A stretch of 64,000 nucleotides of DNA. It comes from an uncultured delta proteobacterium. GTDB taxonomy: Bacteria; Desulfobacterota; Syntrophobacteria; Syntrophobacterales; Syntrophobacteraceae. The stretch covers positions 32,001-96,000 of the forward strand of contig CAWEHK010000008.1 in the NCBI GenBank assembly GCA_963808625.1, in the 5' to 3' direction. Every line of letters begins with the position of its first letter. The first letter of the stretch is position 1. Positions 1 through 64,000 of this stretch are shown here, in pieces. The position numbers were made by a program, and so were the translations under genes. The notes beneath the pieces are model-generated. The model worked only from the letters and a program-made list of their open reading frames with translations. It was not told the origin of the DNA and ran no database searches.

Positions 1-1804
1 TCTCTGGCTGAAGGTGCCCCGGCGACTGTCTTCGCCGCTCAGCCGAACCGGGGTCCCTTCCGACAGGAGCGAGGCGAAGGCCAGCATCTCCGCAGTGGCC
101 CAGTCGATGTCCTGACCCTTCTTGACGGTTTCCAGTCGCCGCTCCAGAATGCGCTGAAGCCGCGAGTGCACGCTGAAACCTTCCGGATACACGTGGGCCT
201 TTTCCGCAAGGGAAACCAGCCGCTCCTGCACGAGCCCCGTCGGCACCGGCTCGTGTGAGTATTTCCCGTCAAGACCTCCCCAATCTTCAAAAAACGTCAT
301 GAATGGCGGGACACAAGCTTGTTCTTGAGCACTCTTGTGAGCGGCTTCCAGGCATTGGGTAATTCCGCTCTCAATCGTTTTGAGATCGTCCCCGGTCACG
401 ACCCCTTCAGCGATCAGCTTCTCGGCATAAATCTGGCTCGACGGAGGGCGATTCTTGATCCGTTCATACATCTGCGGCTGGGTATAGTAGGGTTCGTCGC
501 CCTCGCTGTGACCGTAGCGCCGGTAGCACACGACATCGATCACGACATCCTTGGAGAATTCGCGCCGGTAATCGACTGCCAGCCTGGCCACATGGATTGC
601 GGCTTCCGGGTCCTCACCATGGACGTGAAAGATCGGCACCATGAGCATTTTGGCGACATCGGTGGAATACCTCGTGGAGCGGGCATCCTGCGGCAGCGTG
701 GTGAACCCGATCTGATTGTTGATGATGACGTGGAGGGTTCCTCCCGTGGTGTAGCCTTCCAACTGTGACAGATTCAGGGTCTCGGCAACGACGCCCTCGC
801 CGGCAAAGGCCGCGTCGCCATGGATCAGGATCGGCAGTACCGCTTGCCGGCCTTCGGCGCCAAAGGATTCCTGCCTTGCGCGCGCAATTCCCTCCACAAT
901 GGGGTCGACCGATTCCAGGTGACTGGCGTTCGCTGCCATCAAGATCCGCAAACCTTCAGCCTCTCGGATTTTGAGGTCGGCAAGGTAGCCCATATGGTAT
1001 TTGACATCTCCACTGCCCACCAGGGCATCCGGATCGTAACTGTCCTCAAATTGACAGAACACCGCTTCGTAAAGTTTTTCGAGCACGTTGGTCTGAACGT
1101 TCAGCCTTCCCCGGTGGGCCATTCCCAGGATGATTTCTTTGCAGCCATGTTCCGCTTCGTGGTGGGCAAGGGCATCGAGCATGGCGACGATGGCTTCTGC
1201 CCCTTCGATGGAGAAGCGTTTCTGACCCAGGTATTTGGTATGAAGGAACTGATCGAAGAGCGTTGCCTGTTGGAGCTTATTCAGGATGCGGATTTGTGCT
1301 TCCTTCCCGAGCCCGGGTCGATTCCGCTTCGGTTCCATCCGTTCCTGAAGCCAGAGCCGCTCAGCAGGGTCCTGCAGGTGCGATGTATTCGACCCCGATG
1401 GAGCGGCAGTAGGTCTCATGCAGCAGAGGAACGATCTCGCGCAGGGGCATCTGCTCCGCTCGAAAAGTGCCGGGTACAAAGAAGGTCCGTTCGAGGTCCT
1501 CCTCCGTGAGATCAAAAGCCGCCAGACTCAGTAATGGATGGTCGATGGGACAGGCCTCGAGCGGGTCCAGGCACGAAAGCAGATGACCGACATCACGGTA
1601 GCGATGAATCAGTTGTTCCACCCGGGATTGCCGCAGCACCTGGGTTTCTTCACAGATACCCGCGGCTCTGCATTCTCCGAGGGCGCCGAGGTCGAACCCC
1701 TCAAAAAAAATCTGCCAATCCCGGGGAATGCTGTTCGGGTCGGATTTCCACTGCTGATACTGGGAATCCACAAAATCGGCATTTAAAGCAAAGGGAATGT
1801 CCAT
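1..1804 (-). CDS. sucA: 2-oxoglutarate dehydrogenase E1 component (runs off window start; apparent frameshift near 1380)
   Basis: N-terminus MDIPFALNADFVDSQYQQWKSDPNS..W..FFEGF, then LIHRYRDVGH..CLDPL and YCRSIGVEY; continuation in another frame reads KRFSIEG, GMAHRGRLNV, GDVKYH, NPSHLEAVDPI, HGDAAFAGEG. Confidence 0.9.
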
Positions 1805-1877
1805 ATGATGGTATCCTTTGGAAACAAAAGGTCCGAATCTATCTGGCGGGACCTTAAAGCGGCACCATAGAAAGGAT

Positions 1878-2200
1878 TCACAGTTTTGCATAAAGTGAAG
1901 CTGGCAATACCTTCAGCAGCCAACCAATGAGACGCCACCGCTTTGTTATATAGCAGTGTTTTGCATTTCTCTGAATAGCTTTGTAAATCTGCCATGCAGC
2001 TTTTTGGGGTGGAGCGACCCAGAAAAGCCTTTCGCCCTTGGCCATTTGCGTATCCACAAATCCCGGCTGGATATCGGTAACCACAATCGGGAGGCCGGCC
2101 TTTGCGGCCCTGTTTCTTAGACCTTCCAGGTAGTTTGACATGAACGCCTTTGAGGCATGGCAAGCTCCCTGCCGATAACAGAACTTGCCCCGACAATAAT
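1878..2200 (-). pseudogene. C-terminal fragment of a short-chain dehydrogenase/reductase
   Basis: ASKAFMSNYLEGLR..VTDIQPGFVDTQM matches the SDR C-terminal half; no Rossmann GxxxGxG N-terminus; the catalytic YxxxK position reads CHASK. Confidence 0.6.
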
Positions 2201-2336
2201 GGCTCGTTTCATTTCGGCTGGTCCCTGTGCGTTCCGGATTATCGAAAAAGGGCATAAGTGAAAAGTGTGGGGAAGGTGGGCTACTCCACCCTCCCCTGCT
2301 ATGAGGAAGGGTGGAGTAGAGTTGCGGAAGAAATTA

Positions 2337-4916
2337 CTATCCCTTCTTGACCTCGAGCGGGCGTAGCACGGTGGTGACGGCGCTCATGGCTGCCGAGCAT
2401 TCTTTGAAGATGCGCATCATGAAGAGGAAGGCAACGGCATTCAGGGCGGCGAAGGTGATCCAGGCCTGCCCGACGGCAGCCCCGGCTGAAAGCCCGGCAA
2501 AGAGCAGGGCCAGGAAAATCCCCGCGGCCGTGCATTTTGGCCACGTCCGGAACCGCACCAGTTGCTTGCCGCCACCGTGTTCTTCCACCGCCATGAGCAC
2601 GCGGACCGACCCCAGCAGGCCACCGCGCAATTCCAGGTCCCACCGGTCATAGTCCCCGCCTCTCATGACCACCGTCCGCAGGGCCTTGATGCTTGCTTCA
2701 AGCGATTCGAGCCAGTCAATGGAGGACCTCCAGGTTTCACTCCAGAGGTTGAAGGTCTTCGGCCACGGCCATGGAACTGAAACTCCGGTCACTTCGCACC
2801 GGCGCCAGGGGGTGAGACCCAGGCGAATGCGCCCCCACAGGCGGACAAAGGGTTGCGCCATATGGAGATAAGCGGTCAGCGCACGCATCTTCATCAAGTC
2901 ACGCCGCGATTCAGGGGGCGTGGTAAACTGCGCGCGAATTCCACAAAAGACCGCGTGCACAAAAGGAACAATCATCGCCGCCAGCAGCAGAGGCACCGCC
3001 ACGAGCAACGGCGACCATTCGAGACCCAGCAGCGAGAGGCCCGTGAGCGCCGCTACCACCACGTACCACTCCGGCATCATGGGCAGGGAGCTCAGCAATC
3101 CCGAGGCCGGCTGATAGATGGACTGGAACAGGGCCGTGCCCCAGGTGCCCTGATACACGCGCCCGCGGAAGAACCCGAGAAGTTGCTCAAAACCCTTGAA
3201 GTAGAGCCGGCCCGCCCAGGGAATATGCCCCGCGGCGTTATACTTTTCCGGCCATTTCTTCTCCAGCATTGCCTCCGCTTTGCCGTAATTCATTTGCTGC
3301 TTCAGGTAAGCTTTCACCGAGTTGCGGCGATGGTGCCAGACCATTGCCGCCGGATTGAATCCCAGGGTCCAACCCTGCTGTTGGATGCGCCAGCACAGAT
3401 CGACATCGTCTCCGGCAATGCGGAAATTGACGTCAAAGCCGTTGACAGCCTCCAGCGCGGCCTTGCGAAAGGACATGTTGCAGCCGGGGATATGTTCCGC
3501 CACTTCATCCGTAAGGAGCACATGGACGGGTCCGCCGGGTGAATTGGCCACGCAATCGGCAACGGCGCCATCATTGCGGGGCGGCAGATTGGGACCGCCG
3601 ATGCCCATGTGGTTCGTTCTCAAATAACTTGCGGCAAGGTACGTCAGCCAATGGGGATCTGGGATCGCATCGTCATCGATATAGGCCACGATCTCCCCTT
3701 TGGCGGCGCGCATCCCGGTGTTCCGGGCGCTGCTCAGACCGCGGTTTTCCGTCGTAATCACCTGGATATCCGAACTCCTTCGCAATCGCCTCCGTCTGGT
3801 CTTTCGATCCGTCGTTGACAACGATGACTTCGTAGTTCGGATAGTCGAGTTTGCGGAGACCCTGCAGACAGTCACGAATGGTACGGGCGCCATTGTACGA
3901 GCAAACCACAACGGAGACGCTGGGCCAGGGCAAATCCGGAGGGAACGGGACTTCGGCGAAGGCTTTCCGAATCATTTCCAGGGACTGCTTCGGCTGCCGG
4001 TTGCGGTCGGTAAGTCCGAACCCCCAATCGTCAATGTCAAAACCGCCGCGATGCCATTCATCCGTCCAGGCAAAGACAAAAACCCCCGCACAACCGGCCG
4101 CAAAGGTGGAACGGATCTGCCATTCCAGCGTCGAGGCTTGTTTGTCCTCGCCGTTTCGCATACTGTCGAGGCCAATCTCGGCCATCAGACAGGGGGCGGT
4201 CTCCGGCAAGGTTCTGAAGGCGGGCCAGATAGCCGTCAAGCTTCTCCTGGGTTTCCAGGTAGACATTAAAAGAGACAAAATCCACGAACGGTAACTGCAA
4301 ATATTCGGTGGTCGGGAAGTTGACGTAGGTGACCAGGGCTTCAGGATCTTCGTCCTTGGTAGCCTGGTAGAGCCGCTCAAGGAAGGCCTCAATGCGGTGA
4401 TGGCCGTACCAGCGCACGATGGAAGCCGGGATTTCATTGCCGATGGTGTAACAGAGCAGTGCCGGGTGTCCCGCACAGGCACGCACCCCCTCGCGGACAC
4501 GGCGCTCGATGTCGCCGGCAAGTTTCTTGCTGTCGAGAAACGTGATGTGTTCCTCCCACGGCAGTCCGATCATGATGCGCAGGCCGTGGCGCTGAGCCAC
4601 ATCGAGGAGCCAACGCGGCGGTACGGTATAGACGCGAACCGCGTTGATCCCGTGTTCCGCCATTTGGGCGAAGTCCCGATCGACGGTTTCGGGGTCGTGG
4701 TATTCACACCCGTTTTCATCCGGACGAAACGGGCCATAGGTTACGCCGCGCACATAAAATTTCTCTTCGCCAACAAAAATGAACTTTCCCTCGACCTTGG
4801 GTCTGATCCCCTCAACAACCGGGATACTCTTCGGGGGTTCAAGAAAGAACTGTGCAATCCCGCTCGCGCCCGGGGTCTTTGGGAAATACCGGCCGGAGGA
4901 TCACACCTTCATCCAT
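2337..4916 (-). CDS. Glycoside-hydrolase-like TIM barrel fused to family 2 glycosyltransferase with C-terminal membrane domain (several apparent frameshifts)
   Basis: Joined ORFs 4058-4753, 3673-4521, 2337-3911: RGVTYGPF, GINAVRVY, IGNEIP, VVCSYNG, VNDGSKD, YIDDDA (DxD), GCNM, GDDVDLCWR, then TM helices. Confidence 0.8.
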
Positions 4917-5140
4917 TTTACCCTTCTGCAAATCATCCCGATAGATTTTGCCGGGCCACTCCTCGGCCGGGCTTGTTCCTCACCGCGACGGTTTTCCTTG
5001 CGGACAAAAGGCCTTACTACTCCACCCGCCTCGGGACCGGCTTCCACTGGAAGATCGCCGGGAACATGCCCGGCTTGATCATCGGTGAGAAGGTCCTCAG
5101 CTATGCTGGACAGTTCGCTCTGCAATGCTGGTTTTGCCAT
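4901..5140 (-). CDS. Small hypothetical protein
   Basis: ORF MAKPALQSELS.. preceded by GAGGAG RBS, lying between a sigma54 promoter and the GT gene. Confidence 0.35.
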   Translation of the reverse strand: MAKPALQSELSSIAEDLLTDDQAGHVPGDLPVEAGPEAGGVVRPFVRKENRRGEEQARPRSGPAKSIGMICRRVKWMKV

Positions 5141-5229
5141 GTGCTCCTCACTTTCACGCCTGTTCTTTAAACTCACAACCGAGTATCGGCCTCGGTCTCC
5201 TTTTCTGGAATGAACCGCTCATCCTTAGG

Positions 5230-5244
5230 GCAACAACTGTGCCA
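5230..5244 (-). promoter_or_regulatory. Sigma54 (-24/-12) promoter
   Basis: Minus strand TGGCAC-AGTTG-TTGC matches the consensus TGGCAC-N5-TTGC. Confidence 0.75.
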
Positions 5245-5309
5245 GGGTATAACCGGTATGGGTTAACGCCGTGTTCCCGGCCTGAGATCGCCTGTCCATG
5301 AACCTGCCA

Positions 5310-5347
5310 GTTACGATTCTTGCACACGCGGTTACGATTCCTGCACA
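5310..5347. promoter_or_regulatory. Tandem direct-repeat operator, candidate activator binding site
   Basis: GTTACGATTCTTGCACA and GTTACGATTCCTGCACA with 21-bp period, 66-103 bp upstream of the sigma54 promoter. Confidence 0.55.
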
Positions 5348-5403
5348 GTTGCCCCTTTGACATTTCCGATGTCCCTTGGTAGGCTTCCGAACCTGTCGGG
5401 AAG

Positions 5404-5569
5404 TCTGTGACTTCTCAATCAGGATGAGCCAATCCGTCACCCCCGCATGCTTTTAGCGGGAGTCCAGGGATCAGAACGACCCTGGATTCCCGCTAAAAGC
5501 ATGCGGGAATGACGGCATGGGACTCTCGTGGCTCGTTGTGTGACCCTACGGTTATTAAGAAGTCACAGA
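5404..5569. repeat. MITE/REP-like palindromic element
   Basis: Outer inverted repeat TCTGTGACTTCT(C/T)AAT; inner palindrome CCCGCATGCTTTTAGCGGGA...TCCCGCTAAAAGCATGCGGG. Confidence 0.7.
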
Positions 5570-5594
5570 AATTTCACGATTCGGATTGGTTCGG

Positions 5595-6579
5595 ATGGAC
5601 CCAGTGCTTTTGGAAGTAAAAGACCTTCAGACTTATTTCTTCACCGAAAGGGGTACGGCCAGGGCTGTCGATCGGGTGAGCTTCCGGGTCCCTGAAGCGC
5701 AGGTCTTCGGGATTGTCGGGGAGTCCGGATGTGGCAAGAGCATGACGGCCCTCTCCATCATGCGCCTGATTCCGTCGCCCCCCGGCAGAATCGTGGGAGG
5801 AGAGGTCTGGTTCAACGGTACGAACCTTCTTGCCATCTCTGAAAGCGAGATGCAGTCGCTGAGGGGAAACAAGATTTCGATGATTTTTCAGGAGCCGATG
5901 ACCGCTCTCAACCCGGTTTTTCGGGTTGGCGACCAAATTGCCGAGGTGATCGAACGGCATTTCGCGATTACCAGGAAGGAAGCGCTGACCCGGGCCGCCG
6001 AACTCCTGGCAAAGGTGGGCATCCCGCTTCCGGCCGCAAGGATGAGGGACTACCCGCACCAGATGAGCGGCGGCATGCGCCAGCGGGTCATGATTGCCAT
6101 GGCCATTGCCTGCCATCCCAGGTTGATCATGGCCGATGAACCCACGACCGCCCTCGACGTCACCATTCAGGCCCAAATTCTGGAATTGTTGAAGCAGCTT
6201 CAGGAAACCATCCGGACCACCATTCTTCTCATCACCCATGATCTTGGGGTCGTCGCCGAAATCGCCGAACAGGTGCTGGTCATGTATGCGGGGCGGATGG
6301 TGGAGGAAGCGCCGGTGGTCGATCTCTTCCATCATCCCCTGCACCCTTACACCCAGGGGACTGATGCGCTCGATCCCCGGGCGTGCCTCGAGCACCGAAA
6401 GCAGGCGCCTGGAGGCGATTCAGGGCGTGGTGCCCAGTCTTTTTGCGCTGCCTTCCGGGTGCAAATTCAATACGCGCTGTCCTTATGCCTTCGAGCGTTG
6501 CTTCCATGAGCCGGAACCCGACCTTCGAACACCGCTCGGCGGTCATCCCGTCCGCTGCTGGTTGTATGAGGAGGCTTGA
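5595..6579 (+). CDS. Oligopeptide/dipeptide ABC transporter ATP-binding protein (DppD/OppD-like; frameshift ~6360)
   Basis: [31 protein letters not shown]-terminal [12 protein letters not shown]. Confidence 0.88.
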
Positions 6580-6611
6580 GATGCCAGAATTAGCCACTTC
6601 GGGACCACCTT

Positions 6612-7582
6612 ATGATGAGCATCTTGCTCGTTGTCCGCAATATTAAGAAGTACTATCCGCTGAGCAGCGGGTTCCTGCGCCGGGAAGCGGGAATGGTAAG
6701 GGCGGTGGACGGGGTCGATATGACGGTGCGGAGAGGGGAAACGCTGGGGCTGGTAGGAGAGAGCGGGTGCGGCAAATCCACCCTGGGCCGCGTAATCCTG
6801 AGGCTGGAAGAACCGACCGAAGGGGAGATCGCCTTCGCCGGGCAAAGCCTCGTCGGCCTGGCTCGCAACGAAATGCACACGCTCAGGAGACGGATGCAGA
6901 TTATTTTTCAGGACCCCTACTCTTCTCTCAACCCGCGCCAGACAGCGGGTCGCATCGTTGGCGAGGGATTGAACATCCACCAGGTTGGGACCCCTGCGGA
7001 ACGTAAAGAACGAGTGCGCTATCTGATGGAAGTTGTGGGCCTCCAGGCGGACGACCTCAACCACTACCCGCATGAATTCAGCGGCGGCCAGCGCCAGCGC
7101 ATCGGCATCGCGCGGGCGCTCGCGCTCCAGCCCGAGTTTATCATCTGCGACGAACCGCTGTCGGCCCTGGATGTCTCCATTCAGGCCCAGATCATCAATC
7201 TCTTGCAGGACCTTCAGGAACAACACCAGCTCACCTATCTCTTCATCTCTCATGATCTTTCGGTCGTGCGTCACATCAGCGACCGGGTTGCCGTCATGTA
7301 CCTGGGCTGCCTTGTGGAACTCGCCGCAAAACAAGAACTCTTTGATCAGCCCCTGCATCCTTACACAAAGCTCTGCTTCAGGCGATCCCCGTGCCCGATC
7401 CGGTCGCCGCGAGGAGAGCAAGGCCAATTGTCCATGAACCCGACACCCAGCCAACGGTCCTCGGCTGCCGCTTCGAACCGCGCTGCCCGCAGGCAATAAG
7501 CTCATGCAAGACCGAAAGGCCCCCCTTGGTGCAGTGCGGATCCAATCACTGGGTGAGGTGCTTCCTGTTTTCTGATGCGTAG
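6612..7582 (+). CDS. Oligopeptide/dipeptide ABC transporter ATP-binding protein (DppF/OppF-like; frameshift ~7375)
   Basis: [26 protein letters not shown]-terminal GCRFEPRC. Confidence 0.88.
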
Positions 7583-7664
7583 AGGGTAAGTGAAGACTGA
7601 GCTTTACCGACCTGGCCCAGCCGGAGATTACAAGGCGAAGGAGAGAGGGGGTAGCGGCAGGCGC

Positions 7665-9297
7665 TTAAAATTGCATCTTCAAAACGGTTTCTACGAGATG
7701 ATTTTGGCGACTATCGCCGATCTGCATGTTGTAGTTTTCAATCGTCTCAAATCCGTAGCGGGTCATGAGACTCAGCGATCGATCAAAGAAAGTAAATGTC
7801 AAGTCGGTAGCATATTGAATGACTTTCTCCTCCGTAAAACCCAGCATCACTCCTCTCACCATATAATCGTAGTCAAGGCCAAACCGAATGTCGTTGGTCA
7901 GGTAATAGGTCGAGCGCAGGTAGAAATCCTCAGCGTCGGGGCCCAGGTGGTGCCCCATGATCATGTCGTCGTGGGTATATCCCGAACGGTACTGGCTGTG
8001 AGCGTACCACATGCCGGGGGTAGGATCGGTCGGGTAATAATTGCTTAAGAATTCCACCCGCAAATCGAGCCGGCCATCGTCGGTCACGCTGGGACAGTAG
8101 AATCCGAGCATCCAGGCGATATCTTTAATGAGAATATTCCATGGGTGTTGATAATCGCCAAAGCCGCTGTCATCCCCTCCGTATTCCAGGTAGAGCTGGG
8201 TATTGCGCAACCATGGAATGTATAAGCGAAAGTCGAAGACCGTCAACTGGTTGGAGTTCGGAAGCGAGGCTCCCGCCGAAGAGTCTAAGAAAATCGGAGG
8301 GTTTAAGCGATGGAACACCTTCCCCGCCGAACTGAACGGCGGAGCTGAACCCCATCTCAAAAATTGAGGAAGGCTTAAAATTGATGCGCCACCCCATAAG
8401 ATTTGCATTGGGAGGATTTTCATACCCGGCCTCTTGAGACAGAAAGAAAACGTACTTGAAGGGGCCGAGATATTTGAAAATCCAGGGCAGGAGCGTGGGT
8501 TCGGGATTGGAGAGTTTGACCATGGTAAGGGGAAAAGCATTGTTCGTCATGATTTCGTCCCCGTGATGCCCTTGCCCCCACCACAGGGAGTCTCTCCCCC
8601 CTTGAATTTCGGTATTCCATCCCGTCAGCTTGGCATAGCCCGCGAGCAGGTCCACCTCGGAACCGGTCGAACCATACAGGCCCACCGGGTTCTCGCGAAC
8701 GACGGCGATAGGCTCGACATAAGCGGAAAAGAAATCGCGGAATCCAAGAATGGAGGAGAACTGAAATGAAAAATTACTGCCTGCCCCGTACATGATTCCG
8801 TCGTTGTTGTAGACAAGAGGAGTCCCTTCGGTCGCCAGAATTCCCGCACTGCTGCCGGGATATTGCCGGTAATTCTTGCCCTGGTTTATGAACTTCCTTG
8901 GTTCACCGTCAACATAGGCGTAGCGCATCTGCACTTCATCCACCGGCTTTATGAAACTCTTCTGGAGGATGTCCGTGGTCTTGCCGACCAGCGGCAGTTC
9001 CTGCCTGAATTCCTTGTCGAGGTCCCGCAGGAGAGTTTCGACCAGTGGCGGAAGGGTAATTCCCTTGAGTTCTCTTCCCACGTGCGCTTCATGGATCAGG
9101 CGCGCCATTTCCAGGCGTGAATAGGGGCGGGTGCCGTGCAAGCGGGAATCAATCAACCCGAACCCTTCCAACTTATCCAGCGCCTCATAGGACCAATCCC
9201 CCAGGGGAACATTTACCGAGGAAAAGGCAAGCACATTCGAGCAGCAGCTTGACAGGAGCAGCACCAGAAAAGCCAGAACCCTCAAAAACAGAAACAT
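7665..9297 (-). CDS. Capsule assembly Wzi-family outer membrane protein (frameshift ~8260)
   Basis: Signal peptide, SVNVPL..W.YEALDKL, RPYSRLEMARL, GRDSLWWGQG, GYT..D.IMGHHLG, terminal F. Confidence 0.75.
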
Positions 9298-9380
9298 TCA
9301 CAAGCCTTCTGAATCGTTCAATGAACACCCCGGAGAAAGGCCGACATGCGCAATCCCGTCAACGACGAACGGTCGGGTAT

Positions 9381-9989
9381 TCAATCAGCTTTACTGACAA
9401 TGGTCAAGTCCTCCTCCTTGATTTCCGAGACCGGACCGGCCAGGTGTGAACCATAGCGCGCAAACATCCAGAGCTCGGGGATGATCTCCGAGATGATTTC
9501 GCCGTCATCGAACACACGCACGATGGAACTCTCGGAAACGACCACCGCGACGGCATTGGTCTGTTTGGTGATCGAGGCCGCCGCCACATGTCTGCTGCCC
9601 AGCCCGAGGGGGAGCTGGATTCCCTCTGAAAAGGCATCGATGTATCGGCACGCAGAGATGATGACACCCGCGTCCGAGACGACAAAGGCGCCGTCAAGTT
9701 GAGCCAATTCTTTCACCGTTTCCCGCATGTCGGGAAGATGAATGAGTTTGAATTCATCGGGGTGTCCAAAAAGGGGATCCAGAATAAGACTTCTCGAGTG
9801 TTTCAAGACTTCCACGGAGTCTCCGACCACAAACATTGTGCCGATTTTTCTGCCCTCCCTGCCTTCCCGAGCGATTTCGACGGCGAGGATGACGGTATGT
9901 TTCAGGGTCTCGGGATTGATTCCCCGTTTTTCGTTGCAAATCCCGCAGAAAATCTCCTCGGGAGTTCGCATCATTTTATGCTTTGGCAT
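9381..9989 (-). CDS. Stand-alone diadenylate cyclase (DisA_N/DAC domain)
   Basis: EGREGRKIGT, KELAQLDGAFVV (DGA), GLGSRHVAAA, VVSES. Confidence 0.8.
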   Translation of the reverse strand: MPKHKMMRTPEEIFCGICNEKRGINPETLKHTVILAVEIAREGREGRKIGTMFVVGDSVEVLKHSRSLILDPLFGHPDEFKLIHLPDMRETVKELAQLDGAFVVSDAGVIISACRYIDAFSEGIQLPLGLGSRHVAAASITKQTNAVAVVVSESSIVRVFDDGEIISEIIPELWMFARYGSHLAGPVSEIKEEDLTIVSKAD

Positions 9990-10352
9990 CAGTTGGCTGC
10001 TCCTCTCTTCTGGCGTAAGCGTTAGCGTAAGTCACCGGAGCTACAAGTACCGTGAAAAAGGTCCGTACAGCAATTTCAAAAATGCGCGCCTCCGCTCCTT
10101 ATACTGGCGCCTCTTCGGTGTTTCAAGCAATTTCCCTGTCATGAAACCCGCGGCAAACCATGCAGGCTTGCGCCGGCCTTTCTGCCGGCTGCTCTGGCGA
10201 CCGCTGACCACCAGCAATCGACCACGGATGAATTTTGACATCCTTCAGGATATAGTGCATATAAAGATCGGACTGATGTGGTGCGCGGGTTTATGGTTTA
10301 TGGTGGCTGGTCCGCGAGGAATGCCAAGGAAGAGGAAAGGTTTTTGAAGATT

Positions 10353-11907
10353 ATGGTTCCACGGAAGACCAAGCCGGTGCTGGTCGTGGGAGCTACCGGG
10401 CTACGTCGGGGGGCGGCTGGTGCCGGAGCTCCTTGAGCAAGGATACCGCGTCCGGGCCATGGCGCGATCCATGGCCAAGCTGGCAAACCGGCCATGGGCG
10501 TCCCATACCAATCTAGAAGCGGTCGAAGGTGACGTGCAGGAGCTCGATTCGCTCAGGAGAGCAACAGCGGGTTGTGGGGCCGCGTTCTATCTGGTTCACT
10601 CGCTGACCTCGGCCAACAAGAACTTCGTTGAAGCCGACCGCATGTCAGCGCAGAACATGGTCACGGCAGCAGCCGAAGCAGGTCTGGAAAGGATCATTTA
10701 TCTGGGAGGGCTGGGGAGAACAACCGATCCCTGTTTGAGCACTCATCTGCGGTCAAGGCACGAAGTCGCACGCATTCTCCAGTCCGGACCGGTGCCGACA
10801 ACCCTGCTCCGTTCGGCCATGATTCTCGGGTCGGGGAGTGCTTCCTTCGAAATGCTGCGCTATCTGGTCGACCGTATGCCCATCATGTTTACCCCGCCAT
10901 GGGTTCACACGCCGGTCCAGCCCATCTCCATCCGCAATATCCTGAACTACCTGGCGGGGTGCCTGGAACATGATGAAACCATCGGCCAAGCCTATGACGT
11001 CGGCGGCCCCGATGTCCTGACCTATGAAGGTCTCATCCAGATTTATGCGGAGGTTGCCGGCCTCAAGCGACGCCGGATCATACCCCAGCCGTTTATCACT
11101 CCCCGCATGAGCGCCCTCTGGATCCATGTTATCAGTCCCATTCCGGCATCACTCGCTCAACCGCTCGTGGAAGGACTGTTGAACCAGGTGGTATGCCTGG
11201 ACACCCGCATCCAAACCATCATTCCTCAGGAGCTCCTGGATTCCAGAGAAACCATTCGCCGAGCCCTCGAGAAAACGCAGTTGCAGCGCGTTGAAGGCTG
11301 CTGGACGGACGCGGGAGAATTGCACCCGCCGGAGTGGACGCAAATCGGCGATGCCGCATATGCCGGGGGGACCGTCAAGGAGTGTGGCTATCGCATCCGC
11401 CTCAAGGCCAGTCCTCAGGAAGTCTGGGAACCGATTGTGAGGATCGGCGGTCTGACGGGCTGGTACTACGGCGAACGACTCTGGAAAATGAGAGGGTGGC
11501 TGGACCTCATCGTAGGCGGCATGGGACTGAGACGAGGGAGGCGGGCTTCAACCGAGCTTTATGTTGGCGACGCCCTCGATTTCTGGCGGGTGCTGGATCT
11601 GGCGGCCCCTTATCGCCTGGTGCTCCTCTCCGAGATGAAGCTCCCCGGGGAGGCCATCCTGGAATTTACGATTACTCCTTGCGGGCCTGAAGAAACCGAA
11701 CTGCAGCAACTTTCCCGCTTTGTCCCAAAAGGCTTTGCCGGTCTTTGCTACTGGTATACCCTCTATTTTCCTCACCACTGGCTGTTCCGGGGGATGCTCC
11801 GAACCATCGCCAGGGCTGTAGGAAAACCTTTATTGGAGGGCCCGCTGCCGTTTATCCCGGAATTGCGATGGACCTGTCCCATCGGGAATGGAGCAAGCGC
11901 GGACTGA
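10353..11907 (+). CDS. NAD(P)-binding SDR/epimerase with C-terminal DUF2867 (YbjT-like; frameshift ~10400)
   Basis: VLVVGATG.VGGRL, YLVHS, IYLGGLG, GSGSASFEM, IGG..GWY, DFWRV, EMKLPG. Confidence 0.85.
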
Positions 11908-11988
11908 TCAGGGACGGGCCACCGCCGACCAGTGCTGTCGATACAATTTCATTGAGAATATTTTTTTGAGTCAAAGGAGGAGTCAATC

Positions 11989-13810
11989 ATGTCACATCAT
12001 GATCAGGCATCGGAGCTAGCGTCGACGATTGCCAAAACCAGTGGAAGACATTCGCTTTTTGAGGAGGAAATCCGGAAGCTTCCGGTTCCCGTTTGTTCGG
12101 TGTTCCTCAATACGGCAGGGAAAATCTGCCCCGCGGCCTTCAGAGAAACCGAGACCGTGCTGCAGAGCAAAGACCATGAGCGGACTGCCGAGGTCTTTCC
12201 AATAACCGTTGGCAAGAACCGAAATGTCGTTCTCGAAGCGACTCCCCAGCCGGTCCCCGAGGCGATTACCGGAAAACGTGTTGCCGTGCTCTTTTCCGGC
12301 GGACCTGCGGCAGGCGGTCACAATGTGCTGGCCGGTCTCAAGGCCGCCCTGGGCAAGGACAACACCCTGCTTGGTGTCAAAAAGGGACCCAAAGGGCTGA
12401 TCAACGGCGATGTCTTTGAGATCAGCTGCAAACATATCGAGGGCATCATCAATACCGGCGGCTTCGACATGCTGGGGACCGACCGAACGAAAATCAAGAG
12501 CCCTGAACAGTTCGCCAAAGTCAAAGAGACGGTGCTCAATAACAAATTAGATGGCCTCATCGTCATTGGCGGAGACGATTCGAACACCAATGCCGCATTC
12601 ATTGCCGAATACCTGGAGAGGGAAGGCGTGAAGTGCAGTGTCATCGGGATTCCCAAAACCATCGACGGGGACCTGGCGGTCGGCAAATACCTGCCCATTT
12701 CGTTTGGTTACGATACGGCTTCGAAGATCTACTCGGAAATGGTCGGCAATTTGACGCAGGATGCGGCCTCTGCGGTAAAATACTGGCATTTCGTGAAAGC
12801 TCATGGGACGCACGGCCAGCAAGATCACCCTGGAGGTGGCTCTCCAGACCAAGCCCGCGGTTGCTTTGATCTCCGAAGAAGTGGCCGAAAAGAACATGTC
12901 CCTCGATGACATCGTAAATTACATCGTGGATACCATCACCGATCGCCGTTTGAAAGGGATCAATCATGGTGTGGTGCTGGTGCCGGAAGGGCTGGTCGAG
13001 TTTATCCCCGAGATGAGGACCCTCATCCAGGAACTCAACAGGGTGCTGGCCGAATATGAAGCCGACATCAAGGACCTTCCTGCCATGAAGAACAAACAGG
13101 AGTTCATTTATCCTCTGTTGTCGCCCCAATCCGCTCAGCTTATGGCTTCCCTGCCCGATGAAATAGAGGAGATGCTGATCCTGGATCGTGATGAGCATGG
13201 TAATGTCAAGGTTTCCCAGATCGAAACGGAGAAATTGCTGATTGATAAGATCCGGTACCGGGTTTCCGAAATCAAGCGGCATCCTGAGAAATTCTTCGGA
13301 AAGGGTAAGGGAAAAATCGACGCCACCCCGGAACAGATCGAAAAGGTCAAAAGTCTGAGCCTCTCCACCCAGTCGCACTTCCTCGGCTACGAAGGCCGCT
13401 GCGGCAAACCCACACCGTTCGATGCAGCCTTCACCTTCAATCTCGGCTTGACCGCCGGCTCCCTCGTTTTGGCCGGGAAAACCGGTTACATGGCTGCGGT
13501 GACCGATTTCGACAAAGGCGGCAGAGCTCTCGCCCTGCCCCTCTCCGGCCTGATTACCGGTGAAATGAGGAAGGGAAAACCGGAGGCGGTCATCGAGAAA
13601 TCGCTCGTCGAGCTCACCTCTCCCTCCTTCAGGGTCTTCGCCGAAAACCGCGAAAAGTGGGCCCACGGAGACCTCTTTAGCAGCCCCGGCCCCATTCAGC
13701 ACTGGGGACCAACAAGCAAACAAATCCCCGTCTCCGTCGCCCTGGACCAGGGTTATGAGGACTACAAAAGCTTCCACCTCGGGGAGGAGCGGAAACTCGA
13801 GTTAGAATAG
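11989..13810 (+). CDS. pfp: Pyrophosphate-dependent phosphofructokinase, long clade (frameshift ~12800)
   Basis: SGGPAAGGHNV, GGDDSNTNA (GGDD = PPi type), PKTIDGD, MGR, GYEGRC. Confidence 0.88.
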
Positions 13811-13867
13811 AAACAAAGGATGAGGTTCGAAGCTATTTTGAGAAGTTCGGGCAGCGGGAGAAATTCG

Positions 13868-14071
13868 ATGAGCTTACCGGTAGAAGATAAGAGATTGCTC
13901 ATCCTGGAGATTGATCTCCCACTGACCCCGGAGGATTTTCAGGCCATGCGTCAACCTCCCCGCGAGGAGGATCGCAATCTTTTGGGCTATCTTACCTTTC
14001 TGGAAGAGATCGGGGCGTTTGCATCAAAGAAAACCGAGGTGAAGATCTACTCAGAAGAGTTCAAACTTTAG
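13868..14071 (+). CDS. Small hypothetical protein
   Basis: 67-codon ORF with GGGAGA RBS; no motif recognised. Confidence 0.5.
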   Translation: MSLPVEDKRLLILEIDLPLTPEDFQAMRQPPREEDRNLLGYLTFLEEIGAFASKKTEVKIYSEEFKL

Positions 14072-14199
14072 ACTCCACAAGATATGAACGCCCCTAATCG
14101 TTCTGAAGCAAGCAACCCTGTAGGTTGGGTGCAGCGGAGCGGAACCCGACAGCGCCTTGCACAGGCAACAAGCAAAGGTTTCAACCTTGTCAGGTATCT

Positions 14200-17100
14200 C
14201 TATGATCCTTGGGTTTGGCGTTCTGAGCAGACCGATTGAAAGAGTCTCTCGAATCCGTTGCGATCACGTTGGCTCGGGACCTCGGGGGCGTCAGCACCCA
14301 TTTCCTTGAGATCAATGCCGGTGACGACGTCACGCTGAATCAATTCCTTCAGCGCCAGGCGGGCAAGTCCCATTTTCCGCAAGTGATCCCGCACTCGAAA
14401 ATATAAGACCCGCTTCGCTTCATCCAACACCGTGAAGCCGAAATTAAATTCCAGCCTTTCCAACCCTTCCGGTCTTGGCGGCAGGATGACAAGTTTCAGC
14501 GGGATGATGGTAATTTTCTCTTCGATCAGCTCCGCATTTCGTCTTATGAAAGAATGCAGTAGTTGAATTTCGAGGAAATTGAGGCTCGGCTCGCCGGCTT
14601 CCTTCACGCTGAGACGTTGTGCCACTTCGACGCTACCAAGCTCCAGCCCCAGATACCTTTGACAGAATCCCTGAAAGCGTGCGCCAAAGTTGCAGGCGCT
14701 GATTGCCCAGGTTACGCGGAACATTCCCGACCATGACCAATGCCTGAAGAGGTTCATCCAGCCCCGATTGTCAGGATGGTCATAGTTTTGCTTCAGGTTG
14801 AGGTCATGGTAAACGTTTTCCATTAACTGGATTACCGAGTTACAGAGATAAAAACCGCCGCGAAGTTCCTCGTACTTTTTTGGCAACCACCATTCGGGTC
14901 CCTTCTTAACGTCGCCGGTCGCGTGCAGGCTGAGACTTTCCCATTCCGGGCAAATTTGCGCATCGAGGAACTTCAGGTTCTCATCCTTCCGAATCCTCTC
15001 AAGAATCCCGTCCATGGCCTGGGCGTGTCTGGTGAAAGCAGCACGCACGTCGAAACTGGGAGGATACCAAACCTGTCGCAACTCGGATAAGAGCGCCTCC
15101 GGATCGACGTCTGATCTTAGCTGATTGGTTTTCTTGAGCTTTTCGACCACCTCTTTAAAAACCGATGAGGCAACATGATAGCCAAGCTTACGGTAGCTTT
15201 CGAATTGCGCTTCATCAAACCACTGATCTGCCGTTGTCTCGTGGGGAAACTCCGGATTGCTCGCATGGTAGCTGAGCAGGTCGGTCGGTTCATCTCCCGT
15301 AAGCGACGTCTTGAGGAAAACGAGCGTGCCGGCAGTTGCGTCACGGTCCACTCGTTCATAATGAATGGCGCCGATGGCACAATGCCAGAGGCTGCGGTTC
15401 GAGTCACCCTGAGGCCTGATGGGGTTGACATCAATCTCGATCTCAATGCCGAAGTCCGCATTGCATTTCCTGATGGCATTGCCAAGGTCAGCGAACGCAA
15501 ATTTACCGTCCTCAGTCGCATCGCAGGCCACGATGAAATGGCAGCGCCGCTTCACCAATTCATAGATGCCAAGATTCTCAAAGTGTCCCCCATCGGACAG
15601 GTAGACAAAGCTCGAATCGGCATTGGAAAGACCAAACAGTTCCTCCATCAGATATTTGAGCCCAAACCGAGGCCCGGGCTCCATCCATTTGGACTGGGCG
15701 GGATTTCCAACCCACCAGCCCAGGCGCACGTTAAAGATCGTGAGAAGAAATGCCAGAGGTGGTGAGGAGTGGTATCCCATGTTCGGGCTGGCGGCAGCTC
15801 CGGAGATGGCCAATGCCGTCCCCAGGGAGATGCCTCCATCGGGATTGGTGAAATTGATCGTCGGGCGGTAACATCCCGTCAACTGGTGGTCTGCATCCTT
15901 CCTGCCACCACCCGGCCCGCCATCAGCGGAAGGCCATTCATAGCCGCAGAAGCGCGGCGTGAATACAAAAGACGCCGCTTTCCTCTGCTGCCACGCGAGC
16001 TCCTTCCCTCCAACCAGATTCAAAGCGGCATTAATGATCAAGTAAGGTCCCCGGTAGATCATGCCATCTTTGCGGGGTTCCGATGGGGAAAGCTCTTTGA
16101 GTCTCAGGTCGTCATTGGCGGAAAATCCGGTGAACGGCTGGGGTTTGCGAGAACGATTGGAGGCCCCCAAATAGCAGCGCGTAAGTCGATTCCGATAAAG
16201 GTGGTGCATCGAAAATTCGTTAATGTCTACACGCAATGATAGAGCACCCATCAATAATGAGAAACCGAGAAACAAGAGAAACAAGAACTTGCCGTCCAGC
16301 GTCAGATTCATGGTGTAGAAATAACATCCGATGAGACCATCGAGGGCGCTCGCTCCGGCCGCAGGTGCACAGCTGTAATCTTGACCATATTCGGTCATGA
16401 TTCTGGTTAATTGCGGGATCAGCCACTCATTCAACATCGCTGCCGAAAGGACCGACAGCAAAATGAACAGGCCGACGACAAAGATGCCCGGCGTGAACAA
16501 GGCGATCATTTCAATCCAGTTCTTGGCCCCTGGCTTGCCCGCTTTCGAGCTTTTGGCTGCAATGACACCTCCGATTGTCGAAACCAACCACCCTGAAGTC
16601 AGGCACCATTTGACCCAATCCTCCGCGAACTTCAGCTTAAGAACCAGAGGACCGTAAATGGCAATCCCGAAGCCTCCCCCCCAAACCAGCATGACAATGA
16701 GGAGCCACCCACCCAGGCGGCTCCACCACTCCCGCTTTTCCTCGGGGAATTCTCTGCCCATCAAGCCTATATGCAAGGCGACAATAGCCGAAAAAACCAG
16801 AATCATAATGGGTGGGCCGAAACTCACGATACCCCATAGCCCCGACAAACCGCTGTAGAGCTCACCCAGGAGACTGGCGCAGCCCCACATCAGAAGGCCG
16901 CCAAAAAATCCTGCCAGCGGAGCGGAAAGCCAGACGGCTCGTTTCAAAACCTTCTGTTCGCCTGACCTATCCTGCCGGGTAATCGTCGCGGGTGGCCCAT
17001 CCTGAACCTTTGATTTTCTCTCCAGGATTTTCCCCTGTGCCCATTGGGAAAACTGACCGGTCGACCAGCAAAGCACCCATAGCAGGAGATATCCTGCGGC

Positions 17101-18179
17101 GCCGCCGAATGCCCAATGACTCCATTTCATCTGATTCACGGCTGGGATCGCCGAAACCATGTAACTTATAAGCAAAGCCGCCACCACAACAGGTAAAACA
17201 ACGAGCCATAGAATCCCGCGTTGACTGACATAGAACGGCGCCTTTGCCGTTATCCCGGCTGACGAAGGGCCAAGATTAAGGGTGATGGTCAGGAGGCTCA
17301 CTGAGAGAAGCACGATGGTAAGGGGAATGAAGATAAATGGAACCAAACTCACGTACAATGATTCTTTCAAGGGTGTCAGTGCCCACACCAGAAGGCGAGG
17401 AATGATAAGAAGGCTGAAGAGGCCGGCTGAAAGAATGGTGAGGTTGAGGCACAGGTTGCGCGAATAGGTGGACACCACCGACCATGCATCAGCACTGAAC
17501 AGTCCCGTTTTGGGGGTGATGTAGTTGCTGTACCTCCGAAGAAAGCTGATGGCCGCAGGTTCGTGCCTCGTTCGCTGCTCGTTGACTACTGGATTTTGGG
17601 GCACGGCAGGGTCGGAAAAATCCGGCGCGATCTCTTCCTCCACCCCGGGCAGCAAGGGTTCGCGCCTGATCAGGGCGGAGAACCAGCTTCCGATGTAACC
17701 CCCTCCCGATACTGTCGAAAGGTAATCGAAGAGGCGCAGCAATCTTCAACTCGGCGAATGCCTGCAAGACACCAAGGTTGAAGGTGGCGCTTCGAATTCC
17801 GCCCCCGGAGAAAGCGAGGCCCACAAGCTGAGCATGGTGGGCATCTTCCACTCCGCGTTCCTGCTGCAATACCTCGCTGTGGAAATTGCAGCCGTCTTTT
17901 GCGCGAGAGGCTGATTTCAAAGAGTTCCCTTTTCAAGATATCCGTAAACGTATATCCATCCTTCTGTTCATCAAGGAAAAAAATCTGCCGCCACGTTTCG
18001 GGATTGGTAATCACATCTTCTGCCAGGTTGTGATCGTGCTGGAAGGCTTTAACGGCCCTTACCGTTTCTTCATCAAAGTTCCCATGAATCTCGCCCCGAT
18101 AGTATCCCAACTCTGCCAGGCGGGTTTGAATCATTTCCACCGTTTCCGATCTGAGCATGCTCTGATCGCTTGGCATCAA
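14200..18179 (-). CDS. Large membrane patatin/cPLA2-like phospholipase with N-terminal peptidoglycan-binding domain (frameshifts ~17745 and ~17880)
   Basis: IQTRLAELGYY.G.I.G.FD..T..AVKAFQ (PG_binding_1); GLAFSGGGIRSATF, LSTVSGG, SDGGHFENLG; many TM segments. Confidence 0.8.
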
Positions 18180-18194
18180 TGCCTCCTTCCTCGG

Positions 18195-19772
18195 CTATCC
18201 TGATTCAACGGGGAGCGTGACCACGACCTGGCAGCCCTGCCCCAGAGTGCTTTTGATTTCGATATTGCCCCGATGGACTTTGATGATTCCATAGGAAACC
18301 GCCAGCCCCAGTCCTGTGCCCATTTCCTTGGTAGTGAAAAACGGGTCGAAAAGCTTGTCCAGGTTTTGCGCGGTTATGCCCGGGCCATTGTCTTCGAAAT
18401 AGATAACCGCCTGGGAGCGCTCCGGAAGGTGCTCGGTCCGGATCGTTATGGTTCCCCCGTTGGTCATGGCTTCGGAGGCGTTGACCACGATATTGAAAAA
18501 GACCTGCTTGAGCTGGTCCCGGTCTGCCATCAACGGCGGGACCTCGCCCTCCATTTCCCTCACCAGGTGAATGTTCTGGAAGGATTCCTGGTTCGCCACG
18601 ATGTTCAGGACCTCCGTCAGGAGCACACGAATATCGACGGAACGCTTTTCGGGGGCCGTCTGCCGTGAAAACTCGAGGAGCCCGCGCACAATTTTTCGGC
18701 AGCGCAGGGTCTCCTGATGGATCACTTTGAGGTCCTGGTAGGCGGTGCTTTCCGGGGGAAATTGTTCCATCAGGAGCTGGCTGAAGGTGAGGACGCCGGT
18801 GAGAGGATTATTGATCTCATGGGCCACACCCGCCGCGAGTTTTCCGACGGATGCCAGCTTCTCACTCCGCACGAGCCGCTCCTGGGCTTCCCGCAGGTCG
18901 CGGGTGCGCTCATCCACGAGATGTTCCAGCCGGTTGCCCCACTCCGTGAGCGCGGTTTTTGCCCGCTTCAAATCCTGGGTCATTTGATTGAACGAGCGGG
19001 CGAAAATGCCCAACTCATCCTCTGTGCGAATCGGGATTTGAAAATCCAGGTCCCCCTGAGCCACGCGATGGGTGCCCTCGATGAGCTGTCTCACCGGTTG
19101 ATTCAGAAAGCGGTTCATCAGGAACTTGATGAGGCAGGCAAGAGAAATGAGCGTCGCCAGGCCGATCAGGACGAGATTCACTTCCGCTGCCACAATGCGC
19201 TCATCCGTCGGCTGCAGGGAAACGTCAATGTCGAGCACCCCCAAGACTTTCTGCTCCGGAGGGTGGACATGGCAGGCGGCATTGTAACAATCGGGTTCGT
19301 TGTAGATGGGATTGATGATGCCGAGCACCCGGTATCCTCCCGGGGCGCGAAAAATCCTGGTGCGCTCGGGCATGGCCAGCCTTTCCAGCGGCTTTTCGGC
19401 GGCATGGCAGGCGTAGCACTGCTCGGCCCGCTTATCCACCAGCATGTTCATCTCCGCCTTGTCCGAGGAATAGATGATCTCCCCCAGGGAATTGAAAATC
19501 CGCATCTTATCGAGAGATGGCTGGGCCCCGAGCGTGTCCACCAACTGGTGAAGGCGGTCGGGGGCATAGAGAAGCATGTCCTTGCGGGTACTGAGTTTTA
19601 CGGTATCGCTGAGGATATTGGCGCTTCTGATGACTTCTTCGATGAGCTGCTTGCGCTGATTCTGGATGGCGAAGTAGGTATAGGCGGTAATCAGAACGAT
19701 CACCAGGAGACTGGTCAGGACGCTCATTTTGGCGCCGATGCGCTGGTGCCAGGCCAGCTTTTTCAGCCACAT
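18195..19772 (-). CDS. Sensor histidine kinase (HAMP-HisKA-HATPase) with periplasmic heme-c-type motifs
   Basis: Two TMs; CYACH and CYNAACH; AHEINNPL, NASEAM, DNGPG, FFTTK, GTGLGL. Confidence 0.9.
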   Translation of the reverse strand: MWLKKLAWHQRIGAKMSVLTSLLVIVLITAYTYFAIQNQRKQLIEEVIRSANILSDTVKLSTRKDMLLYAPDRLHQLVDTLGAQPSLDKMRIFNSLGEIIYSSDKAEMNMLVDKRAEQCYACHAAEKPLERLAMPERTRIFRAPGGYRVLGIINPIYNEPDCYNAACHVHPPEQKVLGVLDIDVSLQPTDERIVAAEVNLVLIGLATLISLACLIKFLMNRFLNQPVRQLIEGTHRVAQGDLDFQIPIRTEDELGIFARSFNQMTQDLKRAKTALTEWGNRLEHLVDERTRDLREAQERLVRSEKLASVGKLAAGVAHEINNPLTGVLTFSQLLMEQFPPESTAYQDLKVIHQETLRCRKIVRGLLEFSRQTAPEKRSVDIRVLLTEVLNIVANQESFQNIHLVREMEGEVPPLMADRDQLKQVFFNIVVNASEAMTNGGTITIRTEHLPERSQAVIYFEDNGPGITAQNLDKLFDPFFTTKEMGTGLGLAVSYGIIKVHRGNIEIKSTLGQGCQVVVTLPVESG

Positions 19773-19879
19773 GCGGTGTTCTCCCGTATCAACGTGAGAC
19801 GTTGAAGTCCCTGACCGAAATGGTGATTCAGACTAACTTCCATTACCCACAGGGTCACAACAAAGCATGAAAACCCCCT

Positions 19880-19945
19880 GTGTCATTCCGGCGTACGCCG
19901 GAATCCAGAAGAATAGCCTGGATACCGGCTTTCACCGGTATGACA
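19880..19945. repeat. REP-like palindrome
   Basis: TGTCATTCCGGCG..CGCCGGAATCCAG...CTGGATACCGG..CCGGTATGACA. Confidence 0.65.
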
Positions 19946-20278
19946 GGAGTAATCCCATATAAACCAATTGGCCGGCGACTCTCAAGGATCATTTCCATTG
20001 ACGGATGCATGGAGAAGGCAACGGGCAAACTTTTTCATCAACTGCACCTTCGTCAGCTTGCATTTTTTGCTTCCTGTCCCTATGCTATCTCGCTTGCTCG
20101 TGGAGGGCGCTGCAGGCTCATCCCCCCAGACGCCGGGGTCATGATGAGACTCAACTAAACCCGGATGGCCTACGGTCACAACCAACTATGAAAATGGCGG
20201 CCGCCTGCAATTTTGGCCTTTTTCTGACCACTGGCCACTGACCACCGGCCACTATTTTTTATGCAACAGGACTTGCTG

Positions 20279-22210
20279 ATGACCGTCAAGCTCACTTTTG
20301 ATCCTTATGACATCACTATCGAAGTCCCGGAGGGGGAAAATCTGCTCCGGGCCGCCTCGGATGCCGGTATCCATATCAATGCCTCCTGCGGAGGCGAAGG
20401 CGTGTGCGGCAAATGCAGGATTCTCCTGGAATCGGGGGAACTGGATACGACCCGTTCCGGATTCCTGAGCGATGAAGCCTGGAACCTGGGTTATCGTCAG
20501 GCGTGCCAGTGCCGCCTTCAGTCCGATGCGGTAATCCGGGTCCCGCCTGAATCTCTTTTAGACCACCACACGCTCACGCGCCGCCGCTCAGGGATCGCTC
20601 TGCGCCCAAGCGCCATCGACATCGAAGCTCTGAAGGCATCAGGGTTTTATCATCCTGCTTTCCAAAAGCGGTTCGTCAAACTCCCGCCACCAACCTTACA
20701 TGACAATGTCTGCGATCTCTCCCGTCTGGAGCAGGGTTTGGCCCGCCAACACGCTCTTGGCACGGTCACGATAGACTATTACCTGCTGCGGAAGCTTGCC
20801 CAGGTGATGCGCGAGGGCAATTATCAAATCACCGCCTCTCTCGATTATTCGCGCCGGCGCTATCGCTTTCCGCACATGCTGAACGTTGAGCCCGGCGACA
20901 CCACCCAGCGCCACTTCGCTCTTGCGGTAGATATCGGCACCACCACGGTCTGGGTCCAGTTGGTGGATCTCGCCAAAGGGAAGATTCTCGACCACGCTGC
21001 CGATTACAACGGTCAGATCAGCTATGGGGATGACGTCATCACCCGGATCATTTTCAGCCAGACCGACCAGGGGCTGCAGAAGCTACAGCGTTCGGCGGCG
21101 GCTTCGATCAACCAGATCATGCACCGGTTGCTGAAGCGACACCATTTGTCAGTGGATGAGATTTCGCACCTGACGCTGGCGGCCAATACCACCATGACGC
21201 ACCTTTTCTACGGTCTCGAGTCAAGATATATCCGGCTGGCACCCTACACTCCCGCAGCCTGCAGCATCCCGCTCACGCGGGCGCGCGACCTGGGACTGGA
21301 CCTGCCGCCCCATGTTTTCATCTATTGCGTAAGCTCGGTCGCGAGCTTCGTCGGTGGTGACATTGTCGCCGGGGTGCTCGCCTCGGGCATTTTTAAGGAC
21401 CACAGACTGACCCTCTACATCGATATCGGGACCAACGGCGAGATTGTCATCGGCAATGAAGACTGGCTTGCCTGCGCCGCGTGCTCGGCCGGGCCGGCCT
21501 TCGAGGGCGGCGGCATCCGGTTTGGCATGCGCGCCACCAGCGGCGCCATCGAAGATGTGAGCGTCAATCCCGACACCTATGAACCCATGATCATAACCAT
21601 CGACATGGTGAAACCGAAAGGGATCTGCGGGTCGGGCTTGATCAATCTCCTGGCGGCCCTCATGGAAGCCAATCTCATCGGACCCAACGGCCGGTTCCGG
21701 GACGACCTGGACACGCCCCGGATTCGCATGGGAGAGTTTGGCCGGGAATATGTTCTGGCCACCGCGCCCGACACTCAGAGCGGCCGGGATATCACCCTGA
21801 GTGAAGCCGACGTCGACAACCTCATGCGCGCCAAAGCGGCCATGTTTGCCGGCTATGTGACGCTGCTCCAAAATGTCGGGTACACGCTGCAGGACCTCGA
21901 ACAGGTGATCCTTGCCGGAGCGTTCGGCAATTTCATCAATATCGAAAATGCCATTACCATTGGTCTCCTCCCCGACCTCCCCCGCGAGCGCTTTCAATTC
22001 GTCGGCAACGGCTCCCTCCAGGGCGCCACGCTGCTGGCCTTATCGCGCGAACTGCTGGCCGAGGAGCGCCGGGTAGCGTCGATGATGACCAACTTCGAAC
22101 TCTCGGAAACCCCCGGCTTCATGAACCACTACACCGCCGCCCTCTTTCTCCCGCACACGCAGATGGACCTCTTCCCCACGGTAAAGGAGCGCGTCCAGGG
22201 TCGCAAGTAG
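20279..22210 (+). CDS. ASKHA-domain reductive activator of corrinoid proteins (RACo/DUF4445) with N-terminal 2Fe-2S ferredoxin domain
   Basis: CGGEGVCGKC...C; DIGTTT, YGDDVITRI, FVGGD, DIGTNGE, AGPAFEG, GICGSG, AGAFG. Confidence 0.9.
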   Translation: MTVKLTFDPYDITIEVPEGENLLRAASDAGIHINASCGGEGVCGKCRILLESGELDTTRSGFLSDEAWNLGYRQACQCRLQSDAVIRVPPESLLDHHTLTRRRSGIALRPSAIDIEALKASGFYHPAFQKRFVKLPPPTLHDNVCDLSRLEQGLARQHALGTVTIDYYLLRKLAQVMREGNYQITASLDYSRRRYRFPHMLNVEPGDTTQRHFALAVDIGTTTVWVQLVDLAKGKILDHAADYNGQISYGDDVITRIIFSQTDQGLQKLQRSAAASINQIMHRLLKRHHLSVDEISHLTLAANTTMTHLFYGLESRYIRLAPYTPAACSIPLTRARDLGLDLPPHVFIYCVSSVASFVGGDIVAGVLASGIFKDHRLTLYIDIGTNGEIVIGNEDWLACAACSAGPAFEGGGIRFGMRATSGAIEDVSVNPDTYEPMIITIDMVKPKGICGSGLINLLAALMEANLIGPNGRFRDDLDTPRIRMGEFGREYVLATAPDTQSGRDITLSEADVDNLMRAKAAMFAGYVTLLQNVGYTLQDLEQVILAGAFGNFINIENAITIGLLPDLPRERFQFVGNGSLQGATLLALSRELLAEERRVASMMTNFELSETPGFMNHYTAALFLPHTQMDLFPTVKERVQGRK

Positions 22211-22657
22211 GGCTTACCCACCAGAAAGACGGCCTTGAGTTGGAAGTTTTGAGCCAGTTTCTCATTACAAGTTTGAGAAAAAGGTCAAAGCACGAGCCGG
22301 CAGCAGATTGAATTGGCTCGACTGGAGTTTTCCTGAACTGGGATATCTTTCGTCTTGTATGAGCTACCACAGAAGCGGGCACCCTATCAGAAACCGCTTG
22401 TCGCGAGTCTGTGCATCAAATATATTGAAAAAACAAAGTCATGCGGGAAGTCAGGACACGAGCAGACGCCCATAGGATAGGCCATTCCAGGGCTGAGCCC
22501 ACCTTCTCAGGTTGTGGAGTTATACAGAAACCACAGAATCACTGGCTGATCAGGACACCGTGGGCTTGGGTCGACAATTGGCAATAAATATGCTGAACGC
22601 GAAGCATGCTTCGTGTTTGCCTTCAAAGGAGAATTGTGCACCTCCTGCCCTGGCGCC

Positions 22658-22714
22658 TATCAACCAAAAGTTTCACCTTAGTCCTTTCAGTCACAGGTGA
22701 CCTTTGTGTTGGAG
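22658..22714 (+). other. attC-like recombination site
   Basis: 57 bp, TATCAAC..GTTGGAG ends, imperfect arms CAAC-CAAAAGTT-TCACCT / AGGTGA-CCTTTGT-GTTG. Confidence 0.5.
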
Positions 22715-22742
22715 CACGGAGATTATATCAAGGAGGATTATT

Positions 22743-22895
22743 ATGACCTTATCTAAGAAGGTGTTCATCAGTTACGACAAGGCGGATACTACGTTCGCTC
22801 ATCATTTATCTGAAGATCTAAAGCGTTTAGACGTGGAAGTCTGGATTGCCCCTGAAAGTATTCTGCCCGGCGAAGCTTGGGTCGATGCGATCAAC
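22743..22895 (+). pseudogene. TIR-domain membrane protein, 5' part (interrupted by mobile element)
   Basis: AGGAGG RBS; MTLSKKVFISYDKAD..FA..L..DL....VW.....I.PGE.W.DAIN is a TIR_2 N-terminus. Confidence 0.85.
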
Positions 22896-23269
22896 GTATT
22901 AAGAATTTCGGTGTGGCGCGGGCAAGACGGAGAACTCTCATAGCAGTGCGGACTGAGCCGCCACACAATTCTGGGTTGAACTAAGCCGGGCGGGACATCT
23001 TATTTGGAGTTTGAATACCTGAGGTACCTGAAGGGGGAGTGTGTTTTGACCGGAGAGGGGGACAAAAAGGACAGGACGATGTGTGTGAGGGGGTGAAATG
23101 AGTGTGGTGCACCGAATTGGGACTCCCTTCTGAGGAGAAAAAGGCATCATTCATCTTTGCCTGAGTATTGTTGCCATGAGAACGGCGCAATCGTCCCTTG
23201 TAGCTAAAAGGAGTCTTTTTGCACCGCCCGTTCCTTGCTACTCAAGAAGAACCCCATCGAGAGCCGGTA

Positions 23270-24361
23270 TTATGGAGGCAATCGACCCATGGGTTTAAGA
23301 ACCTCAACATGTATCAGGATGGTCCCGCACTTGGGGCAACGCGGAGCATCCATTTGTTCTTTGGCATCTGAAGAATCTCCTTTTGTCTTGGCTTCAGTCG
23401 GGCCCGCGGCGAGCAGTTCTTTTACCCTTCTTAGCAAATGGCGATTGCCGGGAGCCAAGAAACCATAATACCTGACCTTGATGAATCGATCCGGCAAGAT
23501 GTGGCATAAAAACCTGCGGATAAACTCCTCGGCACTGATCGTACAAAGCTTGATCCGGCCGGTGTCCGGCTCCTTGTACTCGAAAGTGACCCTGCCGTCT
23601 TCCAGTTTGCGGATGCGATTGTTCGTGATGGCTACGCGAAAGATGTAGGGAGCGAGATACTGGAAGGCTTCCTCTCCAGACCCCACAGGCTCACAGTCAA
23701 CCACCCATTCCTTTTTCCACGCGCCGGGATCGATTTCGAGGAAGAGATCGGTTTGTTTAAGCTCATCTCGGAACTTGGCTCTAAAAAGCATGGCGAGTGG
23801 CTTGGTGTGAAAAAGGAAGTCCTTGCGTGATGAAAGCCACTTACTGCCATCGCATGACATGCCTCCTCCGGGAACGAGGTAGTGAATGTGGGGATGATAC
23901 CAAATGTCCCGTGTCCAGGTCTGGAGGACACCCACCATGCCGATGAGTCCTCCGATGAATCTGGGATCTTTTGCAATCTGCTGCATGGCTTCCGCCGAGG
24001 TACGAAAGAGGATATTGTAGAGGAGCTTCTGGTGCCGGCGCACCAGGTTCCGGAATTCCTCGGGAAGAGTGAATGTCACCATGAAATAGGTGATGGGGAG
24101 CAGCAAATGCTTTTGGCTCTCCAGCCACACTCGTGCCTGATCGTTCTGACATTTGGGGCAGTGCCTGTTCTTGCAGGAGTGGTAGCTGTAGCGGTGTTCG
24201 GCGCATGTCTCGCAATAGTAGACATGGCCCCCCATGGCCTCGGTTCGGCATTGCTCGATGTCGTCCATGGCCTCAAGATGGCTCGGGAGCATTCGATGGG
24301 AGAACTTTTCCCGGTACTCAGGTCCATGAAGGCGGAAGATATCCGCTACTTCCGCTTTCAC
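23270..24361 (-). CDS. IS91-family (Y2 HUH) transposase
   Basis: Zn domain CRT..C..C..HSCKNRHCPKC, FMVTFTLP, HUH HPHIH, YLAPY (YxxxY), VRYYGFL. Confidence 0.93.
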   Translation of the reverse strand: MKAEVADIFRLHGPEYREKFSHRMLPSHLEAMDDIEQCRTEAMGGHVYYCETCAEHRYSYHSCKNRHCPKCQNDQARVWLESQKHLLLPITYFMVTFTLPEEFRNLVRRHQKLLYNILFRTSAEAMQQIAKDPRFIGGLIGMVGVLQTWTRDIWYHPHIHYLVPGGGMSCDGSKWLSSRKDFLFHTKPLAMLFRAKFRDELKQTDLFLEIDPGAWKKEWVVDCEPVGSGEEAFQYLAPYIFRVAITNNRIRKLEDGRVTFEYKEPDTGRIKLCTISAEEFIRRFLCHILPDRFIKVRYYGFLAPGNRHLLRRVKELLAAGPTEAKTKGDSSDAKEQMDAPRCPKCGTILIHVEVLKPMGRLPP

Positions 24362-25224
24362 AGATCACCCATGATTTGATTGATGGCCTCAACTGCAATG
24401 CTTTCGGCTCGCACGGTCAAGTGGGTGTAGATGGCCGTGGTGGTTGGGGAATCGTGCCCCAGATACTCCTGGATGAGACGAAGGTTGACTCCGGCTTCGA
24501 GCAAATGAGTAGCCCACGAGTGGCGAAGCGTATGCACACTGGCCAGCTTATTGACCCCGCTCTCCTTGAGAGCTTCCTTGAAGGTGATCTGTACACTGCT
24601 CTTTGGCATGGACTCGGTTGCTCCGGGCATGTGGATGCCGCCGCGACCCGGTGCGGGGAAGATAAGGTTGGGATTGCGATGAGTGGCCCAGTAGCGTCGC
24701 AGGATCTCAAGAGTGGTCTTGGGCAGGGGGACATAGCGATCCTTGGCGCCTTTGCCATGGCGTACATGAATGAGCATCCTTGAGCTATCGATATCGGTAA
24801 CCCGAAGGTGTGTGCCCTCCTGTAGGCGCAGTCCGCATGAGTAGATGGTGGTGAGGCATGCTCGATAGCGGTCCAATCGGATGCAGTTCAAGATCTTTCG
24901 GACCTCTTCGATGCTCAGGACGACGGGAAGCTTTTTCTCTCGGGGAGGCCGGACGAAGGTGAGGGTGCTCCAGTCACGTTTTAAGGTGTGCCGGAAGAAG
25001 AACTTGATCCCGCAAAGAGCAATGGTGCTGGCAGTTCTGGAAAACTTTTTGACGTTCTTGAGATAAAGAAAATACTGGCGAAGCTCTTCATCTGTGACTT
25101 GATCGGGAGATTTGTGATAGTGTTCGGAAAGCTTGCGCACTGCCCTGACGTACATTTTCTGAGTTGTGTCAGACATGCCCCTGAGTTGAAGATCCTCGAT
25201 CATTCTCTTTCTGAGCTCAGTCAT
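24358..25224 (-). CDS. Tyrosine recombinase/integrase with N-terminal SAM-like domain
   Basis: YSCGLRLQE, GKGAKDR, HTLRHSWATHLLEAG, LGH, TTAIYTH; stop overlaps the transposase start. Confidence 0.93.
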   Translation of the reverse strand: MTELRKRMIEDLQLRGMSDTTQKMYVRAVRKLSEHYHKSPDQVTDEELRQYFLYLKNVKKFSRTASTIALCGIKFFFRHTLKRDWSTLTFVRPPREKKLPVVLSIEEVRKILNCIRLDRYRACLTTIYSCGLRLQEGTHLRVTDIDSSRMLIHVRHGKGAKDRYVPLPKTTLEILRRYWATHRNPNLIFPAPGRGGIHMPGATESMPKSSVQITFKEALKESGVNKLASVHTLRHSWATHLLEAGVNLRLIQEYLGHDSPTTTAIYTHLTVRAESIAVEAINQIMGDL

Positions 25225-25353
25225 GGCTATACCTCCTTGGAGTTTGGGTGAAGGGTTGACACTCCAAGTATAGGCATGCTGGACTCTTCAGAGAATTGTC
25301 GGGATTCACTCGGGGGCTGGCAGTGCGGCACTGCGCGTAGCGCTTAGTTCAAC

Positions 25354-26256
25354 CGAGGGTTGGAGCGGAGTACCCACGTGATTACGGTGCTTACACCGTC
25401 GGCACTAGAATCAGAGTGGGTGAGAATGGAGACAAACGTGGCAATCGCCTTAGAACGAAAAGGGAAACTACAGGTAATCCCTCTCGATGTCATGTCTTGT
25501 GATCCGCCCTCTCTTTGGACAAGCTATCAAACGATTTCTTTCCAGTCCAATTATAAGGAGGGTCTCAGCAAGCTTGCCGATATTTTGGAAATCCGCGCTA
25601 CACCTCCCCAAATAGCCGGTGTATTGAAATCTGGTGCGATTTCAGACCTCAGGGCGGTAACCGTTCTGGAGCCTGAAGGAAACCTAGCGGCAGAAGTGAT
25701 GGACCTATCATCCGAGTTGCAGCGGGAATCAAGTCAAGGAGACCGGACCACACCTGAACTGCCACAAGTGATGAACCAAGAGCGGCCTTCCATCAAGACC
25801 AAAATCACCTTGAAGCATTGGGTAGCTATTTTGGGCCTGATCGTGGCCATCTTTGCGCTTCCATGGATTTGGGAGAAGTTGACCTCCAACCCGCCTCCCC
25901 TGCCAGCAAGTGAGACCGTAAAGGAGTTGACCCCCACCCCGCCTCCCCCGCCACCACGTGAGACCGTAACTGTATACCCGCAAATCGGGCAGGATAAAGA
26001 TAGAGGTCAATATACTTCCATCAAGAACACTTTAGCCAAGTCTCGATTCACGGTGATGCCACTGGAGGTTTTGAACCGCAGAATCAGTCGTAGTGAAATT
26101 CGGTATTGCAATCCAAGCAATACTGAAGATGCCACCGCACTAAAGAGTCTCCTTGAGTCAAAAGGCTTTGGCGAACTTGGCCTAGTGAATATCAGCGATT
26201 GCGACGCCAAAGCGAATCGAAACATCCTTGAGCTCTGGGTTCAATCCAGCAATTGA
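25354..26256 (+). pseudogene. TIR-domain membrane protein, 3' part (rest of TIR, TM, Pro-rich linker, LytR_C-like domain)
   Basis: LERSTHVITVLTPSALESEWVRME, TM WVAILGLIVAIFALPWIW, PPPPPP linker, SEIRY....DATALK. Confidence 0.8.
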
Positions 26257-26320
26257 TGCTGCGTGATGCCAAACAATTACCGAAGACTCTAACGAGTGAC
26301 GAGACGAGTGGGGTCGGGCC

Positions 26321-26474
26321 TAATGCCGTTAACTTAAGGAAAATCTCGTCGGCCACGTCGTCATCCCAGGAAAGGCTTGGTCTGGAAGACTTTGAAAACA
26401 CACCATTTCGCGTTTCGCCTGAATGGCGCCAAGGTGTCTCCACATCAGGGTGAGAGCTTAAGTTAACGGCATTA
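26321..26474. mobile_element. IS4-type MITE (154 bp) with 9-bp target duplication
   Basis: Perfect 18-bp TIRs TAATGCCGTTAACTTAAG; flanking GGTCGGGCC at 26312-26320 and 26475-26483. Confidence 0.85.
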
Positions 26475-26483
26475 GGTCGGGCC

Positions 26484-26942
26484 AAGCTAGGTGTCCTATG
26501 TCCCAGGAAAACCGTTCAGGATAAAGGGCTTTTTTGACTTTAGAAGTGCATTTTTGATGGGGAAATTGACCGTTTAAGGCAAAGAGTAATAGGATATGGC
26601 AAGAGCCAAACGGTATTTCCTGTCTGGATATGCGTGACATCTAACTCATCGGCGTCACAAGAAGGAATTTCTCCTCAAGTTCGCAAGGCGCAAGGGGCCG
26701 CAGGCGATGGTTCCACTGGCGGTTCGAGGCAAAGAAACGTTATGGTCTGCGGGTTCTGAACTACATGGTCATATCCAAATAGATCCATGCTACGGAGATT
26801 GACTATGAACGACAACCCGAACGGAGACACATCCCACGAAATCACTTAGCATCATTACCAAAGAAGGCTACTCGCGCGCTGCCATGGAAGACGATGTGCA
26901 TGGAAAAGCAAAGGAATGTCGTGTGTCTGCAGTAGGCGTGCC
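26484..26942 (+). repeat. ~460-bp direct repeat copy 1 (RAYT 5' end plus start of the GH75-like gene)
   Basis: Aligns along its length with 27623-28082. Confidence 0.9.
26596..26790 (+). pseudogene. REP-associated tyrosine transposase (RAYT/Y1) remnant 1
   Basis: MARAKRYFLSGYA*HLTHRRHKKEFLLKFA...FEAKKRYGLRVLNYMV. Confidence 0.7.
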
Positions 26943-26961
26943 TGGCGAGCAGGGTCGGGCC

Positions 26962-27622
26962 GTAAGCGCCGGGATAAACCGGCATAGAGTAGGGGATGAA
27001 AGAGCCCCACATGAAAGGAGGAGCTGCTCCATCGTGGCCCCGAGTCATGTGCGGGTAGCCGTGAGGTTACACGTGATGCAGTTGACAGGGGAAAACGCAG
27101 GCCAGCCATTGAGCTCCGAAATCACCCATCCGGGATGCCGACCTTGTGGTCCGAGGGGGAAGGCAATACTGGATGAGGGCGTTAGACAGCGAGCCCTCGC
27201 CAGGTCCCGCGGAGTCTAAGACCCTGTGCATGCGTGGACAGTCTATGCTCGAGAACCGGGAGATCTCCATAGCCTCTGGGGGCATCATCGCAGAGCGGTC
27301 GGGGAAGGCCTGTGGCCATAAGCCCGATGTGAACGCTATGGAGAAGTCAGACATCGGCGTAGTACCGAAGAAGGAGCCGAACAACGCACAGTGGCGGCGG
27401 AGGCTCTGGAGGGAAGGCCGGTGACCGAGGGGAATTCTGTAAAGCCCGACTGGGACCTGCACACAGTGGCAGGAGTAAACATTGATCGGACTTGACAGAA
27501 TACGTGAAACAGCAGAAATCAGCGACTTTGCGTCATTAACCCAAGGTAGGAGCCGTATGAGATAATTCCTCACGTACGGATCTGTGCGGGGGGTGCCGGG
27601 CGACCGGCATTCCTACCGCGAT
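26962..27622 (+). ncRNA. Group II intron with reverse-transcriptase ORF deleted
   Basis: Domain V GAGCCGTATGAG..CTCACGTACGGATC; domain VI ending CCTACCGCGAT (AY); 5' GTAAGCGCCGGG; EBS1 GGTCCGA (27148-27154) pairs with IBS1 TCGGGCC (26955-26961). Confidence 0.9.
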
Positions 27623-28082
27623 AAGCCAAGTGTTCCATGTCTCAGGAAAACCTTTCAGGATAGAGGGCTTTTTTGATCTTAGGAGTGCATTTTTGATGGA
27701 GAAATTGACCGTTTAAGGCAAAGGAGTAAAGGGATACGGCGAGAGCCAAACAGCAGTCTTTATCCGGCTATGCGTGACATCTAACTCATCGGTGTCACAA
27801 GAAGGAATTTCTCCTCAAGTTCGCATGGCGCAGGGGGCCGCAGGCGATGGCTCCACTGGCGGTTCGAGGCAAAGAAACATTATGGTCTGCGGGTTCTGAA
27901 CTACATGGTCATATCCAAGTACATCCATGCTACAGAGATTGACTATGAACGACAACCCGAACGGAGACACATGCCATGAAATCACTTGGCATCGTTACCA
28001 AAGAAGGCTACTCGCGCGCTGTTATGGAAAACGATGTGCATGGAAAACCAATGGAATATCGTGCACTTGTAGTAGGCGTGCC
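27623..28082 (+). repeat. ~460-bp direct repeat copy 2 containing RAYT remnant 2
   Basis: Homologous to 26484-26942; RAYT start codon changed to ACG at 27736; same premature TGA. Confidence 0.9.
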
Positions 28083-28176
28083 AGTCTTGAGAGTACAAGA
28101 CCACAGGTGACAGCGATAGGAAACCTTGACCATCTTGGATGACTTGGGTGAGGTTATCAGAAGGAACGGATAAACC

Positions 28177-28410
28177 GTGAAATTTGAACTCATCAGCCAA
28201 ATCGAAGGGATCGAGGTCATCGCGGTCGGGACCAGCATCCGCAATTTGGCTTATCTTGAAAAGATTTATGGCTCGGGGCGATGGAGAAAGCTCAAGGGCA
28301 GAGCTCATGCCCGACTCCCCAATGGAAACATCAGGTGGGTTGAGTTACCCTGGTACGAAGCTCATGGGATTGGCCGTAAAGATATAAAAATTAAGCGTTA
28401 TATGGAATGA
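28177..28410 (+). CDS. Small basic hypothetical protein (putative toxin)
   Basis: 77 aa, GRWRKLKG, WYEAHGIG; first gene of a tight two-gene pair. Confidence 0.7.
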   Translation: MKFELISQIEGIEVIAVGTSIRNLAYLEKIYGSGRWRKLKGRAHARLPNGNIRWVELPWYEAHGIGRKDIKIKRYME

Positions 28411-28414
28411 GACA

Positions 28415-28654
28415 ATGATTAAGCACAAAACACATTTTGCCATCTGCGTTGATAATACCGACTACGAAGCTTCTCTGGTCTTGAGAAAGATCTATGAGAT
28501 CATTCCGGATGAGGCGGCTGCCAGGGACGATCTCTTAAGAATTGTGGATGAGAGCGGGGAGGACTACCTCTATCACAGGAGCCAGTTCGTGGTGGTGGAG
28601 TTTCCAGTAGAAGTGGAGCATGCATTGCTCGCTGCGCAGGGTATGACAGCGTAG
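28415..28654 (+). CDS. Small acidic hypothetical protein (putative antitoxin)
   Basis: 79 aa, FAICVDN.DY.ASL..RKIY, RIVDESGEDYLY; 4 bp after its partner. Confidence 0.7.
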   Translation: MIKHKTHFAICVDNTDYEASLVLRKIYEIIPDEAAARDDLLRIVDESGEDYLYHRSQFVVVEFPVEVEHALLAAQGMTA

Positions 28655-28657
28655 CGG

Positions 28658-28865
28658 TAACTCATCGCTGTCACAAGAAGGAATTTCTCCTCAAGTTCGC
28701 AAGCGACCGCGGGCGATGCCTCCGCTGGCTGTTCGAAGCAAAAAAACGATATGGACAGCGTGTTCTGAGTTACATGGGCGCATCCAACCACATCCATTTG
28801 GAGCACAAGTGGAGTGAGAGCATTGCCGTAGGAAGCAGCAATTTTGTCGAAAGGATGAAGGGTGG
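28658..28865 (+). pseudogene. RAYT remnant 3 (internally deleted)
   Basis: THRCHKKEFLLKFASDR..WLFEAKKRYG..SNHIHL (HUH) joined to C-terminal WSESIAVGSSNFVE. Confidence 0.75.
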
Positions 28866-28899
28866 ATTACTAACCGCAACTCGAACGGAGACGCATCCT

Positions 28900-29532
28900 A
28901 TGAAAACACTTGGCATCATTTCCAACGAAGGCTATTCGTGCACGGTCATGGAAGACGACGAAGGGCGCGTTTTTTACACAGCAGATGGCGATATTGATGC
29001 TGATGGAGCGAACGGCCAGAATGGAGCTCCAGCCGCCTATAGAGCCGACGATAAGGGTACGGAGAGTCTCGCCAATGGCGGGATGGCGATCCGCGACGGG
29101 AAAGTCATCTGCGCGAATTCCTGGGCGCGGGATATCGTAATTCTCGGGCCAGACAATGAGCCCAAGATTTTCCCAGGCGGTATCATCGCGTCTTGCACAT
29201 GGTATCGCCACCCCGGCAAGCCAGCCAATGACCCGGCGGCTTACGTCGATGCCGAAACGGTGCCCTACATCGTCGTTCCTCCGCTCATTATCCAAGCCAC
29301 AGCCGGCGTGGTGCGCGGATGCAAGGCCCGCGTGACCTGGCGCAGCAAATCCGTCGATTGCGTCGTTGCCGACAAAGGCCCGAGGAACAAAATCGGTGAG
29401 TTAAGCATTGCCGCAGCCCGTGAGATCGGTCTGCCGTCCAGTCCCCGCAGCGGCGGAACGGACAAGCCCGAAATTTTCTATGAACTGTGGCCAGGCGTCG
29501 CAGCGCCAGGTTTCGTGCTCCAACCAGCGTAA
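28900..29532 (+). CDS. GH75 chitosanase-like hydrolase
   Basis: DIDADG, DAETVPYIVVP, VVADKGP..KIGELS.AAA..IG. Confidence 0.65.
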   Translation: MKTLGIISNEGYSCTVMEDDEGRVFYTADGDIDADGANGQNGAPAAYRADDKGTESLANGGMAIRDGKVICANSWARDIVILGPDNEPKIFPGGIIASCTWYRHPGKPANDPAAYVDAETVPYIVVPPLIIQATAGVVRGCKARVTWRSKSVDCVVADKGPRNKIGELSIAAAREIGLPSSPRSGGTDKPEIFYELWPGVAAPGFVLQPA

Positions 29533-29589
29533 TGGCCATTTGGGGCGGGTGGGGTCGGGTTCACTGCCCAGGCAATGCCTATGGAGATG

Positions 29590-29830
29590 CAACACCAATA
29601 AAGCACTCATTCTTATTCAGATAGGCTCTCCAAATCCCTGCTTTGCGGATGCTGATTAATGCCCAACCAACTTTTCGGGTTGCTCAGAGAAGAAATTTAT
29701 AGGACACCATGGCAGAGCGATCCTGCGTGAACATACAGAGCAAAAAAGGAAAGGCCAGGACCTACCAGGTAAGGCAAGTGCGCTCAAGGCCTTCGAGAGG
29801 TTGAAATTGGAGCATGGCACTGAAAGATGA
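29590..29830 (+). pseudogene. hicA: HicA-like toxin pseudogene
   Basis: Broken frames giving YRTPWQSDP.VNIQSKKGKARTYQVRQV..AFERL, overlapping the hicB start. Confidence 0.65.
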
Positions 29831-30143
29831 TCGTTACACTTACCGGGTTACATGGTCTGAGGACGATAAAGAGTACGTGGGTTTGTGCGCGGAATTCCCC
29901 AGTTTGAGCTGGCTGGCGCGTACTCCTGAGGCAGCCCTGAAAGGTATTCGCAAGGTCGTTGCAGAGGTCGTTGTGGATATGAAAGACAACGGCGAGCCCC
30001 TCACAGTGCCCATTGCATCCAGACAGTATAGTGGCAAATTCGTGATCCGGGTTCCCCCTGAAGTACATCGCAACCTGGCAGTCCAGGCTGCAGAAGCCAG
30101 CGTGAGCTTGAATCGTTTGGCCGGTTCAAAGCTGGCTCAGTAG
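29814..30143 (+). CDS. hicB: HicB-family antitoxin
   Basis: YTYRVTWSEDD.EYVGLCAEFPSLSWLA; YSGKFVIRVPPEVHRNLA..A....VSLN. Confidence 0.88.
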   Translation: MALKDDRYTYRVTWSEDDKEYVGLCAEFPSLSWLARTPEAALKGIRKVVAEVVVDMKDNGEPLTVPIASRQYSGKFVIRVPPEVHRNLAVQAAEASVSLNRLAGSKLAQ

Positions 30144-30196
30144 CATGAAACCCGCATAAACAGTCATGACTGCATGCCGAAAAAAAAGATTGGCGG

Positions 30197-30236
30197 TTGA
30201 CACCACTCCTGGTATGGGCTTACAATGTAGCTACAT
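30197..30236 (+). promoter_or_regulatory. Sigma70 promoter with overlapping palindromic operator for the mazEF-like pair
   Basis: TTGACA-N18-TACAAT; palindrome ATGTAGCTACAT at 30225-30236. Confidence 0.65.
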
Positions 30237-30256
30237 AATATCGGGAGGATTGTCTA

Positions 30257-30505
30257 ATGAAGACGCGCCTAATTCGTATTGGAAATTCTCGTGGCATCCG
30301 ACTGCCAAAGCCGCTCATCGCTCAAGCCGGCCTGACCGACGAGGTGGAACTGCATGTAAGAGAGGGAGCCATAGTGATCGAGGCCACCTCCAAACCGAGG
30401 GGTGGATGGGCTCAAGCTGCCAAAGATATGCATGAATGCGATGACGATCTGCTGTTAGATCCACCTGCGCCTACCCAATTTGACGAGAAGGAGTGGGAAT
30501 GGTAG
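30257..30505 (+). CDS. AbrB/MazE-family antitoxin
   Basis: IRIGNSRGIRLPK; acidic C-terminus EKEWEW. Confidence 0.9.
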   Translation: MKTRLIRIGNSRGIRLPKPLIAQAGLTDEVELHVREGAIVIEATSKPRGGWAQAAKDMHECDDDLLLDPPAPTQFDEKEWEW

Positions 30506-30834
30506 TGGCTGGAGATGTTCGCAGAGGTGATGTTTTCCTGATCAGCCTGGACCCGACTCGTGGGGGTGAGATCCAGAAGACCCGCCCTTGTGTAATCGTC
30601 TCGCCGGATGAACTCAATGCCAATTTACGGACATTCATTGTTGCGCCTCTCACGACGGGCGAGCATCCTTATCCCTTTCGGGTGCCCTGCAAGTTTCAAG
30701 GCCGTTCAGACCATATCGTTCTCGATCAAATTCGCACTGTGGATCGTGAGCGGTTGGAACGGCGACTGGGAAAGCTTTCCTCATCTACCCTCGGGCGTGT
30801 TTTGGCAATTTTGCAGGAGATGTTCACACCATAG
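30499..30834 (+). CDS. MazF/PemK-family endoribonuclease toxin
   Basis: RGDVFLISLDPTRGGEIQKTRPCVIVSP, APLT, DQIRTVDRERL. Confidence 0.92.
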   Translation: MVVAGDVRRGDVFLISLDPTRGGEIQKTRPCVIVSPDELNANLRTFIVAPLTTGEHPYPFRVPCKFQGRSDHIVLDQIRTVDRERLERRLGKLSSSTLGRVLAILQEMFTP

Positions 30835-30929
30835 CTATGGCCTGACCTGCCGCCCAAATGGTTTCAGCTGTTTTCGAGTGGTGTCAGGCAAAGCTAAATA
30901 TTCCATGTCTCAGGAAAACGTTCCAGGAT
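30832..30929. repeat. Inverted plus direct copies of the RAYT-end/REP motif
   Basis: TAGCTATGGCCTGACC (inverted) and GGTGTCAGGCAAAGCTAAATATTCCATGTCTCAGGAAAAC, similar to 26475-26512 and 27623-27651. Confidence 0.7.
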
Positions 30930-30937
30930 CAGATCAT

Positions 30938-31243
30938 ATGAGAGAGGAAAGAATTAAGCCTGTTCATCCCGGTGAGGTCCTCTTAGAGGAGTTCCTTAAG
31001 CCCATGGGGATTAGCCAGAACAAGCTGGCGCTTGATATACGTGTTCCGCCGCGCCGCATTAACGAGATCGTGCACGGAAAACGCAGAATTACGGCAGATA
31101 CAGCTCTACGTCTTGCGCGCTGCTTTGGCACATCTCCGCAGTTCTGGCTAGGCCTTCAGATGGACTACGATCTTGACGTTGAGGAAGACAGGCTCGGCGA
31201 TAGGCTGCAACACGATGTGCGCCAGTATGCAGCTACCGGTTAA
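30938..31243 (+). CDS. higA: HigA-family antitoxin (orphan)
   Basis: PVHPGEVLLEEFL, RINEIVHGKRRITADTALRLA, FWLGLQ. Confidence 0.9.
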   Translation: MREERIKPVHPGEVLLEEFLKPMGISQNKLALDIRVPPRRINEIVHGKRRITADTALRLARCFGTSPQFWLGLQMDYDLDVEEDRLGDRLQHDVRQYAATG

Positions 31244-31244
31244 T

Positions 31245-31308
31245 TACGATCAAGGGCTTCCAGTGGACGCTCGCTTTGCTCGCGCCAATGAAGCACGCGC
31301 CGTTATGC
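31245..31308 (+). other. attC-like site (5' box degenerate)
   Basis: Arms CTTCCAGTGGACGC / GCGCCAATGAAG with bulged bases; 3' core GTTATGC. Confidence 0.65.
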
Positions 31309-31331
31309 TCAAATACCAGAGGATGAAACCG

Positions 31332-31589
31332 ATGCCAACAATACTTTTAATACTCGGGTGGAGAGTGTTCTTCTACACCAATGAGGGGAATGAACCCATC
31401 CATGTCCATTGCCGCAAAGGAGACATGGAATGCAAATATTGGCTGGATCCCCAGAGATTTAATATTGAGGAGGCTTTTGCCTATAATGTCTCACCAGCAG
31501 ATAAGAGGCAGATCAGGAAAATCATCTATGAGCATTTCGAATATATCGAACAGCAATGGGATGAGTTTCAAAGGAGGTCACATCAATGA
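31332..31589 (+). CDS. DUF4160-like protein (putative toxin)
   Basis: MPTIL...GWRVFFY.NE..EPIHVH. Confidence 0.8.
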   Translation: MPTILLILGWRVFFYTNEGNEPIHVHCRKGDMECKYWLDPQRFNIEEAFAYNVSPADKRQIRKIIYEHFEYIEQQWDEFQRRSHQ

Positions 31590-31843
31590 GGAAACATCAT
31601 GATATCAAAAACGTGACGTTTGAAGGTGACGCCCTGGTTTTGACTATCGACGGTGAGGAAAGACGATTCCAACTGAAGGAGATATCCCCTCTCCTTCAAA
31701 AAGCGTCAGATCAAGAGAGAAACACTCTCGAAATCTCACCCTCGGGCTATGGGATACATTGGCCTCTATTAGATGAAGACATTTCCATCGATGGATTGCT
31801 CGGAATTTATCATGCACCGGAATGGCAACGAAAGAGCGCATAA
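31586..31843 (+). CDS. DUF2442-like protein (putative antitoxin)
   Basis: P.L..AS..ER, GYGIHWPLLDEDISIDGLL; ATGA overlap with the upstream gene. Confidence 0.82.
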   Translation: MRKHHDIKNVTFEGDALVLTIDGEERRFQLKEISPLLQKASDQERNTLEISPSGYGIHWPLLDEDISIDGLLGIYHAPEWQRKSA

Positions 31844-32016
31844 CCAGGAGGGAGAAATGGTAAGCCCATGCAGGCAAGCATGGAGTTCATCACCACCTCG
31901 CGCTGCGCGCTTTTCGCTTATTCAATCCACAAAAAGAAAGCACAAAGAAGTGTCCACTTCCTTTTCGTAGTTCAAAACCAGGTCAAAATGAGTGGAGCGT
32001 GTTTTCGTTAAGCTCC

Positions 32017-33135
32017 TCAGCGGGCACCCAAAAGGGCCAGCAGGACGCCGCCGGCCACCACGCTGGCGATCTGCCCGGCGGTGTTGGCGCCCATGGCGTG
32101 CATGAGGAGGAAATTCTCGAAATCCTCTTCCTGGCCTACCTTTTGGACCACGCGAGCGGCCATGGGAAAGGCGCTGATGCCGGCCGCGCCGAGCAGCGGG
32201 TTGAAACGCCCTCGGCTGAGAAAGTTGAGGAACTTGGCAAACATCAAGCCGGCTGCGGTGTCAAGGCCGAACGCCAGAATCCCGAGGGCTAGAATCGCCA
32301 GGGTCTGCATCTGCAGGAAGGTATCGGCCCGCATGGTCGATCCCACCGCGAGCCCCAGAAACAGGGTCACGACGTTGGCGATTTCATTGGACGACGCCCC
32401 CGTCAACCGCTCCACCACCCCGGACTCCCTCAGGAGATTGCCCAGCATCAACGTGCCGATCAACGGAATGGCCATGGGCACCAGCGTGCCGATGACAATC
32501 ACGACCGCCAGGGGAAAAATGATGCGGGTGCGGCGGCTGATGGTGCGGGAGGTGTAAGGCATGCGGATGGCTCGTTCCTTGCGCGAGGTCATGGCTCGCA
32601 TGATGGGCGGTTGGATGATGGGGACCAGCGACATGTAGCTGTACGCCGTGACGGCAATGGGCCCGAGCAGGTGGGGGGCGAGCAGGTTGCTCACATAGAT
32701 CGAAGTCGGGCCGTCGATGGCGCCGATGATGCCGATGGAGGCCGCTTCGTTGAGGTCGAAGCCGAGGGCGAGAGCGAGCATCAGGGTGCCGAAGATGCCG
32801 AACTGACCGGCGGCCCCCAGCAGCATCATGCGGGGGTTCTCCAGGAGCGGGCCAAAATCGGTCATGGCGCCGATGCCGATGAACACCAGCAGAGGGAAGA
32901 GTTCGTTGTCCACACCCGCCCGCTTGAGCACCTCGAGCATCCCGTCGTCCTGAATCATGGGAGAGAGCGGCAGGTTGGCAAGAATGGCCCCCGCGCCGAT
33001 GGGCAGGAGCAGCATCGGTTCGTATTCCTTGACTACGGCCAGATAGATCAGGACACAGCCCACCGCGATCATCAGGAGCGATCCGGGTGACACGTTCTGA
33101 AGGCCTTGCAGGAGTTGCGCAAAGGAGACCGTCAC
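32017..33135 (-). CDS. Na+-translocating decarboxylase beta subunit (OadB/MmdB-like)
   Basis: YEPMLLLPIG, GIGAMTDFGPLL, IIGAIDGPTSI, AYSYMSLVPIIQPP, LLMHAMGAN. Confidence 0.92.
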   Translation of the reverse strand: MTVSFAQLLQGLQNVSPGSLLMIAVGCVLIYLAVVKEYEPMLLLPIGAGAILANLPLSPMIQDDGMLEVLKRAGVDNELFPLLVFIGIGAMTDFGPLLENPRMMLLGAAGQFGIFGTLMLALALGFDLNEAASIGIIGAIDGPTSIYVSNLLAPHLLGPIAVTAYSYMSLVPIIQPPIMRAMTSRKERAIRMPYTSRTISRRTRIIFPLAVVIVIGTLVPMAIPLIGTLMLGNLLRESGVVERLTGASSNEIANVVTLFLGLAVGSTMRADTFLQMQTLAILALGILAFGLDTAAGLMFAKFLNFLSRGRFNPLLGAAGISAFPMAARVVQKVGQEEDFENFLLMHAMGANTAGQIASVVAGGVLLALLGAR

Positions 33136-33137
33136 AA

Positions 33138-33656
33138 TTACACCTCCCCAAACTTTACGAGGGTGTCGCCATAGCCCACATTTTGGCCGACACGCACCAG
33201 GACCTCGGAAATCACTCCATCCCGGGGCGAGCGGATGGCGTTCTTCATTTTCATGGCTTCAAGGACCACGACCGTCTGGCCGTGCTTCACCTCATCGCCC
33301 ACCTGAACTTCCACGGCTTGAATTACTCCCGGCATGGGAGCGCAGACCTCCGGGCGCGACGCCCCTTCGAGGTCGGGCTTGGGCGGCTGGGCTGGTGAGG
33401 AGACCCGCAACGGCTGGCCGAGAGTGTCCGGGTCGGGTGGGCGATAGGTAGCCGTCGGCCGGTCCACCACAGCCTCATCATCGGTCCTCAAAGGAATCAT
33501 CGACGGGGTGATGCGGGCTTCTGCCAGGTCCTCGTCGGAAGTGACCTGGACCTCGAAGACCTGGTCATCGAGAATAGTCCGGAACTGATTGGCGGACAGT
33601 TCCATCACGTCAATCACATACTCTTTGCCTTTGACTTCTATTCGGTATCGTCTCAT
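33138..33656 (-). CDS. Biotin carboxyl carrier subunit (MmdC-like)
   Basis: APMPG, LEAMKM biotinylation motif. Confidence 0.9.
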   Translation of the reverse strand: MRRYRIEVKGKEYVIDVMELSANQFRTILDDQVFEVQVTSDEDLAEARITPSMIPLRTDDEAVVDRPTATYRPPDPDTLGQPLRVSSPAQPPKPDLEGASRPEVCAPMPGVIQAVEVQVGDEVKHGQTVVVLEAMKMKNAIRSPRDGVISEVLVRVGQNVGYGDTLVKFGEV

Positions 33657-33991
33657 GAACTCCTCCGTCCCGGTTGCCATGCGGTGTTCTGCAGGCTGCG
33701 CCCGACGCTCACCCAGCGGCTGGGCCGCGTGCCCGGCTGGTAATGGCGCATGGCGGGCGCCGCTTCTTTACGCAGCACGGCCTGGTGCATGGTCACGGCA
33801 ATGGTGATGGCGGCGAGGGCTTCGGCATCGAGGCCGGCGGGGTAGCGGGGGCCGGCTGGCGGTTCCATTTCCGGCGCCACGCGGTCAAATCGCAGCAGCA
33901 GCGTGATCAGCCCTGCCATCACGGCAAGCAGCAGGAACACCAAAGCCATGCCGTAGACAGTCAGCTGCAAACCAATGTTGAGTGATCCCAT
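33653..33991 (-). CDS. Decarboxylase delta/gamma subunit (OadG/MmdD-like)
   Basis: N-terminal TM GMALVFLLL, AAITIAV, SRW...GR. Confidence 0.8.
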   Translation of the reverse strand: MGSLNIGLQLTVYGMALVFLLLAVMAGLITLLLRFDRVAPEMEPPAGPRYPAGLDAEALAAITIAVTMHQAVLRKEAAPAMRHYQPGTRPSRWVSVGRSLQNTAWQPGRRSS

Positions 33992-34059
33992 ATTCGCCCT
34001 CCCCTGCTGGTCTTGTACTTGTTTATGCTGAGAACCTTCATTTTGTCAGACTTAGGAAT

Positions 34060-34262
34060 TGACCGCAGAGCTCGCAGAGAAGTCTTTCTATTGCAGAGCG
34101 ATATTTCGCTGTGCACTCTGCAATGCTAACGTCCAATTCCCTGGAATGTTATCACGATTTATCTTTAACTCTTTGTTTCTCTGCGTTCTCTGCGCTCTCT
34201 GCGCTCTCTGCGGTTAATTCTTTTAGCTGTAGCCGGCGGCGGCCCTGAGCTCTCCGCGGTGA
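34060..34262. repeat. CTCTGCG-type palindromic intergenic repeat
   Basis: CCGCAGAG.. and tandem CTCTGCG(T/C)T units; related copies near 61540 and 62900-63030. Confidence 0.55.
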
Positions 34263-34269
34263 AGTGTGG

Positions 34270-35814
34270 CTACATTGGCATCAAGCCGTGCTTCTTCGGC
34301 GGGTTCTGGAGCACCTTGGTGCGCAGCACTTCCATGGCGCGAATCAGCCGCGGGCGGGTTTCCTTGGGCTCGATGACCTCATCGATTTGCCCCACATTGG
34401 CAGCGATGTAAGGGTTGAAGAACCGGGCGCGATATTCTTCCACAAATTGGCACGCGAGGGCTGCAGGGTCCTCACAATGGGCCAGTTCGCGCTTGCGCAG
34501 GATGCGCACCGCCCCTTCCGCCCCCATGACGGCGATCTGAGCGGAAGGCCAGGCAAAGGAGAGATCGCAGCGCATCTGGCGGGAGCTCATGGCGATGTAA
34601 GCGCCCCCGATGGCCTTCCGCGTGACGATGGAGATTTTCGGCACGGTGGCTTCACAATAGGCATAAATCACCTTGGCACCGTGGCGGATGATCCCGTAGT
34701 GTTCCTGTTCCAGTCCGGGCAAATAGCCGGGGGTGTCCACAAAGGTAATGAGAGGGATATTGAAGGCATCGCAGATGCGCACGAAGCGGGCGATCTTGTC
34801 ACTGGAATCGATATCCAGCACACCCGCCAGATAGGCCGGCTGATTGGCAACGATGCCCACCGAGTAGCCGTCAAGGCGGGCAAAGCCGACCACGGCATTG
34901 CGCGCATAGTAGGGGTGCACCTGCAAAAAGCTGCCGTGGTCGACGATGGCTTCAATGACCTGAAGCATGTCATAGGGCTCATTTTCATCTTCCGGCACGA
35001 TGGTGTTGAGGGACTCCTCCATCCGCTCCGGTGAGTCATAACGCGCTACCCGGGGCGGATCTTCGGCATTGTTCTGGGGCAGATAGCTGAGCAGCAGCTT
35101 CACCAGTTCCATGGCCTGATGATCGCTTTCGGCCAGGAAGTGAGCTACTCCGCTCTTGCTGTTATGCACCAGGGTGCCGCCGAGATCGGAGAAGTTGACC
35201 TCCTCCCCGGTCACGGCCTTGATGACGTCCGGCCCGGTAATGAACATGTAGCTGATGCCACGGGCCATGATGATAAAGTCGGTCAGGGCCGGAGAGTAGA
35301 CCGAACCGCCCGCACAGGGTCCAAGCATTACCGAGATCTGAGGAATGACGCCGGAAGAGAGAACGTTGCGCACGAACACTTCGCCGTAAGCCGCCAGGCT
35401 GCGAAACCCTTCCTGGATGCGGGCCCCCCCCGAGTCATTGAGGCCGATCATGGGAATACCACTTTCCAGGGCCACATCCTGGAGGCGGCAGATCTTGTTG
35501 GCCTGGACTTCCGAAAAGGACCCGCCCACCACCGTGAAATCCTGGGCAAACACGGCAACCCGGCGACCGTTGATCTTGCCAAAACCCGTGACGACGCCGT
35601 CGCCGGGAAAGCGCTGCCGATCCATGCCAAATTCAGTCATGTTGTGGGTCGCCAGTGCTCCGAGTTCCTGAAAGGTCCCTTCGTCCAGGAGCAGCGCCAA
35701 CCGCTCCCGAGCGGTCATTTTTCCGCGCGCGTGCTGTTGCGCAATGCGCTCAGCGCCACCGCCCTCCATAGCGCGCTCACGCATCTCACGGAGTCTATCC
35801 AAGTAATTTGTCAT
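34270..35814 (-). CDS. Acyl-CoA carboxyltransferase/decarboxylase alpha subunit (MmdA/PccB-like)
   Basis: GKMTARER, QDFTVVGGS, DSGGARIQEG, GPCAGG, DTPGYLPG, VMGAEGA, KKHG. Confidence 0.92.
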   Translation of the reverse strand: MTNYLDRLREMRERAMEGGGAERIAQQHARGKMTARERLALLLDEGTFQELGALATHNMTEFGMDRQRFPGDGVVTGFGKINGRRVAVFAQDFTVVGGSFSEVQANKICRLQDVALESGIPMIGLNDSGGARIQEGFRSLAAYGEVFVRNVLSSGVIPQISVMLGPCAGGSVYSPALTDFIIMARGISYMFITGPDVIKAVTGEEVNFSDLGGTLVHNSKSGVAHFLAESDHQAMELVKLLLSYLPQNNAEDPPRVARYDSPERMEESLNTIVPEDENEPYDMLQVIEAIVDHGSFLQVHPYYARNAVVGFARLDGYSVGIVANQPAYLAGVLDIDSSDKIARFVRICDAFNIPLITFVDTPGYLPGLEQEHYGIIRHGAKVIYAYCEATVPKISIVTRKAIGGAYIAMSSRQMRCDLSFAWPSAQIAVMGAEGAVRILRKRELAHCEDPAALACQFVEEYRARFFNPYIAANVGQIDEVIEPKETRPRLIRAMEVLRTKVLQNPPKKHGLMPM

Positions 35815-35973
35815 ATATTCTCCTTCGATTGTGTTGAGCGATGAAAGAACCGCCGCAATCCTGCAGCCCAATCTAACCCCTTCAGCTGTGTTCAGTCAAA
35901 CCGTTGCTTCGCCTTCGAGAGAATCATGTGCGAAACGCACATGCTCCGTTGATTGTTCAACAGCAGCCTCGTC

Positions 35974-36137
35974 GGCTGGGTTTCGCTCCTCACCATGACT
36001 GGGGCTCACAATGCCGTCATTGATCGAGGAACGAAACCCACCATTCAGCATCAGCTGGTCGGCTCTTGCTGGGTTTCGTTCCCAGGATGCTCTACAATTT
36101 TATGCGTGTTTCGTAAGGGAACGAAACCCAAGCTACA
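35974..36137. repeat. REP-like inverted-repeat doublets
   Basis: Two pairs GGGTTTCG(C/T)TCC ... GGAACGAAACCC. Confidence 0.55.
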
Positions 36138-36281
36138 CATCTACGCATCGAATCAGGACGCTCTTTTATGCAGCGCTTTTCCAAGGTGATCGTGCGGAGG
36201 AAGTTGGAAGTTTCAGGATCACCCGTCGTTAGCGCTTGACAAAGGAGAGGCTCCCTGTTACTGAACAGCACAATTCTAAAG

Positions 36282-36410
36282 CCAGTGCTGCGCTTGGATC
36301 CTGAAGGGACCAAGACGGAACACACTGAGTACGGGGAGAGGGTTTGGATATATATTCCCGGCCTGTTTTATGGAGGAGCCTTCCGGACCAGGGTCTCGAA
36401 GGCTTTTTGC
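36282..36410 (+). ncRNA. pan RNA motif-like leader (two hairpins) upstream of panC
   Basis: CGCTTGGATCC-TGAA-GGGACCAAGACG and AGCCTTCCGGACCAGGGTCTCGAAGGCT followed by a T-run; position matches the pan motif context (similarity recalled, not searched). Confidence 0.6.
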
Positions 36411-36442
36411 CGTTTTTGAGCAGCAGCAAGAAAGGAGAAAGC

Positions 36443-37294
36443 ATGCGCATCATCGAAAGCATTGCCGAGATGCAGCAAGCAGCAGAAGCTTGGCGTTGCG
36501 AACGGAAGCGAGTCGGCTTGGTGCCGACCATGGGCTATCTTCACGAGGGTCATCTCGAGCTCATGCGGGCCCTTCGGCGTCGCAGCGACGTCTTGGTCGC
36601 CAGCGTCTTCGTTAATCCGGCTCAATTCGGGCCTAACGAGGACCTCGCCCGATACCCTCGCGACCTCGAACGAGACGTCCGCCTGATGACCGAGGCGGGA
36701 GTCGATATCGCATTCATCCCTCAGGCGAGGGACATATACCCTGATGGGTACCAGACATTCGTAAATGTCACCGAGGTCACCGCGCCGCTGTGCGGACGCA
36801 GTCGTCCTGCCTTTTTCCGTGGCGTTGCCACCGTCGTTGCCAAGCTGTTCAATATCGTAAGACCGCATGCCGCAATTTTCGGTGAAAAGGACTTCCAGCA
36901 ACTGGTGACGATCCGGAGAATGGTTCAGGACCTGAACATGGACATCGAGATAATCGGTCATCCCACCGTGCGTGAGGCGGATGGCCTCGCAATGAGCAGT
37001 CGCAATGCCTATCTGACGCCCGAACAACACGAGAAAGCCATTCGCCTGAACCGCTCATTGAGAGAAGCTCAAACCCTGGTGCAAAGCGGAGAGAGGAGTA
37101 GCGCAGTAATCCTGGACAAGGTACGGGAAGTTTTGGCAGAAGGCGATGACGTGAGGATTGACTACGTGCAACTTTGCGCCCCCGCCACCCTGGAGGAGGT
37201 CGCCCAGATCGCCGGTCCGGCATTGCTGGCCCTGGCAGTGCATGTAGGACCTGCCCGCCTGATCGATAATGCGATTTTGAGTCCTTCTGCGTGA
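36443..37294 (+). CDS. panC: Pantoate--beta-alanine ligase
   Basis: VPTMGYLHEGH, FVNPAQF, FGEKDFQQ, GLAMSSRN, RLIDN. Confidence 0.96.
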   Translation: MRIIESIAEMQQAAEAWRCERKRVGLVPTMGYLHEGHLELMRALRRRSDVLVASVFVNPAQFGPNEDLARYPRDLERDVRLMTEAGVDIAFIPQARDIYPDGYQTFVNVTEVTAPLCGRSRPAFFRGVATVVAKLFNIVRPHAAIFGEKDFQQLVTIRRMVQDLNMDIEIIGHPTVREADGLAMSSRNAYLTPEQHEKAIRLNRSLREAQTLVQSGERSSAVILDKVREVLAEGDDVRIDYVQLCAPATLEEVAQIAGPALLALAVHVGPARLIDNAILSPSA

Positions 37295-37339
37295 GCTGAA
37301 ACTTGCTGAGAACTTACCTTCAACGTTCAGGAGAAAACC

Positions 37340-37699
37340 ATGCAGCGCATTCTGCTCAAGTCCAAGATCCACCGGGCAACGGTGACCGATTCGAACCTTC
37401 AATATGAAGGAAGCCTGACCATAGATGAAGAACTGTTACGATCTGCAGATATCCTCCAATACGAGCAGATCAAAATTTATAACGTCTCCAATGGCGAGCG
37501 GTTCGATACGTACGCCATTGCCGGTCGCGCCGGAAGCGGCGAAATCTGTCTCAATGGGGCGGCAGCGCGTAAGGGGGCGAAGGGAGACCTCATTATCATC
37601 GCTTCCTATGGCCACTATGACGAGGCGGAACTGGCGCAACATAAGCCGAAAGTCGTTCTTTTGGGCGCCCAGAATAGACCGCTGCCGATGAAAGGTTAG
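37340..37699 (+). CDS. panD: Aspartate 1-decarboxylase
   Basis: [33 protein letters not shown]. Confidence 0.96.
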
Positions 37700-37784
37700 C
37701 TTCCGTATCAGAGAGTCTTAATTGTGCTGACGAATTAAGCCGAATGGACATCAGATTCCCTTACCAGAAGGAGGAAGTTTCACA

Positions 37785-40225
<2,441 letters not shown>

Positions 40226-40236
40226 AGAGTCGTCTC

Positions 40237-41430
40237 ATGAAGGTGCAGATGATCTTGGGGGTCTGCGTGGCAGTGCTCTTTAGCGCCTGCTCGCAGCCCC
40301 CCCGAGAACCTTCGAAGACCGCGATCATGGAACGGGTCCCGAGGGACCAGCTGCCGCAATTCGATGACGATCTGGATCCGCAGTCACTGCGGGCAGCCAT
40401 TGAGAAGAGCCTCGATTTTTTCGAACGAGTTCCCGGAAACCAGACATTTCCCCTGGGTGAGACAGAACTCAGGGTCGAAGTTCTTAGAACTTCCCTGCTC
40501 CACTTTTTGAAACTTTTGGAGGGGGGCCGTTTGGATACGGATGCGGTGGCCCAATCATTTGACGTGTACCGGGCGGGCGGCGAGAAGACCGAGGAGCAGC
40601 CCCTGGCGACCGGATATTATGAACCGATTGTTGAAGGCCGGCTCGAGCGGGACGGCCCTTTCTGTTACCCTCTCTATGGGGTCCCGCCTGATCTCCTGTC
40701 CATCGATCTGGCATCATTCGACCCCGTACGCTTCCCTGGCGAGCGTCTGGTGGGACGCCTTCAGGGAAACCGGGTGGCCCCCTACTATACCAGGGCCGAA
40801 ATTGACGGGGAGAGAAAGCTTGAACCGTATGGCTGTCAATTAGCCTGGTTGCGGGACCCCGTCGAGGCGTTTTTTCTTCATGTGCAAGGCTCCGGGATCA
40901 TCCAACTGCCCGATGGACATTCGTTTCGCGTCGGTTACGCGGGAGCGAACGGACGCCCCTACCGCAGCATCGGCAAGGTCCTGATTGACAGGGGCGTGAT
41001 CTCGCGCGAAGAGATGTCGCTGCAAGCGCTTCGCAGCTACCTGCGGGACCACCCTGAGAGCCGCGACGAGGTTATGTGGCACAATGAAAGCTACGTCTTT
41101 TTTCGCCAGGTTAAGGATGGCCCCATGGGAAGCTTGAACGTCCCTTTGACCGCCGGACGCTCCATTGCCACAGACCCGCGATACCACCCCAGGGGGGCCC
41201 TGGCTTACCTGGAAACGACGAAGCCCCGCATCGACGCAGCCGGGCGCGTTACGGGGTGGGACCCCCTCGCCAGGTGGGTCCTGAACCAGGATACCGGGGG
41301 GGCCATCAAGGGACCCGGGCGTGTTGACCTCTTCTGCGGAACAGGATATGAAGCAGGAGAGTTAGCCGGGCGCATGAAATATTCCGGCAAGCTCTATTTC
41401 TTGGTAAAAAAGGGTGAGAGTCAGGATTAG
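40237..41430 (+). CDS. mltA: Membrane-bound lytic murein transglycosylase A
   Basis: Lipobox LFSAC; TGYYEP, FFLHVQGSG, QDTGGAIKG..R.DLF.G. Confidence 0.9.
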   Translation: MKVQMILGVCVAVLFSACSQPPREPSKTAIMERVPRDQLPQFDDDLDPQSLRAAIEKSLDFFERVPGNQTFPLGETELRVEVLRTSLLHFLKLLEGGRLDTDAVAQSFDVYRAGGEKTEEQPLATGYYEPIVEGRLERDGPFCYPLYGVPPDLLSIDLASFDPVRFPGERLVGRLQGNRVAPYYTRAEIDGERKLEPYGCQLAWLRDPVEAFFLHVQGSGIIQLPDGHSFRVGYAGANGRPYRSIGKVLIDRGVISREEMSLQALRSYLRDHPESRDEVMWHNESYVFFRQVKDGPMGSLNVPLTAGRSIATDPRYHPRGALAYLETTKPRIDAAGRVTGWDPLARWVLNQDTGGAIKGPGRVDLFCGTGYEAGELAGRMKYSGKLYFLVKKGESQD

Positions 41431-41443
41431 CTGGAACGAATTC

Positions 41444-41752
41444 CTACGCTTGCGACCTGTTTTGGTGCAAGATCTGGAACAAGATACGCATTTCGTCGAA
41501 ACAGCTGCAAAGGGCCATGAACGCTTCGATCTGTTGGTTTTCACCGGGAATTTCGTCGGCCGCAAGCATGGCAAGCAAAGCCTGTTGCGCTGATCGGAAA
41601 CGGTCCGTGGTTCGTTCTCCCAGGAGTTTCAGCTGCGTCATCAGGTCTGCAGGCTGAGCGTTGTGAGCGAATTCGTCGAGCTCCCTGTATTTGCGATCAT
41701 ATTCTCGGGCCAGTTGACCAAGCTGCTGAAGATGGTTGGTTGCAGGATTCAA
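41444..41752 (-). CDS. Hypothetical helical protein
   Basis: 102-aa ORF with AGGGAGG RBS and TTG start. Confidence 0.55.
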   Translation of the reverse strand: MNPATNHLQQLGQLAREYDRKYRELDEFAHNAQPADLMTQLKLLGERTTDRFRSAQQALLAMLAADEIPGENQQIEAFMALCSCFDEMRILFQILHQNRSQA

Positions 41753-42267
41753 GTCTGTGCCTCCCTTTGATTTTGGATGATCCGGGACCGAGGAATGGAA
41801 ACCGTTTGCCTTCTGGCTTTACCGCAGGGACCCAGAGAGCGCAAAGCACGCTTGCTGAAGTGTTGCGTCTTCCGCATTTTTGCTTTAACACGCGAAAGAG
41901 GACAGTAGTCAATTCAAAGAACCGTGTCAAATCATAGTTCGACGGTTCGACGGCCGAATTCATGGTGGATATACATCCAGCAGGGGCTGATCCGTGACTC
42001 TTACGTCATATTTATCCGGCACGTGCACGCTTCGAACCGACTGAATACGGAAAATGAGGAAGAACTTTACTCGCCCCGCAAAGGGAGTTAAGATGTTGGA
42101 AGTCCAGCGATTGCAGCCGTGCGCCTGCCTTCGAGGACTTTGTTGTGCCCGCGAATGAATAAACTTTTCTGTGATGTCATTTCAGAGCGGAAGATTATTG
42201 ATCATGCTGCCGGATAAAAGGGCTCCGCTGAGTGGCGGCATGATATAAAAGTGAAAGGTTGCTGTGG

Positions 42268-43704
42268 ATGTTCGTTAAAACGCTTAATATTTTACTTGCG
42301 GAATGTCTCAAGATCCCCTCCGATGGAATATCTCCCCTCCTGGACCGCAAAATCCACGAACGGCTGGTATTCACCAATCCGGATTACGAATTGCGACACA
42401 ACCGGGGCGAGTGGATTGGAAATATACCTCCTCAAATCAATTGCATGCGGCAGAAGGGGCACAGCTATCTATTGCCCCGAGGTTTCCTCGAGCAGTTGCT
42501 GGAACTCTGCAAAAGATTTCAGCAACCCTACCGCCTGGTTGATCGCAGGCGCACCATGGACCCCTTGCCGCTTGAATTCCATGGGGAGTTGAAAGGGTAC
42601 CAGCAGGATGCCGCCGAGGCGGTTTTGGAACGCGAATTTGCCACCCTCATCGGGGGCCACAAGAGCGGGAAGACGGTCATTGCCTTGTATACCATTGCAC
42701 AGCGCCGTCAGCCCACGCTGGTGCTCATTCCCAAGTTGGACCTTCTCGAAGGCTGGTTGACAAAAATTGAGAATTTTCTCCAAATTCCCCGCGCCGAAGT
42801 TGGCCTTTTTGCCGAAGGCGTTCACCAACCAGGGAATGCCATAACGATCGGCCACACCGGCGAGGTGATGCGTTACTGGCGAAAGATTTGGGACCGCATC
42901 GGCTACCTGATAATGGACGAATGCCAGCGCTGTCCGTCAAAGGTCCTCACCCATCTGATTCCCAATTTTGATTCCCGTTACATGCTGGGGCTCTCCAACA
43001 CCACGCAGCGCAGGGACAGGCTTTCCAGGCTGGTGTACTACTACATCGGTGATATGGTCTACACGATCGATGAAAGGGATGCCCGAGAGGGTCGAGGGAT
43101 TATCCACGCCCATGTGGTAGCGCGTGAGACCGGCTTCGAGTACCCTTATTATTCGCGTTCCGACTATGTTCCCATGCTGGGGGCGCTCATGCGAGATGCC
43201 CACCGAACCGGCATCATCGCTGATGACATCGAGGCGGAACTCGATCGTGAGCCGCAACCACTCGTTGTCCTGTGCGGCGGTGAAGAGCAGAACCAGCTGC
43301 TGAAAGCGGAGCTGTCACAGCGCGGCATCCACGCCGTGAGCTACGGTAAAGAGCCCGCGGATATCGAGGAGGCTCTGAAAGAAGTGGCCGACAACGGCGA
43401 CCCCTGCACCGATTTGCCTGAAGCCTCCGGGCCGGTGGCAATCCTTGTCACCCCTCAGACCTTGATGCAGTGTTTTCGTAGCCTCAATTCCAAGGTCATA
43501 TTTCTTGCGGTACCCCTGTATTTCGGGAATCATTTGGCAAATGCCCTGCGGGAAATGCATCTGAATGGAACGGGAGCCGACCGGCGACTCAAGATTTATG
43601 ATTACGTAGACCGGCGCATCGGCCTCCTCGATAATTACTTTCGCATGCGAAGCTACAATTATGGCGTGCACCCGGATGTTCTTCTCAATGCGAGCTCCAA
43701 TTGA
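42268..43704 (+). CDS. SF2 helicase-like protein with degenerate motifs
   Basis: LKGYQQDA, HKSGKT, IMDECQ, LGLSNT, IYDYVD. Confidence 0.75.
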   Translation: MFVKTLNILLAECLKIPSDGISPLLDRKIHERLVFTNPDYELRHNRGEWIGNIPPQINCMRQKGHSYLLPRGFLEQLLELCKRFQQPYRLVDRRRTMDPLPLEFHGELKGYQQDAAEAVLEREFATLIGGHKSGKTVIALYTIAQRRQPTLVLIPKLDLLEGWLTKIENFLQIPRAEVGLFAEGVHQPGNAITIGHTGEVMRYWRKIWDRIGYLIMDECQRCPSKVLTHLIPNFDSRYMLGLSNTTQRRDRLSRLVYYYIGDMVYTIDERDAREGRGIIHAHVVARETGFEYPYYSRSDYVPMLGALMRDAHRTGIIADDIEAELDREPQPLVVLCGGEEQNQLLKAELSQRGIHAVSYGKEPADIEEALKEVADNGDPCTDLPEASGPVAILVTPQTLMQCFRSLNSKVIFLAVPLYFGNHLANALREMHLNGTGADRRLKIYDYVDRRIGLLDNYFRMRSYNYGVHPDVLLNASSN

Positions 43705-43839
43705 GCGGTTTGTGAATCCCGGCCATCCGGGCGAACGCATATTTCCATTGAGCATTTCATGGCGCGCGTGGCGCCCGGCTGGGTTCGCGGCAAGTGATCC
43801 CCAACCGCTTCTGATCCACATTCGCTTGCAGAACTGACG

Positions 43840-44604
43840 ATGCAACCCGGCAAAGTTGCCCTGGGGCCATTCCTTCGTTCGTGCACGGCGATCAGGACCC
43901 TGGGGGTCCGTCAAACCATCGATGATTACTCGACCGAAGAAAAGGACCTCCTGCGCTCCGCCGTCCGGGTTTTCTTTCCAACTCAGCGCTATGCTTATCT
44001 TTTCAACGCGCTGGAAATACCTACCTTCCCGAGCTACACGACCTATCGCTTCCAGCACTCCCGCGTCCTGCAGCAGGTCCTGATGGCTTATGCGGGGATG
44101 CCGCACCCGCTCACCCGTATCTATTTCGGCAAACGGCAGAAAGCAAAGATTCCCGAGGCCTTTCCCTTTCCGTTCCTAGCAATGGGTCCCCATGCCGCTT
44201 TGCACCGTAAATTCCTGGTTGAGAATGCCACGGCTCTCGAGGAATGTTCACAGCACTATAACCCGCTCATCATCCAGGAAGCCGTGGCCTGGACCGAACG
44301 CATCCGCATTTTATGCGTCCATGACGACTGCGTGGGCGTCGTTCGGCAGCACGGTAGAGGTGCTTCGGGCCCCGGCTTTCAACCCGTTTCCATGGAACAG
44401 CCGGCATTGCGGTTGGTCATCGAGATGACGCGAGATTTTGTCCGCAGGGTGCGACTGGACGATATCGTGATCGAATGGGGCTGTCGCGATGGCCAATGGC
44501 AGTTGCTTGAAATGATGCGCCCCCCCGTCAGGTGGCCGATGCCGGATGGGCTTCTTGACCGTCATCATTATATTTGCGATTTAGTAAAGGCCGGGCGCCT
44601 GTAA
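43840..44604 (+). CDS. RimK/ATP-grasp-like protein (divergent)
   Basis: FFPT..YA, PTFPS, PHP.TRIY, FPFPF, IIQE. Confidence 0.55.
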   Translation: MQPGKVALGPFLRSCTAIRTLGVRQTIDDYSTEEKDLLRSAVRVFFPTQRYAYLFNALEIPTFPSYTTYRFQHSRVLQQVLMAYAGMPHPLTRIYFGKRQKAKIPEAFPFPFLAMGPHAALHRKFLVENATALEECSQHYNPLIIQEAVAWTERIRILCVHDDCVGVVRQHGRGASGPGFQPVSMEQPALRLVIEMTRDFVRRVRLDDIVIEWGCRDGQWQLLEMMRPPVRWPMPDGLLDRHHYICDLVKAGRL

Positions 44605-44647
44605 TGGGCCCTTTTTAACGATTGCTGATTAATTAGGTTTTTTTTCT

Positions 44648-44728
44648 ACCATGAAATACACGAAAGACACGAAACACGCGCAAGACCTAAAGTGATTTTT
44701 TTCGTGTTTTCCGTGTGTTTCGTGGTTT
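44648..44728. repeat. Intergenic palindrome
   Basis: ACCATGAAATACACGAAAGACACGAAA ... TTTCGTGTTTTCCGTGTGTTTCGTGGT. Confidence 0.6.
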
Positions 44729-44767
44729 CAATAAGGCCCTGATCACTAGCATAAGGAAGGGAAAAGG

Positions 44768-47601
44768 ATGCGCAAAAAAGTATCGGTTGGGATAGTTTTG
44801 GTTCTGCTCTTATGTGGTCTGGCTCCCCTGGCGCGGGCGTTCGAAATCCCGCAGCAGCCCCCTGCCCTTCCCTCTAACGTCAAGGAATCGGTGCAGAGGA
44901 CCCTTTCCTCGAAGCCCGGTGATACCTTCGTTGTGTTGAATAATGGCTTGACGGTACTGATTCGTTCTCATTCCGCAAGCGATGTCGTTTCCTCCCAGGT
45001 ATTTGTGCGGGCTGGTTCCGTATACGAGGGAAAATATCTGACGGCGGGAATTTCGCATTACCTCGAGCACGTGCTTTCCGGGGGCTCGACGCGCTCGTTT
45101 ACCGAAACGGAAGCGAAGGAGCGGCTCGAGCGTATCGGCGGCGCCACCAATGCCTCCACCTCCTTCGACCGCACCAATTATTACATCAACACCTCGAAAG
45201 CACACTGGAAGGAAGCCCTCGATCTCCTCCTTTCCTATGTCAGCGAGAGCACCCTCGACCCCCAACAGGTGGTGCGGGAGAAGGCCGTGATTCAGCAGGA
45301 GATCAAGATGGGTGAAAACGACCCCGGAAATCAACTGTGGAAGCTCTATATGAAGACGGCTTATCGTAGCAACCCTGCGCGCATTCCGGTGATTGGATAC
45401 GAAGAAGTCTTTGTCAAACTGGACCGCGACGCTCTCGAAGATTACTACCGCCAGCGCTACCAGCCCGAAAACATCGTCGTGGTTGTGGTCGGGAACGTTG
45501 AGCCGGGTGAGGTCCTCGAATTCATTTCCCAGAAAACCAGGGACTTCGCCCGCAGGGCCGACGCGCCGCTGGTGTTGCCGCCGGAACCCGAACAGGTGAG
45601 CCCGCGGTGGGAGGAGAAGGGACTCCCCCTGGCACGGTTGACTCAGGCCATACTTGGCTTTCCTTCCGTCACTCTTTACAGCAAAGACCTTTATGCTCTC
45701 GATGTGCTCGCCCTGCTGCTCGGTGAAGGGGAGACTTCGCGCCTCTCGTACCGCCTGAAGGACAGGGAAAACAAGGTCTTGAACGTAAGCGCCTCAAATT
45801 GGACCCCGTCTTTTGTCCAGGGTCAATTCGTGATTTCGCTCACGCTCGATCCGCCGAATTGGCCCGGTATCTTGGGACCAATCGAACAAGAGATCAATCG
45901 CCTCAAAAATGACCTGGTTGCTCCGGAAGAGCTCGAAAAGGCAAAAAAGCTCGTCCTCGCTCAGCATATCTTTGGCAAGGAGAGTGTCTCCGCTCTGGCC
46001 TCCTCGCTCGCTTCCTCCTATTTCGAAACGGGCGACCCCTACTTCGATGAAAAGTATGTGGAAGGGATCCGGAAGGTTTCGCGGGAAGACATCCGCGAGG
46101 TTGCCCGGCGCTATCTCCTGATGAATCGTTCGAACGTGGCGGTGATCAAACCGGAGGCACCGAAAGAGCCGGTCGCCCGCCTGGAAACAGCCCCGGAGGG
46201 ACCGCTGCAACCCCCGCCGTCGCGGTTCACGATCTGAAAAACGGCTTGAAGCTGCTGCTCAAGGGCGACGCCTCTCTTCCACTGGTGACCATCCAGCTTT
46301 ACGGGCTGGGCGGTTTGCTGCTTGAAGACCTGCAGCAGCCCGGGCTCTCCGCCTTCACCGCCTCACTCATGACGGCCGGGACGAAGACCAGAAGCAAACG
46401 CCAGATCGCCCAGGCCATCGAAGGCATCGGAGGAAGCATTGAAAGCAGAGCGGACAGCAACACTTACCACATCTCGATCAAGGTCTTGAAAGAGGACCTT
46501 GGGCTGGCGCTGGACATCCTGGCGGACATCGTCCAGAATGCCCAATTCCCCCAGGATGAAATCGAGAAGCGGCGGAAAGAAACCCTGCTCGCGATCAGGA
46601 AGCTCGACGAAAGCTGGCAGTTCGAAGTCATGCGCCTCTTCAAACAGAACTACTTCCAGCAGTCATCCTACAAGAATGATCGGCTGGGGACCCCCGAGTC
46701 GGTGCAGTCTTTCTCGAGAAATGACGTGCTGGCGTTCTATCGGCGCATGGTGAATCCCCATCACTCGGTCCTGGCAATTTACGGCGACCTGGACGAAAAG
46801 AAAACGCTCGAGACCTTGCAAAAGAAACTTGCGACCTGGAGCATGCCTGCCGTTACGCTCGGCGAGCAACCCGATGAAACCCGCCCGCTCAAGGCTGATC
46901 GCACGATCGAAAAGAAGAATGACAAGACCAGTTGCGCCCTTTTCATCGGCACCAACGGGATGAGCCTTGACGACCCTCGGCGGCCGGTCCTGGATGTTCT
47001 GGATGGCGTCCTTTCGGGCTCGGGTTACCCCGGCGGGCGCCTTTTTGAAGCGTTGCGCGGGGGCAAAGAGGACCTGGTTTACGTGGTCGGCGCCTTTCCC
47101 TTTTATGGCGTGAGAGCCGGCTACTTCGGGGTGATCACCCAGACCACCATGCAGAACCTCGACAAGGTGCAGGAGATTGTCCTCTCGAACCTCAAACGCC
47201 TTGCCGAAGAACCCGTCCCTGCCCAGGAACTGGAGAATGCCAAGGACATGATGCGCACGATGCACCAATTGGGGCTGGAGACCCTGGACGCCCAGGCCCG
47301 CAGCGCGGCGGTGAACGAAGTCCTCGGCCTCGGGTGGAATTACGACCAGAAGTATGTCTCGCTGATCGAAGTCGTAACGGTCGAGCAAATCCAGACCGTG
47401 GCCCGGGAGCTGTTCTCAAAAACCTTGATTACCCGCACCCTGCCCGAGCACCCGGTGGACGAAGCCGTGACGGCCGAAGAAATCCAGACCGTCGCCCGGG
47501 AGCTCTTCGCAAGAACCCTTACCGCACGGACTATCCCCGAGCACCCGGTAAGTATTCTGAACAATAAGGCCCCGTCGAAGAGCGACGTAGTGAATCAGTA
47601 A
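44768..47601 (+). CDS. M16-family (pitrilysin-like) zinc protease, exported (frameshift ~46233)
   Basis: Signal peptide, HYLEH (HxxEH), NASTS, two-lobe architecture. Confidence 0.88.
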
Positions 47602-47747
47602 CCACTGGCCGAATCCTTAAGCTGAGGGGAGCCTCTGCGATTGATCTATTTTGATTGCTGGCCGTTCATCGTTCATCTCATATTCATTCGGTTCGGCAGT
47701 TATATGAGCAGACGAGAGTCCAAAGTCAGGCCCAATGGTTTCCCTTC

Positions 47748-48713
47748 TCACGCTTTGATCTCTTTCGCCTCTGTCGGTTTGCAGGCTGCCATACAAATGT
47801 ACTCCAGGCCCTCGAAAACATAGCGGGCTATCTCTTCTCTTCGCAGCAGATCGGCAAGGGTGCGGTGCAAGTCTTCCAGGGGCACACCAAGAGACGCAGC
47901 CATTTCTTCGACGGTGCAGGGGCGTCTCCGCACCATGTGCATGATCCGGTGGTCGGTGTTAAGGTCTCGCTCCATGCCACGAAAACCCTTGAAGCGTCCG
48001 ATGATCTCCGTGCTGCCGGCAGGGAAAAGCTCCCGCACTGTCTCCATCTCCGCTGACGAAAGCCCCCGGCAACAGGGATCGGCCGGCGGACGCACCACGG
48101 TGTTGAGTTCGACCTGATCAGGATGCAGGAGGTCGATTAGCGGGCGCATTTTCTTCAGTTCATCAGGGTGATCGTTGAAGCCGGAAACGAGCATGACCTC
48201 GAGGTGAAATTGCCCCCGATAGTCCTTGCGAAATGCCTTCAAACCTTCAAGGATTACCTCGAGATCGAGGCTCGGATGGGGCCGGTTCAGGCTCCGGAAA
48301 ACGGCTTCCGTAACCGCATCCAGGGAAGGCACCACGCGGTCGGCAGCCAGCAGGGCCTCGCGCACCCTCGAGTCCCAGAGCAGCGAGCCATTGGTGAGCA
48401 CCACGAGCGGCAGTGACGGGAAGTGCTTCTTAATCACCTGGATGAGCTCGTCCATAGGTTCATACAGGGTGGGTTCGCCGGCGCTGGAGAAGGTCAGTAC
48501 GTCAGCACTGTCAGGAAAATCCCGGAAATAGGCCAGTAAATCCTCGATCACCCTATCAGGATAAACAAAAGCCTGCCTCTTCACGGTAAGGTGCGTGGTG
48601 GGGCCGGACTCGCAGTAAACGCAATCATAACTGCAGGTCTTGGGAGGAATTACGTCAATCCCGAGGGACCGACCGAGGCGGCGTGATGGCACCGGCCCAA
48701 AAATTAATGACAT
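47748..48713 (-). CDS. Radical SAM protein, copy A
   Basis: [36 protein letters not shown]. Confidence 0.9.
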   Translation of the reverse strand: MSLIFGPVPSRRLGRSLGIDVIPPKTCSYDCVYCESGPTTHLTVKRQAFVYPDRVIEDLLAYFRDFPDSADVLTFSSAGEPTLYEPMDELIQVIKKHFPSLPLVVLTNGSLLWDSRVREALLAADRVVPSLDAVTEAVFRSLNRPHPSLDLEVILEGLKAFRKDYRGQFHLEVMLVSGFNDHPDELKKMRPLIDLLHPDQVELNTVVRPPADPCCRGLSSAEMETVRELFPAGSTEIIGRFKGFRGMERDLNTDHRIMHMVRRRPCTVEEMAASLGVPLEDLHRTLADLLRREEIARYVFEGLEYICMAACKPTEAKEIKA

Positions 48714-48763
48714 ACGACCACCTTCGTTCATCTTTGGACTAAGCAACTTTGTCGATAGGTAAT

Positions 48764-49729
48764 TTATTGGACAATTCCGACGCGAGAAAGGAGATTCTCA
48801 CGGAAATCCTTAGACTCTTCGGATTTTCCATCAGCAATCAGATCGATATGGTAGAACCTATCCGTGGTAGGAGATTCTTTTCTCGCCAATTCCACATTCA
48901 GATCGGTCACACCGACCATCGTCCAGCACTCGACATAACCATCCTTGCGAGCCTTTTGGTGGCTCTTCTCCGCTTCGCCAATTCTATTGTGGATATTCGA
49001 GTAGTCTTTCCCGCCCTTGATCTCAATTGCCACCAGATTGTGGAATCTACCTGAGGGCAGCTCTTCCCTGATGCATATGTCCGGATCATTTGCAAATTCG
49101 ACCCTGACAATGCGGCCGGCCGCGTTTTGAAGTTTGAAATATTTCTGAGTGCTCGACACTACGGCAGGAGCAACCATGGAGTCTATTAAGTCAAATACGC
49201 GCCGCGTTGCTCGACTCCCATACAGGTTCAAAACGCCGCCTCGAAGCTGTGGACCGAGAGTGAGCAGCGTGAGTTCATGCACTGAATTTTGTGACAAATG
49301 GCCGGTCCCGGCAACGAGAAGCTCGGCACTGGCGCAAAGCGCTCGACAGAGCTCATACAAATGGTCTCCGTGGTTGGCCGTGAGCCGTCCCTTGTCTTCC
49401 ATCGATTTGAAAGGAGCAAATCCATACCGCTCACCGTAGAATTGCTTCTGGGAAAACCCCAGCAGCAGGCGATAGTATCCCAATAACCTGGGCTGACTTC
49501 TGAGGACATAGGGCACAGCAAAGATGATCTCGCCTCGGAGCCCCCAGCTTGCCAGCCTTTGCAGAGCTGAACCGGGCACCAGATCACCAAGTTCTTTGTC
49601 GATGTCGGGGATCGACAGGTTCGAGACTGCGGAAAGTAAAGCGTCAAGGAGATATATTTCCCGGACTTGCATCAGCCGATGGAAAAACTCCACTTGCAGA
49701 TCAGGTTCCGGGATCTTAAATAGCTTCAA
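48764..49729 (-). CDS. Type II restriction endonuclease, XcyI/Cfr9I-like
   Basis: PD..I....LVAIEIKGG.D.SNIHNRIGEAEKSHQKA; LLGYYRLLLG.SQK.FY. Confidence 0.8.
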   Translation of the reverse strand: MKLFKIPEPDLQVEFFHRLMQVREIYLLDALLSAVSNLSIPDIDKELGDLVPGSALQRLASWGLRGEIIFAVPYVLRSQPRLLGYYRLLLGFSQKQFYGERYGFAPFKSMEDKGRLTANHGDHLYELCRALCASAELLVAGTGHLSQNSVHELTLLTLGPQLRGGVLNLYGSRATRRVFDLIDSMVAPAVVSSTQKYFKLQNAAGRIVRVEFANDPDICIREELPSGRFHNLVAIEIKGGKDYSNIHNRIGEAEKSHQKARKDGYVECWTMVGVTDLNVELARKESPTTDRFYHIDLIADGKSEESKDFRENLLSRVGIVQ

Positions 49730-50601
49730 TTCATTCGCTCCCTGTCATGGGTGAATAGCAACAGCTGGGTACTTTGAATCCGTTTGACAGCAAGCTGAAC
49801 ATATTCAGGATTGAGTTCTATGCCCACATATTTCCGGCGCTGTTGCTCGCACACAGCTCCCACTGTACCCGACCCAAAGAACGGATCGATGACCCAATCG
49901 CCAGGCTGAGATCCAGCCAAAATGCAGGGTTCGACCAGCTTGGGCGGAAAGGTCGCAAAGTGGGCTCCCAGAAAAGGCTCCGTTGGAATGGACCAGACGG
50001 TGCGCCGGTTTCTCCCGTTTGGTTCCGTGACATTTTTAAAATTATAATAATATTTCGAAGACTTGGTCAGAAGAAATACATATTCATGAGCCCGGGTTGG
50101 TCGGTCCCTGACGCTTTCCGGCATGCAGTTGGGTTTCTCCCAGATGATATCACTACGGAGATACCACCCAGCTTCCTGAAGGGCAAAGGCAAGACGCCAG
50201 GGAATTCCCACGAGATCTTTGGGTTTCAGACCCTCAGGAGTTGGTGCCCGGTAGGACATTGCCCGGATTGGATTCTTCTTGTCAGGTGCCCGGTATGCCC
50301 TGTTACCGCTCGTATAGGAATCGCCTATATTTAGCCATAGCGAACCATCCTCCGTGAGGATGCGGCGAACCTCTTCAAAAACCGCGACCAGATGCTGAAT
50401 ATAGCTTGCAGGTTCTTCCTCCGCGCCGATTTGCCCCTCAGCGCCATAATCCCTTAGGCCCCAGTAGGGTGGAGAGGTGACACAGCATCTGAAAAAATTT
50501 GCTGGAAACGACTTGAGTAAGAGTTGCGCATCACCCAAGAGTATTGTGGACTCTTTGAGGCCAGCTATGTCCTGCCTACCGGGTTCACACACGACTTTCA
50601 T
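49726..50601 (-). CDS. N4-cytosine DNA methyltransferase (beta class)
   Basis: TSPPYW, HFATFP, DPFFGSGT; overlaps the REase start. Confidence 0.9.
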   Translation of the reverse strand: MKVVCEPGRQDIAGLKESTILLGDAQLLLKSFPANFFRCCVTSPPYWGLRDYGAEGQIGAEEEPASYIQHLVAVFEEVRRILTEDGSLWLNIGDSYTSGNRAYRAPDKKNPIRAMSYRAPTPEGLKPKDLVGIPWRLAFALQEAGWYLRSDIIWEKPNCMPESVRDRPTRAHEYVFLLTKSSKYYYNFKNVTEPNGRNRRTVWSIPTEPFLGAHFATFPPKLVEPCILAGSQPGDWVIDPFFGSGTVGAVCEQQRRKYVGIELNPEYVQLAVKRIQSTQLLLFTHDRERMN

Positions 50602-50708
50602 ACATTAAGCCATTCTGGTTTGGTTTGGAGAGCCTAAGCTCACCAAATGAGGCAAACCGTTCAATCTCGGTGCTTTCGGAAGCGGCAAGGAACACATCAT
50701 CCCCGGTT

Positions 50709-50777
50709 GTCATTTCCGCGTGCTTTTTAGCGGGAATCCAGCAAAAAAGACTGGATGCCCGCCTTTGAGGGCATGGC
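50709..50777. repeat. REP-like palindrome
   Basis: GTCATTTCCGCGTGCTTTTTAGCGGGAATCCAG..CTGGATGCCC; same family as 5434-5515. Confidence 0.6.
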
Positions 50778-50816
50778 GGGTGGGGAGTACGAACACTCCT
50801 CTACGAGGCAATGTGC

Positions 50817-51017
50817 TTAGCCGCCCAGAGCTTCTGTCTCGGTGCTGCTCAGGTAGGACAGGATTTCCTGTTCTCGTTGCTGCAGTTCGATGAGGATCGG
50901 GGCAGACAGCAACTTGTACTCGTGCGGGCCATGGACTTTGCGGGCCGCCACCAGGACGCGCTGTAGATTGTCGACAGCTGCTAGCGCTAACTGGAGTTGT
51001 TGGTCATTGTGAATCAT
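50817..51017 (-). CDS. Small hypothetical protein
   Basis: 66 aa MIHNDQQLQ.., GGAGG RBS, ATGA overlap with the upstream gene. Confidence 0.65.
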   Translation of the reverse strand: MIHNDQQLQLALAAVDNLQRVLVAARKVHGPHEYKLLSAPILIELQQREQEILSYLSSTETEALGG

Positions 51018-51450
51018 GATAAGATAACCTCCACAATACCCCTCCGTTTGAAATCCTTTGCCGTTTGGTATGTGTCCAACCAGATATGCAGTACCTCTGA
51101 TCCGATGGAGGCTTTTGTCCAAGACACGTCAGCCTGAAAACGGAGTCGCGCTTGAACATGGTCAAATAAGATGTCCATCGGTGCCGATACGGCCTCGACG
51201 GTAAACTCCGCGCTCATCACGAGCAATACATCGAGATCGTTTGGGACCTCCTTGCTGGTGACAAAGCTGCCCCACAGAAACACGCGGGCAAGATGTCCCG
51301 TGGAGCTCGCCAGACCCAAGAGGGTGCGCAACTGTTCCCCCAACCATTGCCGACGTGCAGAGGGGGTGGTGAACCGGGCAAAGACCTCGTTTTTGTAGCA
51401 AGGTGAATGCCCTCCGGTAAATTACCTTCGTTGTCAAATGCTGGAAGCAT
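51014..51450 (-). CDS. Nucleotidyltransferase-fold protein (DUF6932-like; frameshift ~51390)
   Basis: MLPAFD..GNLPEGIH, FLWGSFVT.K..PNDLD, RGIVEV. Confidence 0.65.
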
Positions 51451-51570
51451 GGCCTATGTCACTCCCACAGTGGTCATGCAAGTGTATGCATGCAACTCGT
51501 GTTGATTCGGCGACATTGTACCCTTTTACCTCTGATTTTGATAGTGTTCTTGGCAGGTAATCAAGCCGTC

Positions 51571-52688
51571 TCATTTCCCCATCTTACCGTCCCGTGCGCT
51601 GCTTGCTGCCGGATTGGATTCCGTCACAGCTTTCGCAGTTCTTCTTGCAGAGCGCGCAGTTGTTGGTTGCCGGTCTTCACCCTGGTGAAGAGGGATACCC
51701 TTCGTATGGACAATCGTAGGAAGCATTGATTCTGTCTCCATTGCCTCTGCCGGTAGGCAATCTGCGATGCAAATGTATTCAAAGCCTTCGAAAACGCAGC
51801 GGGTGATCTCTTCTCTTCGAAGTAGGTCGGACAGGGTGCGCTGCAAGTCTTCCAATGGCACGCCCAGGGACGCCGCCATCTCCTCGACCGTGCAGGGGCG
51901 TCTCCTCACCATGTCTATAATCCGCTGGTTGGTGTTAAGGTCTCGCTCCATGCCACGAAAACCTTTGAAGCGCCCGATGATCTCCGTGCTGCCGGCAGGA
52001 AAAAACTTACGCACTGCCTCCATCCCGGCTGACGAAAGTCCCTGGCAACAGGGATCGGCCGGCGGGCGCACCACGGTGTTGAGCTCCACTTGATCAGGAT
52101 GCAGGAGGTCGATAAGCGGACGCATCTTTTTCAGTTCATCAGGGTAATCGTTGAAACCCGAAACAAGCATGACTTCAAGGTGAAATTGCCCCCGATAGTC
52201 TCTGCGAAACGCCTTCAAACCTTCGAGGATTACCTCGAGATCGAGGTCCGGATGGGGCCGGTTCAGGCTCCGAAAAACCGCTTCCGTAACCGCATCCAGG
52301 GAAGGCACCACGCGGTCGGCAGCAAGGAGTGCCTCGCGCACCCTGGAATCCCAGAGCAGCGAGCCATTGGTGAGCACCACGAGCGGCAGTGACCGGAAAT
52401 GCCTCTTAATCACCCGGATGAGCTCGCCCAGAGGTTCATACAGGGTGGGTTCGCCGGCGCTGGAAAGAGTCAGCACGTCAGCGCTGTCGGGAAAATCCCG
52501 AAAATAGGCCTGAAGATCCGCGATGACCCGGTTGGGATCAATGAAAGCCTGCCGCTTGACCGTAAGATGCGTCGTAGGTCCGGACTCGCAGTAAACCAAT
52601 CGTAACTGCACGTCTTGGGAGGAATCACATCGATCCCGAGTGATCGCCCGAGGCGGCGTGACGGCACCGGCCCAAAAATCGTTCTCAT
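51571..52688 (-). CDS. Radical SAM protein, copy B (frameshift ~52600)
   Basis: Highly similar to 47748-48713 along its length. Confidence 0.88.
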
Positions 52689-52887
52689 ATCGTTTTTCCC
52701 AGTCCTTGCAGTGGCCTCATTCGAAACAGGATCCTGAACTACAAGAAGGTTTCCACAGGCCGTCGTGACTTGCAGGGCCGCCTTTCGAGCCTGCGTTTTG
52801 GCCAGTTTGGCATGGCAGGCTGGAAAGCCTGCCCCACACGCTTGGCGCGCTGTCAGTGTTTTGTTGCAGCACCAAGAATTGCAGAAA

Positions 52888-52916
52888 ATTATATAGCCTC
52901 ATGCCAACATTGTCAA
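52888..52916 (-). promoter_or_regulatory. Consensus sigma70 promoter
   Basis: Minus strand TTGACA-N17-TATAAT. Confidence 0.75.
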
Positions 52917-53237
52917 AATGCCACCGAATCGTAAATCTTGCCGCCTTCTCTTTCCCCTTTTATCCTTGCCAAGATTATCCGGGATACAGTAATTTTCAAC
53001 TCAGCGGCCAATGACTCCCTGTCAGTGACCGGATGGATAAGAAATTCCAATGCACTCGAGGATACTCATGCGCCCGGAAGGGACGATGCCGATCCCTTCT
53101 CTTTGATGGCTCATATGCGAATGACACCAGGCAACGCGGTCTTTTTGAGATGATGGGAAGGGACCCAGAAACGAGGCCTGCTGAAGAGCTTCGAATATTA
53201 TTCACGATTGAAACCATACACTCAACTGGAGGCAACA

Positions 53238-54911
53238 ATGCGCAGTGATTTAATGAAAAAAGGGATTGAGAAGGCCCCTCACCGCTCTCTCTTCAAAGCC
53301 ATGGGCTACACGCAGGACGAGCTTGACCGGCCGCTCATCGGCGTCGCCAATTCTGCCAACGAGATCATTCCCGGGCACATCCATCTCGACAAGGTGAGCG
53401 AAGCGGTAAAAGCCGGGATCCGTCTTGCCGGAGGGACCCCGATCGAATTCAGCACCATTGGGGTGTGTGACGGCATCGCCATGAATCATCAGGGCATGCG
53501 CTATTCGCTGGCAAGCAGGGAACTGATTGCGGACTCGGTTGAAATCATGGCCATGGCTCATCCCTTCGACGGGTTGGTCCTCATTCCCAACTGCGATAAG
53601 ATTATCCCGGGAATGCTGATGGCCGCCATGCGGCTCAACATTCCATCCATTGTCGTGAGCGGTGGTCCCATGATGGCCGGGCGTGCCGGGGGCAAAGCCG
53701 TGGACCTGGTGACCGTCTTCGAGGCGGTGGGCTCATTCAAATCCGGAAAAATTAACGCCGATCAACTCTTGGAACTCGAGGATTACGCCTGTCCCGGATG
53801 CGGCTCCTGTGCCGGCATGTTCACCGCGAACTCCATGAATTGCCTTACCGAGGCTCTGGGTATGGGCCTTCCCGGCAATGGTACGATCCCCGCCGTCACG
53901 GCCGCCCGGATCCGTTTGGCGAAGGTGGCCGGAATGAGGATTTTGGAACTGGTGCATCACAACCTCTGTCCGCGTGATATCGCCACCAATGAAGCCTTCG
54001 AAAATGCCATCGCGGTGGATATGGCGCTCGGGTGCTCCACCAACACCGTGCTTCACGTTCCTGCCATCGCCCACGAAGCAGGGATTGATCTCAATCTGGA
54101 GACCTTCAACCGGATCAGCGCCCGCACCCCTCACCTTTGCAGCCTGCGGCCCTCGGGCGCCCATTTCCTCGAAGATTTGAATGCTGCCGGAGGCGTGCAC
54201 GCGGTCATGAATGAACTCGCTGCTGGAAATCTTATCAATTTGAATGCCATGACCGTCACGGGCAAGACTGTGGGTGACAACCTCAAGGGATTCCCCGTTC
54301 TCGATCGCGATGTCATTCGCTCCCTTGACCAACCCTATCACCGTGAGGGCGGAATCGCCGTTCTGTATGGTAACCTGGCCCCGGAAGGCGCCGTCGTCAA
54401 GCAGTCCGCCGTCGCTCCCGAGATGCTCCAGCGGACCTGCCGGGCACGCGTATTTGAGAGCGAGTCCGAGGCGGCAACGGCTATCCTTGATGGGGTCATC
54501 AAGCCCGGAGATGTGGTCGTGATTCGCTACGAAGGACCCAAGGGCGGCCCCGGTATGCAGGAAATGCTCACCCCCACAGCCGCTCTCATCGGTATGGGTC
54601 TGGGCAAAGAAGCCGCCCTCATCACCGACGGCCGCTTCAGCGGCGGGACTCACGGGGCCGCGATCGGGCACGTGTCGCCGGAAGCCGCAGTGGGCGGGCC
54701 CATAGCCCTGGTCAAAGAAGGAGATACAATTGTCATCGACATTCCGAACAAGAAACTCGAACTGCGCGTCGATGCGGCCACTCTCCAGCAGCGCCGCGAC
54801 CAATGGACCGCTCCCGCTCCCCGCATCAAGGAGGGCTATCTGGCTCGCTACGCTCATCTGGTGACTTCCGGTTCCCGGGGTGCTATTCTTGAATGGAGTG
54901 ACAAGAAGTAG
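53238..54911 (+). CDS. ilvD: Dihydroxy-acid dehydratase
   Basis: [39 protein letters not shown]. Confidence 0.97.
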
Positions 54912-54926
54912 CCGAGGATAGATCCC

Positions 54927-55745
54927 GTGGGCTATGTCTTCCAGTTTGAAGATGCTCTGCGCTACGACGACTGGTTCACCTCTGAGCCGGGGCGCACCGC
55001 GGCCGCTATCGAGCAGGACCTGCTCTCGCGGTTGTGGGCGCCCAAGGCGCCCCAGAGTGTCCTCGAGGTCGGTTGTGGCACCGGGCTTTTTCTGGAATGG
55101 TTCGTGCGCATGGGGCATCAGGTTACCGGCCTGGATCCCTCGCCTTACATGCTCAATGTTGCGCGCCGCCTCGCCCCGGAGCGCGTGGCTCTGGATCGGG
55201 GGTTCGCAGAGGAGTTGCCGTACGAAGACAACGCCTTTGACACGGTGGCGCTGATTACCGCTCTGGAGTTTGTGAACGACCCCCATCTGGCGCTCCAGGA
55301 AGCCTTGCGAGTGGCGCGGCGACAGGTGCTCCTGGGGGTGCTGAACAAATATTCGGTAACCACATGGCAGCATTGTTGGGGGAGGCTCTGGCGGCCTTCC
55401 ATTTACAGTCATGCACACTTCTTCAGCATCTCTCAACTCCGGCGCATGGTCACCGAGGTCCTCAGCGGGGCGGTTCCAATTCAGTGGCGTACATGCCTCT
55501 TTTTCCCTGTACGCTGGTTGCGTTATCTCCACTTCCTCGAATGTTCCCGGTTGCTCCATCGGCTTCCCTTCGGTCATTTCATAGGAATGCGGATTGACCT
55601 GCGCTATCCCCTCAGGACGGTGCAGCAACCGGTATTGTGCAAAATCGGCTCCGGAGTTGGACAGACGCAACTCCGCACGCCCTGTTGGCGAGGTCCGGGA
55701 GGAGAAGGCCGCAACCAGAATTCTTTGCCCTCGCCTGATGATTGA
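54927..55745 (+). CDS. Class I SAM-dependent methyltransferase
   Basis: VLEVGCGTG, GLDPS, AEELPY. Confidence 0.85.
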   Translation: MGYVFQFEDALRYDDWFTSEPGRTAAAIEQDLLSRLWAPKAPQSVLEVGCGTGLFLEWFVRMGHQVTGLDPSPYMLNVARRLAPERVALDRGFAEELPYEDNAFDTVALITALEFVNDPHLALQEALRVARRQVLLGVLNKYSVTTWQHCWGRLWRPSIYSHAHFFSISQLRRMVTEVLSGAVPIQWRTCLFFPVRWLRYLHFLECSRLLHRLPFGHFIGMRIDLRYPLRTVQQPVLCKIGSGVGQTQLRTPCWRGPGGEGRNQNSLPSPDD

Positions 55746-55777
55746 TGGTTGATGGTTGATAGTTGATGGTTGATGGT
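55743..55777. repeat. Heptamer tandem repeat (TGATGGT)n
   Basis: About 5 units; another heptamer tract lies at 20224-20253. Confidence 0.8.
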
Positions 55778-55823
55778 GGGCATCGGGAAAGGGCGAAACG
55801 TTCATGCCCAAAGGAACCACAAC

Positions 55824-56835
55824 ATGAAAGAGGCGATGTTTTACAGAAAACTGGACGGCGGCGAGGTCGCATGCTTTCTTTGTGCTCAGTTCTGCCGGAT
55901 AGAACCTGGGAAACGAGGTCAATGCGGAGTGCGTGAAAACCGTGACGGTACCCTCCTGACCCTGGTCTACGGGAGGCTCATCGCCCAGAATGTGGACCCG
56001 ATTGAAAAGAAGCCGTTGTATCACTTCTACCCGGCACCCGAAGCTATTCGATTGCCACAGTAGGGTGCAATTTCCGCTGTCTTTTCTGTCAGAATGCCGA
56101 CATCTCGCAGGCGCCGCGAGAGTACAAGGCTATTTTCGGACACGATATCCGTCCGGAGGACGTGGTCGCTCAGGCTCGAAACACCCATTGTAAAACCATC
56201 TCCTATACCTACACCGAACCCACGGTGTTTATGGAATATGCTCTTGACGTTGCCAGGAAGGCCCACGCGGTGGGCATTCGGAATGTTTTTGTGAGCAACG
56301 GGTACATGACCAGGGAGGCCATGGAGGCCATCGGCCCCTATTTGGATGCGGCCAATGTCGATCTCAAAGCCTACTCCGACCACTTCTATTCCGAACAGTG
56401 CGGGGCCCACCTCAAACCGGTACTCAAGACTCTTGAGGAAATGAAAAAAAGGGACATCTGGCTCGAGGTCACCACCCTCCTCATTCCAGGCCTTAATGAC
56501 CGTCCCGATGAATTGCGACAACTGGCAGTATTCCTGGCCTCGTTAACCCGGAAATTCCGTGGCACATAAGCCGCTTCCATCCCACGTATCGTCTTACCGA
56601 TCGCCCAGCCACCCCCGTGGAAACCTTGCACATGGCCCGTGACATCGGCTACGAGGCCGGCCTGCACTATGTCTATACCGGCAATGTAACGGGCGACGAC
56701 GGGGAAAACACCTATTGTCATCAATGCAAGCGCCTGCTCGTCGAGCGTTTCGGTTTTTCCATCCAGAGGCGGGGGCTTACGGAGGGAAGGTGCACCCAAT
56801 GTGGGACCCCGCTGCGCGGGGTTGCGATCGGCTGA
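55824..56835 (+). CDS. amrS: AmmeMemoRadiSam system radical SAM enzyme (frameshifts ~56035 and ~56545)
   Basis: C..C...C, DPIEKKPLYHF, CNFRCLFC, YTYTEP, NVDLK, WLEVTTL, YTGNV. Confidence 0.85.
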
Positions 56836-56840
56836 CGACG

Positions 56841-57494
56841 ATGGAAAGACGCCAGGCACTGCTCCAGGGAGTATTCGAACAGCTCCTTTCCACTCTTGGC
56901 CCACAGTATTGGTGGCCGGCGGACAGTCCTTTTGAAGTAATCGTGGGGGCGATTCTCACGCAAAATACCGCGTGGAAAAACGTGAAGCAGGCTATCGGGA
57001 AGCTCCGCGAGCACAATCTCCTGAACGCTGAAGCCATCTCTTCCATAGCACTCCCGGATTTGGCAACATTGATTCGTTCGTCGGGATATTACAATCAAAA
57101 GGCCCTCAAACTGATGGTCTTTTGCGAGCATATCCGGAATCACTGGCGGGACAATCTCGGTGCTTTTCTTTGCCAGGACATGGAAAAGTTACGCGCGGAA
57201 CTTCTCGGTCTCCACGGCATCGGCCCGGAAACGGCCGACAGCATTATCCTCTATGCCGCCGAGCAACCCTCGTTTGTTGTGGACGCTTACACCTACCGCA
57301 TCTTTCAGCGTCATGGCTGGGTTCCCGAGGCGATAAGCTACGGGGAACTGCGTTCCTTTTTCATGGACGCGGTTGCACCGGATGTGGCGTTCTTCCAGGA
57401 ATACCATGCCCTCCTCGTGCGCACCGGTCATCTCTACTGCAAAAGGAAGCCGGCATGTGAGGCCTGCCCTCTCAACCATTGGCAAGAGACCTGA
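56841..57494 (+). CDS. HhH-GPD endonuclease III-like protein
   Basis: GAILTQNT.W, GIGPETADSI, VVDAY, C....P.C..CP. Confidence 0.88.
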   Translation: MERRQALLQGVFEQLLSTLGPQYWWPADSPFEVIVGAILTQNTAWKNVKQAIGKLREHNLLNAEAISSIALPDLATLIRSSGYYNQKALKLMVFCEHIRNHWRDNLGAFLCQDMEKLRAELLGLHGIGPETADSIILYAAEQPSFVVDAYTYRIFQRHGWVPEAISYGELRSFFMDAVAPDVAFFQEYHALLVRTGHLYCKRKPACEACPLNHWQET

Positions 57495-57500
57495 GGGACT

Positions 57501-58035
57501 TTGAGAATAGAAGAATCCTCCCTTTATCGGCAGCCGATGAGCAGTTCGCGATGGCGGGAAGTCACGGAAAGATTGAGGACCGGCCTCGCGCTGCTGGACC
57601 AGGAAGCGGTCCAATCATCAGCCGGACAAATTCGCGAGGCTTTGGAGTGGCTGGACCCGATTATGACAAGATACTGTGCGATTACGTGCCCGCATTGTAA
57701 AGACCCATGCTGCCGGGCGCAGGCCATCTTTTTCAACCGGACGGACCTGCTTTTCCTGATCGCCTCAGGGACCAGCCTGCCGCCGGGACAGACCCGCGTC
57801 AGCCCCCTCGCACCATGCCGCTACCTGCAGTCGACGGGCTGCTGCCTGCCGCGCACGCGCCCGGCCCTATGTATGCGTGTGGTATCTTTGCGAAGCTCAG
57901 ATGGACCTGTTTGGGGAGGAGCGTGCTGCGACCCAGAGACTCTTTGTGATGCATCTTGAGAAGATCAGACGAAACCGGCTGCGGCTTGAGTCGCTCTATG
58001 AAAGTCACTGTGCTCCGGGGCTTCGCTCAAGTTGA
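57501..58035 (+). CDS. Cys-rich hypothetical protein (frameshift ~57865)
   Basis: CAITCPHCKDPCC, CRYL...GC.LP...RPYVC. Confidence 0.55.
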
Positions 58036-58249
58036 TATCGAGGATGGTGCGGCAGTCTGGTGGGGAACGGTCAAACCCTGACCCGATGAACCAATGGCTT
58101 GGTGGGGCAGGTTTTCCAGCTGGTCATCGTCATGGCAGGCTGGAAAACCTGCCCTACAGACATGATGGTTTCTCCGACAAACGCGAAAGCCTGTCCGACA
58201 AACAGCCATCAAATTGCGCCACTTAATTTCGAAAAGTCCGTAAGTACAG

Positions 58250-58392
58250 AGCCACCTACATGAGTGTCCGGATTTCCATCGTCACGCCCGCGAAAGCGGG
58301 CATCCAGGCTTTTCTTCTGGATTCCCGCCAAAAACATGTGGGAATGACGTTCTTGGTTCATGGTCACTTTATTCTGTGGTGCTTTACTAAGC
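58250..58392. repeat. MITE/REP-like element
   Basis: GTCACGCCCGCGAAAGCGGGCATCCAG..CTGGATTCCCGC..GGAATGAC; related copy at ~60030-60190. Confidence 0.6.
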
Positions 58393-58732
58393 AGGCTTGA
58401 AAATCTTCTCCAGGGGCCGCCGTTCAGGGACATAGACGTCCGTTGCTATCGTTCCTTCATTCCATGCCTGCGATACGTAAAGACCACAGTAGCAGCTTCC
58501 ATATTCGTCGACGTCGGGCACCCGATAGGATGCAGGGACAAATGATGTCTTTGTCCCATTCGCGATCGGCGGCGGACAAGCGGCATGGGCAGCTCATGTA
58601 GCCATAACGCTCTTTGTTGATGAGCAGGCCTTCCAGGAGATCGAAGACACTCTTTTTCTCCCGGTTAAAGAAGTAACCCTTTGGTTCCTGGGTTTTCCTA
58701 AGCATCTCATAAAGCTGCTCGACATCGCTCAT
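58387..58732 (-). CDS. Ferredoxin:thioredoxin/glutaredoxin reductase catalytic subunit (frameshift ~58530)
   Basis: CPCR, DIICPC, GSCYCGLY. Confidence 0.85.
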
Positions 58733-58983
58733 AAGTTGAGCGCCTCCTTGAGCTCGTCCTGTCTGAAACCGACGATCACCTTGTCGCCGATAACAATCGT
58801 GGGGAACGAACAGCGCGGATTGTACTGCTTCACTTCATCGATGATTTTCTGCCGTTCTTCACCATCCAACTTGTCAACTTCAATACATTTATAGTCGATC
58901 CCGCAGGTGTTCAGGAACTCTTTGGTATTCCTGCAGTGAATGCAGGTGCTCAAAGCGTAAAGCGTAATATCACATTGACTCAT
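58729..58983 (-). CDS. Glutaredoxin-family protein
   Basis: STCIHC, SFPT, IVGF. Confidence 0.88.
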   Translation of the reverse strand: MSQCDITLYALSTCIHCRNTKEFLNTCGIDYKCIEVDKLDGEERQKIIDEVKQYNPRCSFPTIVIGDKVIVGFRQDELKEALNL

Positions 58984-59818
58984 GTCCTCTCTCCTCTCGT
59001 CTCTCGAGTTTTGAACGCAACTTGCCCAAGACTTAAAATCAAATACTTTATATCACGAATTCCCAGGCGTGTCAGGGCGAAGTCATAGCGCACCGGATCT
59101 TCGGGCGCGATTGCCCGAAAAGCTCTGGTAACCTCGAGGGCCGTCTGCATGTCCGCCTGTTTGCGCCGGGTCAATCCCACTTCAAGGGCAACGCGATGCA
59201 TATGAGTATCGAGCGGCACGATCAGCTTGCAGGCCTCGACTCCGCGCCATCCTCCGGGGTCGACATCATCAGAGCGCACCATCCACCGGAGAAATAGATT
59301 CAGGCGTTTGCAGGCGCTCCCTTTACCGGGTGAAGGCAATAACATCGTCATTTCCTCCGGAGCATCTGCACGCAGTTCCCGAACCAGGGCGGTCAGAGCG
59401 GGAAGAACCGTAGCGTCTCGCGCTTCACAATGGGCAACGAAACACGCCTCCAACGATCCATAGCGCTCGATGACGCGCTTGATGCCTCCAGAAGGGCAGC
59501 CAACTGGTCGCCTCGGGTGAAGCGATGTCTGAAGTCCATAAGCGTTTTCTGAATGCTTCCCCGGGAATGGGTCAGGACGAATTCCGCCGGAGATCCACCC
59601 ATGCGGCGCAAGACCTCAGACACACTCTTCAGGATCTGACGGACCCGACCATAGGCAAGAGCTGAGGCCACCATGCCGACGACTTCACGATCCAGCGTAC
59701 CCGAGTATTGGTGCACAAATTCCAGAGGGTCCGGGTGGATGAATTCTCGACGATTATAGTCAGCATAGAGCTGTTCCAGTGATTCTCTACAAAACGCTGA
59801 AGAATCAGACCATCTCAT
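58980..59818 (-). CDS. TIGR02757-family protein (frameshift ~59485)
   Basis: DPLEFVH, LAYGRV.QI, SACKRLNLFLRWMVR, PLDTH, DPVRYDFAL. Confidence 0.85.
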
Positions 59819-60268
59819 AGGGTCGCATCCAGATCTGAAAATGTGCCACACGGACACTGCAAGTTGGCCGCTGTCCGGGTTGTACTCACCGCAACATGAA
59901 CGCTCATTGCAGGCGGTGCGACGATAAGACATGTAAGTATAATGGCCGCCAATCGACCTGTCATCCCCTTTCGCGTGAAGCAGTTGAACGGTTACATCGT
60001 TATTCCAATAACAGACCGGCTTCCAGAAACACTTAGAGCACCAAGTACTGTGCCGCAGAAACGAGTGTCCGCATCCACCCGTCATGCCCCCAAAGACGGG
60101 CATCCAGGCTGTTCTCCTGGATTCGCGCTAAAAGCATGCGGAAATGGCGTCCCGGGATTATGCCGACTTTATTCTGTGGTGCTCTACCAAGCAGTAGGGT
60201 ATTACTTGTGCTGTCGGGGGTCCTCGAAATTTGACGAGGTTTCCAGGAGGCTCTCCCAAGGGGTGGTC

Positions 60269-61519
60269 ATGACACCTGAGTTTATGCCGATTTTGTCGGC
60301 TGATGGACGGTTGCTCTTCTGCACCAGGATCGTCCGGCTGTTCGCCTACGGATTCCTGTCGGTGATCCTGGTGTTGTACCTGGTGCAGGTCGGCCTTACC
60401 GAAACGCAGGTCGGGCTGCTGCTGAGCCTGACCCTGGTCGGGGACACGTTGATCTCTCTCTGGCTCACCACCGTGGCCGACCGCGTCGGAAGACGGCGTG
60501 TACTCATTGTGGGGACCATCCTGATGATCTTAGCCGGGGTGCTCTTCGCCCTCACGCGCAACTTCTTCCTGCTCCTCGTTGCTGCCACCATCGGCGTAAT
60601 CAGCCCGAGCGGCTACGAAGTGGGTCCGTTCCTCTCCGTCGAACAGGCAGCACTCTCCCAGATTATTCCCGACGAACTTCGGACCAGGATTTTCGCCTGG
60701 TACAATTTGGTCGGCACCTTCGCCACGGCGTTCGGTTCCATGGTCGGAGGCGCATCGGTCCAGGTTTTGGAAAGTATCAGTCTGACTCCCCTGGGAAGCT
60801 ATCGCGTCGTGGTGGCGAGTTATGCGGTGCTCGGACTGGTGATGACGATCCTCTTCACCCGCCTTTCGCCCGGCGTGGAAGCTTCTCCCATCGGACGCAA
60901 CGCGGGGTCGCACCTGGTCCCCGGGTCCTGGTTCGGGTTGCGGCACTCCCGTGGGATCGTCCTCAAGCTCTCCGCCTTGTTTTCACTGGACGCGTTCGGC
61001 GGCGGGTTTGTCATCCAAAGCATCGTTGCTTACTGGTTTTACCTGCGTTTTCATGTTGAACCGGCGACCCTCGGGGGCATTTTTTTCGGGGCCAACATCC
61101 TTGCCGGCCTGTCCTACCTGGCCGCCGCGCATGTCGCTTCCAGGATTGGGCTCATCAGGACCATGGTGTTTACCCATATTCCCTCGAACATCCTGTTGAT
61201 CCTGGTGCCGCTCATGCCGAACCTGCCGCTGGCAATTGCGGTGCTGCTGGTGCGGTTCAGCATTAGCCAGATGGATATTCCGACGCGGCAATCCTACACG
61301 ATGGCAGTTGTTGCTCCCGAAGAGCGGTCAGCCGCAGCGGGAATAACCGGCGTTGCCCGCACCATCGGGGCCTCCCTGTCACCGCTTTTGGCCACGCCCA
61401 TGCTGGCCAGCGCTTCCCTGCTCAGCGTGCCTTTCTTTCTCGCCGGAGGATTGAAAATTGGCTACGATCTGGCCCTCTACCGGAGCTTTAAGGCCGTCAA
61501 ACCTCCGGAAGAGAGATGA
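60269..61519 (+). CDS. MFS transporter
   Basis: About 12 hydrophobic segments; ADRVGRRR motif. Confidence 0.9.
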   Translation: MTPEFMPILSADGRLLFCTRIVRLFAYGFLSVILVLYLVQVGLTETQVGLLLSLTLVGDTLISLWLTTVADRVGRRRVLIVGTILMILAGVLFALTRNFFLLLVAATIGVISPSGYEVGPFLSVEQAALSQIIPDELRTRIFAWYNLVGTFATAFGSMVGGASVQVLESISLTPLGSYRVVVASYAVLGLVMTILFTRLSPGVEASPIGRNAGSHLVPGSWFGLRHSRGIVLKLSALFSLDAFGGGFVIQSIVAYWFYLRFHVEPATLGGIFFGANILAGLSYLAAAHVASRIGLIRTMVFTHIPSNILLILVPLMPNLPLAIAVLLVRFSISQMDIPTRQSYTMAVVAPEERSAAAGITGVARTIGASLSPLLATPMLASASLLSVPFFLAGGLKIGYDLALYRSFKAVKPPEER

Positions 61520-61707
61520 GGCCCATGAGAACAAGGTTCCACCGCAGAGGCGCAGAGGACGCAGAGAATTCACCCTTGGAATTGACATGGGGCAAAGGAA
61601 ACTAGCATTAAGCAGGGGCAAAATCCGTTGCCGCCGCGCGAGATGATTTTGAGCAGCAAACCGATGTGCGGAGAACACATGTGAAGAGATTTTCCTTGGT
61701 GAAGACC

Positions 61708-62811
61708 ATGACCGACACGATTAGCCATGGATTTTCGTCCTGGTTGTTCCACAACTGGTACGCCCTGCCCTTTTCACCGCCACCATGGCCTCTGTACAAG
61801 GTGCTCCGTCTTGGCGTCACCTTCTACAAAGCGGGTTTGCACCACCACCAGCAGGAGGCGAGGCAGCGCCGGAGGCGACTCCCGGCCTACGTCATCAGTG
61901 TTGGCAATCTGGTTGTTGGAGGCGCCGGGAAGACCCCCCTGACCCTGTGGCTGGCAAACCATCTGCGGAGCCTCGGCAGGAAGCCCGCTGTCCTCAGCAG
62001 GGGATACAAGAGAAAAGGTCTGGCCCCGGCGAGAGTGCCGTCAACCGGGCAAAGCTCCCAGCAAGTGCCGGCGTTCGGGGATGAACCGGTCCTCATGGCG
62101 TGCAAGGCAAAACCGGTCCCCGTTTGGGTCGGTAGAGATCGCTGGCAGTCAGGAAATCAGGCCATTCAAAACGATCACGTGGATACCCTGGTCCTGGATG
62201 ACGGCTTTCAGCACCTGGCGCTGGATCGCAACCTGGATTTGGTCCTGCTTGATGCGCATAACCCCTTCGGGAATGGTGCCCTGCTGCCCCTGGGTCCGCT
62301 GCGGGAACCGCCGGCACACCTTGACCGCGCGGATGCCATTGTGCTCACGCGTGCCGAAGATAGACAACTGACCGAGGCGACGCGATCGAAGATCACCGGG
62401 TTGTTCCCTCGAAAACCGATTTATTCCTGTGTTCATCGTTTCACCGGGCTGAGGGTGGGACTTGGCGGTGAACGCATCCCGCTTGCAGCCCTGCATGCGG
62501 AGAAGGCGGTCGCCTTTGCCGGCATCGCCCGACCCGAGAGCTTTTATCATCTGCTCCGAGAGGCCGGAATTGTCGTTGGTCCAAGCTTTGCTTTCCCTGA
62601 CCATCACCAGTACTGCGGAGCCGACCTGGCGATGGTGCTGAAGGTTGCGGCAGAAAGCAATGCAGCCTTCCTCATTACCACCGAAAAAGACATGGTTCGA
62701 CTCCCGCCTGAGTTCCAAGCATTCACTCTCGCCGCCCTCCTGGAAATCGACTTCCTTTCCGAACACCAGGCCTTTTGCAACTTTCTCACGGAAAGACTTC
62801 CCTCCCACTGA
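61708..62811 (+). CDS. lpxK: Tetraacyldisaccharide 4'-kinase
   Basis: SVGNL.VGGAGKTP, LSRGY, GDEP, DDGFQH, LLP.GPLRE, FPDHH, TTEKD. Confidence 0.93.
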   Translation: MTDTISHGFSSWLFHNWYALPFSPPPWPLYKVLRLGVTFYKAGLHHHQQEARQRRRRLPAYVISVGNLVVGGAGKTPLTLWLANHLRSLGRKPAVLSRGYKRKGLAPARVPSTGQSSQQVPAFGDEPVLMACKAKPVPVWVGRDRWQSGNQAIQNDHVDTLVLDDGFQHLALDRNLDLVLLDAHNPFGNGALLPLGPLREPPAHLDRADAIVLTRAEDRQLTEATRSKITGLFPRKPIYSCVHRFTGLRVGLGGERIPLAALHAEKAVAFAGIARPESFYHLLREAGIVVGPSFAFPDHHQYCGADLAMVLKVAAESNAAFLITTEKDMVRLPPEFQAFTLAALLEIDFLSEHQAFCNFLTERLPSH

Positions 62812-63173
62812 TCCTTCTCTTTGACGGACTTAAAGACTCACCGCAGTCACTCATGTCCCTTCGGGACACCCGAAGACACATGAAAAGAAACTCTTCGGAG
62901 CTGAGGCTCAGAGAGCGCAGAGGAAACCAATCAAGTCTCTCTGCACTGCAACTTGCAGTTTGTTGGAATTCTATCACAATATTGCCTTAATTTATTGTTA
63001 TCTCTGCGTTCTCTGCGTCTCTGCGGTGAAAGAAAAGGATTGTGACTCTTATGGGTGTAAAATTGATGTTTGCTTTTTTTCAGGACGGAGATGGTCTTTA
63101 TTGATAAGATATTTGCGAGTGACGAAGCATTAATGGGGCCTGATTCAAAAGCAGGTAATCAACCGAGGGCCAA

Positions 63174-64000
63174 GTGATTCAAATTGACGGCTCGACACAC
63201 TCGGGAAGCGGGACGCTTCTCCGCTACGCTGCGACCTTGGCTACGCTTGTCGGGGAACCGTTGCATGTGTTCCACATTCGCGCCAAGAGGCCGAAGCCCG
63301 GACTCAGACCGCAGCATGTTGAGGCGCTCCGAGCCTGCTGCGCCCTCTCTGGAGGTCGCATGGAAGGTGCCGAAGTGGGGGCGGACAACATCTATTACTA
63401 CCCCGGGAACCAGTTGCATGCCGGGGAATTCAATTGGGACATCGGCACCGCCGGTTCCACGACAATGTTGGCCCTCACGGTAATTCCCCTGGTTCTCTAT
63501 GGTCGCAACCCATGCCTTATGACCATTCAGGGCGGGCTTTTCCAGGACTTCGCACCCAGCGCGCTACACCTTCAGAAAGTGCTCCTGCCGTTAATCCGCA
63601 GGATGGGGGCCGAGATCGACCTGAGAATACTCCGCCCGGGATATGTCCCCAAAGGCCAGGGGCGCCTGTCGCTCGGGGTGAATGCTCTCAAACAGCCGCT
63701 TACACCGCTCACGTTGGTCACGCAGGGGAATCTGAAGGGCCTCCATGCCATTTCCCTGGCGTCCCATCTCGACGAGGAGGAGGTGAGCGCGAGGATGGCC
63801 ACCCGCTGCCGGAGTCTGCTCGAGAAGCATGGGTACCCGGTCCGGATGGAAGTCATCGATGACACGACAGCCATTCAGAAGGGAGCGGCACTGCTCGTGT
63901 GGGCGGAGACCGAGACCGGCTGTCTCCTGGGGGCAGACCGGGCAGGCAAGAGGGGCAGGAGTTCGGAGAGCATTGCCGAGTTCGTGGTGAAAGCTCTCCT
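63174..64000 (+). CDS. rtcA: RNA 3'-terminal phosphate cyclase (runs off window end)
   Basis: IQIDGS..SGSGTLLR, IRAKRPKPGLRPQH, DIGTAGST, GYVPKGQG. Confidence 0.88.
   Translation, partial: MIQIDGSTHSGSGTLLRYAATLATLVGEPLHVFHIRAKRPKPGLRPQHVEALRACCALSGGRMEGAEVGADNIYYYPGNQLHAGEFNWDIGTAGSTTMLALTVIPLVLYGRNPCLMTIQGGLFQDFAPSALHLQKVLLPLIRRMGAEIDLRILRPGYVPKGQGRLSLGVNALKQPLTPLTLVTQGNLKGLHAISLASHLDEEEVSARMATRCRSLLEKHGYPVRMEVIDDTTAIQKGAALLVWAETETGCLLGADRAGKRGRSSESIAEFVVKAL

What the first reader, a model, noticed from the sequence alone, without database searches (positions are those of the whole stretch)
22891..25353. Candidate self-mobile cassette: tyrosine recombinase + rolling-circle Y2 transposase with an attC-like hairpin end completed only in the excised circle
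Seen: the junctions can be fixed because deleting 22896-25353 restores the TIR frame; both share a TCAAC core and there is no longer duplication. The end downstream of the transposase (22891-22979) folds into an imperfect hairpin, TCAAC-gtatta-AGAATT-tcg-GTGTGGCG...CGCCACAC-AATTCT-gg-GTTGA, with an AAC/GTT box, unpaired spacer, second box and bulged bases. The opposite end GCTTAGTTCAAC (25342-25353) is the exact reverse complement of internal GTTGAACTAAGC (22975-22986), so circularisation extends the stem to 12 perfect bp. Established: integron cassettes regain R''/R' complementarity in the circle and recombine as folded ssDNA at GTT; IS91 HUH enzymes make ssDNA; IS91 members with an extra tyrosine recombinase are catalogued but the recombinase role is unclear to my knowledge. 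Inference: the HUH protein supplies ssDNA circles and the recombinase integrates or excises the folded site at GTTGA targets. Caveat: the recombinase appears to lack the IntI-specific I2 insertion.
Basis: partly seen in the sequence, partly recalled or inferred. Interest (0 to 1): 0.88.

Follow-up and report, generated by a model that had tools for sequence, protein, structure and literature searches.

The report
Integron-cassette-like IS91 element with recombinase
A 2.5-kb jumping gene that pairs a rolling-circle transposase with a close relative of the integron integrase has split a TIR-domain gene, and its ends and landing sites look like those of integron gene cassettes, which suggests how the extra recombinase is used.

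Summary
Window 22896-25353 is a 2458-bp insertion in a TIR gene. Pfam places the break at TIR_2 profile position 44/46, and a metagenome contig joins 22890 to 25349. It encodes an IS91-family Y2 transposase and, upstream with a 4-nt gene overlap, a tyrosine recombinase. That recombinase is closest to integron integrases but lacks their extra segment.

The hairpin and the 12-nt end complementarity are conserved in relatives from many phyla, and the stem covaries. The shared GTT(G), the lack of duplication and the subterminal palindromes are ordinary IS91-family traits.

Relatives sit at one GTT, in one orientation, next to a conserved motif (TCCGSTSCAAY, 4-5 nt, GTTAGGC-like). In about half of the testable loci this is the 3' side of an attC-like hairpin, where integron cassettes are joined. 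The window copy sits in the only site of its 4.8-Mb assembly that matches this motif.

My best reading is that the transposase copies the element out as a single-stranded circle and the recombinase inserts the folded junction. It is not shown which enzyme makes which cut.

This scan noted the same kind of element on other DNA at least 13 times. I found no paper describing the target rule.

The parts
22752..22895 (+). 5' part of the interrupted TIR-domain gene
   Evidence: Pfam TIR_2 profile positions 1-44
22891..22895 (.). TCAAC of the target next to the ori-side end. It is GTTGA on the element's coding strand and is repeated as the element's last 5 nt at 25349-25353.
   Evidence: 5 nt fit either side of the empty-site joint
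22896..25353 (-). The whole 2458-bp element (IS91 family with an upstream tyrosine recombinase)
   Evidence: The same element (99% transposase identity, 2458 bp) lies at another site in L091.
22896..22901 (-). Terminal unpaired spacer (TAATAC on the coding strand). TTAAT(n)C is conserved in relatives.
22902..22972 (-). Ori-side hairpin: outer stem 22902-22907/22967-22972, bulge 22908-22910, inner stem 22911-22918/22959-22966, variable loop
   Evidence: Covariance model R1 gives its only window match at 22893-22988.
22975..22986 (-). Internal box GCTTAGTTCAAC (coding strand), complementary to the other end; called R''-like or the 'guide' box in this report
23270..24361 (-). IS91-family Y2 HUH transposase, 363 aa
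   Evidence: NF033538 at 388 bits against a cut-off of 125; PF04986 and PF14319; zinc-site cysteines, H156 and Y235/Y239 at least 98% conserved in 92 sequences
24358..25224 (-). Tyrosine recombinase, 288 aa, IntI-like without the IntI insertion. Its stop overlaps the transposase start by 4 nt.
   Evidence: R133, K158, H231, R234, H257 and Y266 are at least 98% conserved in 69 sequences.
25333..25343 (-). Small palindrome next to the ter-side box (GCGC, 3 nt, GCGC). Its sequence differs but still pairs in relatives.
   Evidence: read directly
25342..25353 (-). Ter-side terminal box GTTGAACTAAGC (coding strand); R'-like
25354..25372 (-). Target flank CTCCGCTCCAAC plus CCTCG (coding strand of the element), matching the motif found left of relatives
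   Evidence: It is the only match to the motif in the assembly.
25354..26256 (+). 3' part of the interrupted TIR-domain gene
   Evidence: Pfam TIR_2 profile positions 46-121

Best explanation
The element is a two-enzyme insertion sequence built as a self-mobile mimic of an integron gene cassette.

Shown:
- It is an IS91-family element with intact, conserved HUH/Y2 and tyrosine-recombinase catalytic residues.
- Its joined ends would read R''-like box, hairpin, spacer, R'-like box.
- It and its relatives sit at one GTT in one orientation beside an attC-type right-hand motif, often in a true attC-like hairpin.

Inferred:
- The HUH transposase nicks the non-coding strand after AAC at the hairpin end and rolls off a single-stranded circle, as IS91 does.
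- In that circle the terminal 12 nt pair with the internal box and extend the hairpin into an attC-like fold.
- The IntI-like recombinase then exchanges strands at the GTT of an attC site or of a look-alike. Here the look-alike is the sequence CTCCGCTCCAAC-CCTCG-GTT inside a TIR gene.
For: Family and enzymes:
- The recombinase's best matches are integron integrases: TIGR02249 at 196 bits, and VchIntIA 2A3V at E 1.5e-35 in two stretches that skip chain residues 207-243.
- A published tree puts IS91-borne recombinases in the integron-like subgroup without the IntI insertion (10.1101/542381, passage read).
- Catalytic residues of both enzymes are at least 98% conserved, in 69 and 92 sequences.
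- A recombinase gene lies directly upstream of the transposase in 35 of the 36 loci with upstream DNA.

Ends: the hairpin covaries and the end boxes are complementary.

Targets:
- The right flank reads G 59, T 61, T 64, A 41, G 41, G/A 53, C 43 of 65 unique flanks.
- The left flank reads TCCGSTSCAAY at -16 to -6 in 46 unique flanks.
- 17 of 35 sites have at least 12 of 16 motif positions paired to an upstream partner, against 61 of 400 control GTT sites (Fisher p 1.3e-5).
- In L092, L101, L113 and L155 all 7 nt of GTTAGGC/GTTCGGC pair with an upstream GCCTAAC-type box.
- Further intact sites of the same motif lie about 1 kb and 0.55 kb downstream in L101 and L139, and L101 also holds a group II intron.
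- The window's site is the only match to the motif in the assembly.

Arrays and activity:
- Head-to-tail arrays and hairpin-only units occur, as in cassette arrays: L059, L119, L159; L029, L054, L072, L137.
- The same element is recently active, with four different flanks: the window, L091, and contigs of X1 and X2.
Against: - No circle junction was seen, and no strand or enzyme assignment can be read from sequence. GTT is shared by both junctions, so a cut before GTT (HUH type) and a cut G|TT (integrase type) give the same product. Elements with other first bases gave mixed patterns.
- The IS91 family alone explains the shared tetranucleotide, the lack of duplication, the palindromes and the circles.
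- The recombinase fails the integron-integrase cut-off and lacks the segment that, as I recall, holds the flipped-out attC bases in VchIntIA. One Chloroflexota subgroup has a perfect stem with no bulge.
- The window's own target has no attC hairpin partner: only 2 of 16 motif positions pair.
- 18 of 35 sites fall below the hairpin threshold, and the fold-based test is crude, since 15% of controls pass.
- The two integrase-less controls are only two elements.
Confidence: 0.5

Rival explanations
1. An ordinary IS91 rolling-circle mechanism does all cutting and joining. The Y2 transposase nicks after AAC at the hairpin end and at the far end. The internal box GTTGAACTAAGC (non-coding strand) acts as a guide that base-pairs with the far end (12 nt) and with the target's (T)CAAC. 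The recombinase is an accessory, for example for termination at the far end as Orf121 is in IS91, or for resolving tandem copies.
For: - A target tetranucleotide beside oriIS, the same tetranucleotide at terIS, no duplication, palindromes at both ends, and circles are IS91-family traits. Orf121 sits in the same place as the recombinase here, with overlapping stop and start, and helps terIS recognition (PMC13181058, passages read).
- Two solo 75-nt copies of the hairpin end lie in different flanks after CAAC and TAAT, and both stop at CACACAAT. They look like runs that ended early at a look-alike of the far-end site.
- 5 of 18 targets have AAC paired with GTT in a small hairpin exactly at the cut, against 2.7% of 636 background sites.
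- The box and the far end change together at position 8 in 3 elements and at position 1 in 2 elements.
Against: - Known IS91 members need only a tetranucleotide. Here about 11 further conserved bases lie 4-5 nt away from the GTT, and they match attC sites.
- The recombinase keeps all six catalytic residues in 69 sequences, which an accessory binding protein would not need.
- The two integrase-less IS91 elements checked have no such end complementarity: longest matches 6 and 8 nt.
Confidence: 0.28
2. The recombinase alone excises and integrates a double-stranded circle, like a small integrative element. The HUH protein only replicates or amplifies the circle.
For: - Site- and orientation-specific insertion occurs beside a conserved motif with a shared GTT core.
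- The joined ends would read CTTAAT-ACGTTGA-ACTAAG, a possible core with inverted arms (read).
- The recombinase is catalytically intact.
Against: - The distance between CTTA and GTT varies by one base among relatives.
- The 12-nt internal box and the covarying hairpin would then have no role.
- The transposase carries all IS91 hallmarks and is always present and conserved.
- The empty site in a relative is a never-occupied allele about 94% identical, not an excision product.
Confidence: 0.12

Closest known systems
IS91 family rolling-circle insertion sequences (IS91, IS801, IS1294)
   Same: - Y2 HUH transposase with a zinc-binding N-terminus.
- No target duplication.
- A GTTN-type tetranucleotide next to the end downstream of the transposase, and the same one at the other end.
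- Subterminal palindromes at both ends.
- An upstream gene whose stop overlaps the transposase start (PMC13181058, passages read).
   Different: - It carries an IntI-like tyrosine recombinase instead of Orf121 or nothing.
- A 12-14-nt box beside the hairpin is complementary to the far end. This was not seen in canonical IS91 or in the plain IS91-like element of this genome.
- The target is an attC-type motif, not a bare tetranucleotide.
ISfinder-catalogued IS91 members with an upstream integrase gene (names such as ISAzo26 and ISShvi3 are recalled, not retrieved)
   Same: Same gene pair. [quoted passage not shown]
   Different: I could not read their sequences here. No paper that I could search describes their ends, their fold or a target rule.
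Integron gene cassettes with attC sites, recombined by IntI
   Same: - The order is R''-type box (GTTCAAC), stem with an extra base, spacer, R'-type box (GTTGAAC), downstream of the genes. The R' box is split at GTT in the integrated form and whole only in the circle.
- Relatives are joined at the GTT of attC-like hairpins and form head-to-tail arrays.
- The recombinase is the nearest relative of IntI.
- The consensus words GTTRRRY and RYYYAAC are recalled.
   Different: - The cassette brings its own recombinase and a replication-type transposase.
- The recombinase lacks the IntI insertion and scores below the IntI cut-off.
- The spacer is 2 against 6 nt.
- No attI, no promoter platform and no integron were found beside the window copy.
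Other attC-homing elements: the IS1111-attC group (IS110 family) and class C-attC group II introns
   Same: They home to attC sites of cassette arrays (as stated in PMC9229058, passage read). A group II intron lies in the same array as the L101 element.
   Different: They use unrelated enzymes and insertion points, and they do not mimic a cassette.
IS200/IS605 HUH elements (IS608)
   Same: They use single-stranded DNA, subterminal hairpins, and cleavage and target sites read by base pairing with a short guide next to the hairpin (recalled; PMC5027513 seen in a search listing only).
   Different: They have a Y1 enzyme. Their guide is 4 nt with non-canonical pairs, they have no recombinase, and they move by excision rather than rolling-circle copying.

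Membership tests
IS91 family | Y2 HUH transposase matching the family model | tested here: met
   NF033538 at 388.4 bits against a cut-off of 125; PF04986 and PF14319
IS91 family | No target-site duplication; insertion beside a specific tetranucleotide at the end downstream of the transposase | tested here: met
   The empty-site contig skips exactly 2458 nt with 5 shared nt. GTT follows the right end in 59-64 of 65 unique flanks.
IS91 family | Subterminal palindromes at both ends | tested here: met
   Hairpin at 22902-22972; small palindrome at 25333-25343
IS91 family | Single- and double-stranded circles with joined ends | tested here: inconclusive
   No circle-junction contig appeared in 4 runs kept as contigs. 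Contigs drop rare forms.
Integron integrase (IntI) | Score above the family cut-off | tested here: not met
   TIGR02249 at 196.2 bits against 265; NF011946 at 134.4 bits against 435
Integron integrase (IntI) | IntI-specific extra segment in the catalytic domain | tested here: not met
   The alignment to 2A3V skips chain residues 207-243. Absence of this segment from IS91-borne recombinases is also stated in 10.1101/542381.
Integron integrase (IntI) | Tyrosine-recombinase catalytic residues | tested here: met
   R133, K158, H231, R234, H257 and Y266 are at least 98% conserved in 69 sequences
Integron gene cassette / attC | R'' and R' boxes of the forms RYYYAAC and GTTRRRY (consensus recalled) that pair in the circle | tested here: met
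   GTTCAAC and GTTGAAC; 12 of 12 pair here and 10-14 of 14 pair in 19 of 20 relatives
Integron gene cassette / attC | Inner stem with extrahelical bases and a variable loop | tested here: inconclusive
   The stem covaries. Most elements have one extra base (3 here), but one subgroup has none. No attC model is in Rfam to score it.
Integron gene cassette / attC | Recombination as folded bottom strand at G|TT by an integrase | not testable with these tools
   The junctions share GTT, so the cut point cannot be read
Integron gene cassette / attC | Residence in cassette arrays at attC or attI | tested here: inconclusive
   17 of 35 relatives lie at attC-like hairpins. The window copy lies inside a TIR gene with no hairpin partner.

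The most novel reading that the evidence does not exclude
A self-mobile integron cassette. The IS91-type transposase makes the single-stranded circle that integron cassettes otherwise depend on the host or on excision to provide. The element's own IntI-like recombinase then pastes the folded circle into attC sites or look-alike sequences. These elements would be a living link between rolling-circle transposons and integrons, and a parasite of cassette arrays that can also hit ordinary genes.
Probability: 0.45. Interest if true: 0.9.

Novelty: new variant of a known kind. Interest (0 to 1): 0.74.

Why it matters
The role of the recombinase in integrase-bearing IS91 elements is an open point. 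The target rule found here (the GTT of attC-type sites, in one orientation) and the cassette-like joined ends make it directly testable with the strand-specific assays already used for integrons.

If the division of labour holds, it would show a transposon that couples rolling-circle copying to single-strand site-specific recombination. It would add a new class of invader of integron arrays and bear on where integron integrases came from.

For annotation, it explains 2.4-2.5-kb interruptions of cassette arrays, and occasionally of genes such as this TIR defence-type gene.

Tried and rejected
- Energy of the hairpin alone: z -0.58 and -0.39, not distinguishable from shuffles. The case rests on covariation.
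- Other copies in the window's genome: none full length. There is one decayed relative on C41 and a recombinase pseudogene on C24.
- attC search in the first set of 28 right flanks and 22 left flanks, by exact complement of the first 7 flank bases: 0 exact matches. The attC-like targets became clear only with the metagenome set and folding.
- Rfam holds no attC family. Scanning 14 loci gave only a group II intron and chance microRNA hits.
- No RNA holder was listed for the stretch. No circle-junction joint was seen in contigs of X1, X2, X5 and X6.
- Telling a cut before GTT from G|TT by junction bases: elements with A or T as first base gave mixed patterns, so this is inconclusive.
- The L068/L069 pair proved to be one insertion in two related genomes and gave no independent end.
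- Controls without a recombinase number only two.
I repeated the tally from coordinates.
- Not tried: structure prediction, complex prediction and large protein searches, because the family assignments were already clear.
Full report
**What is in the window.** Positions 22896-25353 are a 2458-bp insertion in a TIR-domain gene.
- The 48 codons before it match Pfam TIR_2 profile positions 1-44, and the frame after it matches positions 46-121.
- A 296-nt contig from a public wetland metagenome (run X2) joins 22890 to 25349, skipping 2458 nt, with 5 nt fitting either side. Its flanks are about 94% identical, so it is an unoccupied allele in a relative.
- TCAAC stands both before the insertion and as its last five bases, and nothing longer is duplicated.
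- On the minus strand the insertion encodes a 288-aa tyrosine recombinase (25224-24358). A 363-aa transposase follows (24361-23270), whose start overlaps the recombinase stop by 4 nt.
- The transposase is a clear IS91-family protein: NF033538 at 388 bits against a cut-off of 125, with Y2_Tnp and Zn_Tnp_IS91 domains.
- The recombinase's best family and best solved structure are integron integrases: TIGR02249 at 196 bits, below its cut-off of 265, and VchIntIA 2A3V at E 1.5e-35.
- The alignment to 2A3V comes in two stretches that skip chain residues 207-243, so the IntI-specific segment is missing. This is what a survey of tyrosine recombinases reports for those found in IS91 elements (10.1101/542381, passage read).

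- The hairpin is as described: outer stem 22902-22907/22967-22972, TCG bulge, inner stem 22911-22918/22959-22966.
- By folding energy it is unremarkable (z -0.58 and -0.39).
- The 12 nt at 25342-25353 are the exact reverse complement of 22975-22986.

**Relatives collected.**
- I gathered 35 loci from species genomes, 80 from metagenomes, 2 from genomes of the same family and 3 from named plasmids of Herpetosiphon, Clostridium and Bradyrhizobium. Transposase identity to the window ranges from 37% to 99%.
- A recombinase match lies directly upstream of the transposase in 35 of the 36 loci that have upstream DNA.

**Shared layout.** All readable elements share one layout in gene orientation:
1. 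flank
2. GTTGAACTAAGC
3. a small palindrome
4. recombinase gene
5. transposase gene
6. about 240-310 nt
7. GCTTAGTTCAAC
8. 1-3 nt
9. hairpin with a variable loop of 4 to about 60 nt
10. TTAAT(n)C
11. GTT and flank

**Support for the hairpin and the boxes.**
- In an alignment of 28 right ends the 8-pair inner stem is 91% paired, and 7 of 8 pairs change on both sides. The covariation score is 0.301 against 0.164 for shuffles (0 of 500 reach it) and at most 0.157 for slid partners.
- A covariance model built from that alignment found the full module downstream of the transposase in 59 of the 80 metagenome loci. In 3 more it was cut off by the contig end, and in 1 it was inverted. Its only hit in the window is 22893-22988.
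- The fitted alignment of those hits is 93% paired. This leans towards the model by construction.
- The two 12-14-nt boxes are complementary at 10-14 of 14 positions in 19 of 20 elements. Both sides change together at position 8 in three elements and at position 1 in two, and roughly a dozen mismatches are uncompensated.
- Two near-identical copies in one genome (L057 and L058, 99.96%) fix the ends. Homology runs from GTTGAAC (preceded by TTG in both) to ...CTC-GTT, and only GTT is common to both junctions.
- Elements are 2385-2491 bp long.

**What is ordinary.** Passages of a 2026 paper on IS91 (PMC13181058) state the following for the family:
- there is no target duplication;
- a target tetranucleotide (CTTG, GTTC or GTCC) lies next to oriIS;
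- oriIS has one or two subterminal palindromes;
- terIS has one palindrome beside its cleavage tetranucleotide (GTTC in IS801 and IS1294);
- single- and double-stranded circles with joined ends are formed;
- in IS91 itself an upstream gene overlaps the transposase start and helps recognition of terIS.

The long complementarity looks less ordinary. The 1539-bp IS91-like element present in five copies in this genome, and canonical IS91 from an E. coli plasmid, show only 6- and 8-nt best matches between their ends. These are only two controls.

Across unique flanks, the bases after the right end read GTTAGGC-like. The counts are G 59, T 61, T 64, A 41, G 41, G or A 53, C 43 of 65. The bases before the left end read TCCGSTSCAAY at -16 to -6 in 46 unique flanks.
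- Folding the rebuilt empty sites shows that the left motif is the 3' arm of a hairpin in many loci.
- In L092, L101, L113 and L155 all seven bases of GTTAGGC or GTTCGGC pair with an upstream GCCTAAC-type box. This gives the box-stem-loop-stem-box layout of an integron attC site, with the element sitting at the GTT of the 3' box.
- 17 of 35 sites have at least 12 of 16 motif positions paired with an upstream partner, against 61 of 400 control GTT sites in the same loci (Fisher p 1.3e-5). The measure is crude, and 18 sites fall below it.
- L101 and L139 carry a further intact copy of the motif about 1 kb and 0.55 kb downstream in the same orientation. L101 also has a group II intron. Both fit a cassette array.
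- In the smaller genome set, 5 of 18 sites have a short stem (at least 4 bp, loop 3-6 nt) with the cut exactly at the 5' edge of the GTT arm, against 2.7% of 636 background sites (P about 9e-5).
- The window's own site reads CTCCGCTCCAAC-CCTCG-GTT. It matches the motif fully but has no hairpin partner.
- It is the only match to TCCGSTSCAAY-N4-5-GTTRRRY in the 4.8-Mb, 85%-complete assembly.
- The element therefore seems to have taken the one look-alike available.

**Activity and arrays.**
- The same element (99% transposase identity, also 2458 bp) lies in other flanks in L091 and in contigs of X1 and X2. AAC (GTT on the coding strand) is always next to the hairpin end.
- Head-to-tail arrangements occur. 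In L059 a 97%-identical partial copy abuts a full copy, in L119 two different elements abut, and L159 shows the same kind of junction. In each, a single GTT lies between the right and left ends.
- Hairpin-only units are repeated in tandem in L029, L054, L072 and L137.
- Two solo 75-nt copies of the hairpin end, 95% alike, lie in different flanks in this genome and in a congener.
- In L115 a second element sits in the opposite orientation at the internal box of the first.

**Mechanism.**
- Both enzymes keep their catalytic residues in at least 98% of sequences. For the recombinase these are R133, K158, H231, R234, H257 and Y266 in 69 sequences. For the transposase they are the zinc cysteines, H156, Y235 and Y239 in 92 sequences. 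Both therefore probably cut DNA.
- My best reading (0.5): the transposase nicks after AAC on the non-coding strand and rolls off a single-stranded circle, as IS91 does. The far end then pairs with the internal box and completes an attC-like fold, and the IntI-like recombinase inserts it at the GTT of attC-type sites.
- The strand that IS91-type nicking would displace is the strand that integron recombination uses. The polarity of IS91 nicking and of attC recombination are recalled, not read here.
- First rival (0.28): the transposase does everything, the internal box serves as a pairing guide for the far end and for the target's AAC, and the recombinase is an accessory.
- Second rival (0.12): the recombinase moves a double-stranded circle and the HUH protein only replicates it.
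- Sequence cannot separate a cut before GTT from G|TT, because GTT is shared.

**Standing.**
- It is a member of the IS91 family, of the subgroup with an upstream integrase that ISfinder lists (recalled).
- It is not an integron integrase or an integron by the membership tests.
- Searches of the held library found no description of the end architecture or the target rule. Subscription journals and TnPedia are not covered.
- Earlier notes of this scan report the same kind of element on other DNA, several with attC homing. I treated that as a lead and tested it on my own loci.

Noticed in passing
window 26484-28700: Direct repeats of about 400 nt occur at 1140-nt spacing (26484-26880 and 27623-28020), with a third partial copy from about 28650. 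A group II intron D1-D4 match lies at 26999-27224. This looks like several group II intron copies just downstream of the TIR gene.
   Followed up: partly
G000 contigs C29, C45, C3, C17, C39 (L007-L011): Five 99.7%-identical copies of a 1539-bp IS91-like element without a recombinase. CTTG or CTCG stands before the end upstream of its transposase, and the bases after the other end vary. This is the opposite side from the element studied.
   Followed up: partly
L006 (G000 C41, 1-2540): A decayed relative of the element (transposase 40-50% identical). Both genes are frameshifted, the end boxes are the same, and the hairpin has a wholly different sequence.
   Followed up: partly
L003 1498-1572 (G000 C39) and L037 1501-1575 (G002 C34): Solo 75-nt copies of the hairpin end, 95% alike, sit in unrelated flanks. 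They start after CAAC or TAAT and both end at CACACAAT, so they may be mini-products of early termination.
   Followed up: partly
L115 3490-3620: Two diverged elements lie tail to tail and share one hairpin. The second sits in inverse orientation at the internal box of the first.
   Followed up: partly
L053, L071, L073, L056, L154, L163 left flanks: In a Chloroflexota subgroup the 13-34 nt left of GTTGAAC are alike (GTATAATTAATA type). Either this is another preferred target or the element reaches further left there.
   Followed up: no
L101 405-556: Group II intron D1-D4-7 match (115 bits) about 0.8 kb from an element that sits in an attC-like site.
   Followed up: no
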